Of a stretch of DNA of 64,000 bases, positions 1 to 64,000 are shown one piece after another. Each line of letters begins with the position of its first letter. Positions within the stretch are counted from its first letter, which is position 1. The translations under genes and the position numbers were made by a program. Location of the stretch: the IMG/VR virus record IMGVR_UViG_3300023231_000362. One strand, given 5' to 3'. The stretch is from an uncultured virus (IMG/VR IMGVR_UViG_3300023231_000362). Taxonomy: Duplodnaviria; Heunggongvirae; Uroviricota; Caudoviricetes. The notes under the pieces are model-generated. The model was not told the DNA's origin, did not search any database, and saw nothing but the letters and a program-made list of their open reading frames with translations.

Positions 1-1
1 A

Positions 2-411
2 GATAACAGAGTTGTTATTGCTGGTACTTCAGGTGCACTTGAAGATAGCGCAAACTTCACGTATGATGGCACTAACTTAACAGTCAATAGTGCAGTTGTT
101 AGTGATTTAACTGACAATAGAGTTGTTATTGCAGGCACAAGTGGTGCACTTGAAGATGACACAAACTTCACGTATGATGGCACTAACTTAACAGTCAATA
201 GTGCAATTGTTAGTGACTTAACAGATAACCGTGTTGTTATTGCAGGCACTTCAGGAGCACTTGAAGATAGCGCAACCTTCACGTATGATGGCACTAACTT
301 AACAGTCAATAGTGCAATTGTTAGTGACTTAACAGATAACCGTGTTGTTATTGCAGGCACTTCAGGAGCACTTGAAGATAGCGCAAACTTCACTTATGAT
401 GGTACATCACT
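2..411 (+). repeat. Coding tandem repeat, 111-bp (37-aa) unit DNRVVIAGTSGALEDSANFTYDGTNLTVNSAIVSDLT, about 3.7 copies visible
   Basis: GTTGTTATTG recurs at 11, 122, 233 and 344; units are in frame. Confidence 0.95.
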
Positions 412-2170
412 GGCAGTTACAGGTAACATTGCTATTGATAACCTTACATTAGATGGCAACGATATCACAGCATCATCAGGTGGTAAAGTTACTATTAACG
501 ATGCAGGTGCTGACATTGACTTTATAGTTGAAGGCGACTCCAACACAGGATTGTTCGTGGTAGATGCAGGTGCTGACTCAGTAAGCGTTGGTACAGCAAC
601 TCAAACAGTAGGCGCAACATTTAAAGTTGGCGCAGTGGACTCAATGGTGATTCCACTTGGATCAACTGCACAACGTCCTGGTACAGGTGTTGATGGTATG
701 TTGCGTATGAACGACTCAACAAAGAAGATGGAATACTACATTGACAGTGAGTGGAAAACTGCTGACTCTGCATTTACAGTTATTGCCAGTCAAACATTTG
801 ATGGTGATGATTCAACAGTAGCATTTACACTTAGTGAGGCACAAACAACCGCAGGTTGTGTTGTTAGTATCAACGGTGTTTTGCAGTTGCCAACAACAGC
901 ATACGGTGTTAGTTCAGCAACATTGACATTTACTGAAGCACCAGCAACAGGTGATAAGATTGAAGTTAGGAAACTAACAACCACAACAACAGTTACAGAA
1001 CTGGATATAACTGCAAACAACTCAACAGATGAGACAGTATACTTAACATTTGTTGATGGGCCGACTGGTTCTCAGGAATTTGAGTCTGACACTGGATTAA
1101 CTTATAATCCAAGTACTAACACATTAACAACCTCAGTATTCTCTGGTAATGTAACTGGTGATGTAACTGGTCAACTTACAGCACAAAACATCCGAGTTGG
1201 TGTTACAGGTGCTAACGAGATTGATACAACAAGCGGTGGATTAACAATTGATTCAGCAGGCGGAACAGTTACAGTTGATGATAACTTGATTGTTAGCGGT
1301 AACTTTACTGTAAACGGCACTACAACAACAGTAAGTACAACAAACACTGTAGTTTCAGACAACCTTATGGAATTAAACAACGGTGCGGGAAGTAACGCTA
1401 ACGACAGTGGTATTGTTATTGAGCGTGGTAGTACAGGCGATAACGCATTTATGGGTTGGGACGAGTCAGCTGATAAGTTTATTGTTGGTACAACAACAGC
1501 AACTGGTGCAAGCACAGGTGATTTAACAATTGCTACTGGAACACTTGTTGCAAACCTAGAAGGTGATGTAACTGGTGATGTAACTGGTAATGCAGATACA
1601 GCAACAACAGCAACAACAGCAACAACAGCAACAAATGTTACTGCGACTGCAAACGACGCAACAAATGAGACTGTATACGTCACATTTGTTGACGGTGTAA
1701 GTGGTGGTCAAGGTATTGAGACTGACACTGGATTAACTTATAATCCAAGTACTAACACATTAACAACCTCAGTATTCTCTGGTACTGCTACAACAGCACA
1801 ATACGCTGACTTGGCAGAGATGTACGCTAGTGATACAGAGATTGAAGCAGGTACAGTGGTACACTTTGCTGGTCACGGCAAAGTAGCAGTTTGTGATGTT
1901 GATATGTGTTCTAAAGTTGCAGGTATTGTTTCGACAGATCCTGCTCACTTGATGAACAGCGCACAGGAAGGCACACCTTTAGCATTAGCTGGTCGAGTAC
2001 CATGTAAAGTCGTTGGACCTGTTAACGCAGGTGACTTGATGGTGTCAGCAGGCGGTGGCAAAGCTAGGGCAGAAGCAAACCCAAGTTTAGGCACAGTTAT
2101 TGGTAAAGCAATTGAAGATTTCTCAGGCGAAGGGGAAGGCGTGATAGAAGTTCTAGCATTAATGATGTAA
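2..2170 (+). CDS. Tail fibre / virion structural protein, 5'-truncated by the window edge; C-terminal 'AQYADLAE...GRVPCKV...IGKA' domain typical of phage fibre C-termini
   Basis: Frame is open from base 2 and is the same frame as the listed 551..2170 ORF; T/S/G/D-rich repetitive sequence. Confidence 0.8.
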   Translation, partial: DNRVVIAGTSGALEDSANFTYDGTNLTVNSAVVSDLTDNRVVIAGTSGALEDDTNFTYDGTNLTVNSAIVSDLTDNRVVIAGTSGALEDSATFTYDGTNLTVNSAIVSDLTDNRVVIAGTSGALEDSANFTYDGTSLAVTGNIAIDNLTLDGNDITASSGGKVTINDAGADIDFIVEGDSNTGLFVVDAGADSVSVGTATQTVGATFKVGAVDSMVIPLGSTAQRPGTGVDGMLRMNDSTKKMEYYIDSEWKTADSAFTVIASQTFDGDDSTVAFTLSEAQTTAGCVVSINGVLQLPTTAYGVSSATLTFTEAPATGDKIEVRKLTTTTTVTELDITANNSTDETVYLTFVDGPTGSQEFESDTGLTYNPSTNTLTTSVFSGNVTGDVTGQLTAQNIRVGVTGANEIDTTSGGLTIDSAGGTVTVDDNLIVSGNFTVNGTTTTVSTTNTVVSDNLMELNNGAGSNANDSGIVIERGSTGDNAFMGWDESADKFIVGTTTATGASTGDLTIATGTLVANLEGDVTGDVTGNADTATTATTATTATNVTATANDATNETVYVTFVDGVSGGQGIETDTGLTYNPSTNTLTTSVFSGTATTAQYADLAEMYASDTEIEAGTVVHFAGHGKVAVCDVDMCSKVAGIVSTDPAHLMNSAQEGTPLALAGRVPCKVVGPVNAGDLMVSAGGGKARAEANPSLGTVIGKAIEDFSGEGEGVIEVLALMM
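1086..1784 (+). repeat. 63-bp exact direct repeat within the fibre gene (1086-1148 and 1722-1784)
   Basis: CTGACACTGGATTAACTTATAATCC...CAGTATTCTCTGGTA is identical at both sites. Confidence 0.9.
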
Positions 2171-2194
2171 GACTTCTAAATGTAGTGGGTAAGA

Positions 2195-2223
2195 GGGGGG
2201 ACAAATGTTCCCCCTTTTATTTT
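2195..2223 (+). terminator. Rho-independent terminator
   Basis: GGGGGGACA-AA-TGTTCCCCC followed by TTTTATTTT. Confidence 0.7.
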
Positions 2224-2261
2224 GGATAGTAAATACATGTAACTTTCAAGAGACTAATAAT

Positions 2262-3116
2262 ATGGGATTAACAAGACCTAAGGCGTCGCAGATTAATTTT
2301 GACCTAACAAATATCAGCGACCCTGTAATACGACTAAATTCAGACAAAACAGGCGCCAACGACACAGACGTTGGTTTTATATTTGAGCGTGGATCAACAG
2401 GTGATAATGCCGTTTTTGTATGGGACGAGAGTGCAGGTAGTTTTGTTGTGGGGACTACTACAGCAACAGGCACAAGCACAGGTAATTTAACAATTACTAC
2501 TGGAACACTTGTTGCAAATCTAGAAGGTAATGTGACTGGTAATGCAGATACAGCAACAACAGCAACAAATGTTACTGCAACTGCAAACAACGCAACAGAT
2601 GAGACTGTATACGTCACATTTGTTGATGCGCAAACTGGTTCTCAGGAAATAGAAACTGATGTTGGATTGTATTACAATCCAAGTACTAACACGTTAACAA
2701 CCTCAGTATTCGATGGTACATCAACGTCAGCTCAGTACGCTGACTTGGCTGAGCTCTATGTATCTGATGTTCAGTATGAACCAGGAACAGTTTTAATATT
2801 TGGTGGAGAACATGAAGTTACCTTAAGCAAAAGTCCAAAAAGTAATAAGGTAGCAGGGGTTGTATCTACTGCACCGGGTATTCTTATGAACAAAGACTGC
2901 GTTGGAGACTACGTAGTCGTATTAGCATTAGCTGGTCGAGTACCATGTAAAGTAAAAGGTAAAGTTACTAAAGGTAGTATGATGGTTACCAGCAACATCG
3001 AAGGCGTTGCTGTAGCAAACAACAATCCTGCTATAGGAACAGTAATAGGAAAAGCACTGGAAGAGTACAACTCTGACGAAGTTGGTGTGATTGAGGTTGT
3101 AGTGGGTAGACTCTAA
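2262..3116 (+). CDS. Short tail-fibre-like protein, paralog of the C-terminal half of the upstream gene
   Basis: Shares ERGSTGDNA..WDESA, TATANxxTxETVYVTFVD, AQYADLAE and LAGRVPCKV blocks; start moved to ATG 2262 downstream of TAAATA at 2230. Confidence 0.8.
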   Translation: MGLTRPKASQINFDLTNISDPVIRLNSDKTGANDTDVGFIFERGSTGDNAVFVWDESAGSFVVGTTTATGTSTGNLTITTGTLVANLEGNVTGNADTATTATNVTATANNATDETVYVTFVDAQTGSQEIETDVGLYYNPSTNTLTTSVFDGTSTSAQYADLAELYVSDVQYEPGTVLIFGGEHEVTLSKSPKSNKVAGVVSTAPGILMNKDCVGDYVVVLALAGRVPCKVKGKVTKGSMMVTSNIEGVAVANNNPAIGTVIGKALEEYNSDEVGVIEVVVGRL

Positions 3117-3838
3117 TGCAAAAACTCTATCGTACCAACTACGAAGGTGAGTTTGTAGTAGACGGATTTACTGTTCAAGGTGGCACACGCACTGAAAATC
3201 GAGTCTTTATACCAAACACTATAGTTAACAATGCACATACTACAAATGCGATTGTAATTGGCAACGGTATCTCTAGAGCTAAACTAAATCTTAAAAAAAT
3301 AGAAAATCATAGTGGCGGACATCTGGGTAAGCATCGTTTACAAAGTTATGGATGCAACGCAGTCTACCGGGATATGTCACCTGACTTTTTAATTAGCACT
3401 AATAATTTTATGGTAACTGAGCTTGTAAACAGCGGTTACACGAAGGATCATATAGTTTTAGCCAATGCTACAAATTGTAGGATGCATGCTGGGGAGTTAC
3501 ATCTTATCCCGTATGGCATTAACATAAGCGCAGGTGCAATGGCTACATATATGGCATGTTTTGACGGACATAAAAAAATATACCTACTTGGTTTTGATAA
3601 TCATAACGGTATAAACAACAACAACATTTATGCTGGTACAAAAAACTATCAAGATTCTTCATATCCTGCGAGAAGTCAAAAATGGGAAGGGCAAATGACT
3701 CGGTTATTCAACACTTACGACGACGTAGATTTTGTCTGGATACTAGGAGGCACAACTATTTTTCCAGAAGAATGGAAATATTGTCTTAACTTAAGACAGG
3801 CATCTCAGCGAGATCTTGTGCTAGAAGCAGACCTATAA
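3116..3838 (+). CDS. DUF115/MptE-like (Maf-type glycosyltransferase-like) protein
   Basis: IGNGxSR, YGCNAxYR and GAMAxxMAxxDGHKKIYLLGFD motifs. Confidence 0.5.
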   Translation: MQKLYRTNYEGEFVVDGFTVQGGTRTENRVFIPNTIVNNAHTTNAIVIGNGISRAKLNLKKIENHSGGHLGKHRLQSYGCNAVYRDMSPDFLISTNNFMVTELVNSGYTKDHIVLANATNCRMHAGELHLIPYGINISAGAMATYMACFDGHKKIYLLGFDNHNGINNNNIYAGTKNYQDSSYPARSQKWEGQMTRLFNTYDDVDFVWILGGTTIFPEEWKYCLNLRQASQRDLVLEADL

Positions 3839-4261
3839 TACTTGTTTTATAGTTTCTAGTTTTTCTTTAACCACATCAAAATTAAATGTTTTCCAAACAC
3901 CTGGGTGTAACGGCTTAGGATGATCTTCTATGTGTACCCAACAATACCCTTTGTGTTCGTGGTTTAGTATGGGCGTAAACTCAGTTGCAACGGACAGTAG
4001 TACTGTGTGATATACAAATTTTTGATTTTCGCTAGTAAACGTCTCTATGGGTATAATTTTATCATATATGATCTTTTGACCCAATTCTTCTTCGCACTCA
4101 CGCTCTAGTGCCTGTACTGTAGACTCACCGCTCTCAAATTTGCCACCAGGAAGACCCCACGTGTTGCCGTAACTGCACTTATCTCTTAACAAGAATAAGT
4201 ATCTTCCAGTATTATTTGATCTTACTAATGCACCACAACTGTTTATATTGCGAGGCTCCAA
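3833..4261 (-). CDS. NUDIX hydrolase
   Basis: Nudix box GGKFESGESTVQALERECEEELG. Confidence 0.92.
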   Translation of the reverse strand: MEPRNINSCGALVRSNNTGRYLFLLRDKCSYGNTWGLPGGKFESGESTVQALERECEEELGQKIIYDKIIPIETFTSENQKFVYHTVLLSVATEFTPILNHEHKGYCWVHIEDHPKPLHPGVWKTFNFDVVKEKLETIKQVL

Positions 4262-5655
4262 AAGCCCTCCTTGTATTGACCTTCATAAGACCTAACCCAC
4301 GTTGAGCCAGTCCACTTAAATTGATAATTCGTATTTAGGTTGCTTACATAATGTATGCCTGCTTCGGTGCTTGCGTCAAAACTAACAGACCAACGACTGC
4401 CATCGTATTCAATAATATCATTTTTCCCAGCAATTGGATCGTCAGTACTGCTGTCTGGCTCTAGGCCTTTCCAGGCATCTGCACCGTCAAAATTGTTGGC
4501 ATCACCTATAGCATTAATAAGCAAATATCTAGTACCTGCGGTAGGAGCACTTAAGACACTGTTTGGTCCTACTCTTTCCGGATCTATAATTGCGTTTACG
4601 GGATTAATGTCATTTGTTGGCACTGTATCCTCATCTATTGTGACCAGCAACAAACTTTCATCTGTGGGGTGTAATGCTACTGTGCCCACAACTTCGGACC
4701 CGTTTTCGTCAGTTTCAAGTCTAATTTGACTGATTCCGGCCCTTAACTCTCCAAAAAGGTTAATAAAACTAGGCCAATCAGTCCTAGTGCCTACTTTAGT
4801 TACAGTAGTGTCTCCTATACTGCTAGTGGCTTCTGTAACGGTGTCTTCTAACTTCAGTAACTGCGCCTGCCCGTTGAGGTATAATACCCCATAGTTTTGA
4901 GGAGAGATTCTTTTTCGTGTTATTAAGTTGCCAACATCTTGAAATAAACTAGGATCAAATTCACCTTGCATATCCCATATACCAGTGGCAATCCGTTCAA
5001 TAACACCAAGTTTTTTAACTTTAGCAGGTGCGCTTATAAAGATAGGTATCTCAAATGTTAGTGTAGCATAATCAATATTATCGTCTACGCCTTGCGGTAT
5101 CGACCTATTAGTCCACAATGTATCTATTAGGTTTACAGTACTTAGACTAGTCCAGTCAACATAATTGTCTGTGCTTTGTATTTCTAAACTAGGGTTAAAC
5201 AATACCAGCATTTGTTCCAGTATCTGTAATTTTTGTTCTGTGTTACTTGTCCATATATCTGCTTTTAATGTCAGTCTATACGGTACAGGCATCATTCGCT
5301 CAATAGTAAATGCATTGCCTTGTATGTTTAAGTAACTGTCTGTATCTGGGTCGTACTTGCGTTCCCTAACTCCAATCTTACTAATAAAGTTTGGTTCTTG
5401 TACACGTTGTCTGTCGTACTGTAAGCCACTTATGTAGCAACTAATCATTGGCACATTCGACATTGTGTTTTCGCTGTTGCCACGCAGTATCTGCGAACCC
5501 TGTCTTGAAACGTCACCGTATCGTACAGGCACTCTCTGTAAAACTCTGGAATTGTTTTCGTCCTTGCCAAACTGTACTTCAAAATTTGATAAGACCCTTA
5601 TAAATTGCAATAAGAATCTACGTATTTGTTCATCATAAAAAAATGCTTGAGACAT
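4243..5655 (-). CDS. Tail completion / sheath stabiliser (T4 gp15-like) with C-terminal extension
   Basis: FFYDEQIRR, VPVRYG, PVPYRL and QILEQMLVLFNP motifs; context. Confidence 0.7.
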   Translation of the reverse strand: MSQAFFYDEQIRRFLLQFIRVLSNFEVQFGKDENNSRVLQRVPVRYGDVSRQGSQILRGNSENTMSNVPMISCYISGLQYDRQRVQEPNFISKIGVRERKYDPDTDSYLNIQGNAFTIERMMPVPYRLTLKADIWTSNTEQKLQILEQMLVLFNPSLEIQSTDNYVDWTSLSTVNLIDTLWTNRSIPQGVDDNIDYATLTFEIPIFISAPAKVKKLGVIERIATGIWDMQGEFDPSLFQDVGNLITRKRISPQNYGVLYLNGQAQLLKLEDTVTEATSSIGDTTVTKVGTRTDWPSFINLFGELRAGISQIRLETDENGSEVVGTVALHPTDESLLLVTIDEDTVPTNDINPVNAIIDPERVGPNSVLSAPTAGTRYLLINAIGDANNFDGADAWKGLEPDSSTDDPIAGKNDIIEYDGSRWSVSFDASTEAGIHYVSNLNTNYQFKWTGSTWVRSYEGQYKEGFWSLAI

Positions 5656-6863
5656 TATTCGTTATCTGCCTTAGGTGTGAGTACATCGCTGAGTCCTTGA
5701 CGCTCGTCATACGTCTTGCCGTCAATCGTTGTATATGTGTTAGCGTTATTAACAAACCCGCTACGTTGTGTTTGATTGCTTGCACCTGGTGTAAGACTTG
5801 TTCTAACATCGTCCTCAACCTTAACCCAACGTGTTCCGTCGTATCTAAACAAGCGATTTGGTTTGTAGTCTAAGCGTAGTGCAAAGTCGCCTTGCACAGG
5901 ATTTGTTGGGAATGTAGTGCCTGAGCTTACTGGGAAGCCATTTGGTGCTAATCCATCGCCAGCCAAGTACCCTTGTGTATCACGTCTTGGCGTTACACGA
6001 GTTAGGTCTGAACTGTTTACAGAATCATCACTTGCCAGACTTGTATCATCAGCAGTCTTACCTTTAGGATTAAGGGCTTTACCGTTTTCGTCAGTAGGCA
6101 CTACATAGAATCTACTGGTATCATAACCGCTTTCAGGAACTTCCGCTTCTGCCTGTGCAACAATAGCGTCATTAATTTCAATATTCTTATTGTATTGACT
6201 TAGTAAGTCTGACAGAGATGTGTCCGAACCTGTTGGATTATACTCCTCGTCAGTACTACCCTTAATCTTATTAATAATATCCTTGTATTCTTGACTGTCC
6301 ACTAGCGGTGTTACTTTACACCGCCATAAGTGACTCCACCAACTAGCACCAAAGCCTTGTGCGTCCCTAGTTGCGTCTTGTATAACATAATATCTTTTAA
6401 GCGTGGCAGGTACTTCGTCGTCAAGTGGATGATAGTCTACTAAGTTTTGAAACTCTAAGACGTCACCATTCATGAGCTTACGTCCTAGTATATTAATCAT
6501 TTGGTTATAGTGGAATGTTATGAAGACAGTATCACCCGCATTCATTAAACCAAACTGTGTTAAATCAAAGTCTTGACTTACGGGGGAGTAAACACCACGC
6601 ATATTGTAAATGCTGGTATCATACTTGCGGTCTCTGTTCTCTAAGAACAAGAAATCCTGTATGTTTTTTTCACTTTGATTAGTGTAGTTTGGTGCTGTCG
6701 CATCTGCTAGATCACCCGTTTCTCCACTAGCCGCATCTGGACCTAAATATTTGTGTACATTTATACCAACCCCACCCACCGTAAACATCTCGTTGATGTT
6801 CTGATCAAAGAATTTGTAGTCTGCGGTATGCTTACCGTCTTTCCATAAGCTAAGTCTGGGCAC
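5655..6863 (-). CDS. Neck / head-closure protein (T4 gp14-like)
   Basis: DFDLTQFGL...FITFH...GRKLMNGDVLEF; context; TAAATA and SD upstream. Confidence 0.55.
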   Translation of the reverse strand: MPRLSLWKDGKHTADYKFFDQNINEMFTVGGVGINVHKYLGPDAASGETGDLADATAPNYTNQSEKNIQDFLFLENRDRKYDTSIYNMRGVYSPVSQDFDLTQFGLMNAGDTVFITFHYNQMINILGRKLMNGDVLEFQNLVDYHPLDDEVPATLKRYYVIQDATRDAQGFGASWWSHLWRCKVTPLVDSQEYKDIINKIKGSTDEEYNPTGSDTSLSDLLSQYNKNIEINDAIVAQAEAEVPESGYDTSRFYVVPTDENGKALNPKGKTADDTSLASDDSVNSSDLTRVTPRRDTQGYLAGDGLAPNGFPVSSGTTFPTNPVQGDFALRLDYKPNRLFRYDGTRWVKVEDDVRTSLTPGASNQTQRSGFVNNANTYTTIDGKTYDERQGLSDVLTPKADNE

Positions 6864-6894
6864 TATTTTAGTCCTTATTGCTATATTTAGCTGA

Positions 6895-6923
6895 TTGACA
6901 ACTGGTCGGAATGGTTGTATAAT
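6895..6923 (+). promoter_or_regulatory. Sigma70-type early promoter
   Basis: TTGACA-17 bp-TATAAT, perfect consensus. Confidence 0.85.
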
Positions 6924-6955
6924 ATATGATAACTAATAAAAACAGTGAGGATATT

Positions 6956-8080
6956 ATGGCAAAGGCAAGATTTGAGGTACCTAAATTAAGCAAACTTAAG
7001 TTTGATGCTGACCTAATTGCTACCTGGGCACCAGAAGAACGAAAACATCAAGTTGGTAAGTTCTTAAATCATTATGGATATTCATATAGTATAAAAGAGT
7101 TAAAGAAACACATAGCGAGGTGGATGCAAAGTACACTTGAGTACGATCCAAAAGATGTTGCTAATTTAGTTTCTGGACCAGATGGTTGGTTTCCTGGTAC
7201 CTTAGGGCGTTTGGGCAAAGCCCGGTCTGATGGGTGGGTGTTTGATAAGCATGAACTTGCGTATATTAAGACTGAAATTAAACATTACCTAACAAAGTGT
7301 CTTGTTAACGCTGAGGTCTCTCCTGGTCCTGCAGTAGGCAAGACACTGCCTGAGCTCACTATTCAGGATAGAATTAAACTAAAAATTAACGAACATATCG
7401 GACACTTTGAAGAACAACAGGATTTATTAGCAACCAAGAGTAAGGTTGATCCTGAAGCATTCGCCTATTTAAAGAAAGAGAATGTGTCACAGAATATGCT
7501 TACTAGCATAGCACAACCTTTCATTGAGCGTATGATTGAATGGCAGGAAGCCAAAGCAGGTACTTGTGAGGATCTTAAAGAAGGATACAGTCACTGGCAA
7601 GCAAAGGATTACAAAAAGTACTTTGCTTTTGTTGAAGCAATACTAGCAGACATCGAAGCCTACGCTAAAACTAAAAAGGCTGTTAAGGTTAATAGGGTTA
7701 AGAAAGCACCCAACAAGCAGAAGATTGTTAGTAAAGTCAAGTATGCTAAAGACAATACACAATATAAGATTGCTAGTGTAGATCCTTTACAAATTATAGG
7801 TGCAACTGAGTTGTATGTGTTTAATGTTAAGACACGAAAACTAGGCAAGTACGTAGCTGACGAACATATGGCTACATTAAATGTTAAAGGCACAACTATT
7901 ACAGGGTTCGATACACAAACAAGTACACAAAAGACTTTACGTAAGCCTGAAAGACAGTTGCCTGACTTTATGGGATCCAGTAAAACAGCAAAGCGCAAGT
8001 TTTTACAGGGTATTAAGAGTGTAGAGATACCATGTAATGGTAGGTTAAACTCTGACACTATTCTATTACATGTACAATAA
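6956..8080 (+). CDS. Hypothetical phage protein, Lys-rich, probably early
   Basis: Long ORF with GAGGA SD downstream of a sigma70 promoter. Confidence 0.75.
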   Translation: MAKARFEVPKLSKLKFDADLIATWAPEERKHQVGKFLNHYGYSYSIKELKKHIARWMQSTLEYDPKDVANLVSGPDGWFPGTLGRLGKARSDGWVFDKHELAYIKTEIKHYLTKCLVNAEVSPGPAVGKTLPELTIQDRIKLKINEHIGHFEEQQDLLATKSKVDPEAFAYLKKENVSQNMLTSIAQPFIERMIEWQEAKAGTCEDLKEGYSHWQAKDYKKYFAFVEAILADIEAYAKTKKAVKVNRVKKAPNKQKIVSKVKYAKDNTQYKIASVDPLQIIGATELYVFNVKTRKLGKYVADEHMATLNVKGTTITGFDTQTSTQKTLRKPERQLPDFMGSSKTAKRKFLQGIKSVEIPCNGRLNSDTILLHVQ

Positions 8081-8102
8081 ATACATGTAACAGGATTATA
8101 TA

Positions 8103-8858
8103 ATGGCCACACTTATAGAAAAACGACAAGAAATAGAAGAGTACATTAACCTAAGACTAGGTGGTCAGATGGTTGATGTTGAGTTAGATAAGGAGCATTA
8201 TGACCTTGCTATTAATAGGTCACTAACGAGATATAGACAGCGAGCTGAAAATTCTCAGGAGGAAAGTCATGCTTTCCTAGCTCTAAACAAAGATCAAAAT
8301 GAGTACATACTACCTAGTGAAATACAAGAAGTACGTCAAGTGTTCAGACGTGGTATAGGTAGTACATCAGGCACAACAGCAAGCCAGTTTGAACCGTTCT
8401 CTAGCGGGTACCTTAACACATATATGTTAGTTGCTGGTAGAGTAGGTGGTTTATTAAACTATGAATTGTTTTCACAATATCAAGAATTAGCAATGAAAAT
8501 GTTTGGTGGATTTATTAACTTTACATTTGACAGAAGTACAAAAAAACTTACTATTGTGCGTAAGGTCCCACAGGGCGGCGAAGACGTGTTACTTTGGACA
8601 TATAACTTTAAACCAGATATAACTATACTCAATGACCATATGATTTTTCCCTGGGTACAAGATTATTCTTTAGCACTTGCAAAACACATGTTAGGTGAGG
8701 CAAGAGAAAAGTTTGCACAGATTGCTGGACCGCAAGGTGGCACCAGTTTAAACGGTGCAAGTTTAAAGAGCGAAGCACAAATGGAAATGCAAACACTAGA
8801 GCTTGAAATTCAGAACCAGATGACTGGCACTCAGCCAATGTGGTGGGTTACCGGCTAG
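8103..8858 (+). CDS. Neck protein (T4 gp13-like head-tail adaptor)
   Basis: LRLGGQMVDVELD, WVQDYSLALAK..LGEAREKF and GGTSLNG motifs. Confidence 0.8.
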   Translation: MATLIEKRQEIEEYINLRLGGQMVDVELDKEHYDLAINRSLTRYRQRAENSQEESHAFLALNKDQNEYILPSEIQEVRQVFRRGIGSTSGTTASQFEPFSSGYLNTYMLVAGRVGGLLNYELFSQYQELAMKMFGGFINFTFDRSTKKLTIVRKVPQGGEDVLLWTYNFKPDITILNDHMIFPWVQDYSLALAKHMLGEAREKFAQIAGPQGGTSLNGASLKSEAQMEMQTLELEIQNQMTGTQPMWWVTG

Positions 8859-8905
8859 CCTTTTGTATACTTTTGTACTATAATAACTAGATGCAAAAAT
8901 AAATT

Positions 8906-8974
8906 ATGCCTAAAATTGCCGACTTAGAAGTTACCCCAAATCCAAACGCTAGGAAATTTGTACTTATATTATGA
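8906..8974 (+). pseudogene. 22-codon N-terminal stub of an nfu/NifU-family gene ([22 protein letters not shown]); its stop overlaps the sufB start (ATGA)
   Basis: First 20 codons match the start of the 10493 ORF (19 of 20 aa identical). Confidence 0.85.
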
Positions 8975-10407
8975 ATACAGCAATTGATAACATTGTGAAT
9001 CAGCCGTACAAGGCTGGATTCCACACCGAAATCGAGACGGATTCAATGGCTCGTGGTTTGAGCGAAGATGTTATTCGAACGATATCGAGCAAGAAGAATG
9101 AGCCAGATTGGTTGTTAGAGTTTCGTCTTAATGCTTACCGTCATTGGTTGACGATGACAGAGCCAAAATGGCCAAACGTGAGATATCCAAAAATTGATTT
9201 TCAGGACATAATTTATTATTCGGCACCGAAGTCTAAGGCGACCAAGAAGTCCATGGATGAGGTCGATCCAGAGTTATTGAAAACTTTTGAGAAGCTTGGT
9301 ATTCCTATGAATGAGCGTGCGGCTTTGGCAGGCGTTGCTGTGGATGTTGTTTTTGATAGTGTTTCTGTAACGACCACCTATAAAGAAAAGTTAGCGGAAT
9401 ACGGGATCATATTTTGCTCGTTCTCGGAGGCGGTCAGAGACCATCCAGATCTGATTAAGAAGTACCTTGGCAGCGTTGTTCCTTATACCGATAATTTTTA
9501 TTCTGCATTAAATTCAGCGGTTTTTACGGACGGTTCGTTTTGTTACATCCCCAAAGGTGTGAAGTGTCCGATGGATCTGTCGACTTACTTTCGCATCAAT
9601 ACTCAGGACTCGGGTCAGTTTGAAAGGACTCTGATTGTCGCAGAAGAGGGCAGTCAGGTGTGTTACCTAGAGGGTTGCACCGCACCTCAATTTGACACGA
9701 ATCAATTGCATGCGGCGGTGGTTGAGCTCATTGCTCTTGATGATGCGGATATTAAGTATTCCACTGTGCAAAATTGGTATGCCGGAGATGAAAATGGCGT
9801 TGGTGGTATCTTTAATTTTGTGACTAAGCGAGGATTGTGCAAAGGTAAAAACTCCAAGATATCTTGGACCCAAGTGGAGACTGGATCAGCGGTGACTTGG
9901 AAATACCCCTCGTGTATTCTTCTTGGCGATAATTCGGTGGGTGAGTTTTACTCCGTAGCGCTTACTAATCACATGCAACAAGCGGACACTGGAACAAAGA
10001 TGTTCCATATTGGCAAGAATACCCGCAGCCGCATTATCAGTAAGGGTATTTCAGCGGGAAAATCTAATAATAGTTATCGTGGTTTGGTGAAGGTGTCACC
10101 TAAAGCCGATGGCGCTCGTAACTATTCTCAATGCGACTCTATGTTGATTGGCGATCTTTGTGGTGCCAATACATTCCCTTACATCGAGGTCGCCAACAAG
10201 AGCTCGATCGTAGAGCATGAGGCAAGCACATCAAAAATTGGTGAAGAGCAGATGTTTTATTTTTCGAGTCGAGGTATCGGTTCTGAAGAAGCTGTTTCTA
10301 TGATTATTAATGGATTCGTTAGAGATGTATTTATGCACTTGCCCATGGAGTTCGCGGTCGAGGCAACAAAATTACTCGGCTTAAAACTGGAAGGAAGTGT
10401 TGGATGA
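8971..10407 (+). CDS. sufB: Fe-S cluster assembly scaffold SufB
   Basis: [61 protein letters not shown] and LPMEFAVEA motifs; full length 478 aa. Confidence 0.97.
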
Positions 10408-10481
10408 TTATAAAGAATGCAGAAACGATCCTAAGTGTACATAACCTCGTCGCTAGTATTGATGGCACTCAAAAAACTTAA
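10404..10481 (+). pseudogene. sufC: 25-codon N-terminal remnant of sufC ([25 protein letters not shown])
   Basis: ATGA overlap with the sufB stop; resembles SufC N-termini (IL-S-V-x-N-L-x-A-x-I/V-D-G) but ends before the Walker A motif. Confidence 0.7.
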
Positions 10482-10492
10482 GTAAAAAAATT

Positions 10493-11062
10493 ATGCCTAA
10501 AATTGCCGACTTAGCAGTTACGCCGAATCCAAACGCTAGGAAATTCGTACTCAAAGAACCTATAACCTATGGTGTGGCCAAGTCATATGAGTCAGCGGAA
10601 GAAGCGGTTGGGGATGAACTTGCGTCTAGTTTGTTTCAAATAGAGAGTGTGGTATCTGTTTTTTATGTCGATAATTGGATTACGGTGACGCAAGACGGCA
10701 GTGCTGATTGGAAAGATTTGATGCGCTCTTTGGCCGAACCAATTCGTTTGGCCCCTGTTGCAACTCAGGTTTCGGAGGAAGCATCGAAAACTGCCACATG
10801 GCTTCAAACGGATGAATCCAGTCTTTCCGAAACGGAACGGGCTCAGCTTGTGCAAATCAATGAATTGCTAGATGACCGTGTGAGGCCATACCTTCAAAGT
10901 GATGGCGGTGATCTCTATGTTGTAGGCTTAGAGGATAACGTTTTAAGTGTCCATTATCAGGGCGCATGTGGTAGTTGCCCCAGTTCCTTATCTGGAACAC
11001 TCGCTGGTATTGCCAGTTTAGTAAGGGAAATCGATCCTAACATCGAAGTTGTAGCGGTATAA
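10493..11062 (+). CDS. Nfu/NifU-family Fe-S carrier (Nfu_N plus NifU C-terminal domain)
   Basis: [10 protein letters not shown]-domain; VRPYLQSDGGD and YQGACGSCPSS (CxxC). Confidence 0.93.
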   Translation: MPKIADLAVTPNPNARKFVLKEPITYGVAKSYESAEEAVGDELASSLFQIESVVSVFYVDNWITVTQDGSADWKDLMRSLAEPIRLAPVATQVSEEASKTATWLQTDESSLSETERAQLVQINELLDDRVRPYLQSDGGDLYVVGLEDNVLSVHYQGACGSCPSSLSGTLAGIASLVREIDPNIEVVAV

Positions 11063-11137
11063 GCTAGAACTGAATGACTTGAGCAACTGGCTAATTTTTC
11101 TGTTTAATTTTATTTCTACTTGTGTTATAATCTATCT

Positions 11138-11761
11138 ATGATTATAGGAATATGTGGGCTGATTGGAACCGGCAAAGACACCGTTGCAGATTACTTGGTA
11201 AATTTTCATGGTTACAGACGTGATAGTTTTGCTAACCCACTTAAAGATGCTGTTAGTACAATATTTGGTTGGGATAGAGATCTTGTGGAAGGCCGTACAA
11301 CAATGGCTCGCCAATGGCGTGAGCAAGTTGACGAATGGTGGTCGCAAAGACTAGGCATACCCAACTTAACTCCTCGTTATGTCTTACAACAGTGGGGTAC
11401 CGAAGTTGTGCGTAAGAGCTTTCACGATGATACCTGGATTGCAAGTTTAGAAAACAAAATACGTAAAAGTAAAGACGACTCTGTTATTACAGATTGTAGG
11501 TTTCCTAACGAGATAAAAATGATTAAAGGTCTGGGCGGCAAAGTTCTCCGTGTTAAACGTGGGGAAGATCCTGTATGGTACAATACCGCAATAGCCGCCA
11601 ATAACGGGGACAAACAAGCAGAGGATCAGATGCACACCCACTTTAAGGTACACATTAGCGAATGGGCGTGGGCAAGTGCAGACTTTAATTATACTGTATT
11701 AAACAACGGCAGTATAGATGAGCTATATGAAGTACTTAAAAATCTGGTAGTATCTCACTAG
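11138..11761 (+). CDS. Deoxynucleoside monophosphate kinase (T4 gp1-like)
   Basis: IIGICGLIGTGKDT P-loop, SFANPLKD, TPRYVLQQWGTE and ITDCRFPNE motifs. Confidence 0.9.
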   Translation: MIIGICGLIGTGKDTVADYLVNFHGYRRDSFANPLKDAVSTIFGWDRDLVEGRTTMARQWREQVDEWWSQRLGIPNLTPRYVLQQWGTEVVRKSFHDDTWIASLENKIRKSKDDSVITDCRFPNEIKMIKGLGGKVLRVKRGEDPVWYNTAIAANNGDKQAEDQMHTHFKVHISEWAWASADFNYTVLNNGSIDELYEVLKNLVVSH

Positions 11762-12083
11762 GTCGCCAACCTAGGTTCATATTACTTATATCAACTCCGC
11801 AATTTAAACACACACTGATTAGGTTACTCTTATTGTTGTTGCCTAAATCTCCATCCACGTGCCAGACCATAATTTGTGCCTTGCTTTTAGAGTTGAATCC
11901 GCACTTCTCACATTGACTCTTTTTCTTATATCCTGCTTGGTGCCACGCAGGTATTTTTGAAGGTTCTTTTCTACGAAGCCTAATACAAGAATCGCACCTA
12001 GATCTATAGTAAATCTTGTCGTGTTTTTTGTAGTTTACAGCTACTTGGTTCCTATTACAGGCTGGGCATATTCTGCGTTGCAT
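11736..12083 (-). CDS. Zn-finger / HNH-like small protein
   Basis: Four CxxC pairs; HVDGDLGNN..NL...CLNC. Confidence 0.65.
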   Translation of the reverse strand: MQRRICPACNRNQVAVNYKKHDKIYYRSRCDSCIRLRRKEPSKIPAWHQAGYKKKSQCEKCGFNSKSKAQIMVWHVDGDLGNNNKSNLISVCLNCGVDISNMNLGWRPSEILPDF

Positions 12084-12181
12084 GTAGTTATTTAATAGAT
12101 ACCTTTAAAAGGGCGACTAATAGGTGCCATTTTGCTTATAATCAATAAATACTACTAATTAACATATTGAGGATTATTACA

Positions 12182-15100
12182 ATGGCATTAATTTCACCTG
12201 GAGTAGATGTAACTGTTACTGACGAGAGTAACTATGCGCCAAATCAATTGGGGACTATCCCTTTAATTGTTTTAGCCACAGCACAGGACAAATTAAACAC
12301 TTCTAGCGTAACAGCAATAGCAACTACCGCCGCAAATGCAGGCAAGTTAGTAGCCGCTACAAGTCAGAGAGAATTAACAAGCCTATTCGGTACTCCAACA
12401 TTCTATAAGACAAGTTCAGGAACCCCTATTCATGGTTATGATATTAATGAATATGGATTGATGACTGCTTATAGTTTACTAGGTGTATCCAATAGAGTTT
12501 ATTGCATCAGAGCAAATGTAAACACAGCCGAATTAGTTGGAACAACAGTACGTCCTACTGGAAGCCCATCTAATGGAACTTATTGGTTAGATTTAACAGA
12601 CACTCTATGGGGCATTTTTGAATGGAATAGTGCTACACAGGCATTTACTAACAAAGTGCCTACAATTTTAGCAAGCACCTCAGATTTAAGTGGTGGTGTA
12701 CCTAAAACAAGTATTGGTAGCATTGGCGATTATGCCGTGGTTACAACAAATACAAACAATCCAATTTACTACAAGAAGTACAATAATACTTGGGTACTAG
12801 TAGGCAGCATAGGTTGGCAGACTTCTAGCCCAACTATTGCGGCAACAACTGCTAACCCAACACTAACTTCTTCAAACGCAGTTATCATTAACGGCTCAAC
12901 AGTTACGTTAACTGGAACAACAGTTTCTAGTTTGGTAAGCGATATTAATACTGCATCGGTTACTGGTATTACAGCATACGCTAGTGCCACAACCGGCATA
13001 CTGCATATTTTTGCAGACGCCACTACAACATCAGATGGCAGTACAGCAGACGGTGCAATTATTATTAGTAACAGTGTAGGAACCCCATTAGCAGATTTAG
13101 GCATCACAGCAGGTACGTTCTACAGACCAGCACTAGCTCAGACAGCTCATACAAGTGTTCCTACTTGGAAGACTAACGATACAGCTTCTAGACCAACAGG
13201 AAGTGTTTGGATTAAAACAACCACTGCTAATGTTGGTGCAAGTTTTGACGCTAGTGTTTACTCTAGCACAACAGATGCATTCTCAGCAGTAAGTGCTCCT
13301 GTTTACGAAAACGACCAGTCAGCAAACGCAACTCTGGATGCTACTGGTGGTGGTAAAAACATTGGTGCTAGTAGTGTTTACGTACAATACGATGCACTAG
13401 AAGATGACTCAGCTACTTACAAGCTATATAAGCGTTCAGCAACTGGTAGCACCACAATTACAGGTAGTGTTGCTAACCCAGTACTAACAGCCACTAACAC
13501 ATTTACTATTCAGCAGAGTGTGCCAGCCAGTAGCACACTAAGCACAGCACAAACAGTTACACTAAGTGGTACTGATGCGGCGTCTTTGGTGTCAGATCTA
13601 CTAGCATTAGGACTATCACAAATTACTGCTAGTGTAAACAGTGCAGGTAAAATTGTTATTAACCACACAGGTGGTGGCGTTATAGTATTAAAGAATACTG
13701 CAGGAACACCGTTAACAACTGCTGGTATTACAACTTCATTATCAAACGTTAAAGCGGGAAATAATTCAGACTTGGTTGCAAGTAACTGGATCCCATTAAC
13801 ATACACAGCAAGTTTAGCAGTACCAAGCGCAGATCCTGTAACAGGTACACTTTGGTACTATAACGCTGTTGATGATGTTGACATTATGATACATAACGGG
13901 ACAGACTGGAAAGGGTACCAGACACTAGCCGCTGATGCAAGGGGCTATGATTTAACTGCTACTGATCCAGATGGTGTTATTGTCGCCGCAAGTGAACCAA
14001 TTGCACAGTCAGATGCATCAGCACTAGTAAGTGGAGACCTTTGGTTAGATACAAGCGATTTAGAGAACTATCCTAACCTTTACAGATACGATGCTACTGA
14101 TTCTAATTGGACATTGATTGATAATTCAGATCAAACATCAGAGAACGGTATTTTGTTTGCAGATGCACGTTGGGACACAGACGGAACAACAAATCCAATT
14201 ACTGGTGACATCCCACTAATTACAAGTTTGTTGGCATCTAACTATACAGACTTAGATGTTCCAAGTGCCGCACTTTATCCACGTGGAACTTTATTGTTTA
14301 ATACACGTAGAAGTGGTTACTTAGTTAAAGAGTTTAAGAACGACTACTTTAATTCAGATGACTTTGCAGGATCTTTACCAACAATTAAAGATGCTTGGGT
14401 TAATAAGGCAGGCAACAAGTCAGACGGCTCACCTTACATGGGTAGAAAAGCAGTCAGACAGGTTGTGGTAGCCGCAATGAAGTCTGCATTAGACAGTAAC
14501 ACAGAGATCAGAGAAGAGCAACAGGTATATAACTTAATTGCCGCTCCTGGCTATGAAGAGTTAACTGCTAATATGATTAGTCTAAATAACGATAGACGTA
14601 ACACCGCATTTATTGTTGCAGACACCCCAATTAGACTTGCCCCAAGTGCTACTGAAATAAGCAACTATAATAATAACACTGGCACATGGTTCGGCGAAGG
14701 CGCAACATCAACTGATGCCTATGTTGGGTTATATTATCCATCAGGACAGAGTACTGATTTATCAGGTAGCACTATTGTTGTTCCACCAAGTCATATGGCA
14801 TTACGCACAATGATCAGAAGTGACGATGTGAGCTTCCCTTGGTTTGCACCAGCAGGTACGAAACGAGGTCTAGTTGACAACGCCACACAACTTGGTTATG
14901 TTAGTTCATCCACTGGTGAGTTTGTGTTAGCAGGCTTAACAGAAGGTGTAAGAGATAGTCTATATGAAAATAAGATTAATCCAATTACATTCCTTCCAGG
15001 AATTGGTTTAACAATTTATGGTCAAAAAACACGTGATCCAAACGCACCAAGTTCACTTGATAGAATTAATGTTGCAAGACTTGTTGTTTATATGAGAACT

Positions 15101-15382
15101 AACTTAAACACATTAGCAAAACCGTTTGTGTTTGAGCCCAACGACAAGTTAACTAGAGACGAAATTAAACAAATCGTCGAACAGTTATGTAACGACTTGG
15201 TTGCTAAGAGAGCATTAAGCGACTATGTTGTTGTATGTGATGAAACAAACAACACACCAGTTAGGATTGATAGAAACGAACTATACGTAGACGTTGCTAT
15301 TGAGCCAGTTAAGTCTGCTGAATTTATCTTTGTTCCAATTAGATTGAAGAACACAGGTGAGATTGCAGGAACTAGTGTATAA
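12182..15382 (+). CDS. Tail sheath protein (T4 gp18-like)
   Basis: MALISPGV start, FPWFAPAGTKRG, INPITF, RINVARL and FVFEPND motifs. Confidence 0.95.
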   Translation: MALISPGVDVTVTDESNYAPNQLGTIPLIVLATAQDKLNTSSVTAIATTAANAGKLVAATSQRELTSLFGTPTFYKTSSGTPIHGYDINEYGLMTAYSLLGVSNRVYCIRANVNTAELVGTTVRPTGSPSNGTYWLDLTDTLWGIFEWNSATQAFTNKVPTILASTSDLSGGVPKTSIGSIGDYAVVTTNTNNPIYYKKYNNTWVLVGSIGWQTSSPTIAATTANPTLTSSNAVIINGSTVTLTGTTVSSLVSDINTASVTGITAYASATTGILHIFADATTTSDGSTADGAIIISNSVGTPLADLGITAGTFYRPALAQTAHTSVPTWKTNDTASRPTGSVWIKTTTANVGASFDASVYSSTTDAFSAVSAPVYENDQSANATLDATGGGKNIGASSVYVQYDALEDDSATYKLYKRSATGSTTITGSVANPVLTATNTFTIQQSVPASSTLSTAQTVTLSGTDAASLVSDLLALGLSQITASVNSAGKIVINHTGGGVIVLKNTAGTPLTTAGITTSLSNVKAGNNSDLVASNWIPLTYTASLAVPSADPVTGTLWYYNAVDDVDIMIHNGTDWKGYQTLAADARGYDLTATDPDGVIVAASEPIAQSDASALVSGDLWLDTSDLENYPNLYRYDATDSNWTLIDNSDQTSENGILFADARWDTDGTTNPITGDIPLITSLLASNYTDLDVPSAALYPRGTLLFNTRRSGYLVKEFKNDYFNSDDFAGSLPTIKDAWVNKAGNKSDGSPYMGRKAVRQVVVAAMKSALDSNTEIREEQQVYNLIAAPGYEELTANMISLNNDRRNTAFIVADTPIRLAPSATEISNYNNNTGTWFGEGATSTDAYVGLYYPSGQSTDLSGSTIVVPPSHMALRTMIRSDDVSFPWFAPAGTKRGLVDNATQLGYVSSSTGEFVLAGLTEGVRDSLYENKINPITFLPGIGLTIYGQKTRDPNAPSSLDRINVARLVVYMRTNLNTLAKPFVFEPNDKLTRDEIKQIVEQLCNDLVAKRALSDYVVVCDETNNTPVRIDRNELYVDVAIEPVKSAEFIFVPIRLKNTGEIAGTSV

Positions 15383-15397
15383 TTAAAGTACGCATAT

Positions 15398-15421
15398 AAT
15401 GAGAGCCACTAGGCTCTCATT
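15398..15421 (+). terminator. Hairpin after the sheath gene
   Basis: AATGAGAGCC-ACTA-GGCTCTCATT. Confidence 0.6.
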
Positions 15422-15466
15422 AATGCAGTAGTATACGATAAATACTACTAATTAGGAGACAGAAAA

Positions 15467-16084
15467 ATGGCAGTAGCAAGTTTAAACAAATTTACGGTAC
15501 CTTTAGCTAGTGACCAATCAGCAAGTACACAAGGCTTGTTGATGCCAAAATTAAAGTATCGCTTTAGAGTGAGCTTTGAAAACTTTGGCATTACAACTCC
15601 ACGTAGTGAGCTAACAAAACAAGTTATAGATTTTATGCGACCAACAGTTTCACAAGAACGTATGGAAATTCCAATTTATAACTCTAGAATTTACTTAGGT
15701 GGACGCCCGACCTGGGAGACAACCACAGTTAACCTGCGTGATGACGCCCAGGGTAATGTTTCCAAACTAGTTGGCGAGCAGATGCAAAAGCAATATGACT
15801 TTATGGAACAGTCTAGTGCGGCATCAGGCATTGACTACAAGTTTATTACAAGATGTGAAATATTAGATGGTGGTAATGGTGCATTTACTCCAACATCATT
15901 AGAGACCTGGGAACTGTATGGCTGCTTTTTAACTAACGTAGCATACGGTGATGTATCATACGGTAGTGATGAACCAATAAGTATTCAGATGACAATTAGT
16001 TTTGACAACGCAATACAGACTCCACTTGGAACTGGTATTGGTACATTGGTTGGAAGAACAATAGGTCAGACAATTACAGGTTAA
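15467..16084 (+). CDS. Tail tube protein (T4 gp19-like)
   Basis: Follows the sheath gene; PKLKYRFRV, WELYGCF and ISFDNA motifs. Confidence 0.88.
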   Translation: MAVASLNKFTVPLASDQSASTQGLLMPKLKYRFRVSFENFGITTPRSELTKQVIDFMRPTVSQERMEIPIYNSRIYLGGRPTWETTTVNLRDDAQGNVSKLVGEQMQKQYDFMEQSSAASGIDYKFITRCEILDGGNGAFTPTSLETWELYGCFLTNVAYGDVSYGSDEPISIQMTISFDNAIQTPLGTGIGTLVGRTIGQTITG

Positions 16085-16105
16085 TTTTAGTATTTTAGCA
16101 GAATT

Positions 16106-16136
16106 AAAAAGCAGGGTATAAAACCCCTGTTTTTTT
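16106..16136. terminator. Likely bidirectional intrinsic terminator
   Basis: AAAAAGCAGGG-loop-CCCTGTTTTTTT. Confidence 0.7.
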
Positions 16137-16152
16137 ATGGATAAATAATAGT

Positions 16153-17406
16153 ATGGCAAATTTATTATCTGGAGTATTCCAAAAAGCGTTAGGATCAGCT
16201 AGTTCTGTTATTAAAGCAGGCACTGGGTTAAATGTTACTGACAGTTTGGGAAAGCAATTTAAAAGTTTAGCAGACGCCGCAACTACTGCTGATTATATTA
16301 AGGACTTCAAACACGGACAACGAATGTTTGGAGACAACAACTTTGCGCTGGCTCCAAAACACAGTGCTCTGTTCCATGTTAACATAGAGCTAAACCCAGC
16401 ATTTAATCCATTGACCAACGAAGAATCCATAGAGTTGGGTATGTTGGCAAAAAATGTAACATTGCCTGGATTTGCTTATGATACAGAGCAGTTACATGCG
16501 TATAACAGAAAAGTAAACATTCAGACTAAAGTTAATTACGATCCTGTTACGATAGAATTTCACGACGACACGATTAACTTAACAAAAAAGTTTCATGAGC
16601 TTTACCTTAAACATTACTTTAGAGACGATGACCACGAGAATGCTGTATATGATCCCAGTTTAAGTGTATATGGTAATAGAACAACTGACAAATGGGGTTA
16701 TAGCCAAGCTGGAGACGTACAGGGAAACTTTATTGCTAGGATAAATGTATATAGTTTAAGTCAAAAGACTTTTACACATTATGTTGTGGAAAACCCCATA
16801 ATACAATCATTTAAACATGGCAATCATAATTACTCAGGTGAGTCCTTTATGTCTAGCACAATGACGGTGATGCCTGAACAAATTAGGTACATTGGAGAAG
16901 GCATAGTAACAAGTGACCAAGTTAGAGGGTTTGGTATTATACATTATGATACTGTTCCGAGTCCACTACAATCATTGGGTGGCAGAGATACTATTATAGG
17001 CAAAGGTGGTGTGTTTAACACCATTGGCGGTATAGGTGATAAGATTGCATCTGGTAACTTCTTAAGTGCCGCCTTAGATGCATATAGGGCTCGTGATACT
17101 TTTAAAAATGCTGATCTTAAAAAAACAGCCCTAAGGGACATCACAGGCTTAGCCACAGACGTATTGCGTGGCAACAACACACAGGGAAAATACTTCTTTC
17201 CTTCAGTCAGCAACTTAGTCGATAAATTTGGCCCAAGCGAGGGCAAGTCTACACCTTCCAGCTCGTCGAATAGTGATATAGTCGGCTCAAGTCCTGCAGG
17301 ACAAAATGTAGGATCAGACAACAGTTTTGCTGAGAACAAAGATGCTCGCCGCAATGAACAAATAAACAGAGCGGCAGGACAAGCATCTAACATTAGAACT
17401 ATATAA
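16153..17406 (+). CDS. Tube-like baseplate protein (gp48/gp54-like)
   Basis: KNVTLPG, YNRKVNIQTKVNYDPVTIEFHDD tube-fold-like motifs; context. Confidence 0.55.
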   Translation: MANLLSGVFQKALGSASSVIKAGTGLNVTDSLGKQFKSLADAATTADYIKDFKHGQRMFGDNNFALAPKHSALFHVNIELNPAFNPLTNEESIELGMLAKNVTLPGFAYDTEQLHAYNRKVNIQTKVNYDPVTIEFHDDTINLTKKFHELYLKHYFRDDDHENAVYDPSLSVYGNRTTDKWGYSQAGDVQGNFIARINVYSLSQKTFTHYVVENPIIQSFKHGNHNYSGESFMSSTMTVMPEQIRYIGEGIVTSDQVRGFGIIHYDTVPSPLQSLGGRDTIIGKGGVFNTIGGIGDKIASGNFLSAALDAYRARDTFKNADLKKTALRDITGLATDVLRGNNTQGKYFFPSVSNLVDKFGPSEGKSTPSSSSNSDIVGSSPAGQNVGSDNSFAENKDARRNEQINRAAGQASNIRTI

Positions 17407-17415
17407 GGATTTCAA

Positions 17416-17778
17416 ATGGCAATACCATCCAATTTACCCAACCTTAAAGCAGAATCTACGCCCAATTACTTTAAAAACTTTTTTGTTAAGGAAGGCTACG
17501 TTACTGACAACCAATACGAAGCACTAATTGGATTGCTTATGAAAAGAACAGCGAACAAAGAGTCCGCTGAGAACTTAGCAGGAGCAATTATACAAGGCTC
17601 ATCCCAGCAAGACATCTCGTTTAACGAATTATTTGATTACATTAAAAAAGCAAATACCATAGAGTTAGATGCGTTTTTAGCTTTTTTCCTTAATAATACT
17701 CGTGTGGGAACTAGTTATCTTGGCATAAGTAATCCAGGAAATCAAAATCCATATGTCTTACGCACTATTTTGGTATGA
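17416..17778 (+). CDS. Hypothetical virion-associated protein
   Basis: ORF with AAGGA SD in the structural operon. Confidence 0.6.
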   Translation: MAIPSNLPNLKAESTPNYFKNFFVKEGYVTDNQYEALIGLLMKRTANKESAENLAGAIIQGSSQQDISFNELFDYIKKANTIELDAFLAFFLNNTRVGTSYLGISNPGNQNPYVLRTILV

Positions 17779-18209
17779 CCAAATATGCACAAGGCAAATT
17801 TCATCCAAAAAACGCAAAAAAATATTTAGGCAGACAATTACCAACTTACCGCAGTAGTTGGGAACAACGTTTTATGATGTTCTGCGACACTAATCCTAGT
17901 GTTATAAGTTGGGCCAGTGAGCCTGTTAAAATACCTTACTTTAATCCTGTTAAAAACAAGCAAACAATATACGTGCCAGACTTTTTAATAGAATATATAG
18001 ATAGGAACAAACAGAACCACAAAGAGTTAATTGAAATAAAACCCAGTAATCAAACACTGTTTGAAAAAACTCGCAGTCAGCGTAATAAAGTAGCCTGGGT
18101 CATTAATCAGGCAAAGTGGCAAGCCGCAGAAACGTGGTGCAATCACTACGGAATAGTATTCCGCATACTGGGTGAAAATGAACTGTTCCACAATGGACGC
18201 AGTAAATAA
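17775..18209 (+). CDS. Head completion nuclease (T4 gp4 / TnsA-like)
   Basis: YRSSWE, WASE, YVPDF, LIEIKP and NQAKWQAA motifs. Confidence 0.9.
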   Translation: MTKYAQGKFHPKNAKKYLGRQLPTYRSSWEQRFMMFCDTNPSVISWASEPVKIPYFNPVKNKQTIYVPDFLIEYIDRNKQNHKELIEIKPSNQTLFEKTRSQRNKVAWVINQAKWQAAETWCNHYGIVFRILGENELFHNGRSK

Positions 18210-18213
18210 AAGT

Positions 18214-18696
18214 ATGACAAAAAAGTTAGAAGAGATATTTAATATTACTACTGATGACGTTTCAGAAGAAGAATCAGAAAAGTCTATCCCGGTAAGGAAG
18301 GCGTTTATTGATGATATTAATAGTGCAATTGACAAGATAGACATAGCACTACCTAGGGTTAGAGACCTAGATGATACCAGCGATAGAGAGTTAGATGCCC
18401 TAGCAGACTTAGCGACAGACAAATTCAACGATCTAATGGATCTTGGTATGAATGTTGATAGTCGCTTCAGCGGTAACATATTTCAAACCGCCAGTCAGTT
18501 GCTAGGACATGCTATTACTGCCAAACAGGTTAAACTGGATCGCAAATTAAGAACTGTGGACTTGCAGATTAAAAAAATGCGTCTAGACCAGCAAAATCAG
18601 AAAGGTGGCACTAACGAAGACGCTGAAATAGAAGGCAAAGGTGTAGTGTTAGATAGAAATGCATTGCTCCAAGAAATACTCAAGAACAACAAATAA
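18214..18696 (+). CDS. Helical protein, possible terminase small subunit
   Basis: Coiled-coil character and position after gp4; function is a guess. Confidence 0.35.
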   Translation: MTKKLEEIFNITTDDVSEEESEKSIPVRKAFIDDINSAIDKIDIALPRVRDLDDTSDRELDALADLATDKFNDLMDLGMNVDSRFSGNIFQTASQLLGHAITAKQVKLDRKLRTVDLQIKKMRLDQQNQKGGTNEDAEIEGKGVVLDRNALLQEILKNNK

Positions 18697-18735
18697 AACT
18701 TACAAACCGTGCTAAATACGACATAAGGACCCATC

Positions 18736-19326
18736 ATGAAAACATTTATAGATTACTTAACAGAGGCCGCAGATAAGACATACGATTTTAAAATTAAATT
18801 GTGTTGCGAGCCTGACAAAGACAACCTAGATGCTATGGAGAATGTACTAAAAGCATACGACATGGTATCTATGGGTAAGCCAAAAAGGCTACCAGTTAAA
18901 GAACATCCAGGCGAATTTCCTAATAGAGGACCTATTGAAGTATACATTATTGACGCAAGTGTACGTATGCCTGTAACACCACCACAACTTAAAGAAATGC
19001 TGAAACAACGAGCTGGTATTAACGAAGCAGATTTGCTTGTGTATACCAAAGGTCAAGACGAGTCCTATGTCGCTGATCAAGGGCAAGAATCAGATGGTGC
19101 TCTATTAGGAAAAGATTATGACAAGTCAGACAACAGTGAATATGGTACAGAAAAGTTTAAGAACAGCATGTTGAAAGACCTAGAGCCTAGTATTAAACAT
19201 GAGTATGCAGATCCTAATACTGAGCGGGGTAAAACCACAAACGACCTTCCGATGGGTGTCCAGAGTCCTATGGGATCTACTGCAAATGCAAATAAGAAGC
19301 CAGAGCATAAAAGTTCTGCTAGGTAA
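18736..19326 (+). CDS. Probable internal head protein (N-terminus MKTFIDYLTEA)
   Basis: Capsid-targeting-like N-terminus; TAAATA at 18713. Confidence 0.6.
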   Translation: MKTFIDYLTEAADKTYDFKIKLCCEPDKDNLDAMENVLKAYDMVSMGKPKRLPVKEHPGEFPNRGPIEVYIIDASVRMPVTPPQLKEMLKQRAGINEADLLVYTKGQDESYVADQGQESDGALLGKDYDKSDNSEYGTEKFKNSMLKDLEPSIKHEYADPNTERGKTTNDLPMGVQSPMGSTANANKKPEHKSSAR

Positions 19327-19331
19327 GTGTC

Positions 19332-20300
19332 ATGAATAAACGAGAACTTACAAAAGACGAAACGCATGCAATAGCAACAAAAATGGCCAAGGAAGGCTTA
19401 AACGAAATCGAGGAGAATAGCGTGAGTAACAACGAAGAAGACGTCCAAGCCGAGGAAAGACAGAAAGACCTTACTTGGTTAGAAGACATTAAAAGATTAT
19501 CAGGTTTAGCTAACACATACGAAAACAGTGCAGGCGCAATGACTGAGTATAAGGTTGACGAATCTACTGACTCAGATGAAGAAGTAGTTACTGAAGAACA
19601 AAGCCCAGCACAGAAAGCGGCATTTCAAAAGATGCTAGATGCTAAAAAAGGCAAAAAGTCAGACGAAGATGTAGAAGAACAAGTAGAGAAAGCAAGTGGT
19701 GTAAGAGCAGACACGAAGGGCAAAGTAGACAAGTCCGAAAAGAAACACTACCATTGCAAACTTACTAAGGACAAAACGACAAGAGGCGTTCGCATGGTAG
19801 CAGACGAGGGCGAATCAGAAGCTGACGTTAAAGCAAGATGTAAGCGTGAGAACATGGGTTGGGAACTAAAAAGCATTAGAAAACTCGTCGAGTCTGTTGA
19901 AATGGAAGGCGAGAAAAAAGATCATGATGGAGATGGAGACATCGACAGCAATGATTACTTAGCCGCTAGAGGTAACGCCATTAAAGCCGCTATTGCTAAA
20001 AAGAAGGGCGATGTTGAAGAAGGACTAGCAGAGCTTGCTGACTTACTTTCACTTGCTGGGTTAAAAGGCAAAGTAGAGTTAGATGAACTTGCTAACAAGC
20101 CAGGGCAGGGAACAAAAGAGACTACAACATACAGTGTTTCAGATGTTATAGACCAAGGCAATGACTTACATGCCAAGTCTAAGCAATACGCAGATAAAGC
20201 AAAGTTGGGTGACAACCCAATGGCTACTGAAGAAGTAGACGTAGTTGAAAACAAACTTTGGAAAGCATATCAAGCAGAATTAGCAGGCGTTAAAAAATGA
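19332..20300 (+). CDS. Acidic scaffold / internal head protein with an EF-hand-like DHDGDGDIDSNDY motif
   Basis: E/K-rich, many xE-S/A/G sites, KRLSGL and SLAGL motifs. Confidence 0.55.
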   Translation: MNKRELTKDETHAIATKMAKEGLNEIEENSVSNNEEDVQAEERQKDLTWLEDIKRLSGLANTYENSAGAMTEYKVDESTDSDEEVVTEEQSPAQKAAFQKMLDAKKGKKSDEDVEEQVEKASGVRADTKGKVDKSEKKHYHCKLTKDKTTRGVRMVADEGESEADVKARCKRENMGWELKSIRKLVESVEMEGEKKDHDGDGDIDSNDYLAARGNAIKAAIAKKKGDVEEGLAELADLLSLAGLKGKVELDELANKPGQGTKETTTYSVSDVIDQGNDLHAKSKQYADKAKLGDNPMATEEVDVVENKLWKAYQAELAGVKK

Positions 20301-21313
20301 AAAAACTAGCAGAATATTTTACAGAGTCAGAGCAAGGACATATTAGACCGCAAGTGGGTGATATATTTGATATCGTAATTAACGAAGAACTTGCTATTGA
20401 AGCAGATGTGTTAGAATCTACTGAGGATAAACTTGTTCTTGAATATGATGAACGTGGAATATCACTGCTAGAAGGTTTAGATTTAATTGAAGAAGAGGAC
20501 ACAGTCACCGAAGGCAAGGTAAAAGACCTACTTCTTGACATAGAAGAGCTTACTGACAAAGAGTTTCAGGACAAGTACAATATGTCTAAATTAGATGCTA
20601 AGGAAAAGTTTGATTTAGATGAAATGAGAAAACCTAATGTAATAACTCTAGCCGGTCGGGCCCATGACGCATTTAAAGAACTTAAAGATTATGAAGCAGA
20701 AGAAGTTGATTTTCACAAAGCAATAGATGACCTTGTACATAGAACATTTGGTCACCGCTCTAAAGAAAAGAAGATGGAAGCAGATCTTAGTGAAGCGTCT
20801 AACAACATTACTAAGATAAAAGACATTGTGTCCAAACAACAAGCAATGAAGATTGATGGCATTATGGTTGATATGTTTACAGCATCAGCAATCAGTCAGA
20901 TTTACAATAAAGTAAATGATACAAATAAGAAAAAGATGGAAGATCTAGACATAACTAAACTTGCAGAACTTGCAATGAAGATGATGGAATCAAAACAATC
21001 GTATGACAATGTGGTAGAAGACGGTGATGAGTTAGACGAAGCAGAATATCAAGGTCGTGAAGTTAACCTCGGTAAGCCAATGCGTGGCGATGTGGCCAAG
21101 TATAAGGTCTATGTAAAAGATAAGAAGACAGGTAACGTTAAGAAAGTTAATTTTGGTGATAAGAACATGGAAATTAAACGTGACGATCCTAAGCGTAGAA
21201 AGTCGTTTAGAGCAAGACATGGTTGTGGTACACCAAAAGCCAGCGACAGAACTAAAGCACGTTATTGGTCCTGCCGTATGTGGTCCACAACGCCAGTAAG
21301 TAAAATTATATAA
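20297..21313 (+). CDS. Modular internal head protein with a basic C-terminal domain (DUF6321-like)
   Basis: MKKLAEYFTES start; EAEYQGR...KVNFGD...RRKSFRARHGC...ARYWSC. Confidence 0.6.
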   Translation: MKKLAEYFTESEQGHIRPQVGDIFDIVINEELAIEADVLESTEDKLVLEYDERGISLLEGLDLIEEEDTVTEGKVKDLLLDIEELTDKEFQDKYNMSKLDAKEKFDLDEMRKPNVITLAGRAHDAFKELKDYEAEEVDFHKAIDDLVHRTFGHRSKEKKMEADLSEASNNITKIKDIVSKQQAMKIDGIMVDMFTASAISQIYNKVNDTNKKKMEDLDITKLAELAMKMMESKQSYDNVVEDGDELDEAEYQGREVNLGKPMRGDVAKYKVYVKDKKTGNVKKVNFGDKNMEIKRDDPKRRKSFRARHGCGTPKASDRTKARYWSCRMWSTTPVSKII

Positions 21314-21315
21314 TT

Positions 21316-21672
21316 ATGAGAGTAAAAGACTTTATAACAGAGATTAAACAAGGAAAAGTCTTAGACTACCAGGAGAGGGCTATACCTGGTGCTAAGACAT
21401 TCCCACGTATTGATCAAGGGTATGGACTGTATAGATTTGGACTAGCAATGGCTAGTAGCCCAGACGATATTGGTAACGGGATGCATGAACTTAACAATAG
21501 ACCAGTAACACTATGTTATACTAAACAAGAAGAAGAAATTATTAATAAAGCTCTTAAAAAATTAGGGCTTTCATCAGAACAAACTACCAGCAACGGCAGT
21601 TATGAACCTACCGACACACAAAGTGTTAGCCCGATGCAACCACGTGATGCAGTAAAAAGGAAAAACAAGTGA
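21316..21672 (+). CDS. Small probable internal head protein (MRVKDFITE)
   Basis: Capsid-targeting-like N-terminus. Confidence 0.6.
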   Translation: MRVKDFITEIKQGKVLDYQERAIPGAKTFPRIDQGYGLYRFGLAMASSPDDIGNGMHELNNRPVTLCYTKQEEEIINKALKKLGLSSEQTTSNGSYEPTDTQSVSPMQPRDAVKRKNK

Positions 21673-21977
21673 GAGCAAATGAATTTTTAACTGAGGCAGA
21701 GGGTACTAAGTTAACACCAGAAGAACTTAAAGCTGAGATCGAAGCAAATAAAGCACCATTGGTAACTCCTTCAGGTTGGTCACGTGATAGTAATTCGTTT
21801 GGTGATCTTATTAGACTGGGTTTTATGACCAAAGAGTCAAGACCGTTAAGCGGTTCAGACTATCTAGTAACCCAAACTTATATAGGACCTGGACCAATAA
21901 CAGTAGTACATAGTAGTGGCAGAGAAGAAGTTATCAACAAAGGTTGGAAGTTAGAATCTGAGGTAGATTACTCGTGA
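21669..21977 (+). CDS. Small probable internal head protein (MRANEFLTEA)
   Basis: Capsid-targeting-like N-terminus; GTGA overlap. Confidence 0.6.
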   Translation: MRANEFLTEAEGTKLTPEELKAEIEANKAPLVTPSGWSRDSNSFGDLIRLGFMTKESRPLSGSDYLVTQTYIGPGPITVVHSSGREEVINKGWKLESEVDYS

Positions 21978-22132
21978 ACGCAACCGACTTAATTAGAAGC
22001 GTATTAGATTTAATTGATAGTGTGGTAACAATTACCGCAGGACAAACAATAGACATTAGAGCATCTTCTGCTTTCGGAGAACACTCAATTGGTCCAAGAA
22101 TGTCATTAGTCGCATTACCAATAGCAGTATAA
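21974..22132 (+). CDS. 52-aa ORF missing from the track (MNATDLIRSVLDLIDSVV...), possibly a remnant
   Basis: GTG start overlaps the previous stop; fills the intergenic gap. Confidence 0.45.
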   Translation: MNATDLIRSVLDLIDSVVTITAGQTIDIRASSAFGEHSIGPRMSLVALPIAV

Positions 22133-22148
22133 TAGCTAATGGCCGATA

Positions 22149-22340
22149 ATGAAGATATCTGAACTACAAAAATTAGCAGGTATCAGAGAAAAAACATCTT
22201 GTATGGATATGGAAAACATAAGCCATACCGGTACTGAAAAGGCTAAGATAATGCGTAAGAAAAATATCCAGCCAGGCACACCTGAATGGTTTAAACTTTG
22301 GTTCAGCAGACCATATCTCACAAAAGAAAAGCCTTATTAA
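22149..22340 (+). CDS. Small phage protein (ELQKLAGI...IQPGTPEWFKLWF)
   Basis: Short ORF sharing the LxKLAG motif with the head-region proteins. Confidence 0.6.
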   Translation: MKISELQKLAGIREKTSCMDMENISHTGTEKAKIMRKKNIQPGTPEWFKLWFSRPYLTKEKPY

Positions 22341-22864
22341 GCAACTCGCCTACCAGCACCTAAATACTTTTCCCACTTAGGATCTTTAATTTTAATAGGA
22401 CTATTGCGCCACTTTGATGCCAGTCTCCAGTAGTCTGGTTCGTATGGTTTGTGTATGGGTTTTATTAGTTTGTCTGCTTTAGCATAATTGCATTTTTTAC
22501 AACTAGTAACTACGTTAGTCCATGAAGATTTGCCACCTTTGCTTCTGGGTATAACATGATCGATAGTTAAGTCCTCAAAGTCAAATGTATCCTGGCAGTA
22601 TTGGCATTGGAATAAATCACGCAAGTATACGTTAGCTCTACTAAATCTTACATAATGTCTTGGGTTAAAGTATTCTTTGGTAACTGCAACACTAGGTACA
22701 TTTAATGTAAGGTTTTCACTGTGTACATGCCAGTCATTATATGTTTCTAACACTTGGATGCGTCCTAAAAACATTAACTTAATAGAGTGTTGCCAGTGTA
22801 TAACTGAGAGAGGAAGTACTGATATTGGATTGTAATCTTTGTTGAGAAGCAAGGTGTGTGACAT
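22337..22864 (-). CDS. HNH endonuclease (McrA-like)
   Basis: RDLFQCQYC, TIDHVIPRSKGG, WTNVVTSCKKCN..K motifs. Confidence 0.92.
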   Translation of the reverse strand: MSHTLLLNKDYNPISVLPLSVIHWQHSIKLMFLGRIQVLETYNDWHVHSENLTLNVPSVAVTKEYFNPRHYVRFSRANVYLRDLFQCQYCQDTFDFEDLTIDHVIPRSKGGKSSWTNVVTSCKKCNYAKADKLIKPIHKPYEPDYWRLASKWRNSPIKIKDPKWEKYLGAGRRVA

Positions 22865-22919
22865 AAAAACCCTTTCTAAAAAGTATTTAACACTCCATGG
22901 AACACTGGTAAATATTAGT

Positions 22920-24482
22920 ATGTCTAAGTCGCTCGACGGCGTTTTAATTAAAGCCGCACATAAACAAGAAACCTTTACTAAGCCTCAGATAAAAGAACTC
23001 ATGACTTGTATGAATGGCAAAACTGGTTGCGAATATTTTATGAGCAACTACTTTTATATACAGCATCCTACAAGAGGTAAGTTGTTGTACAAACCTTTTG
23101 AGTTTCAAAAGCGCTTAATATCTACCTACAACGATTATAGATTTAGTGTTTCTCTGATGCCAAGACAAACTGGTAAAACAACCACTGCCGCTGGGTACCT
23201 GTTGTGGTATGCAATGTTTGTGCCAGACAGCACAATACTAGTGGCCGCCCACAAGTATGCAGGTGCTCAAGAGATTATGCAACGTATCAGGTATGCGTAT
23301 GAGTCTGTACCCAATCATATACGTGCAGGTGTTACCAGTTATAACAAAGGAAGTATTGACTTTGACAACGGGTCACGTATCGTGGCAATGTCTACAACTG
23401 AGAACACTGGTCGAGGTATGTCTATATCATTATTATACTCAGACGAGTTTGCATTTGTGAGGCCTACTATTGCCCGTGAGTTTTGGACGTCCATATCACC
23501 CACACTTAGTACTGGTGGTAAGGCTATTATTACATCAACACCTAACTCAGATGAAGATCAGTTTGCATTTATATGGAAACAAGCAAACAAGAACATTGAT
23601 GAGTTTGGTAATGAACAGGAAGTAGGCGTAAACGGTTTTAGAGCATTTAGGTCTGAATGGTGGGAACATCCTGACAGGGATGAGCAGTGGAAACAAGAGG
23701 AAATAGGGCGTATTGGTGAAGATAGGTTTAGACGAGAACATGGGCTAGAGTTCTTAATCTATGACGAAACTCTTATAGCACCAACTACTCTAATAGAGTT
23801 GGAGTTTAAAGAGCCTGTGTTCAAGCAAGGACAAGTACGCTGGTTTAAACATCCTGAAAAAGACAAAACTTATGTTCTCAGTTTAGATCCTAGTTTGGGA
23901 ACAGGTGGCGATTACTCCGCTATACAAATATATGAGTTGCCCACATTAGAACAGGTGGGTGAGTGGCAAAATAACAGAACACCGATCCAACAGCAAGTTA
24001 AACTACTACAACAGATTACAAGTTTTCTAGCAGAAACAGTTAACAAGAATAACATATACTACAGCATAGAAAACAACTCTATTGGCGAAGCCGCATTAGT
24101 AAGCATTGCCGAAATAGGAGAGGAAAATATTGCAGGAACATTCCTTACTGAGTCCAGATCTCATGGGAACTCTAGTCGATTTAGAAAAGGGTTTAATACT
24201 ACTGCACGTAATAAACTAGCCGCATGCGCTAAGTTAAAGAGCCTAATAGAGAGCAAAAAACTAAAAGTACATAGCAAAAATTTAATTAGTGAATTAAAAA
24301 CATTTGTGGCACATGGTGGCAGTTATGCTGCCAAGACTGGTGAAACAGATGACTTAGTAATGAGTTTGGTATTGATAACCCGCATGATGCAGGGATTGCA
24401 AACATACGATGCTAGTCTAGACACAGCGTTGAGAGACCATAATGACAGTCTAGAGTTTCCTATGCCCTTTGTGATCTTTTAA
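22920..24482 (+). CDS. Terminase large subunit (T4 gp17-like)
   Basis: PRQTGKTT Walker A, LLYSDEFAF Walker B, TSTPN, LDPSLG, IENN and DDLVM motifs; start refined to ATG 22920. Confidence 0.95.
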   Translation: MSKSLDGVLIKAAHKQETFTKPQIKELMTCMNGKTGCEYFMSNYFYIQHPTRGKLLYKPFEFQKRLISTYNDYRFSVSLMPRQTGKTTTAAGYLLWYAMFVPDSTILVAAHKYAGAQEIMQRIRYAYESVPNHIRAGVTSYNKGSIDFDNGSRIVAMSTTENTGRGMSISLLYSDEFAFVRPTIAREFWTSISPTLSTGGKAIITSTPNSDEDQFAFIWKQANKNIDEFGNEQEVGVNGFRAFRSEWWEHPDRDEQWKQEEIGRIGEDRFRREHGLEFLIYDETLIAPTTLIELEFKEPVFKQGQVRWFKHPEKDKTYVLSLDPSLGTGGDYSAIQIYELPTLEQVGEWQNNRTPIQQQVKLLQQITSFLAETVNKNNIYYSIENNSIGEAALVSIAEIGEENIAGTFLTESRSHGNSSRFRKGFNTTARNKLAACAKLKSLIESKKLKVHSKNLISELKTFVAHGGSYAAKTGETDDLVMSLVLITRMMQGLQTYDASLDTALRDHNDSLEFPMPFVIF

Positions 24483-24503
24483 ATTTTTTAGATAAATAGA
24501 TTT

Positions 24504-26936
24504 ATGAGCGAAATTGAACCAATAGCGCAAGGATTATACGACAAATTAAAGAACAGATTTGGCGAAATTGCTATATCTGATGAATCAGCAAAGCCTACTA
24601 GTATCTTAGAAGATGGGCGCTTCTTTAATTTTGATTTTAAACTAGGAAGTAAAAATTACGGTAATGTTACCATTAGTATTAATGATGGTGACAGTCTAAA
24701 AGTATTCTTTAATAGACGTATCAGTAAGAAGATGGACGAAGAAGATCGTCCATCATGGTACAAGTTTTTAAAGGCACTACGCAGTTTTTCACGTAGAAAC
24801 ATGCTGAGGTTCGATACTAGAGATATAACAAGATCCGCATTAACAAAAAAAGAGATTAAAGATATGGCCACCAACGTCGACGTTTACGATAAATCAGAGC
24901 TTAATCAAATTGCCACAGAAAGCAAGTTATATGGTAGCAAGAAAAGTAGTTACCAAAAAATGGTAGCACGAGAAGGCCAGAATCCTGTTAAAATTATTGT
25001 TAGACATGCTAAAAATATTGATGAAGAAAAGCATGGCGCAAGAGCAAGGAATATATCAGCAGTTTTCTTAGAAACTCAATCAGGTGAAAGATTTAAACTA
25101 CCATTTATTAAATTGGTAGGTGCAAGAGCCATGGCTAGACACTTAATGAATGGTGGCGGTGTCGGCGATGAGTTGGGAACACATATTGTAGAGCTAGTTG
25201 AAGAGATGGCAGATTTGGGCCAATTTGTTAGACTAATGAAAAACAAACCCTGGGAGAATAGAGAAACTAAGGAAATGATGGAAGCCTCGGTTGACAGATA
25301 CCAAGGTGTGAGGGCAACTCTCAATAGTTTAACAGGCCCTAAAGGCTATAGTAAATTTGCAGAAGCATTTAACCCACAAGTTAAAGAACTAGATGAGTTT
25401 AATGCAGACACTGTTAAAGAAAAGTTTATACAACAGAGCTTCCCAGAAAAATTAGAATCAGCATTGCCGCATGTATACAGTGCGCACAAAGTATGGAGTA
25501 AGAATATGTCAGAGCAGTTACAACAAGTGCATGAATTTGTGCGTTCAGATGAGTCTGTTCAATTAGGTAAAACACACGGCAACAAGGCTTACTTTGAATC
25601 ATTAAGGTTTGTCGACACAAAAGCATTATTAAGAACAGTACTAGAGCAAGTGTCAGATCAAGCAGACGGAGCAATTAAAGAGTTTGCAACCAAATGGGCA
25701 TCTCGCCTTAACACTATTGAAGAACAAGTTGACGAATCTTTAAAAGAAGAATATGGTATGGCTGTGCAACTTGCCAAGCAATATATTAAAGGTGTTAAGT
25801 CGATTAAGGGAGGTCAAGTTGCTGAAGGATCTAATAACGATATTAAAGAGTTGTTCAATGATTGGATGAATAGCGAATATGCCCCGTTCGATGACGACTC
25901 AGGTGATGATAACGCAGTATTCACCAAAGCATTAAACTTTGTTGCAGATCGCATGGATAATCGTTCAGACTCGGAGAGTTATGCTTATAAATTAGCAGAT
26001 ATGTTTCAGGGTGTTAAGGGTAAAGGTTCAGAGCTAGATGAATATGCAGACTGGGCAGACAGTGTAATTGAAGAAGACGATGAAGTTGACGAAGATCCAA
26101 TACGTGAACTTGTGCTATACATCGAAAACGATGGCCAATTATATCAAATGCAAGGCGAGCCTATTATGCGTAACCTCACTAAGAAGTGGGACAAAGGCGT
26201 ATATGATCATGACAAAGCCAAAACACTTTGGAAGTACTATGCAGACACCGGTGCTAGAAAATATGGCAAAGATTACGGTGCAAATGATGGCTTTAAGATG
26301 TTCTCGCCAGCAGTACGTAGAGCTGTGGCAAGTGAACTAGCAGATAACTGGCATGAAGAACTTAAGGCTGGTAACAAAATGGAAGGTGCTGGTGATGCAC
26401 CAGCAGGTTATGACCCACACAGAGATCCTGTATTAACACAAACACCTGCTTATAAAATGAGCATGGGGATTCAGAAAGGTTTGCAGTCAGGCAAGAAAAT
26501 GTTTAACAAGTTTAGACAAGGCATAGCAGACAAGATAGCACCTGCTAATAAACAAAATGAAGAGCAAAATGTGGCGGAAGCGGAAGATCATGTTGAACTA
26601 CAAAAGCTGATAGGACAACACCTTCCTGTAGGTCAAGATGGCAGTAATGCTATTACAGCACTTACGGGCATTATCGACAATGAAGAGTTAAACGCAGGAT
26701 TACAAGACATTGCCGATAAGCAAGGATCAGACAGTTGTGGTAGACCAGCAGTTTACAAGTATCTACAGGATGCAAATCCAGAGTTATTAAAGTTATTAGA
26801 CTTTGGTGACATGACAATGGAAAACTTGGGCGGTGATGCCAGTGAGGAATTTATTAATTCAGTAACTGACCAGAAGAAAAAGAAACACGGCGAAACAACA
26901 GCAGAAGATTTAAAACGGTTAAGCGGATTAATTTAA
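24504..26936 (+). CDS. Large modular late protein, probably internal head or core
   Basis: 810-aa ORF after TAAATA; acidic modules separated by xE-S/G/A; ends DLKRLSGLI. Confidence 0.55.
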   Translation: MSEIEPIAQGLYDKLKNRFGEIAISDESAKPTSILEDGRFFNFDFKLGSKNYGNVTISINDGDSLKVFFNRRISKKMDEEDRPSWYKFLKALRSFSRRNMLRFDTRDITRSALTKKEIKDMATNVDVYDKSELNQIATESKLYGSKKSSYQKMVAREGQNPVKIIVRHAKNIDEEKHGARARNISAVFLETQSGERFKLPFIKLVGARAMARHLMNGGGVGDELGTHIVELVEEMADLGQFVRLMKNKPWENRETKEMMEASVDRYQGVRATLNSLTGPKGYSKFAEAFNPQVKELDEFNADTVKEKFIQQSFPEKLESALPHVYSAHKVWSKNMSEQLQQVHEFVRSDESVQLGKTHGNKAYFESLRFVDTKALLRTVLEQVSDQADGAIKEFATKWASRLNTIEEQVDESLKEEYGMAVQLAKQYIKGVKSIKGGQVAEGSNNDIKELFNDWMNSEYAPFDDDSGDDNAVFTKALNFVADRMDNRSDSESYAYKLADMFQGVKGKGSELDEYADWADSVIEEDDEVDEDPIRELVLYIENDGQLYQMQGEPIMRNLTKKWDKGVYDHDKAKTLWKYYADTGARKYGKDYGANDGFKMFSPAVRRAVASELADNWHEELKAGNKMEGAGDAPAGYDPHRDPVLTQTPAYKMSMGIQKGLQSGKKMFNKFRQGIADKIAPANKQNEEQNVAEAEDHVELQKLIGQHLPVGQDGSNAITALTGIIDNEELNAGLQDIADKQGSDSCGRPAVYKYLQDANPELLKLLDFGDMTMENLGGDASEEFINSVTDQKKKKHGETTAEDLKRLSGLI

Positions 26937-26946
26937 CCGTTTAGAC

Positions 26947-26975
26947 TTGACTAGATAAATAAAAGTGCGTACACT
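26947..26975 (+). promoter_or_regulatory. Overlapping sigma70-type (TTGACT-17-TACACT) and late (TAAATA 26956) promoters for the SSB gene
   Basis: Sequence match and spacing. Confidence 0.6.
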
Positions 26976-27037
26976 ACTAAACAAGTGTGCGTATTTTAGG
27001 CATACATTATGGCAAACTTATTAAGGAGTAATACATT

Positions 27038-27979
27038 ATGGCAACATCATTGGCCGATATCAGAGCAAGACTGCAACAACAAGACACACGATCCGGAAGT
27101 AGTTCAAGTGGGGGTGGCGACAATGCTATCTTTGCACACTGGAACATAAAAGAAGGCGACACTGCAACTATCAGGTTCCTCCCTGATGGCGATCCTAAAA
27201 ACGATTTTTTCTGGGTAGAACGTGCTATGATCCGTTTACCTTTCCAGGGTATTAAAGGACAAGCAGACAGTAAACCCATACAGGTACAAGTACCCTGCGT
27301 TGAAATGTGGGGAGAATCCTGTCCTATCCTAGCAGAAGTTAGAACATGGTTTCAAGACAAGGGTCTAGAAGACATGGGTCGTAAGTATTGGAAGAAGCGT
27401 AGTTATTTGTTTCAAGGTTTTGTAAAAGAGAATCAAATGCAGGAAGACAAAACACCTGAAAACCCGATTCGCAGATTTGTAATTAGTCCACAAATCTTTA
27501 ATTTAATTAAGGCAGCACTTCTTGATCCAGATATGGAAGAGTTGCCAACTGATCCTACTAAGGGATTAGACTTTAGGGTAGTTAAGACCACAAAAGGTGG
27601 GTACAGTGACTACTCTACAAGCAATTGGGCAAGGCGAGAGTCTGCACTAACTTCAACAGAAACTGCGGCAATAGAACAATATGGTTTATTCAACTTAGTT
27701 GATTTTCTACCTAACCGCCCAGACGAAACTGCACTAAAAGTAATGAAAGAAATGTTTGAAGCATCTGTAGATGGGCAACCATATGATGCAGAGAAATGGG
27801 GTAATTACTTTAAACCAGCAGGTATGATGCGGACAGCAACAGAAACCAGTACTGCACCAGCGGCAGTGTCAGCACCAGCGGCAGTGTCAGCACCAGCGGC
27901 ACCAGTAACAGTAACTACTCCACCAAGTAGCCAAAGAGCAGAAGACATTTTGGCTATGATTAGAAATAGACAAAAGTAA
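27038..27979 (+). CDS. Single-stranded DNA-binding protein (T4 gp32-like)
   Basis: TIRFLPD, PCVEMWGESCPI, YWKKRSY, GLDFRVVKT.KGGYSDYSTS motifs; AAGGAG SD. Confidence 0.9.
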   Translation: MATSLADIRARLQQQDTRSGSSSSGGGDNAIFAHWNIKEGDTATIRFLPDGDPKNDFFWVERAMIRLPFQGIKGQADSKPIQVQVPCVEMWGESCPILAEVRTWFQDKGLEDMGRKYWKKRSYLFQGFVKENQMQEDKTPENPIRRFVISPQIFNLIKAALLDPDMEELPTDPTKGLDFRVVKTTKGGYSDYSTSNWARRESALTSTETAAIEQYGLFNLVDFLPNRPDETALKVMKEMFEASVDGQPYDAEKWGNYFKPAGMMRTATETSTAPAAVSAPAAVSAPAAPVTVTTPPSSQRAEDILAMIRNRQK

Positions 27980-28008
27980 CACAACCTCCTCCTAGTAGTA
28001 AGTAGTTA

Positions 28009-28038
28009 AAAGTGGGTACCCAGGTGGGTACCTGCTTT
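28009..28038 (+). terminator. Hairpin / terminator after gp32
   Basis: AAAGTGGGTACCC-AGGT-GGGTACCTGCTTT. Confidence 0.6.
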
Positions 28039-28053
28039 AGTACTACGATAAAC

Positions 28054-28638
28054 ATGCTAACACAACTTGATTATGAACTGTTTCCTAACAACCCTGAGGT
28101 ATACAGACTACCGTCAGGAGAACTAGTGGCTAGAATATTTAAAAATGCAACTAGTAGTTTGGATAGACAAGGTTACGAGTTAGCTACACTAGACGAAATA
28201 GAACAAGCAAATACAATTACAGCATATTGGCGAGAACCTGTAGCAAGGTTCTGTAGCGGAGTAAGTACGTTTGTTCAACAAACAGGCATCAGAGTAGAAG
28301 ATGCTGTTCAATATCTATTTTTAAATAGGCACTATGCCCCACAGTTTTACAGTTTAATAAATCTTAGACGTTTTATGAACAGACATGCTTGTTTTAGTTT
28401 TAAGGAGTTAGGCGACATTGGTTCTATAACAGAGTTTCATGAAGTGCCTTACAGTAAAACAGAAGTGCCAATTACAGACAAAGTACATTTTTACCTAACG
28501 TGCGATAAGGTTGTCTGGGAAAAGTTTTTAGATACAACAGTGCATATTAACGAAGTATTACGTGTACTTAAATTATTTCATATAGGATACTATAAAGAAG
28601 TCTTTGAACATAGTAAAACAATAAATGCAAGCATTTAA
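28054..28638 (+). CDS. Sulfotransferase-family-like protein
   Basis: IFKNATSSL (5'-PSB-like), WREPVARFCSG (3'-PB-like) and HYAPQ motifs. Confidence 0.5.
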   Translation: MLTQLDYELFPNNPEVYRLPSGELVARIFKNATSSLDRQGYELATLDEIEQANTITAYWREPVARFCSGVSTFVQQTGIRVEDAVQYLFLNRHYAPQFYSLINLRRFMNRHACFSFKELGDIGSITEFHEVPYSKTEVPITDKVHFYLTCDKVVWEKFLDTTVHINEVLRVLKLFHIGYYKEVFEHSKTINASI

Positions 28639-29140
28639 AGAACTAACGTGCCACAGTATTATGTACATACAGTACGAAGTTATGGAGCATCTTGCCAATT
28701 ACGAGCTAGAAGAAGGCTGGAACGATATTGACGAAGCAACTTGTCTACGTAGTTGTCCTAGACTCATGCTATACCTGAAAGAACTTAAACTGGCTCCTAG
28801 AGATATCGCATGTACATACCTTACTGAACACTTAGACTTGCACGTAGATGCCAAGCCGGTAGTGGCTAAACTTAATATACCAATACAACATTGTGTGGGC
28901 AATATAAACTACTGGTATGACGAGGACGTAAGTCACAGAAGAACTAAAAAAGATAAATTCAACAGAAACGTTCCTGACTTAGCAGGATGGGTACCAAAGT
29001 CTAATATTATAACACATCAATTCTTTACAAAACCAATAGTGTTTAACAGCCAAATACCGCATGGTGTTAAAGTTACATACGGTCCACGTATAGTTTTAAG
29101 TATAACATTTTTTAATGAGCCGTTAAATGAACTGCATTAG
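28625..29140 (+). CDS. 2OG-Fe(II) oxygenase / DSBH-fold protein
   Basis: LHVD...LNIP...PHGV...RIVLS (HxD...H...R). Confidence 0.55.
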   Translation: MQAFKELTCHSIMYIQYEVMEHLANYELEEGWNDIDEATCLRSCPRLMLYLKELKLAPRDIACTYLTEHLDLHVDAKPVVAKLNIPIQHCVGNINYWYDEDVSHRRTKKDKFNRNVPDLAGWVPKSNIITHQFFTKPIVFNSQIPHGVKVTYGPRIVLSITFFNEPLNELH

Positions 29141-30074
29141 ATTCAAGCACTTTGCAAGACTTAACCCTGACGGCACAGTAAGCCGATGTGGTCACATGGT
29201 AAAACCTCCTCGTTTTAATTCATTTAATGACATGAATAACAGTGACTGGAACAATAACTTAAAAGATTGGCCTGTCGAATGTGTTAGATGCAAAGTTAGC
29301 GAAAATCAGGGCAAAGAAAGTGTTAGGCAATTCAGTAACAAACAACATGAAGAACTATCTCAAGCTCATAAAGATTATCTAATCATTGGTGGAGTGTTGG
29401 ATAATATATGTAACTCTGCATGTCAACATTGTAATCCACACTTAAGCACAAAGTTTGGCGCCATTGCTAATAATAAGATAATAGTAGACAACACAGATAA
29501 ATTTTACAACTTTCCGCAGGAACGTATTGTTAAGTTAGATATTAATGGTGGAGAGCCCACAGCAAGCCCCAACTACAAAAAATTACTGGAGTATTTGCCT
29601 GCTAACGTGCGTTATGTGAGAATAAACACAAACGGCAGTCTACGTATAGATCCAACGCCTTTGCTTAACCGTGGCATTGATGTTACAATAACTATGAGTT
29701 TAGATGGCATAGACAAAGTACATGATTACTTACGTTGGCCCGTTGTTTGGAAGACATGGTTAAAACAATTTAACTATTACAACGAATTTAAAAACAAGAA
29801 CTTCCATTTAGATGTATGGTCAACTATAAGTGCATTAAACCTTAAAGACTATCCTAACATCAAAAAGTTTACAGAAGATAAGGGTGTTAATTGGGCATGG
29901 GCATTTTTAGAATCACCAGATGTATTAAGCATTAGACACACAAACTTTTTAACTGAACCTGCTAACGAGTTATTTGATGTGGTGGGGACAGAGCAAGACA
30001 ACAGTCAGAAACTAACAGCGTGGTTAAAGTACCAGGATACTATTAGAAAAATCAATTACAAGGACTACTTATGA
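29127..30074 (+). CDS. Radical SAM protein with an N-terminal twitch/SPASM-like Cys cluster
   Basis: CNSACQHC, GGEP, NTNG and SLDG motifs. Confidence 0.88.
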   Translation: MNCIRFKHFARLNPDGTVSRCGHMVKPPRFNSFNDMNNSDWNNNLKDWPVECVRCKVSENQGKESVRQFSNKQHEELSQAHKDYLIIGGVLDNICNSACQHCNPHLSTKFGAIANNKIIVDNTDKFYNFPQERIVKLDINGGEPTASPNYKKLLEYLPANVRYVRINTNGSLRIDPTPLLNRGIDVTITMSLDGIDKVHDYLRWPVVWKTWLKQFNYYNEFKNKNFHLDVWSTISALNLKDYPNIKKFTEDKGVNWAWAFLESPDVLSIRHTNFLTEPANELFDVVGTEQDNSQKLTAWLKYQDTIRKINYKDYL

Positions 30075-30592
30075 AAATAGCAATTACGGGTGGAACTAAC
30101 GGTATAGGTAAGGCATTACTAGAACATTACATTAAAAAAGGACACACTGTGATGGATTACAGTAAACGAAATGGTTGGGATATTATACACCATGAACGTA
30201 TTGCTGAACGAGTAGCACAATGTGATTGGTTTTTTAATAATGCACAACAAGGTTATGCACAGACTGAGCTACTGTTTGGTGTATATGAGTACTGGAAGGA
30301 TAAACCAGGCAAAAAGATAATAAACATTAGCAGTATGATGGCTGGAATGACAGTTAGTTGCTTACCGGGTTACGACATGTTAAAGTATCATCATCAAAAG
30401 CGAACGCTGGAAAGCGCAGTAGAAGTGTTACGAAATAAGATGACTTGGCCACAGCTAGTTACCGTACGACCTGGTAAAGTAGACACACAGGGAGAAGGCG
30501 GTGCTGATGTAACGGCCTGGGTAAGCAAATTGGTGCGTATACTTGAAGAAGACCAAGTTGGCATGGAAATATACGACATTAGTCTAGCATAA
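30071..30592 (+). CDS. Short-chain dehydrogenase/reductase
   Basis: TGGTNGIG, NNA, NISS and YHHQK (YxxxK) motifs. Confidence 0.85.
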   Translation: MKIAITGGTNGIGKALLEHYIKKGHTVMDYSKRNGWDIIHHERIAERVAQCDWFFNNAQQGYAQTELLFGVYEYWKDKPGKKIINISSMMAGMTVSCLPGYDMLKYHHQKRTLESAVEVLRNKMTWPQLVTVRPGKVDTQGEGGADVTAWVSKLVRILEEDQVGMEIYDISLA

Positions 30593-31746
30593 TGGACCCT
30601 AAAGAATACGTAACAAACAAAGTTAGGTGCCCGATCCCCTGGACCGGCATAATGATCAACCATGACGGACAAGTTAAGAATTGTATTAGAGCATACGAGG
30701 ATATAGGTGATTTAAAGACAACTCCCATTCGTGATATTGTATTAGGTAGTAAAAATATAGAGATACAACAGGCACATCAAAACAATAACAAGCACAATAG
30801 TTGCCAGGGGTGTCATAAGCTAGAAGAACAAAAAACAGACTTTAATATCATTAGCGACCGCAAGTATTACATTAAAGAAATGCGTAATGTAGACAAAGGC
30901 ATATACGATCATAATACACATGAACTACATCAGATAGATGTACGCTGGCAAAATACCTGTAACTTTGCTTGTATATATTGTGGTCCTGAATTTAGTAGTA
31001 AGTGGGCACAAGAGGTTAATATACACTTACCAACACCCAGCAAAGAAAACTATGACGACTTGCGTAACTATGTTTTTGACAATGTTAAAAACTTAAAGAA
31101 CGTATATCTAGCTGGTGGTGAGCCCATGCTAATGACAGAGAACGAAGAACTGTTAGAGCTACTGCTTAAACACAATCCCGACGTAAATCTACGCATTAAC
31201 ACTAACCTAAGTCATACTAACACACGAGTGTTTGATTTGGTATGTAAGTTTAAAAACGTACACTGGATTGTGAGTGCAGAGACCATGGGAGATGACTATG
31301 AGTACATACGTTATGGTGGTCAATGGGCAACATTCTGTCATAACCTACGTTGGATCAAGGACTTAGACCATAAGATAACATTTAACATGTTGTACTTTGC
31401 TCTTAATGCATTTACCGTCTTTTATTTTATTGAAAAGTTTAAAAATGACTGGAACTTTCATCCAAATGCATTTGTAATTGGGCCCGTTTTACAACCTGAA
31501 GCACTTAACGTTCGGCATCTTCCTAAATTGACATTAGATAGGATTGGTGTTATACTACAAGAGAAGATTAACGAACACCCTGGATATCTATTAGAAGATA
31601 GTTATAGGAATTTATTGAGGTATATACAAGAGCCGTTTAAAAAAGATCCAAACAGCACTGTAGATTTTTTAAAGGAAATAGACGCTCGTAGAGGCACAGA
31701 CAGCGAGCAGGCATTCCCTTACATATATAAACTAATGAGGCAATAA
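30592..31746 (+). CDS. Radical SAM protein with an N-terminal twitch/SPASM-like domain
   Basis: CPIPW..C..CQGC; CNFACIYC; GGEP; NTN. Confidence 0.9.
   Translation: MDPKEYVTNKVRCPIPWTGIMINHDGQVKNCIRAYEDIGDLKTTPIRDIVLGSKNIEIQQAHQNNNKHNSCQGCHKLEEQKTDFNIISDRKYYIKEMRNVDKGIYDHNTHELHQIDVRWQNTCNFACIYCGPEFSSKWAQEVNIHLPTPSKENYDDLRNYVFDNVKNLKNVYLAGGEPMLMTENEELLELLLKHNPDVNLRINTNLSHTNTRVFDLVCKFKNVHWIVSAETMGDDYEYIRYGGQWATFCHNLRWIKDLDHKITFNMLYFALNAFTVFYFIEKFKNDWNFHPNAFVIGPVLQPEALNVRHLPKLTLDRIGVILQEKINEHPGYLLEDSYRNLLRYIQEPFKKDPNSTVDFLKEIDARRGTDSEQAFPYIYKLMRQ
31528..31556 (+). promoter_or_regulatory. Internal sigma70-type promoter, probably driving uvsX
   Basis: TTGACA-17 bp-TATACT inside the radical SAM CDS. 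Confidence 0.55.
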
Positions 31747-31747
31747 C

Positions 31748-32845
31748 ATGGCACAAAAACCCTTTGATGTATCAAAATTTAGAAAAGGCTTAACCAAAAG
31801 TATTGAAGGTATCAGTTTTGGATTTAATGATCCAACAGATTGGATCAGCACAGGCAACTATGCACTAAACTATCTTATCAGTGGCGACTTTAACAAAGGT
31901 GTGCCACTAGGTAAAGTTACAGTGTTTGCCGGGGAGTCTGGCGCAGGTAAAAGTTATATTTGCGCAGGTAATATTGTAAAAGAAGCACAAGCACAGGGTA
32001 TCTTTGTTATCTTAATCGACACTGAAAACGCACTTGATGAGAATTGGTTAAAAGCACTTGACGTTGACACCAGCGCCGACAAACTGCTAAAACTTAACAT
32101 GGCCATGGTTGATGATGTTGCTAAAACAGTAAGTGACTTTATGATAGAGTATAAAACACTACCGTCAGATGACAGGCCTAAAGTATTGTTTGTTATTGAC
32201 AGTTTGGGTATGTTGTTAACACCTACAGATGTTGACCAGTTTAACAAAGGTGATATGAAGGGTGACATGGGTCGTAAGCCCAAGGCACTAACATCACTAG
32301 TACGTAACTGTGTAAACATGTTTGGTAACGCTAACGTAGGGCTTGTAGCAACCAACCATACATATGCAAGTCAGGACATGTTTGACCCTGATGACAAAAT
32401 ATCAGGTGGACAAGGCTTTATCTATGCAAGCAGTATTGTTGTTGCAATGAAGAAGATGAAACTTAAAGAAGACGAAGACGGTAACAAGATATCAGAAGTA
32501 AAAGGTATTAGAGCAGGCTGTAAGATAATGAAGACTCGTTACGCAAAACCATTTGAAGGCATACAAGTTAAAATACCGTATGAAACCGGTATGAATCCAT
32601 ATAGTGGACTGGTGGACCTGTGTGAGAAAAAGAGTTTATTGGTGAGAGAAGGCAACAGCCTTAAATACACAACTTCAGCAGGTGATGAAATCAAACAGTT
32701 CCGCAAGGCTTGGGAACGCAATGAAGGCGGATGTTTAGATACAATCATGAATGATTGGGACACTAAGGCCCTGGCCCTCACGCACAAAACAACTGATAAC
32801 GATCCGGAAGTAGCAGATGCAAATTCTATTGCAGAAGAAGTATAG
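31748..32845 (+). CDS. uvsX: RecA-like recombinase (UvsX)
   Basis: GESGAGKS, DTENA, VIDSLG, NHTY and SGGQG motifs. Confidence 0.92.
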   Translation: MAQKPFDVSKFRKGLTKSIEGISFGFNDPTDWISTGNYALNYLISGDFNKGVPLGKVTVFAGESGAGKSYICAGNIVKEAQAQGIFVILIDTENALDENWLKALDVDTSADKLLKLNMAMVDDVAKTVSDFMIEYKTLPSDDRPKVLFVIDSLGMLLTPTDVDQFNKGDMKGDMGRKPKALTSLVRNCVNMFGNANVGLVATNHTYASQDMFDPDDKISGGQGFIYASSIVVAMKKMKLKEDEDGNKISEVKGIRAGCKIMKTRYAKPFEGIQVKIPYETGMNPYSGLVDLCEKKSLLVREGNSLKYTTSAGDEIKQFRKAWERNEGGCLDTIMNDWDTKALALTHKTTDNDPEVADANSIAEEV

Positions 32846-34193
32846 TGAGCTACTAACCCAACCTGTTAATCAAATATACAGAGAACTTAAATCTGTTTAC
32901 AAGCATGCGTTTGCAGACAACGAACGCATTCTTTTTATTGATGATGTAGAGGGTACAGATGCTAAGTCTAATTTAGAGTTTTATTTAGATAAACTTCTAG
33001 ATCACCTAGACATTGACAGGTTCTTTATACAAACGGTTAACAGAGGTAGCCAAACTATAGCTAACCCTACTAACTATCACATACCGGACTCAGTGTGCAT
33101 AACACCCTGGTTAAGTCTGGAAGTGGATGTTGATAGTAAACTGCACCGTTGTTGCTTGTGGGACAGAGAAAAAGGCACTACTTCAGACAGTCTTGTGGAA
33201 TATTTTAAAAGCACAGAACAGGTCCAGTTGAAGCAGGACTTCTTACAGGGTAAACGCCCTGACGCATGCAATAAGTGTTGGCAACTAGAATCAGCAGGTG
33301 GTACAAGTAAACGGTTAGCAGACAACTATGTGTTTAGGGATCACAAATTTGATATAGACTACAACGACACAACATCTAGTCGGATAGTTAACTTAGACAT
33401 TAAGTTAGGTAACAAGTGTAATCTGGCATGCAGGATATGTGGCCCAAGATGCAGTAGTACTTGGTCACGGTTTGCTGATGCCGTTACTGTGGAGTTTAAT
33501 TGGTTAGAAAACGAGTCCAGTGCGTTTTGGTCAGACATAATAGATATCAGTGAAGACGTTAAGTACATTACCTTTGCAGGTGGTGAACCGCTACTAGACA
33601 AGACACATAGAAAACTGTTACAATACTTTATTGACACAGGGTTAAGCGAAGACATTGCACTTCATTACAACACTAACGGTACAGTATTTGCAGATTTTCT
33701 CTTTGATTATTGGGACCAGTTTAAGTCTGTTGAGTTAAGTTTTAGTATAGACGCAGTCGGTAAAAGATTTGAGTATGAACGTTTTGGTATGATCTGGGAT
33801 AAGGTACATGCTAATTTACAGCGTTACAGTAAAACGGATTATACATGTAACCTTTACGCTACACTAACAGCTCTTAATGTTATGTACAGTGATGAGATAT
33901 ACGAATACTCTGAACAGTTAGGTTGTGGTATTACCTATAATTTATTAACAGATCCAGAGGATCTTGCAGTAACAAACTTGCCCGTTAAGACAAAGTTACA
34001 TATTAAAAATAAATTACTAGCGTTAGACATAAATGGATTTAAAGAAAAAATAATACCTGTAATTAGTATGATGGAAACAAAAAGTAGTATAAGTAGTTTA
34101 CAAGAATTTTTGTTGCCTCAAGACTTTAAACGAGCTCAGCGTTTTGAGGACTATTACCCTGAGCTACACTCGGAGATAACTAAATGTCAATAG
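32817..34193 (+). CDS. Radical SAM protein with twitch/SPASM-like domain and N-terminal extension
   Basis: CITPW..CC..CNKC; CNLACRIC; GGEP; NTNGT; SID. Confidence 0.9.
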   Translation: MQILLQKKYSELLTQPVNQIYRELKSVYKHAFADNERILFIDDVEGTDAKSNLEFYLDKLLDHLDIDRFFIQTVNRGSQTIANPTNYHIPDSVCITPWLSLEVDVDSKLHRCCLWDREKGTTSDSLVEYFKSTEQVQLKQDFLQGKRPDACNKCWQLESAGGTSKRLADNYVFRDHKFDIDYNDTTSSRIVNLDIKLGNKCNLACRICGPRCSSTWSRFADAVTVEFNWLENESSAFWSDIIDISEDVKYITFAGGEPLLDKTHRKLLQYFIDTGLSEDIALHYNTNGTVFADFLFDYWDQFKSVELSFSIDAVGKRFEYERFGMIWDKVHANLQRYSKTDYTCNLYATLTALNVMYSDEIYEYSEQLGCGITYNLLTDPEDLAVTNLPVKTKLHIKNKLLALDINGFKEKIIPVISMMETKSSISSLQEFLLPQDFKRAQRFEDYYPELHSEITKCQ

Positions 34194-34432
34194 AATTAGA
34201 CGTATTAACAGAAACATATTTGATCCTTAAAGAATATGTGCCTGCTAAGGATAGACAAGCGGCGGCAGATCAATTGTTAGGTAACTTAGTGGATATGGAA
34301 ATGGCAGACGAAGAATTTGAAAAATTTTGTGGTACTGATTCTTATTTAAAAAATGCATCGGAGGATTATCTTAATGATGATACAGACGACGACGACGACA
34401 ACAATTTTGACGAATCTGACTCTGACACATAA
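34184..34432 (+). CDS. Small acidic hypothetical protein
   Basis: GGAG SD; Asp-rich tail; coupled to the uvsY-like gene. Confidence 0.65.
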   Translation: MSIELDVLTETYLILKEYVPAKDRQAAADQLLGNLVDMEMADEEFEKFCGTDSYLKNASEDYLNDDTDDDDDNNFDESDSDT

Positions 34433-34884
34433 TGTGGTATAATAAAGTAGTACAGGATCTTTCCTTTATTCCAGACTGTATCAACCACTACTACACTGAG
34501 CTGGAGGATGCCAAGAAAGAAGTTAGAATATGGGGCAATATTGAAAAGTCCTTGACCAACTTACCTGGTATTACTGAGCATAGATTTAATCAACTGCAGG
34601 AAATAGAAGCAGTATTAAACTATCTAAACATACAACTTCGTAAGATTCGACGTAAATGGTTTAAGAAATATCTAGAAGGATATCAGCGAGCACTTAGTGC
34701 TAGAGATGCAGAAAAGTATGTTGATGGCGAAGACGAAGTCATTGACTTTGAAACCTTAATTAACGAAGTAGCATTGTTGCGCAACAAGTGGTTGGGTATT
34801 ATGAAAGGTTTAGAAACCAAGCAATGGCAACTAGGTCATATAACTAGACTGAGAACAGCAGGAATGGAGGACGTATCATTATGA
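34432..34884 (+). CDS. uvsY: Recombination mediator (UvsY-like)
   Basis: Helical 150 aa, YLEGYQRALSARDAEKYVDGE, near uvsX. Confidence 0.7.
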   Translation: MWYNKVVQDLSFIPDCINHYYTELEDAKKEVRIWGNIEKSLTNLPGITEHRFNQLQEIEAVLNYLNIQLRKIRRKWFKKYLEGYQRALSARDAEKYVDGEDEVIDFETLINEVALLRNKWLGIMKGLETKQWQLGHITRLRTAGMEDVSL

Positions 34885-35636
34885 ACCAGTTCACTCCAGA
34901 AGAGAGTCACCAACAAAGTTTATTCACGCTACACGAACTACAACAACACGACGATTTATTGGACAGTATTAAGAGTATTGCAGACGTTGGATGTGGCACT
35001 GGGTTAGATATCAAGTGGTGGGCAGAGAATCATAACCGTGAAGAGGACCAAACGCCACGAAATATCAAGTGTTATGCTGTAGATCTAGCACCCAAACTTA
35101 ACTACGATATTCCCAAGAACTTACATGTTATAGAAAACGATTTTACTAAGGAACCATTCTTGCCTGTAAAGGTGGATATGATATGGAGTCATAACAGTTT
35201 AGGACATGCCATTAATCCATACGAAACACTAGCAGTCTGGAATAGACAAATGAATGCAGGCGGTATAATCTGTGTTATCCTACCGCAAATGCACAACGTC
35301 GAATATAACAGAGTACACTGCCACCACTTTCCAGGATATTTTTACAATTTTAATATAATTAATTTAGTTTATATGCTGGCATGTGCTGGATTCGACTGTA
35401 AGGATGGATTGTTCTATAAAGCAAAAAATGACCCCTGGTTACACGCTATTGCATACAAGTCTAAATACACGCCTATGGATCCACTTACTACCTCTTGGCA
35501 TGATTTAAGCGAACGGGAGTTACTGCCAGACAGTTTTAACGAGAGTTTACAGCGTACCAATACCATTACAAATCAGCCGCATCTAATACTACGATGGGCT
35601 AATGGTTCAAAATTTGATTTAGCAAATACTGCCTAA
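34881..35636 (+). CDS. Class I SAM-dependent methyltransferase
   Basis: IADVGCGTG motif I. Confidence 0.75.
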   Translation: MNQFTPEESHQQSLFTLHELQQHDDLLDSIKSIADVGCGTGLDIKWWAENHNREEDQTPRNIKCYAVDLAPKLNYDIPKNLHVIENDFTKEPFLPVKVDMIWSHNSLGHAINPYETLAVWNRQMNAGGIICVILPQMHNVEYNRVHCHHFPGYFYNFNIINLVYMLACAGFDCKDGLFYKAKNDPWLHAIAYKSKYTPMDPLTTSWHDLSERELLPDSFNESLQRTNTITNQPHLILRWANGSKFDLANTA

Positions 35637-36465
35637 TCCTACACCAAGGTTCTCCCTCGTGTATTTCATCAATAAACCATTCTGTGTTTAGTATTCTATT
35701 AAACCAGTCTTGTCTGACAGAATCCAACGGCGTAACTAGACTATAGTCTGTACTGGCAACTGTACTGGCAAGGCTCTCAGGTTCTACCATAGCAGGAACC
35801 CCATTGATAATTGCTTCCACTGCTGACCCACCGGTTGGACTAATAACACAGTAAGCATCATCTAATATATCTAAAAAATCAGTATCGTCCGATGTGCCTT
35901 TTTTATTTGCGACACCTACTTCATACTTGCTGTGTATGCTTCTGTGAATAGTATACCTTGGGTGTGGTCTGACAACAATTTGCTTGCCAGGACACGACAA
36001 CTTTATTTTATCGACAATCTGTTCTAACCAGACCTCAGTAACAGGCATGTTTCTCCACAACTGGCTATATTGATTTTGACAGCACACAACAACTTTGTTT
36101 CCTTGACCTTGGAAATCTTTTAGAACTAGATTAAATCGTTCTGATCTGCCTGGAATAATGTCATGATCCAAGTGACCATAGTAGCCTGTATTATCGATGT
36201 GGTTAACACTGATTCGCCAGGATTGATTACGTCGAAGTACACCTACTTCTATGATAACAACTGGTTTGTTCTGTTTCCTATAATGGTCATATACTTTTTG
36301 ATTTGCTCGCATACGTCCGTCCCAGAGCACACTCCATATTACGGCGGCATCAGCGTCCATGTCATCATGTGTTACTTGGTCCGTTTTTAATACGGTGTGC
36401 TCGAATGCCTTATAAATATCTTGACCAGCAAGCGCAACATTGTTGTGCCAAAAACTAATTTTCAT
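35599..36465 (-). CDS. Capsule-biosynthesis (KpsS/KpsC-like) glycosyltransferase-like protein
   Basis: IVVRPHP and GSAVEAIINGVP motifs. Confidence 0.55.
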   Translation of the reverse strand: MKISFWHNNVALAGQDIYKAFEHTVLKTDQVTHDDMDADAAVIWSVLWDGRMRANQKVYDHYRKQNKPVVIIEVGVLRRNQSWRISVNHIDNTGYYGHLDHDIIPGRSERFNLVLKDFQGQGNKVVVCCQNQYSQLWRNMPVTEVWLEQIVDKIKLSCPGKQIVVRPHPRYTIHRSIHSKYEVGVANKKGTSDDTDFLDILDDAYCVISPTGGSAVEAIINGVPAMVEPESLASTVASTDYSLVTPLDSVRQDWFNRILNTEWFIDEIHEGEPWCRIRQYLLNQILNH

Positions 36466-36479
36466 AACACATATTTAAT

Positions 36480-37955
36480 ATGATACTAGGCGTAAGTTAC
36501 GGTTTCCACGATGCAGGAGTAACACTAATCGACGGAAACGAAATTCTATTTGCAGGACATGCAGAGCGTTACAGCAAGAATAAGCACGACGCCAAGCTCA
36601 ACAAAGCAATATTTCAGGAAGCCTTTCGGTATGGTGAACCTAATAGAATTATCTATTACGAAAACCCCTGGAATAAAAAACTACGACAAGCATTTGCAGG
36701 ACAATGGCAGGATGCTTTACAGTGGCCCAGTGTAAAGAAAGAACTACAACACCTAACAGGACTTAACAACTGCCCTATATACTATGCTGATCATCATGAA
36801 GCACACGCCGCCGCAGGCTTCGCTACAAGCCCATTTGAGAGTGCCGCAGTTGTGGTAGTAGATGCTATTGGTGAGTGGGACACAATGAGTATATGGCAGG
36901 CTTATATGGAAGGAGACTCAGTTCAATATGAAAAACTTTGGTCAAACACATATCCGCACAGTATTGGGCTTATGTACTCTGCATTTACACAACGTCTGGG
37001 CCTTAGACCTCTAGATGAGGAATATATCCTAATGGGTATGAGTGCGTATGGTGACGGATCGTTATTAAGTAGTACTATCAAGAGTGACCTAATAAGTGAC
37101 CTTAGGCAGTTAAAATTTAGCAAAAACTTGCACTTGGGTATAGAAAAAGACTACTTAAAAGACTCTAAAGACGTCGATATTGCCGCAGGTGTACAAATAG
37201 TAACGGAACAACTGTTAGATACTATATTTCATAAAGCATGGGATATAACTGGTGAACGCAATGTTGTGTTTATGGGCGGAGTGGCACTTAATTGTGTAGC
37301 CAACCGAAACATTGGCAAATATTTTGAAAACATTTGGGTTATGCCTAATCCTGGAGATGCTGGTAGTAGTTTAGGAGCCGCCGCAGTATTAGATGGTGGT
37401 AAATTAAACTGGAAGCATTCTTATTTAGGCACTGATATACCTGGTGAGTACCCTGTACGGCGTCTAGTAAACTATCTTAAAAAGAATAAGATTGCAGGCG
37501 TAGCAAGTGGTAGAGCAGAGTTTGGTCCTAGAGCATTAGGTCACCGCAGTTTATTAGCAGACCCACGTGGTGCAGAAATTAAAGATGCTGTAAACAAGAT
37601 TAAAAAGCGACAACTATTCAGACCATTCGCTCCTGCCATACTTGCTGAACACGTTAACGACTATTTTAAAATGCCCATGTCATGGCATGATAGTCCCTAC
37701 ATGCAAGTAGTTGCTCGGTGTAAAAAGCCCACAGAGTTTCCTGCTATTGTGCATGTAGACGGAACTAGTCGTGTGCAAACAGTTAGCAAAGATGATAGTC
37801 CAGGATTTAGACAACTACTTGAGACATGGTATAAAGAAACAGGTTGCCCTATGTTGTTAAACACCAGTTTAAACATTAGGGGAGAGCCTATGGTAGATGA
37901 TCGTAAAGATGCAGATAGGTTTGAGGAGAAGTACGGAGTTAAAGTCTTCTCATGA
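36480..37955 (+). CDS. O-carbamoyltransferase (NodU/CmcH/TobZ family)
   Basis: HDAG, ERYSK.KHD, HHEAHAA, DAIGE, GGVALNC, EFGPRALGHRS, RPFAP and LLNTSLN motifs. Confidence 0.93.
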   Translation: MILGVSYGFHDAGVTLIDGNEILFAGHAERYSKNKHDAKLNKAIFQEAFRYGEPNRIIYYENPWNKKLRQAFAGQWQDALQWPSVKKELQHLTGLNNCPIYYADHHEAHAAAGFATSPFESAAVVVVDAIGEWDTMSIWQAYMEGDSVQYEKLWSNTYPHSIGLMYSAFTQRLGLRPLDEEYILMGMSAYGDGSLLSSTIKSDLISDLRQLKFSKNLHLGIEKDYLKDSKDVDIAAGVQIVTEQLLDTIFHKAWDITGERNVVFMGGVALNCVANRNIGKYFENIWVMPNPGDAGSSLGAAAVLDGGKLNWKHSYLGTDIPGEYPVRRLVNYLKKNKIAGVASGRAEFGPRALGHRSLLADPRGAEIKDAVNKIKKRQLFRPFAPAILAEHVNDYFKMPMSWHDSPYMQVVARCKKPTEFPAIVHVDGTSRVQTVSKDDSPGFRQLLETWYKETGCPMLLNTSLNIRGEPMVDDRKDADRFEEKYGVKVFS

Positions 37956-38764
37956 ACTTGTATTGCCCAGGGCATAAGGTAGACAGCAAAGCCTACAGTG
38001 TAATGAATCCACTACATGAATGTTACGGCTTTAGAAAAATTTTAGACCACACATGGGATCAAACAGGTCCCAGTTTCTTTTGGGGGTTTGTGGGCAAGAA
38101 CTTTCAATTGGTTAAAGACCATCAGCAACTTGGTATAGACTGGTACTTTACAGACATGCCCTATTGGGGTAGATGGAACGGATTAAAAGAAGCACTTGAC
38201 CCCTCACAGGATTTTTACTGGCGTGTTGTGCCCAACGCAACACATTGTAATTGGATAGGTGACTATCCCAATGATAGGTTTAAACGATTAGGAGTAACAG
38301 TATATGATTGGCAAACTAGTGGTGATCACATTTTGGTGTGTCCTAGCAGTTCTACTATGGAACGTTTTGTAGACCAAACAGGTTGGTTAGAACGCACAAT
38401 ACAAACTCTTCGTAAGTTTACAGATAGACCAATAAAAGTAAGACACAAGCCCAGAGGTAAAGGCACAAGCGGACCAGCCGCCGCTTTAATACCGTTTGCA
38501 GAAGAAGCACGTAATGCTCACGCTGTTGTAACAACTTTAAGTATGGCTGCCGTAGAAGCCGCCTGTTTAGGTATACCTGTATTCTGTCACGAACAAGGTC
38601 CTGCAAAACCAATAGCATTAACAGACTTAAGTAAAATAGAATCTCCCGTCAGACCTGATCGCACACCCTGGTTAAATACACTAAGCTATTTTCAATTTAC
38701 AGAACAAGAGTTACGTCAAGGCATAGACAAGATCAATGATAATATCGTTTTTACCAAAAAATAA
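37952..38764 (+). CDS. KpsS-like glycosyltransferase-like protein
   Basis: IKVRHKP and SMAAVEAACLGIPV motifs. Confidence 0.55.
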   Translation: MNLYCPGHKVDSKAYSVMNPLHECYGFRKILDHTWDQTGPSFFWGFVGKNFQLVKDHQQLGIDWYFTDMPYWGRWNGLKEALDPSQDFYWRVVPNATHCNWIGDYPNDRFKRLGVTVYDWQTSGDHILVCPSSSTMERFVDQTGWLERTIQTLRKFTDRPIKVRHKPRGKGTSGPAAALIPFAEEARNAHAVVTTLSMAAVEAACLGIPVFCHEQGPAKPIALTDLSKIESPVRPDRTPWLNTLSYFQFTEQELRQGIDKINDNIVFTKK

Positions 38765-39593
38765 ACCTAGCAGCCTGGAGCTCATAGTACATGATTTTAC
38801 CAAAGGGACACAGGGTAAAGTATTGCCTATATCTTGGTGGATTACAAACAAACGATTTCCTAGTGATACAACTAGAGTAGTCACAGCAGGTATACTAAGA
38901 GGTGGCGGAGACCTACTTAAAAAATTAAACACAACAAATATGCCGTACTATTATATAGATCATGCATATTTTAAGGCAGAGAGAGGTAGACCACCTGGGT
39001 GGATGAAATGGATGCGAGTAACTGCAAATGGTTTTAACTGTACTAAGATAACAGATACAGATAGTACAAAATTTAATAAACTTTTTGATAGCACGTTTCA
39101 ACTTAGTCCCTGGCGTAAAGATGGACAAACAATATTAATATTACCTCCGACTGATCCTGTAAAGTATGTGTTTGGATGCCATGGCTGGTTAGACAGTGTA
39201 TTGACAGCATTGCAAGGTAAAACATCTAGACAAATTGTAATAAGAACAAAGCCTGGCGAAGTATTGGTTGACGACACCGGAAAAGAAACAGGACGCACAC
39301 CTTTCGATCCTGCACAACTTCCTTTAGATGCAGAACTAAGCAGAGCTCATTGTGTCATAGCCTATAATAGCTCAGTAACAATACAAGCCGCTATAAAGGG
39401 TATACCAGTAATATGTAGCGAACAGTGTTCAGCATACCCTATCAGTAATAACATGTCAGACATAGAGGATCTATTAGAATTTGATCGTTTGCCTTGGCTA
39501 TATAATCTATGCAACCACCAATTTGAAACACAAGAACTGCTAAGTGGTGACGCATATAGATACTTAGAAGCAGAAGAGGAACACAATGTATAA
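38736..39593 (+). CDS. KpsS-like glycosyltransferase-like protein
   Basis: YYIDHAYF, IVIRTKP and NSSVTIQAAIKGIPV motifs. Confidence 0.55.
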   Translation: MIISFLPKNKPSSLELIVHDFTKGTQGKVLPISWWITNKRFPSDTTRVVTAGILRGGGDLLKKLNTTNMPYYYIDHAYFKAERGRPPGWMKWMRVTANGFNCTKITDTDSTKFNKLFDSTFQLSPWRKDGQTILILPPTDPVKYVFGCHGWLDSVLTALQGKTSRQIVIRTKPGEVLVDDTGKETGRTPFDPAQLPLDAELSRAHCVIAYNSSVTIQAAIKGIPVICSEQCSAYPISNNMSDIEDLLEFDRLPWLYNLCNHQFETQELLSGDAYRYLEAEEEHNV

Positions 39594-39631
39594 TTATAAA
39601 GATAACGGATTAGTACTTAAACGGAGATAAT

Positions 39632-40789
39632 ATGAGATATCCATTAGCTTGTAGTACTTGGGATAATAAAGAACTAGAAGCAATTCAAGAAGTAATTAAT
39701 ACGGGTCGTTATACTATGGGTGCTCGTGTTAAACAATTTGAAAAAGAGTTTTGCGACTACTTTAAATGTGCCGACGCCGTGATGGTAAACAGCGGATCAA
39801 CAGCAAATCTATTAATGTTGGCGTTATTGGCATTAAAGTACAATTTAAAAGGTGATATAATTGTGCCTGTGGTTAGTTGGTCAACAACATATTATCCATT
39901 ACAACAATATGGTTTCAAATTAAATTTTGTAGATATTGATAAAGATACGTTAAACATTGATCCTAGTAAAATAGAAAAAGCGATAACTAAAGATACTTGT
40001 GCTATTTTTGCTGTTAATCTGTTAGGCAATTCTTGTGAGTATAAAAAACTTAATGAACTTGCAGAAAAACATAATTTATTATTGATAGAAGATAACTGTG
40101 AAAGTTTAGGTGCAATATCAGATACAGACGCTTACACCGGTACGATTGGTCTTATGGGCAGTTTTTCATTTTTCTTTAGTCATCATTTGCAAACTATGGA
40201 AGGTGGTATGATTGCTTGTCAAAGTAAAGATGACGCAGATTTCATTAGATCATTGAGAGCGCACGGCTGGTGTAGAGATTTACCAGACGATAGTAATATT
40301 TACAAAAAAACAGGTGACAACTTTAAAGATAGTTTTACTTTTATTACACCAGGGTATAGTGTTAGACCATTAGAGATGAGTGGGGCAATAGGTAGTGTAC
40401 AACTTAAAAAATGGCCTGATATGAGAGAACAACGAGTTAAGAATGCAGATTACTTTAAAGAGAAGTTTAACGATTTTAAAGACGTTCAAATACAAAAAGA
40501 AGTAGGTAATTCTAGTTGGTTTGGATTCTCTATGGTGTTCAATGGAAATTTAACAGGTAAAAGAGATATCATTGTACAAAAATTCAAAGAAAACGAAATA
40601 GAGAGTAGACCAATTGTTGCAGGTAACTTTATGAAAAATCCTGTAATAGAATACCTTAACTATATAGATAATAAAGATTACACCGTTGCTGATTATATAC
40701 ACGATAATGGATTGTTTATAGGTAATGATGTGAGAGATTTAACAGAAAATATTGATTTAGTTTACAATATAATAAAGGATATAAAATGA
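39632..40789 (+). CDS. colD: DegT/DnrJ-family PLP enzyme, ColD-like (GDP-4-keto-6-deoxymannose 3-dehydratase)
   Basis: MRYPLACSTWD start, VNSGSTANLL, EDNCES, FSFFFSHHLQTMEGG with His at the usual PLP-Lys position. Confidence 0.75.
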   Translation: MRYPLACSTWDNKELEAIQEVINTGRYTMGARVKQFEKEFCDYFKCADAVMVNSGSTANLLMLALLALKYNLKGDIIVPVVSWSTTYYPLQQYGFKLNFVDIDKDTLNIDPSKIEKAITKDTCAIFAVNLLGNSCEYKKLNELAEKHNLLLIEDNCESLGAISDTDAYTGTIGLMGSFSFFFSHHLQTMEGGMIACQSKDDADFIRSLRAHGWCRDLPDDSNIYKKTGDNFKDSFTFITPGYSVRPLEMSGAIGSVQLKKWPDMREQRVKNADYFKEKFNDFKDVQIQKEVGNSSWFGFSMVFNGNLTGKRDIIVQKFKENEIESRPIVAGNFMKNPVIEYLNYIDNKDYTVADYIHDNGLFIGNDVRDLTENIDLVYNIIKDIK

Positions 40790-41790
40790 AGACAGCATTG
40801 ATAACAGGTATAACAGGTCAAGACGGAAGTTATCTAGCAAAATCTTTATTGAATAAAGGTTATAAAGTATATGGTGGGCAGAGAAGAAGTACCACAAACA
40901 AATACTGGCGCTTAGATGAAATGGGTATTACAGATAATATTGAATTTGTAGAATTAGATTTAATAGATCAAGCAAACATTAGAAGAGCAATAGATGATAC
41001 GAAACCAGATGTAATTTACAATTTGGCGGCTCAATCATTTGTTGGATTATCTTTTGAACAACCTGAACTAGCTACCTTAGTTGATGGAGTGGGTGTACTG
41101 AGAATGATAGAAAGTGTAAGACAAGTTAATCCTGATATTAAATTTTATCAAGCTTCTACTAGTGAGTTATATGGTAAAGTATTTGAAACGCCTCAAAAAG
41201 AAACAACAAAGTTTTGGCCTAGATCACCTTATGGTGTAGCAAAGTTATTTGGTCACCACATAACAATTAACTATAGAGAAGCATATAACATATTTGCGTC
41301 AACAGGTATTTTGTTTAACCACGAAAGTCCCATGAGGGGTGAAGATTTTGTTACAAGAAAAATATCTAAAGGTATTGCTCTATGGAAGAAAGAACAACGA
41401 CCAATTGTTTTAGGGAACATTTATGCTAAAAGAGATTGGGGCCACGCTGAAGATTTTGTTGAAGGTATGCAACTTATTATGAATCACACTAAAGCAGATG
41501 ACTTTATTTTAGCAACAGGTGTGGTTAATACTGTAAAAGACTTTTTAGAAATGACACTAACGTATTTAAATATACAATATTACTGGAAAAATGATGAATG
41601 TTATGAGAAAGATACAAATATACAAATATCTAAAACTGATAAAAAATATTTCAGACCTGCCGAAGTAGATATATTACAAGGTGATGCAACTAAAGCAAGA
41701 ACTGAATTGGGTTGGACACATAAACACACAGCTCATAGTTTAATGATAGATATGGTTGATGCCGATATGAGAAGATATTGTGGAAAATAA
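40786..41790 (+). CDS. gmd: GDP-mannose 4,6-dehydratase
   Basis: ITGITGQDGSYL, YNLAAQSFV, QASTSE, SPYGVAK, FNHESP, FVTRKI and RDWGHA motifs. Confidence 0.95.
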   Translation: MKTALITGITGQDGSYLAKSLLNKGYKVYGGQRRSTTNKYWRLDEMGITDNIEFVELDLIDQANIRRAIDDTKPDVIYNLAAQSFVGLSFEQPELATLVDGVGVLRMIESVRQVNPDIKFYQASTSELYGKVFETPQKETTKFWPRSPYGVAKLFGHHITINYREAYNIFASTGILFNHESPMRGEDFVTRKISKGIALWKKEQRPIVLGNIYAKRDWGHAEDFVEGMQLIMNHTKADDFILATGVVNTVKDFLEMTLTYLNIQYYWKNDECYEKDTNIQISKTDKKYFRPAEVDILQGDATKARTELGWTHKHTAHSLMIDMVDADMRRYCGK

Positions 41791-42505
41791 AATATTTGTA
41801 ACAACTTTTAATAGAAGACTTTTTGATCAATATGCTCATCAACTGATTAGTAGCTATGTAGCAACTGAACAAAAGATACCTCTTTATGTTTTTGTTGAAG
41901 ATGATATTACCTATTATACTAATTTAGACAATGTACGTTATATTAAATTATTGGAAGAAGAACCTGATTTAAAAGATTTTACAGAAAGAAATAAAAGTAA
42001 AGAAGCTAATTCATTTACTTTTGATGCAGTAAGATTTTCATACAAAGTATATGCTCAAAACGCAGGAAGAAAATATGGAAATAAGATTTATTATGTGGAT
42101 AGTGATTGTGTGTTCACAAAACAAATACCAGATGAATGGTTTGATGAGTGTTTGCCAGATGATAAATTTATTTCTTTTTACGATAGACCACATCAATATA
42201 CTGAAACAGGATTTGTGGCATTCAATGAACGTAAAAAAGAAATCTCTAACGACTTCTTCAATCAATATACTAACTATTACAAAACAGATGAAGTGTATAA
42301 GTTAACAGCTTATACAGATTGTCATACACTAGACGCAACAAGAAATCATTTTAAAGATAATTTAAACTACTCAGAAAATATATTAGGCGATGGTAAAAAC
42401 GGACATATTATGGCTAGAGATAAGTTTCTTAATCCTTACATAGATCATAGAAAAGGTCCTAGAAAACAACAAGAGCATAGTCTAGAATGGATTCAGAATC
42501 AATGA
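41780..42505 (+). CDS. GT-A-type glycosyltransferase-like protein
   Basis: AVRFSYKVYA, DSD (DxD), ETGF and DHRKG motifs. Confidence 0.6.
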   Translation: MENKIFVTTFNRRLFDQYAHQLISSYVATEQKIPLYVFVEDDITYYTNLDNVRYIKLLEEEPDLKDFTERNKSKEANSFTFDAVRFSYKVYAQNAGRKYGNKIYYVDSDCVFTKQIPDEWFDECLPDDKFISFYDRPHQYTETGFVAFNERKKEISNDFFNQYTNYYKTDEVYKLTAYTDCHTLDATRNHFKDNLNYSENILGDGKNGHIMARDKFLNPYIDHRKGPRKQQEHSLEWIQNQ

Positions 42506-42528
42506 AAGCAGGAAAAAGGTAAAAAAGT

Positions 42529-43191
42529 ATGATTAATGTTTTTATAGGATACGACTCAAAGGAAAAGGCAGCGTTCAATGTCCTCAACTACAGTATACTT
42601 AAGAACAGTACCAAGCCTGTAAGTCTTACCCCGGTGTATCTGGAAAACATTAAAGATGACTTTGTAAGAGAACGCAATAACTTAAGCTCAACAGAATTCA
42701 GCGTAAGTAGATTTATTGTGCCACACTTAATGAACTACCAGGGCTGGGCACTGTTTATGGATTGCGACATGCTGATGACAGCAGACATTAATGAACTGTG
42801 GCGTCTGCGTGATGACCGTTATGCTGTACAAGTATGCAAACACGAGTACGAGCCTAAACATAATAAAAAGTTTCTAGGACAAGTACAGACAACGTATGCA
42901 AAGAAAAACTGGTCAAGTTTTATGCTGTTAAACTGTAAGAAATGTCAAACTCTCACACCTGATTATGTTAATAAAGCAAGCGGGCTGGAACTTCACCAGT
43001 TTAAGTGGCTAGAGTCAGACGACTTAATAGGTGAGTTGCCTTTAGAATGGAACTGGTTATCGGACGAGTACGAACATAAAGATGCTGTTAAGTGTGTACA
43101 CTACACAGACGGCGGTCCCTGGTTTGAAGAATACAGACATTGTGATTATGGCGATGTTTGGTTTGACTACTACAGGGAAATTAGTCTATGA
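42529..43191 (+). CDS. GT8-like glycosyltransferase
   Basis: FIGYD, STEFSVSRF, DCDML, KNWSS, WNWL and HYTDGGPW motifs. Confidence 0.75.
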   Translation: MINVFIGYDSKEKAAFNVLNYSILKNSTKPVSLTPVYLENIKDDFVRERNNLSSTEFSVSRFIVPHLMNYQGWALFMDCDMLMTADINELWRLRDDRYAVQVCKHEYEPKHNKKFLGQVQTTYAKKNWSSFMLLNCKKCQTLTPDYVNKASGLELHQFKWLESDDLIGELPLEWNWLSDEYEHKDAVKCVHYTDGGPWFEEYRHCDYGDVWFDYYREISL

Positions 43192-44033
43192 TTAGCACAG
43201 TTACAGTAGTCTACGAACCTGAACTAGAATTACTGAAAACACAAGCACGGAGTTTTGACAACTATCTAGAAGACGTAGAAGATATTTTAGTAATAGAAAA
43301 TGACGATTGTCATTTAGGCATAGATCCGCAGTGGTGGGGTAGACACAGCGACCGAGTTAGAATTTTACGTAGAGAAGACATAGGCTACAAAGCACATGTT
43401 TCTATTAACGGCAGAGAATCACAGCAGTTGTGTAAACTATTAGCACCAATGCAATCAACAGCAGAATGGTCAATATGGTTTGATGCTAAAACATTTTTAG
43501 TAAAACCCCTCAAGCCTAGCAGTTTATTCCGGGACAACAAATTTAGATCAAATCAAATGCCAGTGTTCGAACAGTTTAGTGAAGGTTTCGAAGTGTGTCA
43601 AAAATTGTTAGGCTTTGCTCAAAAAGATCTGATATGGGTAGCACCAGGCGGCATGCCTTACCCAGTGAATAAAAAAGTTTTGCAAACACTAATAAGGTAT
43701 GTTAAAATAACATCTAAAATGTCGTTTGTTGATTGGTTCGAAAAGTACAGTCAGTATCCGCACTTTGTGACAGAGATGATACTTTATAGTCAGTTTGTTA
43801 GACCCGTGTTTACCTTGTATTACACTGACACTGAACCTACTTACAGGTGTGCAAATTTATCAGACTGGCAAATACCAGACATAGAGGACTTTTGGCAGAA
43901 ACTTAACGATCCAAAAGTACTAACAGCAAGTATTAAAGCAGATGCTTATGATATTTTAGATATCGATCAACGTAAACAATGGCATACATATTTAGACTCA
44001 AAAGGATTACACTATGACCACAAAAGCTGGTAA
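43188..44033 (+). CDS. Putative glycosyltransferase-like protein (DUF6492-like)
   Basis: QQLCKL, FDAK and TEMILY motifs; cluster context. Confidence 0.4.
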   Translation: MISTVTVVYEPELELLKTQARSFDNYLEDVEDILVIENDDCHLGIDPQWWGRHSDRVRILRREDIGYKAHVSINGRESQQLCKLLAPMQSTAEWSIWFDAKTFLVKPLKPSSLFRDNKFRSNQMPVFEQFSEGFEVCQKLLGFAQKDLIWVAPGGMPYPVNKKVLQTLIRYVKITSKMSFVDWFEKYSQYPHFVTEMILYSQFVRPVFTLYYTDTEPTYRCANLSDWQIPDIEDFWQKLNDPKVLTASIKADAYDILDIDQRKQWHTYLDSKGLHYDHKSW

Positions 44034-44367
44034 GGTTTGGGGAGTGTCAGAACTTATCCATGCAAATGGAGTTTTAGAATTCCATAGAATAGAAGCAAAT
44101 GCAGGCAAGTTCTGTAGCAAACATCTACATAAAACAAAATGGAACGGCTTCTTTGTGGAAAGTGGCCGGTTATTAATTAGAGTATGGAAAAATAACTACG
44201 ATTTAATAGACGAAACTGTGTTAGAAGTAGGAGACTTTACAGCAGTTAGTCCTGGAGAGTACCATCAATTTGAGGCATTAGAGGATACAGTAGCGTTTGA
44301 GTTATATTGGGCTGAGTTCTCACATGGCGATATCGAAAGGGAAACTGTTGGCGGCTCAAAAGTTTAA
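44014..44367 (+). CDS. Cupin (sugar isomerase-like)
   Basis: KAGKVWG, CSKHLH, F.VESG, PGEYHQF and ELY motifs. Confidence 0.75.
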   Translation: MTTKAGKVWGVSELIHANGVLEFHRIEANAGKFCSKHLHKTKWNGFFVESGRLLIRVWKNNYDLIDETVLEVGDFTAVSPGEYHQFEALEDTVAFELYWAEFSHGDIERETVGGSKV

Positions 44368-45004
44368 CATAGTATGTGTTAGAGTAGGCGAAGCATATTC
44401 CTCAGAGTATGTGGATAGACTCTACGACATGATTAAGGCAAACTGCACCAAAGACTTTGACTTTTGGTGTATTACTGATTCGCCACACGATAACCCTAAT
44501 ATCAAGTTTTCAAAAATACAACCGTTAACCCCAAAGCCACGTTATATGTGGTGGTATAAGATGTATATGTTTAAATCGGATATCGGTTACACAGGTCCCA
44601 CTTTTTACATAGACTTGGATGTTGTTATTGACAACTCTATAGACAAATTTTTAGAATCCTGGGACGACAGTTTTTGGATCTGTCAAGACTACAACAGGAG
44701 AGTAAAACCAGATTACCATGTTAGCAACAGTTCTGTAATGATGTTCGATCATGCCAAGTATACAAAGTACTGGGCTGAGTTTTATCAGAATCAAAAAGAA
44801 ATAATGCAGAAGTTTAGGGGAGATCAAGACTATCTCTCAGTTAAACTGAGAGAAGAAAATAAAAAGTGGTGGCCCTGGCACTGGACAATAAGCTATCGTT
44901 GGGAATACCTAGAAGGCAAAGCGCATCCTGACAATGCTATTGTGGTATTCCATGGCAATCCTAAGCCACACGAAGTTAACTGGGAGTTGGCAGATGTTAG
45001 CTAA
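44324..45004 (+). CDS. GT-A glycosyltransferase-like protein (start uncertain)
   Basis: WWYK, YIDLDVVI, NSSVM, GDQDY and VFHGNPKP motifs. Confidence 0.7.
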   Translation: MAISKGKLLAAQKFNIVCVRVGEAYSSEYVDRLYDMIKANCTKDFDFWCITDSPHDNPNIKFSKIQPLTPKPRYMWWYKMYMFKSDIGYTGPTFYIDLDVVIDNSIDKFLESWDDSFWICQDYNRRVKPDYHVSNSSVMMFDHAKYTKYWAEFYQNQKEIMQKFRGDQDYLSVKLREENKKWWPWHWTISYRWEYLEGKAHPDNAIVVFHGNPKPHEVNWELADVS

Positions 45005-45842
45005 AGCAGACACCAAGTATGGTGAAATGCACTATTATAAAAATGATAAATTTATTGGTGCTAGTTTAGAGGTGTATGGTGAATACACAGGTTTAGAAAT
45101 AGATTACATTAAGCCTTACATACATGAAGACGATATTATCTTAGACGTCGGTGCAAACATAGGCACACATACAGTTGCGTATAGTAGTCTAGTGCCTGAT
45201 GGTCAGGTAATAGCATTTGAACCTAATCAGAAAAATTACAACCTTTTAGTGCGCAACATTACGCACAACAACCTCACAAATGTACATGCTTTTCTAGGAG
45301 GTCTTTCTAATAGAGTAGGTCTAAGCACAGTTACCGACTTTGATCCCAACGAACCTGGAAATTACGGAACAATGACTGTGGGAAGTGGCACACAAGTTTG
45401 TTTTCTTAATAAATTAGATAATGTGTGCAACTTTAACAGACCCGTAAGGTTTATAAAAATAGATGTTGAAGGGGTAGAACCTAAGATTCTATTAGGAGGC
45501 AGGGATTTTATTGCACAGCACAAACCGGTAATACAATACGAGTGCATGACTAAAGAGGTTGCCCAGCCAATCGAACGTATATTTAAGAACTATTACCCTG
45601 GTTACAACCTATACTGGATGCCAATCTTTAATTACAATGACACCAACCACAACAAAAATTCCAAGAACATATTTCTTAATAGTGGAGTTATGAATGTGTT
45701 AGCGGTACACACCCGTGACAAACAGCCTGACAACCTACAGCGTTACGACAGCTGGGAGGATAACATAGAAGTACGTAGTGAAGGCCTGCGCTTAAGTCAA
45801 AACAAACTTATAATGAAAAAAACATATAACAAGTTTAAGTAG
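44994..45842 (+). CDS. FkbM-family methyltransferase
   Basis: LDVGANIGTH, AFEP and FIKIDVEG motifs. Confidence 0.9.
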   Translation: MLAKADTKYGEMHYYKNDKFIGASLEVYGEYTGLEIDYIKPYIHEDDIILDVGANIGTHTVAYSSLVPDGQVIAFEPNQKNYNLLVRNITHNNLTNVHAFLGGLSNRVGLSTVTDFDPNEPGNYGTMTVGSGTQVCFLNKLDNVCNFNRPVRFIKIDVEGVEPKILLGGRDFIAQHKPVIQYECMTKEVAQPIERIFKNYYPGYNLYWMPIFNYNDTNHNKNSKNIFLNSGVMNVLAVHTRDKQPDNLQRYDSWEDNIEVRSEGLRLSQNKLIMKKTYNKFK

Positions 45843-45845
45843 TAA

Positions 45846-46823
45846 CTAGCGTAAGTTACTGAGTTGTTGTTTAAACATTGTAATCAAGTAGTCTGAATAC
45901 CCATGTAAGAACCAATGGTAATTCCAAACACAAACCTCATGAGAGGTATAATACAATCCTTCAGCCTGACGTAAAGTCACAGGCAGATATGTCATAGCGG
46001 CTTGTCGCCGTCGAGAGTCAGGTAGCTCATCAAATAATAGTCCACCAAAACTGGTATAGGTTTTAAACCCTTGCGCTTCTAGATAACTCAATAGTTTCTG
46101 ACTGCCTATCATAATAAAAGGTGTCATTGTAACAATAGCGTTATACGTTTTTTCAGTAATTATTCCTCGGTGTTCGTAATACTGGCTCTCACAGACAACG
46201 GCTATCCAGGCATCCTGGTAGTTCTTGGCAATGCTTAACAAGTTTTCTGCATTATTGTAGTCGTAGTCTTGAAATGTTTTTCCAGGATACTTTAGTTCGA
46301 TACCACGTTGTTGTAGGCTAACATTCATCAGAGGGTTATTTTTAAGTTCATTAAATGTGTCTACCCTATGACGTTTAGCGATACGATTAGGAACCACAGC
46401 AACAAAGTTGGGATTGTCTTTGGTAGCAACTTTTTGCATACGAGCCCAACAGTTTTTATAGTCCATAACAGTGTTATACTGCCAAGGACTAAACTCCACA
46501 ACCTGTATACTGTCAGGGTGTGTGTCGTGCCATATACCAGCAACACCGTGATTCCACACCATAGCAACTACCTGTTTCATGTCGATTCCACGACCCTTGT
46601 AGTAATTGTGTATGGTGATTAATTCGTTAGGTATTACTGATCTGGACTTGAATGTTAGCATGTCCTGTAGTACAATAAACAGTCTAAAGTCAGGGTCAGC
46701 GAAGTCTATCTCTGGACGCTCTGGGAAGTCAACTGCCCAGCCGTCATCAGTAATGGGACCATATAGGGCACCACCGTGTACCCAGGTATGATCGACATAG
46801 GGTTTTATAATTTGATGTAACAC
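45846..46823 (-). CDS. Phage protein with 'ES...ITEKT...PF..G...L...GFKT' motif, possibly glycosyltransferase-like
   Basis: Motif pattern and cluster context; function unverified. Confidence 0.4.
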   Translation of the reverse strand: MLHQIIKPYVDHTWVHGGALYGPITDDGWAVDFPERPEIDFADPDFRLFIVLQDMLTFKSRSVIPNELITIHNYYKGRGIDMKQVVAMVWNHGVAGIWHDTHPDSIQVVEFSPWQYNTVMDYKNCWARMQKVATKDNPNFVAVVPNRIAKRHRVDTFNELKNNPLMNVSLQQRGIELKYPGKTFQDYDYNNAENLLSIAKNYQDAWIAVVCESQYYEHRGIITEKTYNAIVTMTPFIMIGSQKLLSYLEAQGFKTYTSFGGLLFDELPDSRRRQAAMTYLPVTLRQAEGLYYTSHEVCVWNYHWFLHGYSDYLITMFKQQLSNLR

Positions 46824-46849
46824 AACTATTATTTAATATAAATACTATA

Positions 46850-47596
46850 ATGAGAGCATATCAATTTTTAACAGAAGGTCAAGGTGGATTAGCATACGAG
46901 GCGACCGTATATGCCGCAATGCGAGCCGCTAAGATTAACGGTTTAGATTTAGGTGACAAGCCCACAGCAGGCTTTAGTAATCAAGGTTATGGTGATATCG
47001 AAGCAACATATAACGGTAAGCCTTTTAACATTGAAATCAAAGCCAGTGCATTCGATCAGATGGGAGGAACAAGTTTCCATTACAACATGGCTGGACAACA
47101 GTTAATTCCTGTAGGTCAGATAGAGCCTGATGAATTAGATATGTTGTTACAAGCCGCACAGACAAAAGCAGGCGATATAGATAACTTTCTTAAAGCCGCA
47201 CAAGAATATGAAAATAATCCTAATATAACGGGGTTTCCTATTAGGGTCACTAAAGATACTAGAGAGAAACTAATAGCAGATGGCTTGCAAAAAGCAATAG
47301 CCAGTAATATTAGTGCTAAGTCTAGTTTTATTATAAAGCACTACAATAAAAAACAAGTGTATTATATACAAGTTGGTGGTTCTGGGCTATTTTACATGGG
47401 CAAGAATCCCCTTAAGTTGCCAGTACCAGAGCTACAAGGCGACATTAATATCGAATTAAGAGTAGGCTACGGTGGGTCAGGTGGTAAGCCCACAGTAACT
47501 GCTGGTATTAGACTGCAGGGTAGACTAAGAACTGAAAACGTTTCTAGTTTTACATTAGACGATCCAGGCAGTATCCAAGCATTATTCATGCAATAA
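46850..47596 (+). CDS. PD-(D/E)xK nuclease-like protein with a capsid-targeting-like N-terminus
   Basis: MRAYQFLTEG start; GLAYE...GDIE...NIEIK catalytic pattern. Confidence 0.55.
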   Translation: MRAYQFLTEGQGGLAYEATVYAAMRAAKINGLDLGDKPTAGFSNQGYGDIEATYNGKPFNIEIKASAFDQMGGTSFHYNMAGQQLIPVGQIEPDELDMLLQAAQTKAGDIDNFLKAAQEYENNPNITGFPIRVTKDTREKLIADGLQKAIASNISAKSSFIIKHYNKKQVYYIQVGGSGLFYMGKNPLKLPVPELQGDINIELRVGYGGSGGKPTVTAGIRLQGRLRTENVSSFTLDDPGSIQALFMQ

Positions 47597-47647
47597 AATC
47601 AACAACTTACAAACTGTGTTGACAACTTAACCGAGTGGCCTTATACT
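47597..47647 (+). promoter_or_regulatory. IHF-like box (AATCAACAACTTA) plus sigma70 promoter TTGACA-17-TATACT
   Basis: Matches WATCAA-N4-TTR and sigma70 consensus. Confidence 0.75.
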
Positions 47648-47677
47648 TATAACTGTGTCCAATAACAGGAGCAAGTT

Positions 47678-48061
47678 ATGAAAATTAGATTTATAGTAGG
47701 ATTAACTCTGTTAACATTGCTGTTAACAGCAATGTATGCACATATGGCTCAAAGTGAAGAACCTTGGTGGATGTCATTTAGTCAGGAGTATAAACCTAAC
47801 ATTTTGTATCCGAAAATAGACCTAGAGGTTAAGGTTGTTGAAAATGCTGATGCAGAATGTAGTAAGTATGCTAAGGACATTAATTACGAGATAGAACATT
47901 GTGCCCTACAGTGGGAACCTCAAAACGGTGTACGTAAATGTACGTTAATAATGCAACGAGACAAAATTACTATGGGTGACTTCGGTCACGAATTAAGGCA
48001 TTGTTTAGAAGGTGATTGGCACGATGCTAGACCCACAGAACGAATAAAACTAAAACGGTAA
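47678..48061 (+). CDS. Exported protein with a signal peptide and HExxH motif (possible zincin-like)
   Basis: Basic-hydrophobic N-terminus; GHELRHC. Confidence 0.55.
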   Translation: MKIRFIVGLTLLTLLLTAMYAHMAQSEEPWWMSFSQEYKPNILYPKIDLEVKVVENADAECSKYAKDINYEIEHCALQWEPQNGVRKCTLIMQRDKITMGDFGHELRHCLEGDWHDARPTERIKLKR

Positions 48062-48157
48062 AATAAAATTTTGACATTACTAGCAAGTGATGTTAATGTA
48101 GCAGTGTAGTACACACTTTTAATTATGGCACCTTTATTATGGTATGGCAAATTTATT

Positions 48158-48334
48158 ATGGAAAACTTAAATTTTAATTTTGAAAGCATTGAAATAAGGC
48201 GAGTAGCTAATGGCTACGTTATTCAGGTGAACGGAGAAGACAATGCACAGGAGTTTGTTTACGACACAAGTCGTAAAACTCTAAAGTTTGTTCGAACTTT
48301 CTTAGAACATTCCAAGGCACAGGTGGCTGAGTAA
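48158..48334 (+). CDS. Small hypothetical protein (SIEIRRVANGYVI)
   Basis: ORF downstream of a TTGACA promoter at 48071; start could be 48125. Confidence 0.55.
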   Translation: MENLNFNFESIEIRRVANGYVIQVNGEDNAQEFVYDTSRKTLKFVRTFLEHSKAQVAE

Positions 48335-49693
48335 TTGCCAGCGAAACCCGCTGAACTATTAACTCCCAGCCCTGTCCCTACACAGAATGTAAGTAATGGA
48401 GAATATCCTCCATTAGCTCAGACGCCACAACAGCGCCTAGTACAGAGTAAGATAAACGCAGACAGTACGTTTGACGAATCTTTTAACGCTATGAACACAG
48501 TTTATGGCCCGGGCTTCGTATACTCTAATTATGGTGACTTAAGTAAACAGTTTGTCTTTGATGTGCAGACACACTTACTTAAGGATGGGTATAAAAACCC
48601 ACAGCAACTTGCACACAGGCAGTATGCACACAACTATCTAAATTCAGACGTGGAGCGTTACCCCACGTTTGATGCACAGAAGTTTGATAATTACATTAAA
48701 GAAATATACCTAGACAGTGATACCAAACTGGCACTAATAAGTGGAACACCTGGCGATTCTGCTGATGAGGACCTGATAGATAATGATAGTATTAAGTGGG
48801 CAAGTACAGTTATTAACAATGTCTGTGGTAGTAAGCGAAGTTTTAGTCACAGCATAATACAACCTAAAGTACCTGGTTACCTAGATGAAGTGGACTACGC
48901 TATAGAAGTCCTACAGCCAGATAGCTGGAAGTGTTATACAATAGGAACCTTTGCATACCCGACTCGACGGAATAAACAGTTTAGATTAGATGATGAAAAA
49001 CTGGTCTATCCCTGGTTCGAACGAGCAGAGCGAGCAGGTATTAAAAACATCTGTGTACACAAAGGACTATTACCACCAGATTATCGAGAGTCCTGGCGAG
49101 ACTTGTGGGAATACAGTACTGTTCAAGACCTCGCAAAAGCCGCTCGAGACTGGCCGAACTTAAACTTTATAATCTATCACAGTGCATTGCGTATAAGTCA
49201 CGAAAACCCAGAGGATATCCTCAAGAACTTCGTTAAAACTGGTCGGATTGAATGGACAACCGACTTGTGTGATATAGTACACAAGTATGGACTTAAAAAT
49301 GTTTATGCAGAACTAGGTACAAGTTTTGGTAGCATGGTTGTGCTTAATCCCCTGGTAGCAAGTGCATGGTTAGGGCAGATGCTAAACATGATGGGTGAGG
49401 ATAGAATATTATGGGGTACTGACTCTGTGTGGTATGGATCACCACAGTGGCAGATAGAAGCACTACGTAGACTGGAAGTACCTGATCACATTATGCATCG
49501 TATGGGCTGGGACAAAAACTTAGGAGAACCCGACGGCACTGTAAAGCAAAAAATATTTGGACTTAACGCCGCTAGACTGTATAATGTAGATGTTGCAAGT
49601 GCAATAAATGATATAGATTCTAGTAAAATAGAAAAAATGCGTTTGGGGCATAGCGAACCTAGAAATAATAGATACTATGGTTATATAGCATAA
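48335..49693 (+). CDS. Amidohydrolase-family metallo-hydrolase (Amidohydro_2-like)
   Basis: DVQTH, CVHKG, IIYHS, NVYAELG, LWGTDS and IFGLNAARLY motifs. Confidence 0.85.
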   Translation: MPAKPAELLTPSPVPTQNVSNGEYPPLAQTPQQRLVQSKINADSTFDESFNAMNTVYGPGFVYSNYGDLSKQFVFDVQTHLLKDGYKNPQQLAHRQYAHNYLNSDVERYPTFDAQKFDNYIKEIYLDSDTKLALISGTPGDSADEDLIDNDSIKWASTVINNVCGSKRSFSHSIIQPKVPGYLDEVDYAIEVLQPDSWKCYTIGTFAYPTRRNKQFRLDDEKLVYPWFERAERAGIKNICVHKGLLPPDYRESWRDLWEYSTVQDLAKAARDWPNLNFIIYHSALRISHENPEDILKNFVKTGRIEWTTDLCDIVHKYGLKNVYAELGTSFGSMVVLNPLVASAWLGQMLNMMGEDRILWGTDSVWYGSPQWQIEALRRLEVPDHIMHRMGWDKNLGEPDGTVKQKIFGLNAARLYNVDVASAINDIDSSKIEKMRLGHSEPRNNRYYGYIA

Positions 49694-49806
49694 GTGATAT
49701 GCTCTAAGAGCATAGAAAATGTTGTATCGCAAAACTAAATACAGGTGCACAGCAATCCTGTGCATTTATAACATTTTCAAACACACTTATAAGGAAAGAC
49801 ACACAA

Positions 49807-49923
49807 ATGATACAGATAGTTATAGAAAAACTCAAAAGGTTTTATAATATATTAATAACAGCGCAAATAAAATCAGCAGAACGTCGAATTAAGGGGTATA
49901 AGTCTTTAGGTTATGTTGCATGA
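49807..49923 (+). CDS. 38-aa basic small protein (not in track)
   Basis: AAGGA SD; TAAATA at 49736; ATGA coupling to the next ORF. Confidence 0.55.
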   Translation: MIQIVIEKLKRFYNILITAQIKSAERRIKGYKSLGYVA

Positions 49924-50063
49924 TGAAACTTATAATTAAACTACTCGACAATCTGTCAGAGTGGGCAAGTCGGCAAGAACGTATGGATTTAGACCAATAT
50001 CTAAGTCAGTCACAGACGATCGGTGAGTTAGAAGATCGTATGCGTAAATGGCAAGTTAAGTAG
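49920..50063 (+). CDS. 47-aa small protein, DUF3563-like (YLSQSQTIGELEDRMR)
   Basis: Recalled YLxxSxxxxxLExRMR motif; followed by a terminator. Confidence 0.5.
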   Translation: MMKLIIKLLDNLSEWASRQERMDLDQYLSQSQTIGELEDRMRKWQVK

Positions 50064-50076
50064 TAACAGCTAACCC

Positions 50077-50102
50077 AGGCGGATAATTTATCCGCCTTTT
50101 TT
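50077..50102 (+). terminator. Intrinsic terminator
   Basis: AGGCGGATAA-T-TTATCCGCCT plus T-run. Confidence 0.85.
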
Positions 50103-50137
50103 ATTGACATCTTGTTAATAAACATATAAACTTAAGC

Positions 50138-50437
50138 ATGGCAAAAATTATCAAAGATTCAAAAAAGCGTCGAAACATTCGACGTTCAATACGCACATTA
50201 ACGGAGGCAGCCTTGGAAACTATATCATATATACGAGATACAATTTTAGGTTATATCTGCGAAGGTATTGGATTTTTGCAGTGCATTGCAGATAAAATTG
50301 CGGGTAAAGAACTTAGTAGCCAATTTTGGACAGGGATTTTTATTATTGTCGCCTTTAGTCTAATGTACTTTGATATGATACTGGCATTTTTTATACTGGG
50401 GTGCAGGATACTTTGGTTACTGGAGAGATCATTGTGA
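50138..50437 (+). CDS. Small membrane protein
   Basis: Hydrophobic C-terminus; TTGACA-17-TAAACT promoter from 50105; start uncertain. Confidence 0.5.
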   Translation: MAKIIKDSKKRRNIRRSIRTLTEAALETISYIRDTILGYICEGIGFLQCIADKIAGKELSSQFWTGIFIIVAFSLMYFDMILAFFILGCRILWLLERSL

Positions 50438-50688
50438 CCGATGAAGCGGAACTTAGAACTAGACCCAAATACCTTAAACACGATGTTGTGTGGAGTATAG
50501 ACAAACTCTACAGAATGGCAACAGATCCATATGCAACAGGATACGAAACTTGGTCATATAAACAAGACTTACTGTTATTAAAGTGGTGGTTAGATGACCT
50601 GGTAGATCAATGTGGGACCTATGCAGACGAAGAAGAATTTAAAAAAGCACATGAAAAACGTAAAATGTGGGATACACTTAAAAAATGA
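50434..50688 (+). CDS. Hypothetical protein
   Basis: ORF coupled to its neighbours. Confidence 0.55.
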   Translation: MTDEAELRTRPKYLKHDVVWSIDKLYRMATDPYATGYETWSYKQDLLLLKWWLDDLVDQCGTYADEEEFKKAHEKRKMWDTLKK

Positions 50689-51017
50689 AGTATCTATGCA
50701 TCGGTAATCCCACAAGTGCTACTGATGACATAACCACACGTCTGGCTGTTACTAAAAAAACCATTAACCACGGGCTTGCGATTAACATAGAGCAGGCGGG
50801 GTTTTATCACATAAGTTTAGCAGACATCAGTATATTGGAAGCAGAAACATTCGTCGAACAGTTTGATGAGTTATACTTCTTAGAACAAGCACGAGAAACA
50901 TACAGCAGTGAATCAGTATACAATAACACAAGAGCATTGCTGTTATATATAAAAAACTGGAATGTAAAACCTTTTAAGATTGTTAAAGAGTCCTGGATAA
51001 AATGTCTGACGTATTAA
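50685..51017 (+). CDS. Hypothetical protein
   Basis: ATGA-coupled ORF. Confidence 0.55.
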   Translation: MKYLCIGNPTSATDDITTRLAVTKKTINHGLAINIEQAGFYHISLADISILEAETFVEQFDELYFLEQARETYSSESVYNNTRALLLYIKNWNVKPFKIVKESWIKCLTY

Positions 51018-52306
51018 AATACAAAGCACGGGTATTGGACACAAAGTCCCAGTCTTTCTGTGGTGCAAAGTGGTACGAGGCTGTGATATTTTTAGGGTCT
51101 GGCAAGACAATGAGTTGCCATCATAATCCTTATCACGAAGTAAGTGACACAGCAGTACTTGAAAACTACAAGGCAATACACAATACTTCTGAGAAGAAAC
51201 AACAACGAGCAGAGATGTTACGTGGCGAACGTCCAGAAGGCTGTAATTACTGCTGGCGTCTTGAGGATAATAACTCCGTTAGTGATCGGGTATATAAAAG
51301 TCAGAAGTTTACTGATGCTGACAATCAGTTAGCATTTGACTCAGACCCCAATGCTGACGTTGACTTACAGTCACTGGAGTTGCACTTTGACAAAGTATGT
51401 CAGATGGCATGTAGTTACTGCCATGCAGGTTACAGTACTACCTGGGCACAGGATATAAAGCAAAATGGTGCATACGAAAATGTAGAGTCTGACAAACAGC
51501 AACACTACAAGTATCAGAGAAAAATAGATCAACTGTTTAAGCCTACCCAGGAAAACTTATATGTAGAAGCATTTTATAAATGGTGGGACGCAGACTTACA
51601 TCGGACACTTAAAGAGTTACGCATACTAGGTGGGGAACCCTTATTGAGTCCACACATATGGCGTTTTATTGAATGGTTTAAAAGCAAAGACACTAAATGT
51701 AGTCTGGAGTTTGTAACTAACCTAGGACCCAAAGTTGATGTGCCCAGGTTCCTTAATGCTGTAGACGGCAAACAGGTTGTGGTAATGACCAGTATGGAAA
51801 CTGTGGGAGAACATGCTGAGTACACCAGAGACGGGGTAGATTACGAGCTTTGGTGTAAAAATGTCGAACTCTGTCTGCAGAGCAAAACGGTGTCACGTAT
51901 GTCAGTGCTGTTTACCGTAAATGCCTTAAGTGTGTTTAATATGTGCGATCTTATGGCAAAGATTATACACTGGAGGTCAGTGTACGGCAAAGACAGGATA
52001 AACATGAGTATTAATATCTTACGTTATCCAGTATTTCAAAACATAACAGTTTTATCTGACACTGCAAGACAACAAGTAGCCACTACTCTGGAACAATGGT
52101 TAGAACTACACGACAACTATATTACTGACTACGAGTATCAACAACTTGAGAGACTCGTAAATTATGTTAGAGTTGTTGACGCACCCGACAATTTACAAGA
52201 TGTACGCAAAGACTTTAAATCGTTCTTTACACAATATGATAAACGCAGAGGAAAAAGTTTTAAGGAAACCTTTCCTGAATTAACAGACTGGTACGGAGAG
52301 ATATAA
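51002..52306 (+). CDS. Radical SAM protein with an N-terminal twitch/SPASM-like domain
   Basis: FCGAKW..SCHH..GCNYCW; CQMACSYC; GGEP. Confidence 0.9.
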   Translation: MSDVLKYKARVLDTKSQSFCGAKWYEAVIFLGSGKTMSCHHNPYHEVSDTAVLENYKAIHNTSEKKQQRAEMLRGERPEGCNYCWRLEDNNSVSDRVYKSQKFTDADNQLAFDSDPNADVDLQSLELHFDKVCQMACSYCHAGYSTTWAQDIKQNGAYENVESDKQQHYKYQRKIDQLFKPTQENLYVEAFYKWWDADLHRTLKELRILGGEPLLSPHIWRFIEWFKSKDTKCSLEFVTNLGPKVDVPRFLNAVDGKQVVVMTSMETVGEHAEYTRDGVDYELWCKNVELCLQSKTVSRMSVLFTVNALSVFNMCDLMAKIIHWRSVYGKDRINMSINILRYPVFQNITVLSDTARQQVATTLEQWLELHDNYITDYEYQQLERLVNYVRVVDAPDNLQDVRKDFKSFFTQYDKRRGKSFKETFPELTDWYGEI

Positions 52307-52584
52307 TGGAAGAGAAAATACGAGAAGACTTGTTCACAGACATTAGTAGATATACATTGCAGGGCATAGAACCTACAGGTTTAGTCAGAGCAATAATTTG
52401 CAACGACTTATATCAACTAGTACTGCAAGCACAAGGTACAGATGCCTGGGCAGAAACAAAAAAAATAGTTAAGTGGTTGCAAAAAAACGGGGTAGTTGAT
52501 GGTCTACGTTGTTGGGGCAGTCATTCAATAATGATTAGGTACTTGGACTTAACAAATGCACCGCTTACAGGTAACACGAAATAA
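52306..52584 (+). CDS. Hypothetical protein
   Basis: ORF with GGAG SD. Confidence 0.55.
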   Translation: MEEKIREDLFTDISRYTLQGIEPTGLVRAIICNDLYQLVLQAQGTDAWAETKKIVKWLQKNGVVDGLRCWGSHSIMIRYLDLTNAPLTGNTK

Positions 52585-52606
52585 TAATACTAAGTGATAT
52601 AGAGAA

Positions 52607-53326
52607 CTAGCCTTCTTCGGAGGGCTTTTTCACGGTTGCAAGTCCTACAGTTTCCAACGCCTCTATCCAGGCCCAACCTATATCAAACTCCATAGCGGTA
52701 CGTTCAAACTTAGCACTTGCTGGAAACTTATGGTGGTTATTGTGCAATTCTTCACCACCTATCAGTATCCCCCAAGGTATAATGTTATGACTGTTTTCTT
52801 TGGTGTTGTAGTTTCTATAACCTACGTAGTGAGCAACTCCATTAATTACTCCCGCCGCCCAGAAAGGTATCCATAACATCTGAATACCCCATATTAATAT
52901 GCCCCACCAACTGAAGATGGCAACATTTGTCAGTAACAGTAATAGTATCCCTGAGTTCTTAAACCTGGTATATACGTTACGTTCTACCCAGTCATCTGGC
53001 GTACCCACACCAAACTGTTCAACCATCCGTTGGTCGTTGGCGGCATCTGTATATAACAGAGCTCCTCCAAACAACACTCTTTTAATACCATAGACCACAG
53101 GGCTGTGTGGATCGCCCTCTTTATCACTAAATGCGTGATGTTTACGGTGTACCGCTACCCATTCTTTGGTGACCATACTGGTAGTTAGCCAGAGCCAAAA
53201 TCGCATAAAGTGGGTTATGTATCTATGAAATTCAACGGCTTTATGGGCTTGGCAACGATGCAAGAACAGAGTTACGCATAGGATTGTTATATGAGTTGCT
53301 ACTAATGTATAGATTATCTCAGTCAT
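52607..53326 (-). CDS. Membrane fatty-acid desaturase (DesA/delta-9-like)
   Basis: His boxes HRCQAH, HRKHH and HNNHH; GEEL; EFDIGW. Confidence 0.92.
   Translation of the reverse strand: MTEIIYTLVATHITILCVTLFLHRCQAHKAVEFHRYITHFMRFWLWLTTSMVTKEWVAVHRKHHAFSDKEGDPHSPVVYGIKRVLFGGALLYTDAANDQRMVEQFGVGTPDDWVERNVYTRFKNSGILLLLLTNVAIFSWWGILIWGIQMLWIPFWAAGVINGVAHYVGYRNYNTKENSHNIIPWGILIGGEELHNNHHKFPASAKFERTAMEFDIGWAWIEALETVGLATVKKPSEEG
52609..52630 (+). terminator. UUCG-tetraloop intrinsic terminator overlapping the 3' end of the desaturase gene
   Basis: AGCCTTC-TTCG-GAGGGCT-TTTT. Confidence 0.75.
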
Positions 53327-53344
53327 GTTGTACTTATCGTTGTA

Positions 53345-53402
53345 AATCAATAACTTACGTGGTTATATTTTGGTTGACGTTTGGTCCGAGTGAACCTATA
53401 AT
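53345..53402 (+). promoter_or_regulatory. IHF-like box (AATCAATAACTTA) plus sigma70 promoter TTGACG-17-TATAAT
   Basis: Consensus matches. Confidence 0.78.
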
Positions 53403-53438
53403 ATAGTTATACTGTTAATAAAGAAGAGGGGAAACAAG

Positions 53439-53669
53439 ATGTCACAGACACTAACACAATTTGTAAATTACTGCAACGACTTTTACGGTATGGGTGGCTT
53501 ATACGACATGGCCTTTACTAAAAAAGAAATAGCCCATGCAGTAGACATTTACTTTAGTCGCATGTCAGACCAAGTAAATTGGGGCGGTGGTGATACTGTA
53601 GACCGTGAACGTGTTTACGAGATTATGCGTGAAATTTATACTTTTGAATACAAAGTGGAGGTAGCGTAA
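53439..53669 (+). CDS. Small early hypothetical protein
   Basis: GAGGGG SD after a sigma70 promoter. Confidence 0.7.
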   Translation: MSQTLTQFVNYCNDFYGMGGLYDMAFTKKEIAHAVDIYFSRMSDQVNWGGGDTVDRERVYEIMREIYTFEYKVEVA

Positions 53670-53848
53670 TGAAAAAATCAATTACTATGGAAGAACTTAC
53701 GATGGCACAGGCCACGTACAAAAAACTACAATTTCTTCAAGAAGAGAATGCTGAACGTATTGAAAAACTAGAGCAACTCTTTGAGGATTTAGACTTAGGT
53801 GTGGTTGCAATTAGAATACCAGAATCAGATAGACTATCTAACGGTTGA
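53669..53848 (+). CDS. 59-aa early coiled-coil protein (not in track; MKKSITMEELTMAQ...)
   Basis: GGAGG SD and TAATG overlap. Confidence 0.6.
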   Translation: MKKSITMEELTMAQATYKKLQFLQEENAERIEKLEQLFEDLDLGVVAIRIPESDRLSNG

Positions 53849-53873
53849 CATCTAAATCGAGTGACGCTATACT
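53845..53873 (+). promoter_or_regulatory. Sigma70-type promoter
   Basis: TTGACA-17 bp-TATACT. Confidence 0.8.
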
Positions 53874-53909
53874 ATTAAAACTAGGGAAACAGACAGGGGG
53901 AAGTAATAC

Positions 53910-54725
53910 ATGACGACATTGCTTAAAGTTGACAGGGTAGAAAAAGATTTATCAAAAGAAACGGACGCTCAGATCATGGAGCGCATTGGAGAGCGTTTTA
54001 ACATCCTAACTGAAATGACCAAAGCGGTTATTACCAATGACGTTAGGGCAATGATTGTTTCCGGACCTCCAGGAGTAGGCAAGAGTTATGGCGTAGAGTC
54101 ACTGCTCGAAAAAGAAAATCTGTTTGATCAGATACAAAATCGTAAACCCAAATATGAACTTGTAAAAGGCACAGCATCAGCACTAGGCTTGTATTGCACA
54201 TTGTTCGAACATTCGGATCGAGGACACGTTATTGTATTTGACGATTGTGACTCAATCTTAATGGACGAGCTCAGTCTAAACATCCTTAAAGGTGCATTAG
54301 ACTCTGGCAAATCTAGACGTATTAGTTGGAAAGCAGATTCACACAAACTTCGTAACGAAGGTGTGCCTAACTCGTTTACATTTAACGGTAGTGTTATCTT
54401 TATCACTAACCTTAAGTTTGATCGAGTGCGTGGTAAGATCAGACAACACTTAGAGGCGATACAATCACGTTGCCACTACTTGGATCTTACACTTGATACT
54501 GACCGTGAGAAGATGCTACGTATTAAACAGATTGCCAAAACTGGTGAATTATTCGAGCGTTATCACTTTACAAAGGAGCTCGAATCAACTATACTAAGTT
54601 TTATGGATGATAACAAAGATAGTTTACGTGAACTTAGTTTAAGGATGGCAATTAAGATTGCGGATCTTGTTAAAATTAATCCAAATACCTGGCAGAAACT
54701 TGCAAGGTGTACAGTAATGAGGTAA
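53910..54725 (+). CDS. AAA+ ATPase
   Basis: GPPGVGKS Walker A, VFDDCD Walker B, FITN sensor, SRC Arg finger. Confidence 0.88.
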   Translation: MTTLLKVDRVEKDLSKETDAQIMERIGERFNILTEMTKAVITNDVRAMIVSGPPGVGKSYGVESLLEKENLFDQIQNRKPKYELVKGTASALGLYCTLFEHSDRGHVIVFDDCDSILMDELSLNILKGALDSGKSRRISWKADSHKLRNEGVPNSFTFNGSVIFITNLKFDRVRGKIRQHLEAIQSRCHYLDLTLDTDREKMLRIKQIAKTGELFERYHFTKELESTILSFMDDNKDSLRELSLRMAIKIADLVKINPNTWQKLARCTVMR

Positions 54726-54730
54726 TAGCA

Positions 54731-54823
54731 GTTTTCCCATGTTCGCCCATCTCCCTCAAATATGCTCCCTTGGGCGAACATTTTCGAATCCCCCGGCCCC
54801 CTCGCTGGGGGGTTCACCCTTTT
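54731..54823 (+). ncRNA. Candidate structured small RNA: two hairpins with C-rich anti-SD loops
   Basis: Stem 54739-54749/54771-54781 (11 bp perfect) with loop carrying CUCCCU twice; stem 54786-54796/54805-54815 with loop CCCCCUCG; GC-rich patch in an AT-rich genome. Confidence 0.5.
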
Positions 54824-54838
54824 AAAGTATCGGTCGGC

Positions 54839-56023
54839 ATGAAAACATTTAACTATGTAGAAGACTATATTATTGAATTGTATGAAGGCAGTTATAGGTT
54901 TAATGCTAATAGTCAAGACATCGACTATCGTCTAGCCAGTTACGACATTAGAATAGTTCAAAGCATTCACAACCAGGTAACTTTCCAGAGCGTAGCACTG
55001 ACAGATAAACAAGCAGAGCTCTGCGTTAAATTAGTAGAAAAATACACACGCCAATTTAAACGGGCAGGCATTGACAACTTTGCAATGCTAGAGTCAAGTA
55101 CTCGGAAGTTTAAACTTGGCATACGCAAGGTTAATAGGGATTATAAGATCCATATCAAAGACGACCTGATACATGCTACGTTTCCCTATAACCTAAGGCT
55201 TATTTCAGAAATAAGAAAGCGTTCAGAAAAGTCTGGGGGTGTTAGAGCCATTTGGAGTCGAACTGACAAAGTCTGGAAGTTTGGGTTTACAGAACCTAAT
55301 GTAAAGTTTACTATTAGTTTTGGTCAAGATTATGATTTTGATATAGATCCTAAATTGTTAGAGATAGCCGGTAAGCTAGCCAAGCAGGACTGGGAACACT
55401 ATAATATCAAACTTGTGGAACATGATGGCAAGTACACTATACAAAACTGTCCAGTCAGTCTAAGCGAGTACGTTGACAAACACGCAGGCACTGATCTATT
55501 GAGTTTGGTAGACTACAGTGGTATCTGTGCCTACCAGGTTGACAATAACATTGCCAATCAGATTAAACAGGCTCATACTGAAACAGTAAGTGCATGTCTA
55601 TTAGGCAAGCATATCTGGTTAGATCCAAAGAAACATTCGTTTAACGATATTATAAAGTATGCAGAGTTAACCGATAGATTTCCAGTAACTGTATACGACA
55701 CACTAGGAAATTTTGGACCTTTCCTAAATCAAAATATAGAAAAAACAGACAGTAACTTTAAATATCTATATAGTCGCTTTTTAAATTTGTCTGAACGTGT
55801 TGGTCCTATATACCATCATGACACGGTACTACCTGATAACTGGCCGTACAAAAACGCAGATCCTAAAACTGCTAGAATAAAAATTTATTCATCAGCATCA
55901 AAGGATATGTTTATTGACGACATACCTTTATTAGTATGTAGCCAAAATTTTAATTATGGAAGTTTGCGCATACAGATGCTTGCAAAATCTGAAAAAATAG
56001 TGTATCATTGTGTTAAATTATGA
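54839..56023 (+). CDS. Hypothetical protein upstream of the helicase
   Basis: Long ORF; start refined to ATG 54839. Confidence 0.7.
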   Translation: MKTFNYVEDYIIELYEGSYRFNANSQDIDYRLASYDIRIVQSIHNQVTFQSVALTDKQAELCVKLVEKYTRQFKRAGIDNFAMLESSTRKFKLGIRKVNRDYKIHIKDDLIHATFPYNLRLISEIRKRSEKSGGVRAIWSRTDKVWKFGFTEPNVKFTISFGQDYDFDIDPKLLEIAGKLAKQDWEHYNIKLVEHDGKYTIQNCPVSLSEYVDKHAGTDLLSLVDYSGICAYQVDNNIANQIKQAHTETVSACLLGKHIWLDPKKHSFNDIIKYAELTDRFPVTVYDTLGNFGPFLNQNIEKTDSNFKYLYSRFLNLSERVGPIYHHDTVLPDNWPYKNADPKTARIKIYSSASKDMFIDDIPLLVCSQNFNYGSLRIQMLAKSEKIVYHCVKL

Positions 56024-57477
56024 CAACAGCCATACTACATATCAAGGACGAAGTTAATTGCAAGATCGAAGGATTAGATTTAACAACTAGAAAAAACCTA
56101 GTAAACAAATTTAAATTTGAGATCCCCTATGCACGTTACTTACCAGCAGTCAGACTAGGTCGCTGGGATGGTAAGATCAGTTTCTTTCAGCTGAGTGGTA
56201 GCACCTTTGTAAACTTATTGCCAGAGATTATTCCTGAACTGGAATCTGCAGGTTACGATCTAGAACTAAATGACCTGCGTGAATACAATACTAATTTTGA
56301 TTTTGAGGAAGTTACTGAGGACAGTTATGCAAATATATCCTGGCCCAAGAGACATCCTGCAGAAGGTCAACCAATTAAATTACGTGACTATCAGGTTGAC
56401 ACTATCAATAACTTTTTGCGCAACCCGCAATGCTTACAAGAGATAGCAACTGGTGCAGGTAAGACACTAATGACTGCTGTGCTCAGTAGTAAGTGCGAAC
56501 AGTACGGCAGAACAGTAGTTATTGTGCCTAATAAGAGTCTAGTAACACAAACAGAAGAAGACTATGTTAACATGGGCATGGATGTTGGCGTGTTTTACGG
56601 TGATCGCAAGGAGTATACCAAGACGCATACTATATGCACCTGGCAGAGTCTAAACAGTCTGCTAAAGCGAACTAAAAACCAAGAAGCAGATATCGGTATA
56701 GGCGAGTTCTTGGAAGGTGTCGTTGGTGTTATTGTTGATGAAGTACACGGTGCTAAAGCAGACGCACTTAGAACATTACTAACAGGTGTAATGAGTCATG
56801 TACCAATACGTTGGGGGCTAACAGGCACTATACCCAAAGAAGATTTTGAGTTTATGAGTATACGATGTAGTTTAGGTGATGTTATTAATCGTATCAGCGC
56901 AAGCGAGTTACAGGACAAAGGAGTACTGGCTAATTGTAATGTAAATATATTACAGTTAGTTGAACATACAGAATATTCAAATTATCAAAGCGAACAGAAG
57001 TACTTGTTAGATAATACAGAAAGACTGGACTATATTGCAAGTGTAATCGAAAATATAAGACTAAGCGGTAACACACTTATACTAGTAGATAGAATTTCAG
57101 CTGGCACACGACTGTCAGAAAAGATTAAAGACGCAGTGTTTGTGCAAGGGGCAACTAAGTCGGCAGACCGCAAAGAGCAGTATGATGAAGTTGCCACCAC
57201 CACTGATAAAGTTATTGTGGCAACGTATGGCGTTGCTGGTGTTGGCATTAACATTCCCCGTATTTTTAATCTGGTTCTCATTGAGCCTGGTAAAAGTTTT
57301 GTACGGGTTATCCAGTCTATTGGTAGGGGTATTCGTAAAGCCCAAGACAAAGACTTTGTACAGATATGGGACGTAACTTCAACATGTAAATTTAGTAAAA
57401 GACATTTAACAAAACGGAAGCAGTTCTATAAAGATGCTAATTATCCGTTTCAGATAGAGAAGATTACATGGCAATGA
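56020..57477 (+). CDS. uvsW: SF2 DNA helicase (UvsW-like)
   Basis: LRDYQ, ATGAGKT, DEVH, GLTGT and QSIGRGIR motifs. Confidence 0.9.
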   Translation: MTTAILHIKDEVNCKIEGLDLTTRKNLVNKFKFEIPYARYLPAVRLGRWDGKISFFQLSGSTFVNLLPEIIPELESAGYDLELNDLREYNTNFDFEEVTEDSYANISWPKRHPAEGQPIKLRDYQVDTINNFLRNPQCLQEIATGAGKTLMTAVLSSKCEQYGRTVVIVPNKSLVTQTEEDYVNMGMDVGVFYGDRKEYTKTHTICTWQSLNSLLKRTKNQEADIGIGEFLEGVVGVIVDEVHGAKADALRTLLTGVMSHVPIRWGLTGTIPKEDFEFMSIRCSLGDVINRISASELQDKGVLANCNVNILQLVEHTEYSNYQSEQKYLLDNTERLDYIASVIENIRLSGNTLILVDRISAGTRLSEKIKDAVFVQGATKSADRKEQYDEVATTTDKVIVATYGVAGVGINIPRIFNLVLIEPGKSFVRVIQSIGRGIRKAQDKDFVQIWDVTSTCKFSKRHLTKRKQFYKDANYPFQIEKITWQ

Positions 57478-58268
57478 AAAAATTAGCAGTATGTGGGTGT
57501 AGTTTTTCAGCACCCAGTAACGACCCTAAACTCAAAGGAACAAGTTGGGGAGAGCAACTGGCAGATATGTTAGGCTGGGATCTATTGCATTATGCACGTC
57601 AGGGTGTTAGTAATGGCGGCATACGTGTAATGATAGACCAGTGTATTAAAGACAAAGTAGACTTTGCAGTAATAGCGCCAACGTTTCATGACAGAATGGA
57701 GATACCTGCCACAGCGGCTCCTTTTGATTGGAACAAGTCAACAGATGGTTGGAACCCACTAATACAACAGCACTTGCAAGACGTCGATATTAAAAACGGT
57801 TACCAAGAAGACTTGGGTGTACAGAATATTAATTACGGCAGTAACAACTACACACTGATTAGTGAAACAATCTACACACTGGCAGAAAACTTTGATCATC
57901 CTTATCGTAGTCAGAAACTAGATAAAATGACAGCCAGTGCAGTTAAACAGTATATTAACTTCATGTACGACAGCAATTGGAAACTTCAACAAGATCGCTG
58001 GATCATACGTGATGGCATCATGCAGTTACACTATCACAAGATACCTTTCTTACTGGTAGCCTGTAACATATGGACAAGCGACATGGTGAGAGATCACTTT
58101 CCAGATGCAATACCTGATCATTGTTTAACATTAGATTACAAAGATACTCCTGCATACTCAACCAATGAGTGGCCTTTTGAGGGGGAGGACCCAGGCTATC
58201 ACGGTGCAGTAGAAAGCCAAACTTACCTAGCAAAAAGATACAAGGAAATTATTGAATGTCATTCATAA
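57474..58268 (+). CDS. SGNH-hydrolase-like phage protein
   Basis: GCSFS, G.SNGGI and distal DPGYH motifs. Confidence 0.5.
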   Translation: MKKLAVCGCSFSAPSNDPKLKGTSWGEQLADMLGWDLLHYARQGVSNGGIRVMIDQCIKDKVDFAVIAPTFHDRMEIPATAAPFDWNKSTDGWNPLIQQHLQDVDIKNGYQEDLGVQNINYGSNNYTLISETIYTLAENFDHPYRSQKLDKMTASAVKQYINFMYDSNWKLQQDRWIIRDGIMQLHYHKIPFLLVACNIWTSDMVRDHFPDAIPDHCLTLDYKDTPAYSTNEWPFEGEDPGYHGAVESQTYLAKRYKEIIECHS

Positions 58269-59197
58269 ATCACAAAGAAGAATCATCAGACATTAGTTGG
58301 TTTGAGGATGATGGCACAAATATCGGCATGCTTAATGACAATGGTCGTAATAGATTCTACGACCAGGCATTAAAAAGCATTTGCCAGAATAAAACGGTTG
58401 TTGACATTGGTGCAGGCACGGGATACTTAACAGCATTAGCAATCAAGCACGGCGCAAAACATGTCACAGCAGTAGAAGCCAGTAGTAAACGTTGTGCATT
58501 CCTTAAAAACATGATAGAGAAACTGGGGTACCAAGACCGAGTTACCATTGTAAACAAAAATTATTTTGACACAGACTTACACAGCGACATAGTCGTAAGT
58601 GAAACAATAGGTGCGCATATCTATAATGAAAACTGGTTGCGACTTGCTGACCATGCAAGAATTCGTTGTCAATATATGATACCAGAGAAGTTTTCAATTA
58701 ACATTGACTTGTACGAAAATCATCCTATCTGGACTACATGTATGCAGGAAAGCATGGCATTTAACTACAATGAGAACAATCATCCTGAGTTTGCAGATGT
58801 TCTGAATAAAGAGATGCAATTAGAAGACCGTGGAGAACAGGCAAATACCATACCTAATCTATTTTCACACCTACACAACTTTGAGGACATAAGATTAAAC
58901 AAGATCTGGCAGAGTGCCCCAATAGTTATAGACCACATGGAGTCAATGGTTGTTCCTGAAATAATTATACCTAGACATGTATTTTCTGCGTTAGGTCAAA
59001 AACTACAAAGGCTAGGTCCCAATGATTGGGTATTTTTAAATATAAACTGGCATGCAACATTCCAAACAACAAGTATGTGGGTGTCAGATACTATTTGGCA
59101 AAATGTGTGTAAGTGTATAGCAATACCTAAATCTGATTTACGTATTTATTTTAGCGAACAAAAAAACAAATGGATGTTTCAAAAATTACAGGATTAG
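58256..59197 (+). CDS. PRMT/PrmA-like SAM methyltransferase
   Basis: MLND..RN..Y, VVDIGAGTGYL, AVE and DIVVSET motifs. Confidence 0.8.
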   Translation: MSFINHKEESSDISWFEDDGTNIGMLNDNGRNRFYDQALKSICQNKTVVDIGAGTGYLTALAIKHGAKHVTAVEASSKRCAFLKNMIEKLGYQDRVTIVNKNYFDTDLHSDIVVSETIGAHIYNENWLRLADHARIRCQYMIPEKFSINIDLYENHPIWTTCMQESMAFNYNENNHPEFADVLNKEMQLEDRGEQANTIPNLFSHLHNFEDIRLNKIWQSAPIVIDHMESMVVPEIIIPRHVFSALGQKLQRLGPNDWVFLNINWHATFQTTSMWVSDTIWQNVCKCIAIPKSDLRIYFSEQKNKWMFQKLQD

Positions 59198-59775
59198 TTA
59201 TAGTAGCACACCCAGATGACTGTGCTATACTTGCTGGAGGATTTATACAACGATATAAATCCAAGATCAACTTTGATATATGCTATCTAACATATCGACA
59301 CCAGGACAGCAGAGCTCGGGAACTTGCCAAATTTTGGTTAGCAAGAAATATCGATACACAGTTTTTAGGCTATGTAGATGACTACCGTGACATGGAACAC
59401 GGTATAAGTTTTGATACTGCACAGGCAGAATTAGATATAATAAGAGTAGTTAAGAAGACACAGGCAGAATTAGATATAATAAGAAAGAAGAACTATGACC
59501 TAGTAGTTACGCATGCCAAGGACGGAGACTATGGACACATACACCACAAGTTTGTACATGAGTGTGTAACAAAGATTGATGTACCCAAGGTTTACTTTGC
59601 TAACACAGAAGTGTATAATAATAAAATAGTGGAAAAGTCATGGTATACTCTTGATGAGTTACCTCTACATAGTGCTGTTATAAAAGACGAGTGGAGTTAT
59701 CTAACAGGCGAATACTACTATAACATAACAGAGGACGCACACCAAATAATATATGAGAATACTAACACTCAATGA
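59170..59775 (+). CDS. PIG-L/LmbE-family deacetylase
   Basis: AHPDD and TH...GDYGHIHH motifs. Confidence 0.8.
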   Translation: MDVSKITGLVIVAHPDDCAILAGGFIQRYKSKINFDICYLTYRHQDSRARELAKFWLARNIDTQFLGYVDDYRDMEHGISFDTAQAELDIIRVVKKTQAELDIIRKKNYDLVVTHAKDGDYGHIHHKFVHECVTKIDVPKVYFANTEVYNNKIVEKSWYTLDELPLHSAVIKDEWSYLTGEYYYNITEDAHQIIYENTNTQ

Positions 59776-60318
59776 CTGACAACACAAAAACAAGCAGTGA
59801 AGAAGACTTTGACTGGTTCAGTAACAATGGTATTTTTATGCCAATGATCAACGACACTGGTAGGAACATTGCATATAAAAAAGCAATTGAGAAAATAGCG
59901 CCTGGCAGTATCATGTGTGACATAGGCACAGGTACAGGATTGTTAAGTATATTAGCCGCCAAAGCTGGAGCCAAAAAAGTCTACAGTATCGAAATGGACA
60001 AGGGCAGGGCTGAGTTTGCAATAAAAATAATTCAAAAACTTGGTCTTGACGATACTATACAAGTCATTAACAAAAATTTTTACAATTGCGACAGAAATGA
60101 TATCCCAGACGATGTGGATTATTTTGTTTCTGAAACAATTGGATCACAAATATTCGACGAAGAAATAATACAAATAGCCAACAAGTCAAAAGAGTAATGT
60201 AGAACATACCATATGGGGTAGTCCTGCAAAAACAATTTTAGCCAGAGTAAGAAACACAAACGCCGATATAAAAATATGGTACGATCATAAAATAGAAAAC
60301 TGGAGACTGAATTACTAA
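59772..60318 (+). pseudogene. Internally deleted, frameshifted paralog of the 58256 methyltransferase
   Basis: N-half 59772-60197; C-terminal piece NVEHTIWG...IKIWYDHKIENWRLNY* in the +1 frame at 60196-60318. Confidence 0.7.
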
Positions 60319-60818
60319 TGCGAATTTTAACACTTGAGAATAAATCTTTTGAAATGAACGCAATACCTGATGACGTAGGTGATTTGCGTTTCTGCGTACT
60401 AGACAACTCAGATGCCAAGGATCCAGATTATTTCTTTATCCCATTAATCTTTATGGAATCATTTAATAGTCCTGCACTTGTGTTAAACATTGGCAATAAT
60501 ATTATCAAGATGCCGGTAGACTGGCAAATTCTAATTGGTGAGCCTGATTTAGGTGACCTAGAAGTACTTCCTCTCACAAGTGTTAATGACAGAGGGTTTA
60601 GTGCGTTTGCGTTTAATCCTCGTAGCAGTTATCGACCTGAGTTTTACCCAATAGAAATAGTTGACATATACCAAGATGTAAAGTGGTACTTTCCTAAACT
60701 TAAACCTGGACAGCTATTGGCAGTGCCACTGACTAAGGGCGATAAACCACTGTGTGCATATTTCGTTAAAGATATAAGCAGACAAAGTGAAGTTGTAGAT
60801 TACAGCAAAGTATGGTAG
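60318..60818 (+). CDS. Hypothetical protein in the replication module
   Basis: GGAG SD and TAATG overlap. Confidence 0.7.
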   Translation: MRILTLENKSFEMNAIPDDVGDLRFCVLDNSDAKDPDYFFIPLIFMESFNSPALVLNIGNNIIKMPVDWQILIGEPDLGDLEVLPLTSVNDRGFSAFAFNPRSSYRPEFYPIEIVDIYQDVKWYFPKLKPGQLLAVPLTKGDKPLCAYFVKDISRQSEVVDYSKVW

Positions 60819-61279
60819 ATAAGTTATCAATTAAAAACGAAATGGCCATGGTTGATGGCAAGGTGCGTGATTTCTACGACGACCTTACTGAAGATGAACG
60901 TAAGAAGTTTAGTCCTTATGTACTAATGAAGTTTTCAGCAAACGTGTCTGGCAACCTGGACCTTGCTGAGTATTACTTGCGTAGGTGCAATGACACAACA
61001 AATAAAGACTTCTTTAACATTAACAAACACCCCAAACTTCAGTGGTTATGCACAACAACCATAAGTCCTAAGATGGGAAACACATACCATTATTGGTTAA
61101 CAACTCCTAAGAACGGCAGTACCAGTAACAAGGAGCGCAAGTTCTTGCAACAGATATACCCCAATGCCAAGGAAGATGAGTTGGAGTTATTGGTGAAAAT
61201 TAACACCAAAGCCGACCTTAAGGAACACGCTCGACAACTAGGTTGGTCTGACAAAGAGATTAAAGATGCCTTTAAATAA
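60812..61279 (+). CDS. Possible clamp-loader small subunit (T4 gp62-like)
   Basis: KKFSPYVLMK...N...HPKLQW...HYWL pattern; size and context. Confidence 0.45.
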   Translation: MVDKLSIKNEMAMVDGKVRDFYDDLTEDERKKFSPYVLMKFSANVSGNLDLAEYYLRRCNDTTNKDFFNINKHPKLQWLCTTTISPKMGNTYHYWLTTPKNGSTSNKERKFLQQIYPNAKEDELELLVKINTKADLKEHARQLGWSDKEIKDAFK

Positions 61280-61844
61280 ATTTCTTGGCTACAACACAAG
61301 TCACACTGTGATTAATGGTGAACATTTTTATCAGATAAAAGACTTCCTTGATGACAGTACTCAACTGCAAATGGTTGCAGATATTGATCGCTTTAAAAGA
61401 GAACATCAGGGAATTCATCCACATGTAGCTGGAAACTCAGTAACTGATATGCATACTCGTGAACAGTTTCAAACTACATTGTGGCGGACATTTTACGATA
61501 CTATTGTTAAGATTGTGTCAGAAATTGAGGGGCAGGAGTTGCACATAATTAACGCATGGTCAGCAACAGCACATGCAAACAATGTCGATGACTCCCACTG
61601 GCATCAACACTTAACTGCTTATTCATTGGTGTACTATCTACGTAATTTTGATCCTGCTCATGGCACACACTGGAAACCAGCTGACGATGAGGAGTTTATG
61701 ATATTTGGTTATGAGAACAGCATATCATTTTTTACTGCCAACTGGTCACATGATGGCGTAATGCCTCGCTGGAGACGAGAGCAGTATCTAACTGAACATC
61801 CAAGGCATGTACTAGCGGCAGAGATAGCCTGGGGGCCTGGATGA
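61266..61844 (+). CDS. 2OG-Fe(II) oxygenase-like protein
   Basis: WHQH, VYYL, GT, distal H and R. Confidence 0.55.
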   Translation: MPLNKFLGYNTSHTVINGEHFYQIKDFLDDSTQLQMVADIDRFKREHQGIHPHVAGNSVTDMHTREQFQTTLWRTFYDTIVKIVSEIEGQELHIINAWSATAHANNVDDSHWHQHLTAYSLVYYLRNFDPAHGTHWKPADDEEFMIFGYENSISFFTANWSHDGVMPRWRREQYLTEHPRHVLAAEIAWGPG

Positions 61845-62575
61845 TATCACATGTTGTAGCCAACGGGTGCAGTTACATGGACACGTATACTAGAGGCCGA
61901 GGTCATGACGACCTAGCATTAAATCTGCAAATGCAAAGTGAAGACATCAGTATTACAGGCAGTGCGAACAGTAGAATTATAAGAACAACACTCAAACATA
62001 GTTACGAGTCAGAATACAAGTCACTGTATGTTATTGGACTTACCTTTATCAGCAGAGAAGAATTACCTATTTGCCGTTACGATGAGTACTCTTTTCCTAA
62101 GGAACAAGACATATGGGAAGGGGCGTGGTCTAATCCACAAAATCAACAATTTGGTAAGAATAGATGGATACCCCAATGGACTGATGCTGATACAAAACAA
62201 TGGAAACTGTTTAGAGAAAAGTACGAAGTAGGCACCATGGTGGATAGACTAGAAAACCTTATGTACCAAATGTTGTCATTGATTGATAGTTTGACACAAC
62301 GTGGACATAGCTGTATAATATATCAACAAGCAGACCATTGGTGGGACGGTATGTTGCCTGAAGAGTTCAACAGGATACGGCTATTAGCAGGACATAAAAA
62401 TATCATAGGTGATTTTAAGTGGTGTGCAATACGAGAACAACACCGAGCAGGAGTGGCATGTGTGCCTGGCGAAGAACACATTGAGGCTGAAATTCGACAC
62501 AGACAACCTGGCGAACACAAGTGGTTGAATGATTATTTGGAAACGCATATAAGAAAACATGAGTTACACCTGTAA
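61841..62575 (+). CDS. SGNH-like (DUF6071-like) protein
   Basis: NGCSY, GSANSRIIRTT and IGLTF..R.E motifs. Confidence 0.5.
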   Translation: MISHVVANGCSYMDTYTRGRGHDDLALNLQMQSEDISITGSANSRIIRTTLKHSYESEYKSLYVIGLTFISREELPICRYDEYSFPKEQDIWEGAWSNPQNQQFGKNRWIPQWTDADTKQWKLFREKYEVGTMVDRLENLMYQMLSLIDSLTQRGHSCIIYQQADHWWDGMLPEEFNRIRLLAGHKNIIGDFKWCAIREQHRAGVACVPGEEHIEAEIRHRQPGEHKWLNDYLETHIRKHELHL

Positions 62576-63242
62576 GTATTGTACCAAGAGCTATCGCAAG
62601 GAATCAACACTTGCGGTACATCTTTGCGAGCCCAAACGTAGAGTACAACAAGAGTCTGAAACAGGTGTGCAGTTTGGACTCAGGGCATATAAGCGTTTTT
62701 ATGAGATAACTCAAGGGTCAGCACGTACTAAAGACTACGAGGACTTTGCTAAGAGCCCATACTATATTGCATTTGTAAAGTTTGGACGTTATTGTGTAGA
62801 CATACGTGCCATAAACTTTGTGAACTTTTGTGAATGGTTACTGAAAAACAATAAAAAGATTGACCACTGGACAAAAGACAAGTTGTACCAAGAATGGATG
62901 TTGCCCTACATAAAACGTGAACAGTCACAAGACGCACTTGAACGTGGTGTTAAAGAAATGTTGGACTATTGCGAGGAACATCCTGAACTTAAGAATGGTA
63001 TTACGGATTACTTTAGATATGCTAACAGCAATCGTATATGTCATCACATCAGCACAGGCAGAGTAAGCGCATGGCTAGTGTTTAATAGCGACAGCGGACG
63101 AGAGTTTTTAGATACATTGAATGAAGAACAACTTGCTATTGTGTATCCTTACATTGACCCAGAGTACTGGCAACGTAGGTTTATAGATTTTGTAGCAGAC
63201 ACAGAGTGGGTTACACAGGCACTTAAGGACATTAGGCTATGA
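62559..63242 (+). CDS. Zn-finger-containing phage protein
   Basis: CKYC...H.C at the N-terminus. Confidence 0.65.
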   Translation: MSYTCKYCTKSYRKESTLAVHLCEPKRRVQQESETGVQFGLRAYKRFYEITQGSARTKDYEDFAKSPYYIAFVKFGRYCVDIRAINFVNFCEWLLKNNKKIDHWTKDKLYQEWMLPYIKREQSQDALERGVKEMLDYCEEHPELKNGITDYFRYANSNRICHHISTGRVSAWLVFNSDSGREFLDTLNEEQLAIVYPYIDPEYWQRRFIDFVADTEWVTQALKDIRL

Positions 63243-63808
63243 AGTTTCAAGCAGATATTGACATAGACTTTGGTGCCAGAGATCGAATACTCGAACACAT
63301 TAAACATATTCCTGCCAGCATATATCGCAATGAAGAGTTTGTGCCGCATAACACAGGCGTGTATGTAAATAATATACCACAACACCCAATAACTAAGTTA
63401 GCAAGCATTGACCATAAAGAAGCAGAACAGCGTGGTTATGTTAAACTAGACTTTCTAAATGTTAGTGTGTATCAGCAGATTCAGTCAGAAGAAGAGCTTG
63501 ATGTGTTAATGGCCACAGAGCCTCCCTGGGCTAGATTACAAGACCCAGAGTTTGTAAAGAACATCATACATATCAGCAACCATTATGATATTGTTCAAAA
63601 ACTAAAACCTCAGACTGTTGATGAGATGGCGGCTGTACTAGCAATCATACGTCCCAGTAAACGGTATTTGTTAAACAAAGACTGGGCGACTATTAATCAG
63701 GAAGTATGGACTACACCCAGAGATGGCAGTTACTACTTCAAGAAAAGTCATGCAACTAGTTATGCATATCTTGTAATAGTGCATATGAACTTGTTAAATA
63801 TGATATGA
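63239..63808 (+). CDS. Miniature DnaE (Pol III alpha)-like C-family polymerase core
   Basis: DIDIDF, HNTGVY, KLDFL, IIRP and FKKSHATSYA motifs in 189 aa. Confidence 0.8.
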   Translation: MKFQADIDIDFGARDRILEHIKHIPASIYRNEEFVPHNTGVYVNNIPQHPITKLASIDHKEAEQRGYVKLDFLNVSVYQQIQSEEELDVLMATEPPWARLQDPEFVKNIIHISNHYDIVQKLKPQTVDEMAAVLAIIRPSKRYLLNKDWATINQEVWTTPRDGSYYFKKSHATSYAYLVIVHMNLLNMI

Positions 63809-64000
63809 AAATCTATATTGATCACGTAGCTGAGTGTATGCAAGATTTTGTTGAGTATACTCTAAACACTGTTTTTGTTACCGGAAATTTTAGTATCACT
63901 TTGGCGCAGACGAGGTCAATGCAAGAACGTATCTTTTCAGTTAACAATGCCACACTAAACAATCTGGATGGTGATAACAGAATCTATATCGAGTTTACTC
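63805..64000 (+). CDS. Hypothetical protein, 3'-truncated by the window edge
   Basis: ATGA overlap; open to the window end. Confidence 0.5.
   Translation, partial: MKIYIDHVAECMQDFVEYTLNTVFVTGNFSITLAQTRSMQERIFSVNNATLNNLDGDNRIYIEFT

Follow-up and report, generated by a model that had tools for sequence, protein, structure and literature searches.

The window analysed here, a 64,000-nucleotide stretch of the 289,070-bp (289 kb) record of an uncultured phage (80% complete by CheckV), carries a cassette of iron-sulfur (Fe-S) cluster assembly genes which, judged by its sequence, is host DNA that was recently captured by the phage. The first-pass annotation proposed that a host suf operon had been taken up and that only sufB and the carrier gene nfu had been kept. 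This was corroborated by a 95-97% nucleotide match with a host-type contig, by the host order of the genes (sufB...nfu) and by a readable deletion junction. Its further proposal, that the phage SufB may join host SufC and SufD and route clusters to the phage radical SAM enzymes, is kept here as a possible function.

Structure and integrity of the locus

The ORF list places the four pieces of the cassette at 8906-11062, exactly where they were originally described, and an intact sufB and an intact nfu do lie between the head-tail adaptor (neck) gene and the dNMP kinase gene. The features of the region are:

8103..8858, + strand: phage head-tail adaptor (neck) gene, left flank (phrog_211 head-tail adaptor Ad2, E 2.9e-31)
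8879..8884, + strand: TATAAT box, putative old promoter of the dNMP kinase gene, now 5' of the cassette (kept in relatives)
8891..8907, + strand: remnant of the dNMP kinase 5' end, the left capture junction (comparison with relatives)
8906..8974, + strand: nfu stub ORF, 22 aa (nfu codons 1-20 plus 2 junction codons)
8971..10407, + strand: sufB, intact, 478 aa (PRK11814 match, identity to host-type contig L092)
10404..10481, + strand: fusion stub, 25 aa (sufC codons 1-23 plus the last 2 codons and stop of a host sufU-type gene; DNA alignment to host)
10493..11062, + strand: nfu, intact, 189 aa (Nfu_N and NifU domains, CxxC; Pfam)
11065..11137, + strand: 73-nt segment carrying the promoter-like TGTTATAAT (11123-11131)
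11138..11761, + strand: dNMP kinase, right flank, restarted at ATG ATT ATA GG (phrog_139, E 1.6e-50; Pfam DNMK)

Tail sheath and tail tube genes surround the head-tail adaptor and dNMP kinase genes (PHROGs). The retained genes qualify as auxiliary metabolic genes, being metabolic genes of host origin that lie within a phage genome and are flanked on either side by phage genes.

The assembly was checked against X10 and X11, two DNA runs not marked as possible sources of the record. One X11 contig covers 8700-10890, and X10 contigs cover 8700-9781 and 10437-11149, all with 0 differences. The junctions are thus bridged by independent contigs from two further runs, and the suspicion that the reads would not span them was not borne out. 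Another contig in IMG/VR matches without difference over 13-14 kb, and at least half of the sampled words are present in 14 runs. Six RNA runs hold 22-30% of these words. In the two of them that were compared with the locus (X15 and X16), no phage transcript was found: coverage by their contigs is confined to 8970-10473 and 10495-10903 (95-99% identity), and the contigs run into host sequence at both ends, including at 8970, and into sufC at 10473. We therefore rejected these contigs as expression of the phage copy; they are host transcripts, continuing into the host flanks.

The host operon and the capture junctions

The host-type contig L092 (Burkholderiales-type metagenome contig, 61,489 bp, GC 0.447) matches positions 8970-10473 at 96.9% and 10464-11064 at 95.0% nucleotide identity, and the two matching blocks lie 3.8 kb apart in it. 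Its operon encodes, in order, Rrf2, a class-V aminotransferase, SufA, SufB, SufC, SufD, SufS, a NifU_N protein, Nfu and a Rieske protein (sufA-sufB-sufC-sufD-sufS-sufU-nfu). The host gene between sufS and nfu is of the NifU_N (SufU) type and is not sufE. The composition of the insert is host-like. The excess of NCG codons noted in the first reading was confirmed (0.069 in sufB and 0.063 in nfu, against a median of 0.014 and a 95th percentile of 0.033 among the 256 ORFs of the record), and both genes are among the top three ORFs in this respect. GC content is 0.44-0.45 at 9-11 kb and about 0.39 elsewhere, and neither the GC3 nor the NCG codon use of the cassette is shifted towards phage values.

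The first reading placed the cassette between two genes; in fact its left boundary is not intergenic, but falls 17 nt into what was the reading frame of dNMP kinase. The remnant reads ATG CAA AAA TAA ATT AT, compared with ATG CAA AAA CAA ATT ATA GGT in relatives; through a C-to-T change the frame now stops at TAA after 3 codons. Ahead of nfu, the host spacer is like the kinase remnant at 10 of 11 nt (AAA[C/A]AAATTAT). The 5' end of nfu is present twice, as a 68-nt direct repeat (8897-8964 and 10484-10551, 93% identical, with 5 of the 68 nt differing). The nfu-derived part of the stub has 2 differences (GAC, TTT) from the host nfu 5' end, and blastn of 8897-8964 against the host gave 3 mismatches in 68, one of them (8900) inside the dNMP kinase remnant. 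The TGA of the stub overlaps the ATG of sufB (ATGA), and where the two are joined there is a short similarity (CT/CTTA) to the host sufA-sufB spacer.

The second stub had been described as 25 codons of a SufC-like N-terminus. This holds for 23 codons; the last two, with the stop, come from the host sufU-type gene. The expected HMM match to SufC was not obtained, since no HMM recognises this stub, and a search with the nfu stub likewise gave no match. The identity of both was settled by DNA alignment to host contigs. The first 70 nt of the fusion stub show 3 mismatches to the sufC start of L092, and, as read from the alignment, 22 of its 23 residues are the same as at the host SufC start, which removes the doubt that the stub might be unrelated to SufC. 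With 23 codons left, the ABC ATPase domain of SufC is absent. The deletion (about 3.8 kb) extends in frame from sufC codon 24 through the penultimate codons of sufU. Host homology runs up to 10473 on the sufC side and starts from 10464 on the sufU side, and the overlap, the G-T-Q codons, forms a junction with 7 of 9 nt of microhomology. The start of the fusion stub overlaps the sufB stop; the deletion ends on the natural stop before nfu, which begins 11 nt past the stub, and both ATGA overlaps are kept. Homology-facilitated or microhomology-mediated illegitimate recombination is a known process, and the phage locus resembles its products in having short similarity at each junction (10/11, 7/9 and 2-4 nt).

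Related phages preserve the empty site. In 149 of 155 related loci the neck and dNMP kinase genes are adjacent, and the neck-kinase gap is 48 nt in 15 loci with 84-92% neck identity. The cassette was found in two of the 149, both from one contig identical to the window; the other 147 lack sufB and nfu, and no capture intermediate was detected among the 149. Nine close relatives that have the empty site retain TATAAT-AACTAG-ATG, and 15 ORFs of at least 60 codons in the record show the layout TATAAT-N5-8-ATG, often preceded by TTGACA at a distance of 17 nt. It is on this conservation and this recurring layout that the reading of the TATAAT at 8879-8884 as a putative promoter rests; a sigma-70 scan did not list it, because it has no -35 box. 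On the right, host homology stops at 11064 and homology with relatives resumes at 11137-11141. The intervening 73 nt (11065-11137) have no second copy in the record and no match in the 155 related loci or the host contig, and in runs X10 and X11 the overlap of an 8.6-kb, higher-depth contig with this region is limited to 11120-11157. TGTTATAAT probably gives the dNMP kinase gene a new promoter-like start.

The retained proteins and their Fe-S context

With the NCBIfam SufB equivalog PRK11814 (NF008773; cut-off 717) the phage SufB reaches 894.7 bits, and with TIGR01980 (cut-off 346.4) 647.8 bits; it also matches Pfam SUFBD_core and SufBD_N; SufD models score it under their cut-offs. It aligns with E. 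coli SufB of the SufBC2D complex (PDB 5AWF; PMC5571166) over residues 13-478 (E 4.2e-204). C254, C405 and E432-H433-E434 of E. coli SufB are aligned and conserved, with C236, C388 and E417 as the phage counterparts of C254, C405 and E434, the residues named essential in that account (PMC5571166), and with H416 aligned to H433. The E. coli protein acts with the products of the adjacent sufC and sufD (PMC5571166), whereas the phage SufB must borrow host partners.

At the nucleotide level sufB is 96.9% identical to its counterpart in L092, and 7 of 478 residues separate the protein from the nearest host-type SufB. The divergence is uneven along the gene: a 342-nt stretch is identical to the host allele, and five of the six amino-acid changes on the phage branch fall within 26 residues (P about 2.4e-4). 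These phage-specific residues (S412, I413, M428, S432, G437) are clustered, starting two residues before E415-H416-E417. Positions 412 and 413 also differ between the host sequence and E. coli, and S432 and the pair S412/I413 occur in other database alleles (P0004, P0005, P0017). The exact SufB protein was found on 12 contigs, and the variants P0002 and P0003, from other contigs, carry the phage-specific residues, so that sufB persists in a varying population.

The nfu product contains the domains Nfu_N (70.3 bits) and NifU (66.3 bits; Pfam, cut-off 27 each) and a CxxC motif (C-G-S-C); the gene is 95.0% identical to that of L092. An assignment to E. coli-type NfuA was rejected, as the score against TIGR03341 (14.8 bits) is below the cut-off of 269.35, and the protein is Nfu1-like. 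Against L092, dN/dS is 0.061 for sufB and 0.057 for nfu, low values that include host-branch change and possibly change in the donor before capture; dS, from few sites, is 0.124 and 0.20, respectively. On the phage branch, sufB shows 5 non-synonymous and at least 10 synonymous changes and nfu 4 and at least 6, where about 3.4-3.6 non-synonymous per synonymous change would be expected under neutrality from site counts; the branch assignment of silent changes is rough, because synonymous sites are saturated against the outgroups.

The absence of sufD, sufS and sufE, first noted for the window, extends to the whole 289,070-bp record, at its 80% completeness. Searches of the record gave a single SufBD match, no ABC_tran match over the cut-off, no SufE, no NifU_N and no iscU, so that a complete suf operon is not present elsewhere in it; sufC and sufD, the partners expected in the same genome as sufB, are both found in the host operon. 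The one Aminotran_5 match (G000:C1:85317-85940) was rejected as SufS; the gene, part of a sugar-modification cluster, encodes a DegT sugar aminotransferase. As for the four radical SAM enzymes previously counted in the window, four matches were indeed obtained, of which three are over the cut-off. The whole record has 16 radical SAM matches (12 over the cut-off) and 2 A-type carrier genes. Among large related records, 8-12 radical SAM matches occur in four of five and 2 A-type carriers in three of the four searched; SufB and a NifU-domain gene were each found in none of the five.

Fe-S assembly genes of phages, and also a solitary host-like SufB, have been published, and no new category is opened here. 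Group C amoC-phages (155-338 kb, betaproteobacterial hosts) carry a SufB gene that groups with the homologue of the predicted host; its authors regard it as an auxiliary metabolic gene and caution that it is difficult to separate from host reads (10.64898/2026.06.18.733297). The present phage resembles them in its large size, betaproteobacterial-type host and host-like SufB; theirs differ in being phages of ammonia oxidisers from freshwater lakes, and nfu, the sufC stub and the capture junctions do not appear in the accessible part of that account (10.64898/2026.06.18.733297). Twelve radical SAM genes accompany an A-type carrier gene in a T4-like viral genome of 183 kb, and it was proposed, from A-type carriers or IscU in environmental viral genomes, that phages improve the use of Fe-S clusters (PMC5332604). 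The 2 carriers and 16 radical SAM matches of our record are comparable, but in the portion of PMC5332604 available those genomes are described with carriers or IscU and with neither a SUF scaffold subunit nor a host-operon remnant. In marine viromes, viral sufE and nifU were reported, a single component being read as the virus supplying a limiting step (PMC8940887). This is likewise a case of one suf component without partners, although it was described at the level of reads without genome context and concerns sufE/nifU rather than sufB/nfu (PMC8940887). In a search of phage databases, the only SufB above 70% identity belonged to 'Microcystis phage MaAM05' (72.7%), which we set aside as a precedent: a full sufBCDS-iscU block lies beside panB/panC at the end of a linear record. 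SufB matches of Staphylococcus, Listeria and Enterococcus 'phages' (41-44% identity) were discounted, being at record ends or in short unannotated records.

Origin, function and alternative readings

We favour, with moderate confidence, the capture of a host operon by microhomology, followed by deletion, the retained unit boosting the Fe-S supply for radical SAM enzymes. The origin is demonstrated by the comparison with the host and with the empty site. A jumbo phage took up suf operon DNA of a Burkholderiales-type host, which entered the first dNMP kinase codons via microhomology-mediated illegitimate recombination; a second microhomology event would then have removed sufC (from codon 24), sufD, sufS and nearly all of the sufU-type gene. 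Alternatively, nfu may have come in before sufB, or both through one complex event. The resulting compact unit under the putative old kinase promoter (a 3-codon mini-ORF, the 22-codon nfu leader, sufB, the 25-codon fusion and nfu) would be read as one translationally coupled message. As to function, we infer that the phage SufB takes the SufB seat in the host SufBC2D, or makes SufB2C2 with host SufC. Sulfur (SufS/SufU) and the ATPase (SufC) would come from the host. [4Fe-4S] clusters would reach the phage radical SAM enzymes through the phage Nfu and two A-type carriers, which were already part of the gene set of this phage group. In favour of such a function are the intact ORFs with their low dN/dS, the conserved essential residues of SufB, the ATGA overlaps and the in-frame deletion, the radical SAM matches and A-type carriers of the record and of its relatives, and the variants P0002 and P0003. 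Against this function stand the limitation of the cassette to one phage lineage, with relatives rich in radical SAM enzymes that have no SufB, and the fact that SufB without its own SufC and SufD brings neither an ATPase nor the SufD half of the cluster site. A surplus of this one subunit may be without effect.

As the capture was recent, intact reading frames could reflect too little time for decay. The cassette might then be a neutral passenger, the stubs and the 3.8-kb deletion being first steps of loss and sufB and nfu being whole only for want of elapsed time. We consider this the case with a lower, though appreciable, probability. It would agree with a single lineage among 149 related loci, with unaltered host-like codon use, with three scars (the two stubs and the displaced kinase start) and with the lack of a phage transcript in the RNA-run contigs compared, and the clustering of five of six SufB changes could represent local relaxation of constraint. 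It is harder to reconcile with an in-frame deletion whose extent coincides with the genes lying between sufB and nfu and which spared the ATGA overlaps and the nfu spacer, or with phage-branch changes that are mostly synonymous, against the neutral ratio given above. Moreover, the 5 of 68 nt separating the two nfu 5' copies suggest real time spent in the phage, and this phage group spends coding capacity on Fe-S carriers and radical SAM enzymes.

The changes at 412-437, beside the E-H-E motif, could also be taken to bias cluster hand-off to phage carriers, the phage SufB competing with host SufB for SufC, SufD and sulfur donors and diverting Fe-S clusters to phage enzymes. The position of the cluster near E415-H416-E417 and the retention of a scaffold and a carrier as the only genes kept are in line with such a take-over, but residues 412 and 413 vary between host and E. 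coli anyway, and the alleles that share S432 and S412/I413 mean that allele recombination can explain part of the cluster; we regard it as distinctly improbable. We give practically no credence to the misjoining of host reads into a phage contig. Host-like composition, the host allele in the same sample (a 117-nt X10 contig with 5 differences) and the IMG/VR contig L172, which stops 72 nt past the neck gene, could be cited in its favour; yet the insert has phage sequence on both flanks, differs from the nearest host contig in arrangement and by 3-5% in sequence, and recurs through the bridging X10 and X11 contigs, the 14 runs and the 12 contigs encoding SufB.

Returning to the favoured capture and retention, a more specific version, which we put forward as a doubtful speculation, is a hybrid scaffold in which the phage SufB sits in host SufC2D and feeds clusters preferentially to the phage Nfu and A-type carriers. 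Keeping the SufB seat alone would then be a strategy of the phage, and the clustered phage-specific changes would matter through their nearness to the E-H-E motif, the final residue of which E. coli needs for cluster formation. If this is true, the 16 radical SAM enzymes would be served by an Fe-S supply of the phage's own, and the 342-nt stretch identical to the host would indicate that recombination during infection still renews the phage copy from the host gene.

To conclude, the locus is an unusually legible record of the capture and trimming of a host operon: its junctions can be read against a 95-97% identical allele, and the empty site preserved in relatives adds to this legibility. It ties the phage to a host lineage (Burkholderiales-type, 44.7% GC) in the same salt-lake metagenome runs. 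It also provides a concrete test case for the question of whether a single SUF subunit and a carrier are enough to increase the Fe-S supply in a phage rich in radical SAM enzymes.

Anatomy and setting of the cassette

The window corresponds to positions 166947-230946 of a linear IMG/VR virus record of 289,070 bp (designated G000:C1), whose completeness is 80% (CheckV). The genes around the cassette are ordered as follows: tail sheath stabiliser, virion protein, an unknown gene, head-tail adaptor Ad2 (neck), cassette and dNMP kinase, then a small reverse ORF followed by tail sheath and tail tube. We confirmed all four parts (nfu stub, sufB, sufC stub and nfu) that the first-pass annotation had placed between the neck gene and dNMP kinase:

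8103-8858, head-tail adaptor Ad2 (neck), left neighbour of the cassette
8906-8974, 22-codon ORF (nfu stub), repeating the start of nfu
8971-10407, sufB, 478 aa
10404-10481, 25-codon ORF (second stub), start of sufC and end of sufU
10493-11062, nfu, 189 aa
11138-11761, dNMP kinase, right neighbour of the cassette

Two ATGA-type stop/start overlaps were observed (nfu stub/sufB and sufB/second stub), as well as a 68-nt direct repeat of the nfu 5' end (93% identity). The phage SufB scores above the curated SufB equivalog models, and Nfu contains Nfu_N and NifU domains. The cassette retains host composition: the raised use of NCG codons noticed earlier was borne out (0.069 in sufB and 0.063 in nfu vs a record median of 0.014), and the GC3 of sufB is 0.449 both in the phage and in L092, a Burkholderiales-type metagenome contig with a suf operon.

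The 289-kb record, 80% complete, contains one SufBD match and no ABC ATPase above the cut-off, cysteine desulfurase, SufE or NifU_N; the lone weak desulfurase match was rejected as a DegT aminotransferase. The absence of suf partners, claimed previously for the window, was thus extended to the record, which may lack a fifth of the genome. A sugar-nucleotide modification cluster is located at G000:C1:84300-87270 (epimerase/dehydratase, DegT aminotransferase and GFO/IDH/MocA oxidoreductase).

Host origin and junctions

The nearest SufB proteins in a large protein collection are 94-100% identical, and the named ones among them are Burkholderiales or Betaproteobacteria MAG proteins. Two blocks of the window match L092 (61,489 bp, GC 0.447), namely 8970-10473 (96.9% nucleotide identity, 47 mismatches in 1504) and 10464-11064 (95.0%, 30 mismatches in 601), which corroborates the earlier proposal of capture from a host suf operon. 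Within L092 the spacing of these blocks is 3.8 kb, and its operon encodes (Pfam) an Rrf2 regulator, a class-V aminotransferase, an A-type carrier, SufB, SufC, SufD, SufS, a 161-aa NifU_N protein (SufU-type), Nfu and a Rieske protein. The same order is found in two GTDB species genomes, L012 and L013 (about 80% nucleotide identity). Judged by these alignments, the cassette is host DNA that was recently acquired.

In nine close relatives the dNMP kinase starts as TATAAT AACTAG ATG CAA AAA CAA ATT ATA GGT. At the left junction the window follows this start through ATT AT (8907) and then passes into nfu. The host spacer 5' of nfu is similar to the kinase start (10/11 nt); this likeness, together with the kept kinase start, indicates that the apparently duplicated sequence upstream of nfu is partly the kinase 5' end. 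The stub was joined to sufB by fusion of nfu (about +62) to a point ~11 nt before sufB, with only short CT/CTTA similarity. At the internal deletion, sufC-side homology extends to 10473 and sufU-side homology begins at 10464; the overlap comprises the G-T-Q codons, where host sufC and the sufU-type gene share 7/9 nt. The join is in frame, and the second stub therefore terminates at the sufU stop, followed by the natural 11-nt spacer and nfu. Alignment with host DNA upheld the earlier assignment of the 25-codon stub to sufC, with sufU supplying its end. At the right junction host homology ends at 11064, 2 nt past the nfu stop, and the next 73 nt, for which the record, the related viral loci and the host contig gave no match, contain TGTTATAAT; the kinase now begins at 11138.

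The cassette does not stem from misassembly. Over 13,434 bp the window is matched at 100% identity by a second IMG/VR contig, and at least half of the sampled words are present in 14 DNA runs, all labelled as salt lake metagenome. The joins, on which the first-pass reading depended, are bridged with 0 differences in two DNA runs not flagged as possible sources of the record: by a single contig in X11 (8700-10890) and by contigs spanning 8700-9781 and 10437-11149 in X10. Both runs also yielded an 8.6-kb contig of 6-12 times higher depth, which has in common with the window only the 38 nt at 11120-11157, where the kinase has its new promoter and start, and diverges upstream of them; this contig may represent a related, more abundant phage. 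Both the anatomy and the origin of the cassette were demonstrated by these analyses.

Empty sites and allelic variation

With the neck and kinase proteins as queries, 155 viral loci were found (some contigs contributing a pair), and both genes are present in 149. In 147 of these 149, sufB and nfu are both absent, and the two loci with the cassette come from a single contig, whose sequence is identical to that of the window. The neck-kinase distance is 48 nt in 15 loci (neck identity 84-92%) vs 2283 nt in the window. In distant relatives (L185, L187, L194, L199, L221, L246, L251 and L309) the gap holds differing small ORFs (100-270 aa), of which one carries a NUMOD3 nuclease-associated motif and another encodes a DUF6071 protein. 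This gap looks like an insertion hot spot.

Comparison with L092 gave low dN/dS values for sufB (dS 0.124, dN 0.0076, dN/dS 0.061) and nfu (dS 0.20, dN 0.0115, dN/dS 0.057), which may be read as signs of constraint. Changes on the phage branch, polarised with L012 and L013 as outgroups, were 5 non-synonymous and 10 synonymous in sufB (a further 1 and 14 unassigned) and 4 and 6 in nfu, these splits being rough because the comparison with the outgroups is saturated at silent sites. A host-type SufB variant (P0007), found on 49 contigs (the longest of 573,800 bp), differs from phage SufB solely at positions 2, 256, 412, 413, 428, 432 and 437; two other variants (P0002 and P0003) carry the phage states. 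A 26-residue stretch holds 5/6 phage-branch changes (P about 2.4e-4), and this cluster starts two residues N-terminal of E415-H416-E417 (E. coli 432-434 by alignment). Moreover, a 342-nt run (8976-9317) is identical to L092, the remainder of the block being ~4% different (P about 1.6e-4), which points to recombination of host alleles, either with phage alleles or with one another.

Iron-sulphur genes and the possible role of the cassette

Viral genomes with Fe-S assembly genes have been reported, among them a T4-like one of 183 kb with a carrier and 12 radical SAM genes (PMC5332604). Single suf components are reported from viromes (PMC8940887), and large phages of ammonia oxidisers with host-like SufB in a preprint (10.64898/2026.06.18.733297). 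In the literature covered (subscription journals excluded), searches for a phage sufB gave no account of a trimmed cassette of sufB and nfu that includes its junctions. Three viral-labelled IMG/VR contigs (L008, L009 and L010; 34.6, 24.5 and 109.8 kb) carry a full sufB-sufC-sufD-sufS-sufT block, with ClpS, Hsp20, an HNH endonuclease and ORFs of unassigned function ahead of it; their SufB is 58-59% identical, and the block may be either phage-borne or flanking host DNA. In the 'Microcystis phage MaAM05' record, the terminal region (MW495066.1 261792-273876), with panB, panC and sufBCDS-iscU, looks like bacterial DNA.

The record contains 16 radical SAM matches, 12 above the cut-off and four in the window (29403-33842 and 51395-51922); other sites are G000:C1:95763-104271 and G000:C1:66943-75487, and six matches form one minus-strand run within 9 kb. 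Two A-type Fe-S carrier genes (PF01521) are located at G000:C1:2584-2883 and 247370-247660. TTGACA-N17-TATAAT boxes 5-8 nt before ATG were found in 15 cases for ORFs of at least 60 codons (e.g. G000:C1:22389, 54768, 57259, 60731 and 236316, and window 11126-11140); this close layout suggests that many messages may be leaderless.

Nfu-type proteins carry [4Fe-4S] clusters. A function of the cassette in Fe-S supply is plausible: it would be transcribed from the old kinase promoter, with translation handed on through the linked short ORFs and their overlaps; phage SufB would bind into host SufC and SufD, and Nfu and the A-type carriers would bring clusters to phage enzymes. In other systems SufB is described as active both in SufB2C2 and in SufBC2D (PMC12584684).

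In five large related records (208-374 kb), searches for Fe-S genes gave 10, 1, 12, 8 and 11 radical SAM matches and no SufBD or NifU domain. A-type carriers were sought in four of them (L327-L330), and three of these have two each. Two A-type carriers are accordingly an old trait of this phage group. Carriers together with numerous radical SAM enzymes thus characterise the group, and SufB and Nfu were added recently in a single lineage.

What the first reader, a model, noticed from the sequence alone, without database searches (positions are those of the whole stretch)
54731..54823. Candidate phage small RNA with anti-Shine-Dalgarno loops complementary to the phage's own early-gene leaders
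Seen: directly after the AAA ATPase is a GC-rich intergenic patch: GUUUUCCC, an 11-bp perfect stem whose loop holds CUCCCU twice, and a second 11-bp stem (two G-U pairs) with loop CCCCCUCG, then CCCUUUU. The nearby early genes have unusual G-run leaders (AAGAGGGGAAAC before 53439; AGGGAAAC and CAGGGGGAAG before 53910) that could pair with CCCCUC, CCCCCU and UUUCCC. Known: alphaproteobacterial AbcR (CUCCCA, GUUCCC) and cuckoo/CcsR (CCUCCUCCC) sRNAs display such motifs in hairpin loops to block ribosome-binding sites. Inference: a 3'-derived phage sRNA that shuts off early or host SD-led translation.
Basis: partly seen in the sequence, partly recalled or inferred. Interest (0 to 1): 0.75.

Follow-up and report, generated by a model that had tools for sequence, protein, structure and literature searches.

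The report
Phage mRNA tail masks own start
Right after a phage ATPase gene sits a conserved RNA hairpin whose loop is the reverse complement of that same gene's ribosome-binding site in many related phages, which suggests that the message, or a small RNA cut from its tail, switches off its own translation.

Summary
Window 54739-54781 is an 11-bp hairpin (HP1) whose 21-nt loop carries CUCCCU twice. Window 54786-54815 is a 12-bp GC-rich hairpin (HP2, loop CCCCUC) followed by ACCCUUUU. No Rfam family matches.

The main result is comparative. I fetched about 170 related phage loci, which gave 140 distinct sequences. The same AAA-ATPase gene (T4 nrdC.10-like, phrog_1250) is usually followed by a hairpin whose stems differ and co-vary, then a terminator. 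The hairpin loop ends in an anti-Shine-Dalgarno motif, mostly UCUAGCUCCU.

That loop is the reverse complement of the ATPase gene's own leader from the Shine-Dalgarno to the AUG (AGGAGCUAGA-AUG), and the two co-vary across 16 sequence classes. Own-leader duplexes average -15.8 kcal/mol against -12.5 for permuted pairings (0 of 20,000 permutations). The gene usually has its own sigma-70-like promoter (46 of 54 loci) and terminator (58 of 63).

In the window itself the match is weaker. The duplex is bipartite at -16.2 kcal/mol, and the ATPase leader ranks 4th of 321 leaders.

Most likely this is an icaR-like 3'UTR anti-RBS element, or an OppZ-like 3'-end sRNA, that represses its own mRNA. Cis versus trans action, and expression, are untested. 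In three relatives a second gene's leader also matches the loop.

The parts
53845..53873 (+). Sigma-70-like promoter (TTGACA-17-TATACT) of the ATPase transcription unit.
   Evidence: scores it 11 of 12. A promoter-like site lies within 110 nt upstream of the ATPase start in 46 of 54 related loci, against 1 of 55 control windows inside the CDS.
53880..53909 (+). Short 5' leader of the ATPase mRNA with two G-runs: UAGGGAAAC at 53883-53891, and the SD-region run AGGGGGA at 53895-53901.
   Evidence: Sequence. Predicted pairing with the HP1 loop is -16.2 kcal/mol and with the HP2 loop -12.6 kcal/mol. The leader ranks 4th (HP1) and 6th (HP2) of 321 crude gene leaders in the genome.
53910..54725 (+). 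AAA-type ATPase gene, 271 aa, phrog_1250, T4 nrdC.10-like; function unknown.
   Evidence: The closest isolate is Pseudomonas phage PA5oct at 45.7% identity. No solved relative by sequence.
54731..54738 (+). Single-stranded GUUUUCCC between the stop codon and HP1.
   Evidence: It could pair with leader G-runs at -9.2 kcal/mol with the ATPase leader and -12.3 with the 53439 leader. There is no comparative support.
54739..54781 (+). HP1: an 11-bp stem presenting a 21-nt loop with two anti-SD motifs (CUCCCU at 54751-54756 and 54765-54770).
   Evidence: Fold. Relatives carry a hairpin in the same position with different stems. In the covariance-model alignment 98.9% of cells pair, 7 of 8 pairs change on both sides, and 0 of 500 shuffles reach the observed score. 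The loop is complementary to the gene's own leader.
54786..54823 (+). HP2: a 12-bp GC-rich stem, loop CCCCUC, then ACCCUUUU. It is the likely intrinsic terminator of the unit, and in this lineage it carries a second anti-SD loop.
   Evidence: Fold. The window's 4-U tract was not called by the terminator scan. The closest relatives have 6-7 U. A terminator-like hairpin follows HP1 in 58 of 63 loci. The loop reads CCCCCU here against leader AGGGGG, and CUCCCU in L004/L005 against leader AGGGAG, which is one compensatory change.
54839..56023 (+). Downstream gene (394 aa, no family match). It is not part of the element; the downstream neighbour differs among relatives.

Best explanation
The finding is the 3' untranslated tail of a monocistronic early phage mRNA. 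The unit reads: sigma-70-like promoter, a leader of about 30 nt, the AAA-ATPase gene, HP1, then the HP2 terminator. HP1 displays anti-Shine-Dalgarno sequence in a large open loop. That loop base-pairs with the ribosome-binding site (SD to AUG) of the same ATPase message. The pairing happens either within one molecule (5'UTR-3'UTR closure, as in S. aureus icaR) or through the stable 3'-end fragment HP1+HP2 acting on new copies (as OppZ/CarZ do in Vibrio). Pairing covers the SD, so 30S subunits cannot bind. Translation is shut off, and the duplex is probably a substrate for a double-strand RNase. Each message would then give a limited burst of ATPase. Shown here: the structure, its conservation, stem covariation, and loop-leader complementarity and covariation. 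Inferred: that the two ends are on one transcript, that pairing occurs in vivo, that its effect is repression, and whether it acts in cis or in trans.
For: (1) Structure. The + strand folds with z = -2.82 and 0 of 200 shuffles as good.

(2) Conservation. Of 140 distinct downstream sequences from about 170 related loci, 63 pass a strict rule: a perfect stem of at least 6 bp enclosing CUCC at the 3' side of the loop, with a T-run within 90 nt. Covariance model R1, built from 18 canonical hairpins, finds 37 matches in 100 sources and 11 in 40. All lie on the gene strand except one weak hit. On its alignment 98.9% of cells pair, 7 of 8 pairs change on both sides, and 0 of 500 shuffles reach the observed score.

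(3) Target.
- The single best duplex site for the loop, anywhere in the roughly 2.2 kb upstream, abuts an in-frame ATPase start codon in 39 of 63 loci.
- Examples: leader AGGAGCUAGAC-AUG with loop GUCUAGCUCCU; UAGGGAGUAAU with AUUACUCCCUA; AGGAGCUAAAA with UUUUAGCUCCU; UAGGAGUUCA with UGAACUCCUA; AGGAGCGAA with UUCGCUCCU.
- An exact reverse complement of the leader (-20..+3) of at least 8 nt lies in the 250 nt after the stop in 55 of 126 loci. The controls give 20 of 378 CDS windows and 7 of 126 same-sense comparisons. At 10 nt or more the counts are 18 of 126, 1 of 378 and 0 of 126.

(4) Covariation.
- Own-leader duplexes average -15.78 kcal/mol against -12.53 +/- 0.35 for permuted pairings, with 0 of 20,000 permutations as low (46 distinct pairs).
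- With one representative for each of 16 loop classes the values are -15.24 against -11.20, and 0 of 2,000 permutations reach this in any of 200 resamplings.
- A column-wise test on a MAFFT alignment of 38 whole transcripts gives 73.2% paired against 68.6 +/- 1.2 when shuffled (0 of 500) and 33-50% in slid registers.

(5) One transcription unit. A promoter-like site precedes the start in 46 of 54 loci, against 1 of 55 controls, with the -10 element 29-68 nt before the AUG. A terminator-like hairpin follows HP1 in 58 of 63 loci. Where a small ORF is inserted after the ATPase, the element moves with the terminator.

(6) The window itself. Both loop motifs pair with both leader G-runs (54752-54757 with 53896-53901; 54763-54770 with 53883-53891) at -16.2 kcal/mol. 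The leader ranks 4th of 321. The nearest relatives L004/L005 pair 8+4 bp at about -20 kcal/mol. HP2 loop and leader show one compensatory change between the window and L004.

(7) Precedent. The icaR 3'UTR motif UCCCCUG pairs with its own SD, blocks initiation and gives an RNase III substrate (PMC3868564, abstract). Anti-SD-like 8-mers hundreds of nt downstream pair with the RBS and repress (PMC12697547, abstract). OppZ and CarZ are 3'UTR sRNAs that pair with their own transcripts (PMC7398697, abstract).
Against: - No expression data. Two metatranscriptome runs gave only contigs of relatives over the CDS and nothing over the element.
- In the window's own genome the signal is modest. The longest exact leader complement in the 3' region is 6 nt. 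Many genome windows pair with the loop as well or better by chance. The leader versus its own 3' region ranks 14th of 564 candidate starts. The inference for this window therefore leans on relatives.
- R1 does not detect the window's hairpin, so homology with the canonical class rests on position, architecture and intermediate double-CUCCC forms (L008-L012, L110).
- The test for G-U bias cannot tell + strand RNA pairing from plain DNA-level complementarity: -15.78 against -15.82 kcal/mol, 24 better and 21 worse.
- All leaders share GGAG and all loops share CUCC, so part of the complementarity is generic; permuted pairs still reach -12.5 kcal/mol.
- Start codons were called by my own rule (first in-frame start preceded by GGAG), and 2 loci were visibly mis-called (L114, L117).
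- About half of the distinct loci did not pass the strict hairpin rule. Some carry inserted ORFs or variants, and some may lack the element.
- Pseudomonas phage PA5oct (45.7% identity) has no such element.
- The sign of regulation (repression) is inferred only from the SD being covered.
Confidence: 0.6

Rival explanations
1. A trans-acting 3'-end sRNA whose main job lies elsewhere. HP1+HP2 would be released or separately transcribed and would regulate other phage (or host) mRNAs, and its own leader would be just one, possibly minor, target.
For: In three relatives a 157-160-aa gene 45-70 kb away has a leader complementary to the HP1 loop. The match is 17 nt in G001, 16 nt in G002 (both include 5 nt of the 3' stem) and 10 nt at the SD in G004. 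The architecture (seed in a loop, then a terminator with a U-tail) is that of a typical sRNA. The window lineage has an internal promoter-like site 130 nt before the stop (54567-54595). In the window, leaders of genes at genome positions 62218 and 169151 pair with the HP2 loop at -20.2 and -16.4 kcal/mol.
Against: The own-leader match is the feature that is conserved and co-varies across 16 classes. The second target was found in only 3 genomes. No homologue was found in the window's genome or in 9 other records, though most of those are incomplete. Other GGAGCUAGA hits lie in coding sequence for Glu-Glu-Leu-Glu/Asp. The internal promoter-like site is not family-wide: 16 of 138 loci have any such site in the last 250 nt. 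No evidence points to host targets.
Confidence: 0.17
2. A stabilising 5'-3' closure. The same pairing would protect the message rather than silence it, for example from 5'-end-dependent decay or from a nuclease that cuts at GGAG in SD regions, as the 14-nt 5'/3'UTR interaction protects B. subtilis hbs mRNA from RNase Y.
For: The pairing evidence is the same as for the best explanation. The hbs precedent comes from passages of the review PMC7821165. T4 RegB cutting early mRNAs at GGAG is recalled and comes from no call.
Against: The duplex covers the SD and runs up to the AUG, which should exclude 30S binding. No RegB-like gene was looked for or found here. In the icaR case the same geometry represses.
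Confidence: 0.1
3. A DNA-level inverted repeat. The 10-nt leader sequence and its inverted copy after the gene would be paired protein-binding or recombination sites that bracket a mobile gene cassette, not RNA partners.
For: Inverted repeats recognised by one protein would also co-vary. The G-U test does not favour RNA. Neighbouring genes differ among relatives.
Against: The 3' copy is always presented in the loop of a hairpin whose stem co-varies. The 5' copy is exactly the SD-to-AUG of a transcribed leader downstream of a promoter. Variants with a 1-2-nt bulge keep two helices, which RNA duplexes tolerate better than protein sites do. The window's two A-to-G leader differences from L004 give G-U with unchanged loop U's. 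The promoter and terminator lie outside the repeats yet are conserved with them. No recombinase or transposase is nearby.
Confidence: 0.05
4. Only a terminator or processing hairpin pair. HP1 and HP2 would merely end or stabilise the transcript, and the C-rich loops would be incidental.
For: HP2 followed by a U-tract looks like a terminator. Tandem hairpins at 3' ends are common. In the window alone the leader match is not statistically outstanding.
Against: This does not explain a loop sequence conserved while stems change, nor its complementarity and covariation with the gene's own leader.
Confidence: 0.05

Closest known systems
icaR mRNA 5'UTR-3'UTR interaction, Staphylococcus aureus (Ruiz de los Mozos et al. 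2013, PMC3868564; abstract read, plus review passages in PMC7821165)
   Same: A C-rich anti-SD motif in the 3'UTR (UCCCCUG there; CUCCCU, CCCCUC or GCUCCU here) is complementary to the Shine-Dalgarno region of the same mRNA. The predicted outcome is blocked initiation and a double-stranded RNase substrate.
   Different: icaR has a 3'UTR of about 390 nt, and the motif is not conserved even in S. epidermidis (PMC7821165 passages). Here the 3'UTR is about 100 nt and the motif sits in a hairpin loop 0-30 nt after the stop and just before the terminator. The pairing extends through the spacer to the AUG. It is conserved with covariation across a wide clade of uncultured phages. Nothing has been tested at the bench.
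OppZ and CarZ, autoregulatory 3'UTR-derived sRNAs of Vibrio cholerae (Hoyos et al. 2020, PMC7398697; abstract read)
   Same: An RNA from the 3' end of an mRNA, sharing its terminator, is complementary to a translation start region in its own transcript. This would give post-transcriptional negative feedback.
   Different: OppZ and CarZ are shown to be RNase E-processed, Hfq-associated sRNAs of operons. Here processing, Hfq dependence and the existence of a discrete sRNA are all unknown. The unit is monocistronic and belongs to a phage.
C-rich-loop sRNAs that mask SD sequences: S. aureus RNAIII and Rsa RNAs (UCCC loops), and alphaproteobacterial AbcR and CcsR/cuckoo.
   Same: Anti-SD sequence is displayed in hairpin loops to pair with G-rich ribosome-binding sites.
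   Different: There is no sequence or structure homology; Rfam's covariance models give no match. Those are stand-alone host sRNAs with many targets. This element is tied to the 3' end of one phage gene and matches that gene's own leader.
Long-range anti-SD-like sequences within mRNAs (Gill et al. 2025 preprint, PMC12697547; abstract read)
   Same: Pyrimidine-rich anti-SD-like sequence far downstream of the RBS pairs with it in the same molecule, inhibits initiation and promotes decay.
   Different: That work shows such sequences are generally depleted from genes. Here one is kept, exposed in a loop, and extended to match the gene-specific spacer, which implies selection for the interaction.

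Membership tests
3'UTR anti-RBS element acting on its own mRNA (icaR type) | An anti-SD (C/U-rich) motif located in the 3'UTR. | tested here: met
   CUCCCU occurs twice in the HP1 loop and CCCCUC in the HP2 loop, 14-99 nt after the stop. Relatives carry GCUCCU-type loops.
3'UTR anti-RBS element acting on its own mRNA (icaR type) | Complementarity to the SD region of the same gene, beyond generic SD/anti-SD. | tested here: met
   In the family: 39 of 63 best sites fall at the gene's own start; a match of at least 8 nt occurs in 55 of 126 loci against 20 of 378 control windows; permutation tests give 0 of 20,000 and, at class level, 0 of 2,000. In the window: a bipartite duplex of -16.2 kcal/mol, rank 4 of 321, but only a 6-nt exact match.
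3'UTR anti-RBS element acting on its own mRNA (icaR type) | The leader and the 3' motif lie on one transcript. | tested here: inconclusive
   Only predicted. A promoter-like site is present in 46 of 54 loci and a terminator-like site in 58 of 63. The window promoter is at 53845-53873. RNA runs gave no usable cover.
3'UTR anti-RBS element acting on its own mRNA (icaR type) | Pairing blocks initiation-complex formation and/or creates an RNase III substrate. | not testable with these tools
   Needs toeprinting, RNase III assays and reporter fusions.
Autoregulatory 3'UTR-derived sRNA (OppZ/CarZ type) | A discrete stable RNA from the mRNA 3' end that shares the terminator. | not testable with these tools
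   The architecture fits: HP1, a median spacer of 6 nt, then the terminator. No transcript-end data were obtained.
Autoregulatory 3'UTR-derived sRNA (OppZ/CarZ type) | Base-pairs with its own parental transcript. | tested here: met
   Met in silico and by covariation only.
Rfam sRNA families with C-rich loops (AbcR, CcsR/cuckoo and all others) | A match to the family covariance model. | tested here: not met
   No match covers the element at E <= 10 in window 50000-60000 or at E <= 1 in 12 related loci. The nearest is an overlapping sub-threshold match to anti-hemB in L155, at 22.2 bits against a gathering score of 49.5.
Intrinsic (Rho-independent) terminator | A GC-rich hairpin immediately followed by a U-tract. 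| tested here: inconclusive
   HP2 is a strong 12-bp GC-rich stem, but in the window it has only 4 U after a 4-nt ACCC spacer and was not called by the scan. The closest relatives have 6-7 U. 58 of 63 loci have a terminator-like site after HP1. HP1 is not explained by this role.

The most novel reading that the evidence does not exclude
A clade of uncultured aquatic large and jumbo phages has evolved a self-closing message. A hairpin-presented anti-RBS loop in the 3'UTR pairs with the Shine-Dalgarno-to-AUG stretch of the same ATPase mRNA and has co-evolved with it through at least 16 sequence classes. The same 3' module also works as a phage-encoded sRNA on a second gene's leader. This would be the first 5'UTR-3'UTR interaction in a phage, and the first in any prokaryotic system to be supported by phylogenetic covariation rather than by a single species.
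Probability: 0.5. Interest if true: 0.8.

Novelty: new variant of a known kind. Interest (0 to 1): 0.72.

Why it matters
Bacterial 3'UTR-to-5'UTR pairing is known from very few cases: icaR, hbs and perhaps RNAIII. The review passages I read (PMC7821165) stress that those 3'UTRs are not conserved even between sister species, so each rests on bench work in a single organism.

This element is different. It is kept at the same place after the same gene in more than 60 distinct phage sequences. Its stem changes by compensatory substitutions, and its loop tracks changes in the gene's own ribosome-binding site. That is evolutionary evidence that such self-pairing is selected.

It also gives a natural series of matched leader/loop pairs that could be used directly as compensatory-mutation sets in reporter assays. 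It would add a simple, protein-free way for virulent phages to cap the output of an early gene. If the trans reading holds, it is also one of few sRNAs from lytic phages.

My four literature searches on phage 3'UTR or anti-SD regulation and on nrdC.10 listed no paper whose title or abstract describes it. The library does not hold most subscription journals.

Tried and rejected
- **Rfam.** No family covers the element in the window (E <= 10) or in 12 related loci (E <= 1).
- **DNA similarity to isolated phages.** No match. By protein, the best isolates are PA5oct-like Pseudomonas phages at 45.7%. PA5oct's own intergenic region has only a small unrelated hairpin.
- **Expression.** One run search found two metatranscriptomes with small shares, 0.07 and 0.04. 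Laying them gave only contigs of relatives over parts of the CDS and nothing over 54624-55000. This is no evidence either way.
- **Strand/RNA test by G-U bias.** Inconclusive for the loop-leader duplex (-15.78 against -15.82 kcal/mol) and for HP1 (-12.05 against -11.37, p = 0.16). My hairpin finder also allowed G-U only on the + strand.
- **Genome-wide target scan with the HP1 loop.** Many windows beat the leader by chance, so it is not informative.
- **Other genes of this phage with a 3' region complementary to their own leader.** Only chance-level matches.
- **Second target gene in the window's genome.** No homologue. None in 9 further records either, most of them incomplete.
- **A family-wide internal promoter for a separate sRNA.** Not found; 16 of 138 loci have any such site.
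- **ATPase function.** No PDB relative by sequence. Only sub-threshold NCBIfam and Pfam AAA hits.
- **Earlier notes of this scan.** None for this genome.
- **The count of structure pairs on the 1603-column transcript alignment.** My structure string had the wrong length, so I computed the same measures in a script.
- **Ungapped loop-leader extension counts.** These undercount because many leaders carry a 1-2-nt bulge, so I used duplex energies instead.
Full report
**1. What is at the coordinates**

The window is part of a 289,070-bp IMG/VR phage record, at record positions 166947-230946. Region 54726-54838 is the gap between two genes. Upstream is a 271-aa AAA-type ATPase gene at 53910-54725. 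It matches phrog_1250, has weak AAA Pfam hits, and is annotated nrdC.10 in T4-like phages; its best isolate relatives are PA5oct-like Pseudomonas jumbo phages at 45.7% identity. Downstream is a 394-aa ORF with no family match, starting at ATG 54839.

- GUUUUCCC at 54731-54738.
- HP1 at 54739-54781: 11 perfect pairs and a 21-nt loop UCUCCCUCAAAUAUGCUCCCU.
- HP2 at 54786-54815: 12 pairs, two of them G-U, with loop CCCCUC.
- Tail ACCCUUUU at 54816-54823.

The + strand fold has z = -2.82, and 0 of 200 shuffles fold as well. The - strand has z = -0.34. Two CTCCC motifs within 25 nt occur only here on the + strand of the whole genome. No Rfam family matches. The quoted G-run leaders are real, and each follows a strong sigma-70-like promoter: 53374-53402 and 53845-53873, both 11 of 12.

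**2. The element is conserved in relatives**

Protein-guided searches returned 13 + 80 + 80 loci that encode relatives of the ATPase. These were the best 80 of 441 and of 523 confirmed candidates. After removing duplicates, 140 distinct downstream sequences remained out of 172 usable loci.

Reading them shows a common plan. Within 0-30 nt of the ATPase stop, or after a small inserted ORF, there is a hairpin of 6-15 bp. Its stem sequence differs from lineage to lineage. Its loop ends, next to the 3' arm, in a conserved C-rich motif. The motif is mostly UCUAGCUCCU(R). Variants are UUAGCUCCUUU, UGAACUCCUAA, (U)UCGCUCC, CUUGCUCCG, UUUGUCUGGCUCC and, as in the window, two CUCCC motifs (ACUCCCUA...CCUCCCUAA in L008-L012; GCUCCCUU...ACUCCCUAA in L110). 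A GC-rich hairpin with a U-tract follows after a median of 6 nt. It often runs directly into the TTGACT of the next promoter.

- A strict rule (perfect stem of at least 6 bp, CUCC in the last part of the loop, T-run within 90 nt) is met by 63 of 140 sequences. Without the T-run filter 79 of 140 pass, a few of them visibly false.
- A covariance model built from 18 canonical hairpins finds 37 matches in 100 sources and 11 in 40. All are on the gene strand except one weak hit at E 0.19.
- On its alignment (23 distinct rows), 98.9% of cells form pairs, 7 of 8 pairs change on both sides, and 0 of 500 column shuffles reach the observed score. Slid registers pair at 31-43%.
- The model does not detect the window's own hairpin. 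Its link to the family is its position, its architecture and the double-CUCCC forms in L008-L012 and L110.

**3. The loop is the reverse complement of the gene's own ribosome-binding site**

Printing the 60 nt before the ATPase start showed leaders such as GAGGAGCUAGACAUG (L007) against loop GAUCUAGCUCCUGG. Other matched pairs are:
- UAGGGAGUAAUUAUG (L011) with AUUACUCCCUA.
- CCAGGAGCUAAAAAUG (L064) with UUUUAGCUCCUUU.
- CUAGGAGUUCAGUAAUG (L060) with UGAACUCCUAA.
- AAGGAGCGAAGCAAAUG (L091) with UAUUCGCUCCUAG.
- ACGGAGCAAAAGCAAUG (L173) with CUUGCUCCGG.

Four tests quantify this.

- **(i) Where the loop pairs best.** I scanned the whole upstream part of each locus (about 2,200 positions) with the loop as probe. 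The single best duplex abuts an in-frame ATPase start codon in 39 of 63 loci. In 6 of the 24 misses the ORF runs off the locus, and several others lose to the Walker-A codons CCAGGAGUUGG.
- **(ii) A test that needs no hairpin call.** The reverse complement of the leader (-20..+3) has an exact match of at least 8 nt in the 250 nt after the stop in 55 of 126 loci. Controls give 20 of 378 CDS windows and 7 of 126 same-sense comparisons. At 10 nt or more the counts are 18 of 126, 1 of 378 and 0 of 126. Fourteen loci were dropped beforehand: 10 with an open ORF end, 2 with no SD-led start and 2 with a short flank.
- **(iii) Leaders defined without reference to the loop.** Using the first in-frame start preceded by GGAG, I could define 55 loci and 46 distinct pairs. 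Eight loci were dropped, including the window, which has GGGGG rather than GGAG. Own-pair duplex energy averages -15.78 kcal/mol against -12.53 +/- 0.35 for permuted pairs, with 0 of 20,000 permutations as low. A reversed, non-complemented probe gives -7.70. To reduce the effect of relatedness I collapsed the loci to one random representative for each of 16 loop classes. This gives -15.24 against -11.20, with 0 of 2,000 permutations as low in every one of 200 resamplings.
- **(iv) A column-wise test.** On a MAFFT alignment of 38 long-form transcripts, an ungapped 11-pair long-range helix is 73.2% paired against 68.6 +/- 1.2 when shuffled (0 of 500) and 33-50% in slid registers. The pair next to the core is C-G in 32 rows, U-A in 4 and U-G in 2, with none unpaired. 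This test is weakened because many leaders carry a 1-2-nt bulge (GGAGC-C/A/G-UAGAC, GGAG-AG-CUAGA, GGGAG-AG-CAAG). The bulge leaves two helices intact.

**4. One transcription unit**

A sigma-70-like promoter lies within 110 nt upstream of the called start in 46 of 54 loci, against 1 of 55 control windows inside the CDS. The -10 element ends 29-68 nt before the AUG, so the leader is short. A terminator-like hairpin follows HP1 in 58 of 63 loci; that set had been pre-filtered on a T-run. Where a small ORF is inserted after the ATPase (L048, L093, L147), the hairpin sits after that ORF, next to the terminator, and still matches the ATPase leader. The downstream neighbour varies among loci. So the hairpin belongs to the 3' end of the ATPase transcript, not to the next gene.

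**5. The window's own version**

- The HP1 loop can pair with both leader G-runs at once: 54752-54757 with 53896-53901 (the SD-region run, 9-14 nt before the AUG) and 54763-54770 with 53883-53891, at -16.2 kcal/mol.
- The HP2 loop CCCCCU pairs with AGGGGG at 53895-53900, at -12.6 kcal/mol.
- Among 321 crude gene leaders of the genome, the ATPase leader ranks 4th for HP1 and 6th for HP2.
- The weaknesses should be stated plainly. The longest exact complement is only 6 nt. Many arbitrary genome windows pair as well. The leader against its own 3' region ranks 14th of 564 candidate starts.
- The nearest relatives (L004/L005, 91% and 89% protein identity) pair much better: CAAGGGAG-AG-CAAG with CUUGCUCCCUUG, at -19.8 and -20.7 kcal/mol.
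- Between L004 and the window, two leader A-to-G changes turn A-U pairs into G-U pairs opposite unchanged loop U's. The HP2 loop changes from CUCCCU to CCCCCU while the leader changes from AGGGAG to AGGGGG. That is one compensatory event.
I found no comparative support for it, and a record with an identical element (L002) has a different leader on that gene.

**6. Cis or trans?**

Nothing here decides this. In favour of trans capacity, three relatives' genomes carry a 157-160-aa gene of unknown function, 45-70 kb away, whose leader is complementary to the HP1 loop. The match is 17 nt in G001 and 16 nt in G002; both include 5 nt of the 3' stem and lie 30-45 nt upstream of the AUG, in the 5' arm and loop of a local hairpin. 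In G004 the match is 10 nt at the SD. Other genomic copies of GGAGCUAGA lie in coding sequence for Glu-Glu-Leu-Glu/Asp and are probably chance. No homologue of that gene was found in the window's genome or in 9 further records, most of them incomplete.

The window lineage has a promoter-like site at 54567-54595 that could make a separate RNA of about 225 nt, but such sites are not family-wide: 16 of 138 loci. RNA data were uninformative.

**7. Mechanism proposed**

Shown:
- A conserved hairpin whose stem co-varies and which exposes anti-SD sequence.
- Its complementarity to, and covariation with, the SD-to-AUG stretch of the gene it follows.
- Predicted promoter and terminator bracketing both.

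Inferred:
- The loop pairs with the RBS, within the molecule once the 3' end is made or as a stable 3' fragment acting on new messages.
- The pairing excludes 30S subunits, ends translation and exposes the duplex to RNase III-type cleavage.

The effect would be a self-limiting burst of ATPase from an early promoter. Precedents, from abstracts I read, are the icaR 3'UTR motif UCCCCUG, which pairs with its own SD, blocks initiation and gives an RNase III substrate (PMC3868564); anti-SD-like sequence hundreds of nt downstream, which pairs with the RBS and represses (PMC12697547); and OppZ and CarZ, which pair with their own transcripts (PMC7398697). The opposite sign of regulation, a protective closure like hbs (PMC7821165 passages), cannot be excluded. 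A DNA-level inverted repeat is unlikely for the reasons given under the rivals, but the G-U test did not settle it.

**8. Known families and novelty**

The element works like icaR or OppZ. It is not homologous to any curated RNA family, and no isolate phage carries it. Literature searches turned up the comparators above but no description of this element or of any phage 5'UTR-3'UTR anti-SD interaction. The searched library lacks most subscription journals.

I class it as a new variant of a known kind. What is new is the phage setting, the hairpin-loop presentation next to the terminator, the extension of pairing to the AUG, and above all the breadth of covariation. The review passages say such conservation is absent for the known bacterial examples.

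**9. Verdict**

- Observation: confirmed.
- Interpretation: partly supported. It is an anti-SD element aimed at the phage's own leader, but the target is its own gene. sRNA status and host targeting are unproven, and it is not an AbcR or CcsR relative.
- Confidence in the self-RBS pairing model: 0.6.
- Interest: 0.72.

Noticed in passing
window 54567-54595: A sigma-70-like site (TTTACA-17-TATACT, 10 of 12) lies inside the ATPase CDS, 130 nt before the stop. It is identical in L004, L005 and L096. It could drive a separate RNA of about 225 nt ending at HP2, or it could simply reflect conserved codons.
   Followed up: partly
L181:2240-2310 (G001), L182 minus strand (G002), L184:1480-1500 (G004): The leader of a conserved 157-160-aa gene of unknown function is complementary to the HP1 loop of the same genome, by 17, 16 and 10 nt. 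In G001 and G002 the site forms the 5' arm and loop of a local CCAGG/CCUGG hairpin upstream of the SD, so pairing there might open the hairpin rather than block the SD.
   Followed up: partly
many related loci, e.g. L134, L125, L067, L081: The terminator U-tract after HP1 runs straight into TTGACT, the -35 of a TTGACT...TATAAT promoter for the next gene, so terminator and promoter overlap.
   Followed up: no
L002 (contig with identical ATPase and element) versus window 53420-53441: The 76-aa gene (phrog_7799) is 94.7% identical in L002, but its leader is AAGGAGCUAAAGAUG instead of GAAGAGGGGAAACAAGAUG. The leader has been swapped between near-identical phages.
   Followed up: no
window 54707-56023: The reading frame of the downstream gene stays open back through the whole element to a GTG at 54707, so an ORF caller could annotate a 438-aa protein covering HP1 and HP2. 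Relatives support the ATG at 54839 as the start.
   Followed up: partly
window 48335-53350 and 58256-60197: The neighbourhood holds metabolic-looking genes that are unusual for a phage: an amidohydrolase, a radical-SAM protein, a fatty-acid-desaturase-like protein on the opposite strand (52607-53350), two methyltransferases and a PIG-L-type deacetylase.
   Followed up: no
L049 and L051, downstream of the ATPase: These two loci carry two successive hairpins, each with GAACUCC(U/C) in the loop. This is a tandem duplication of the anti-SD hairpin before the terminator.
   Followed up: no
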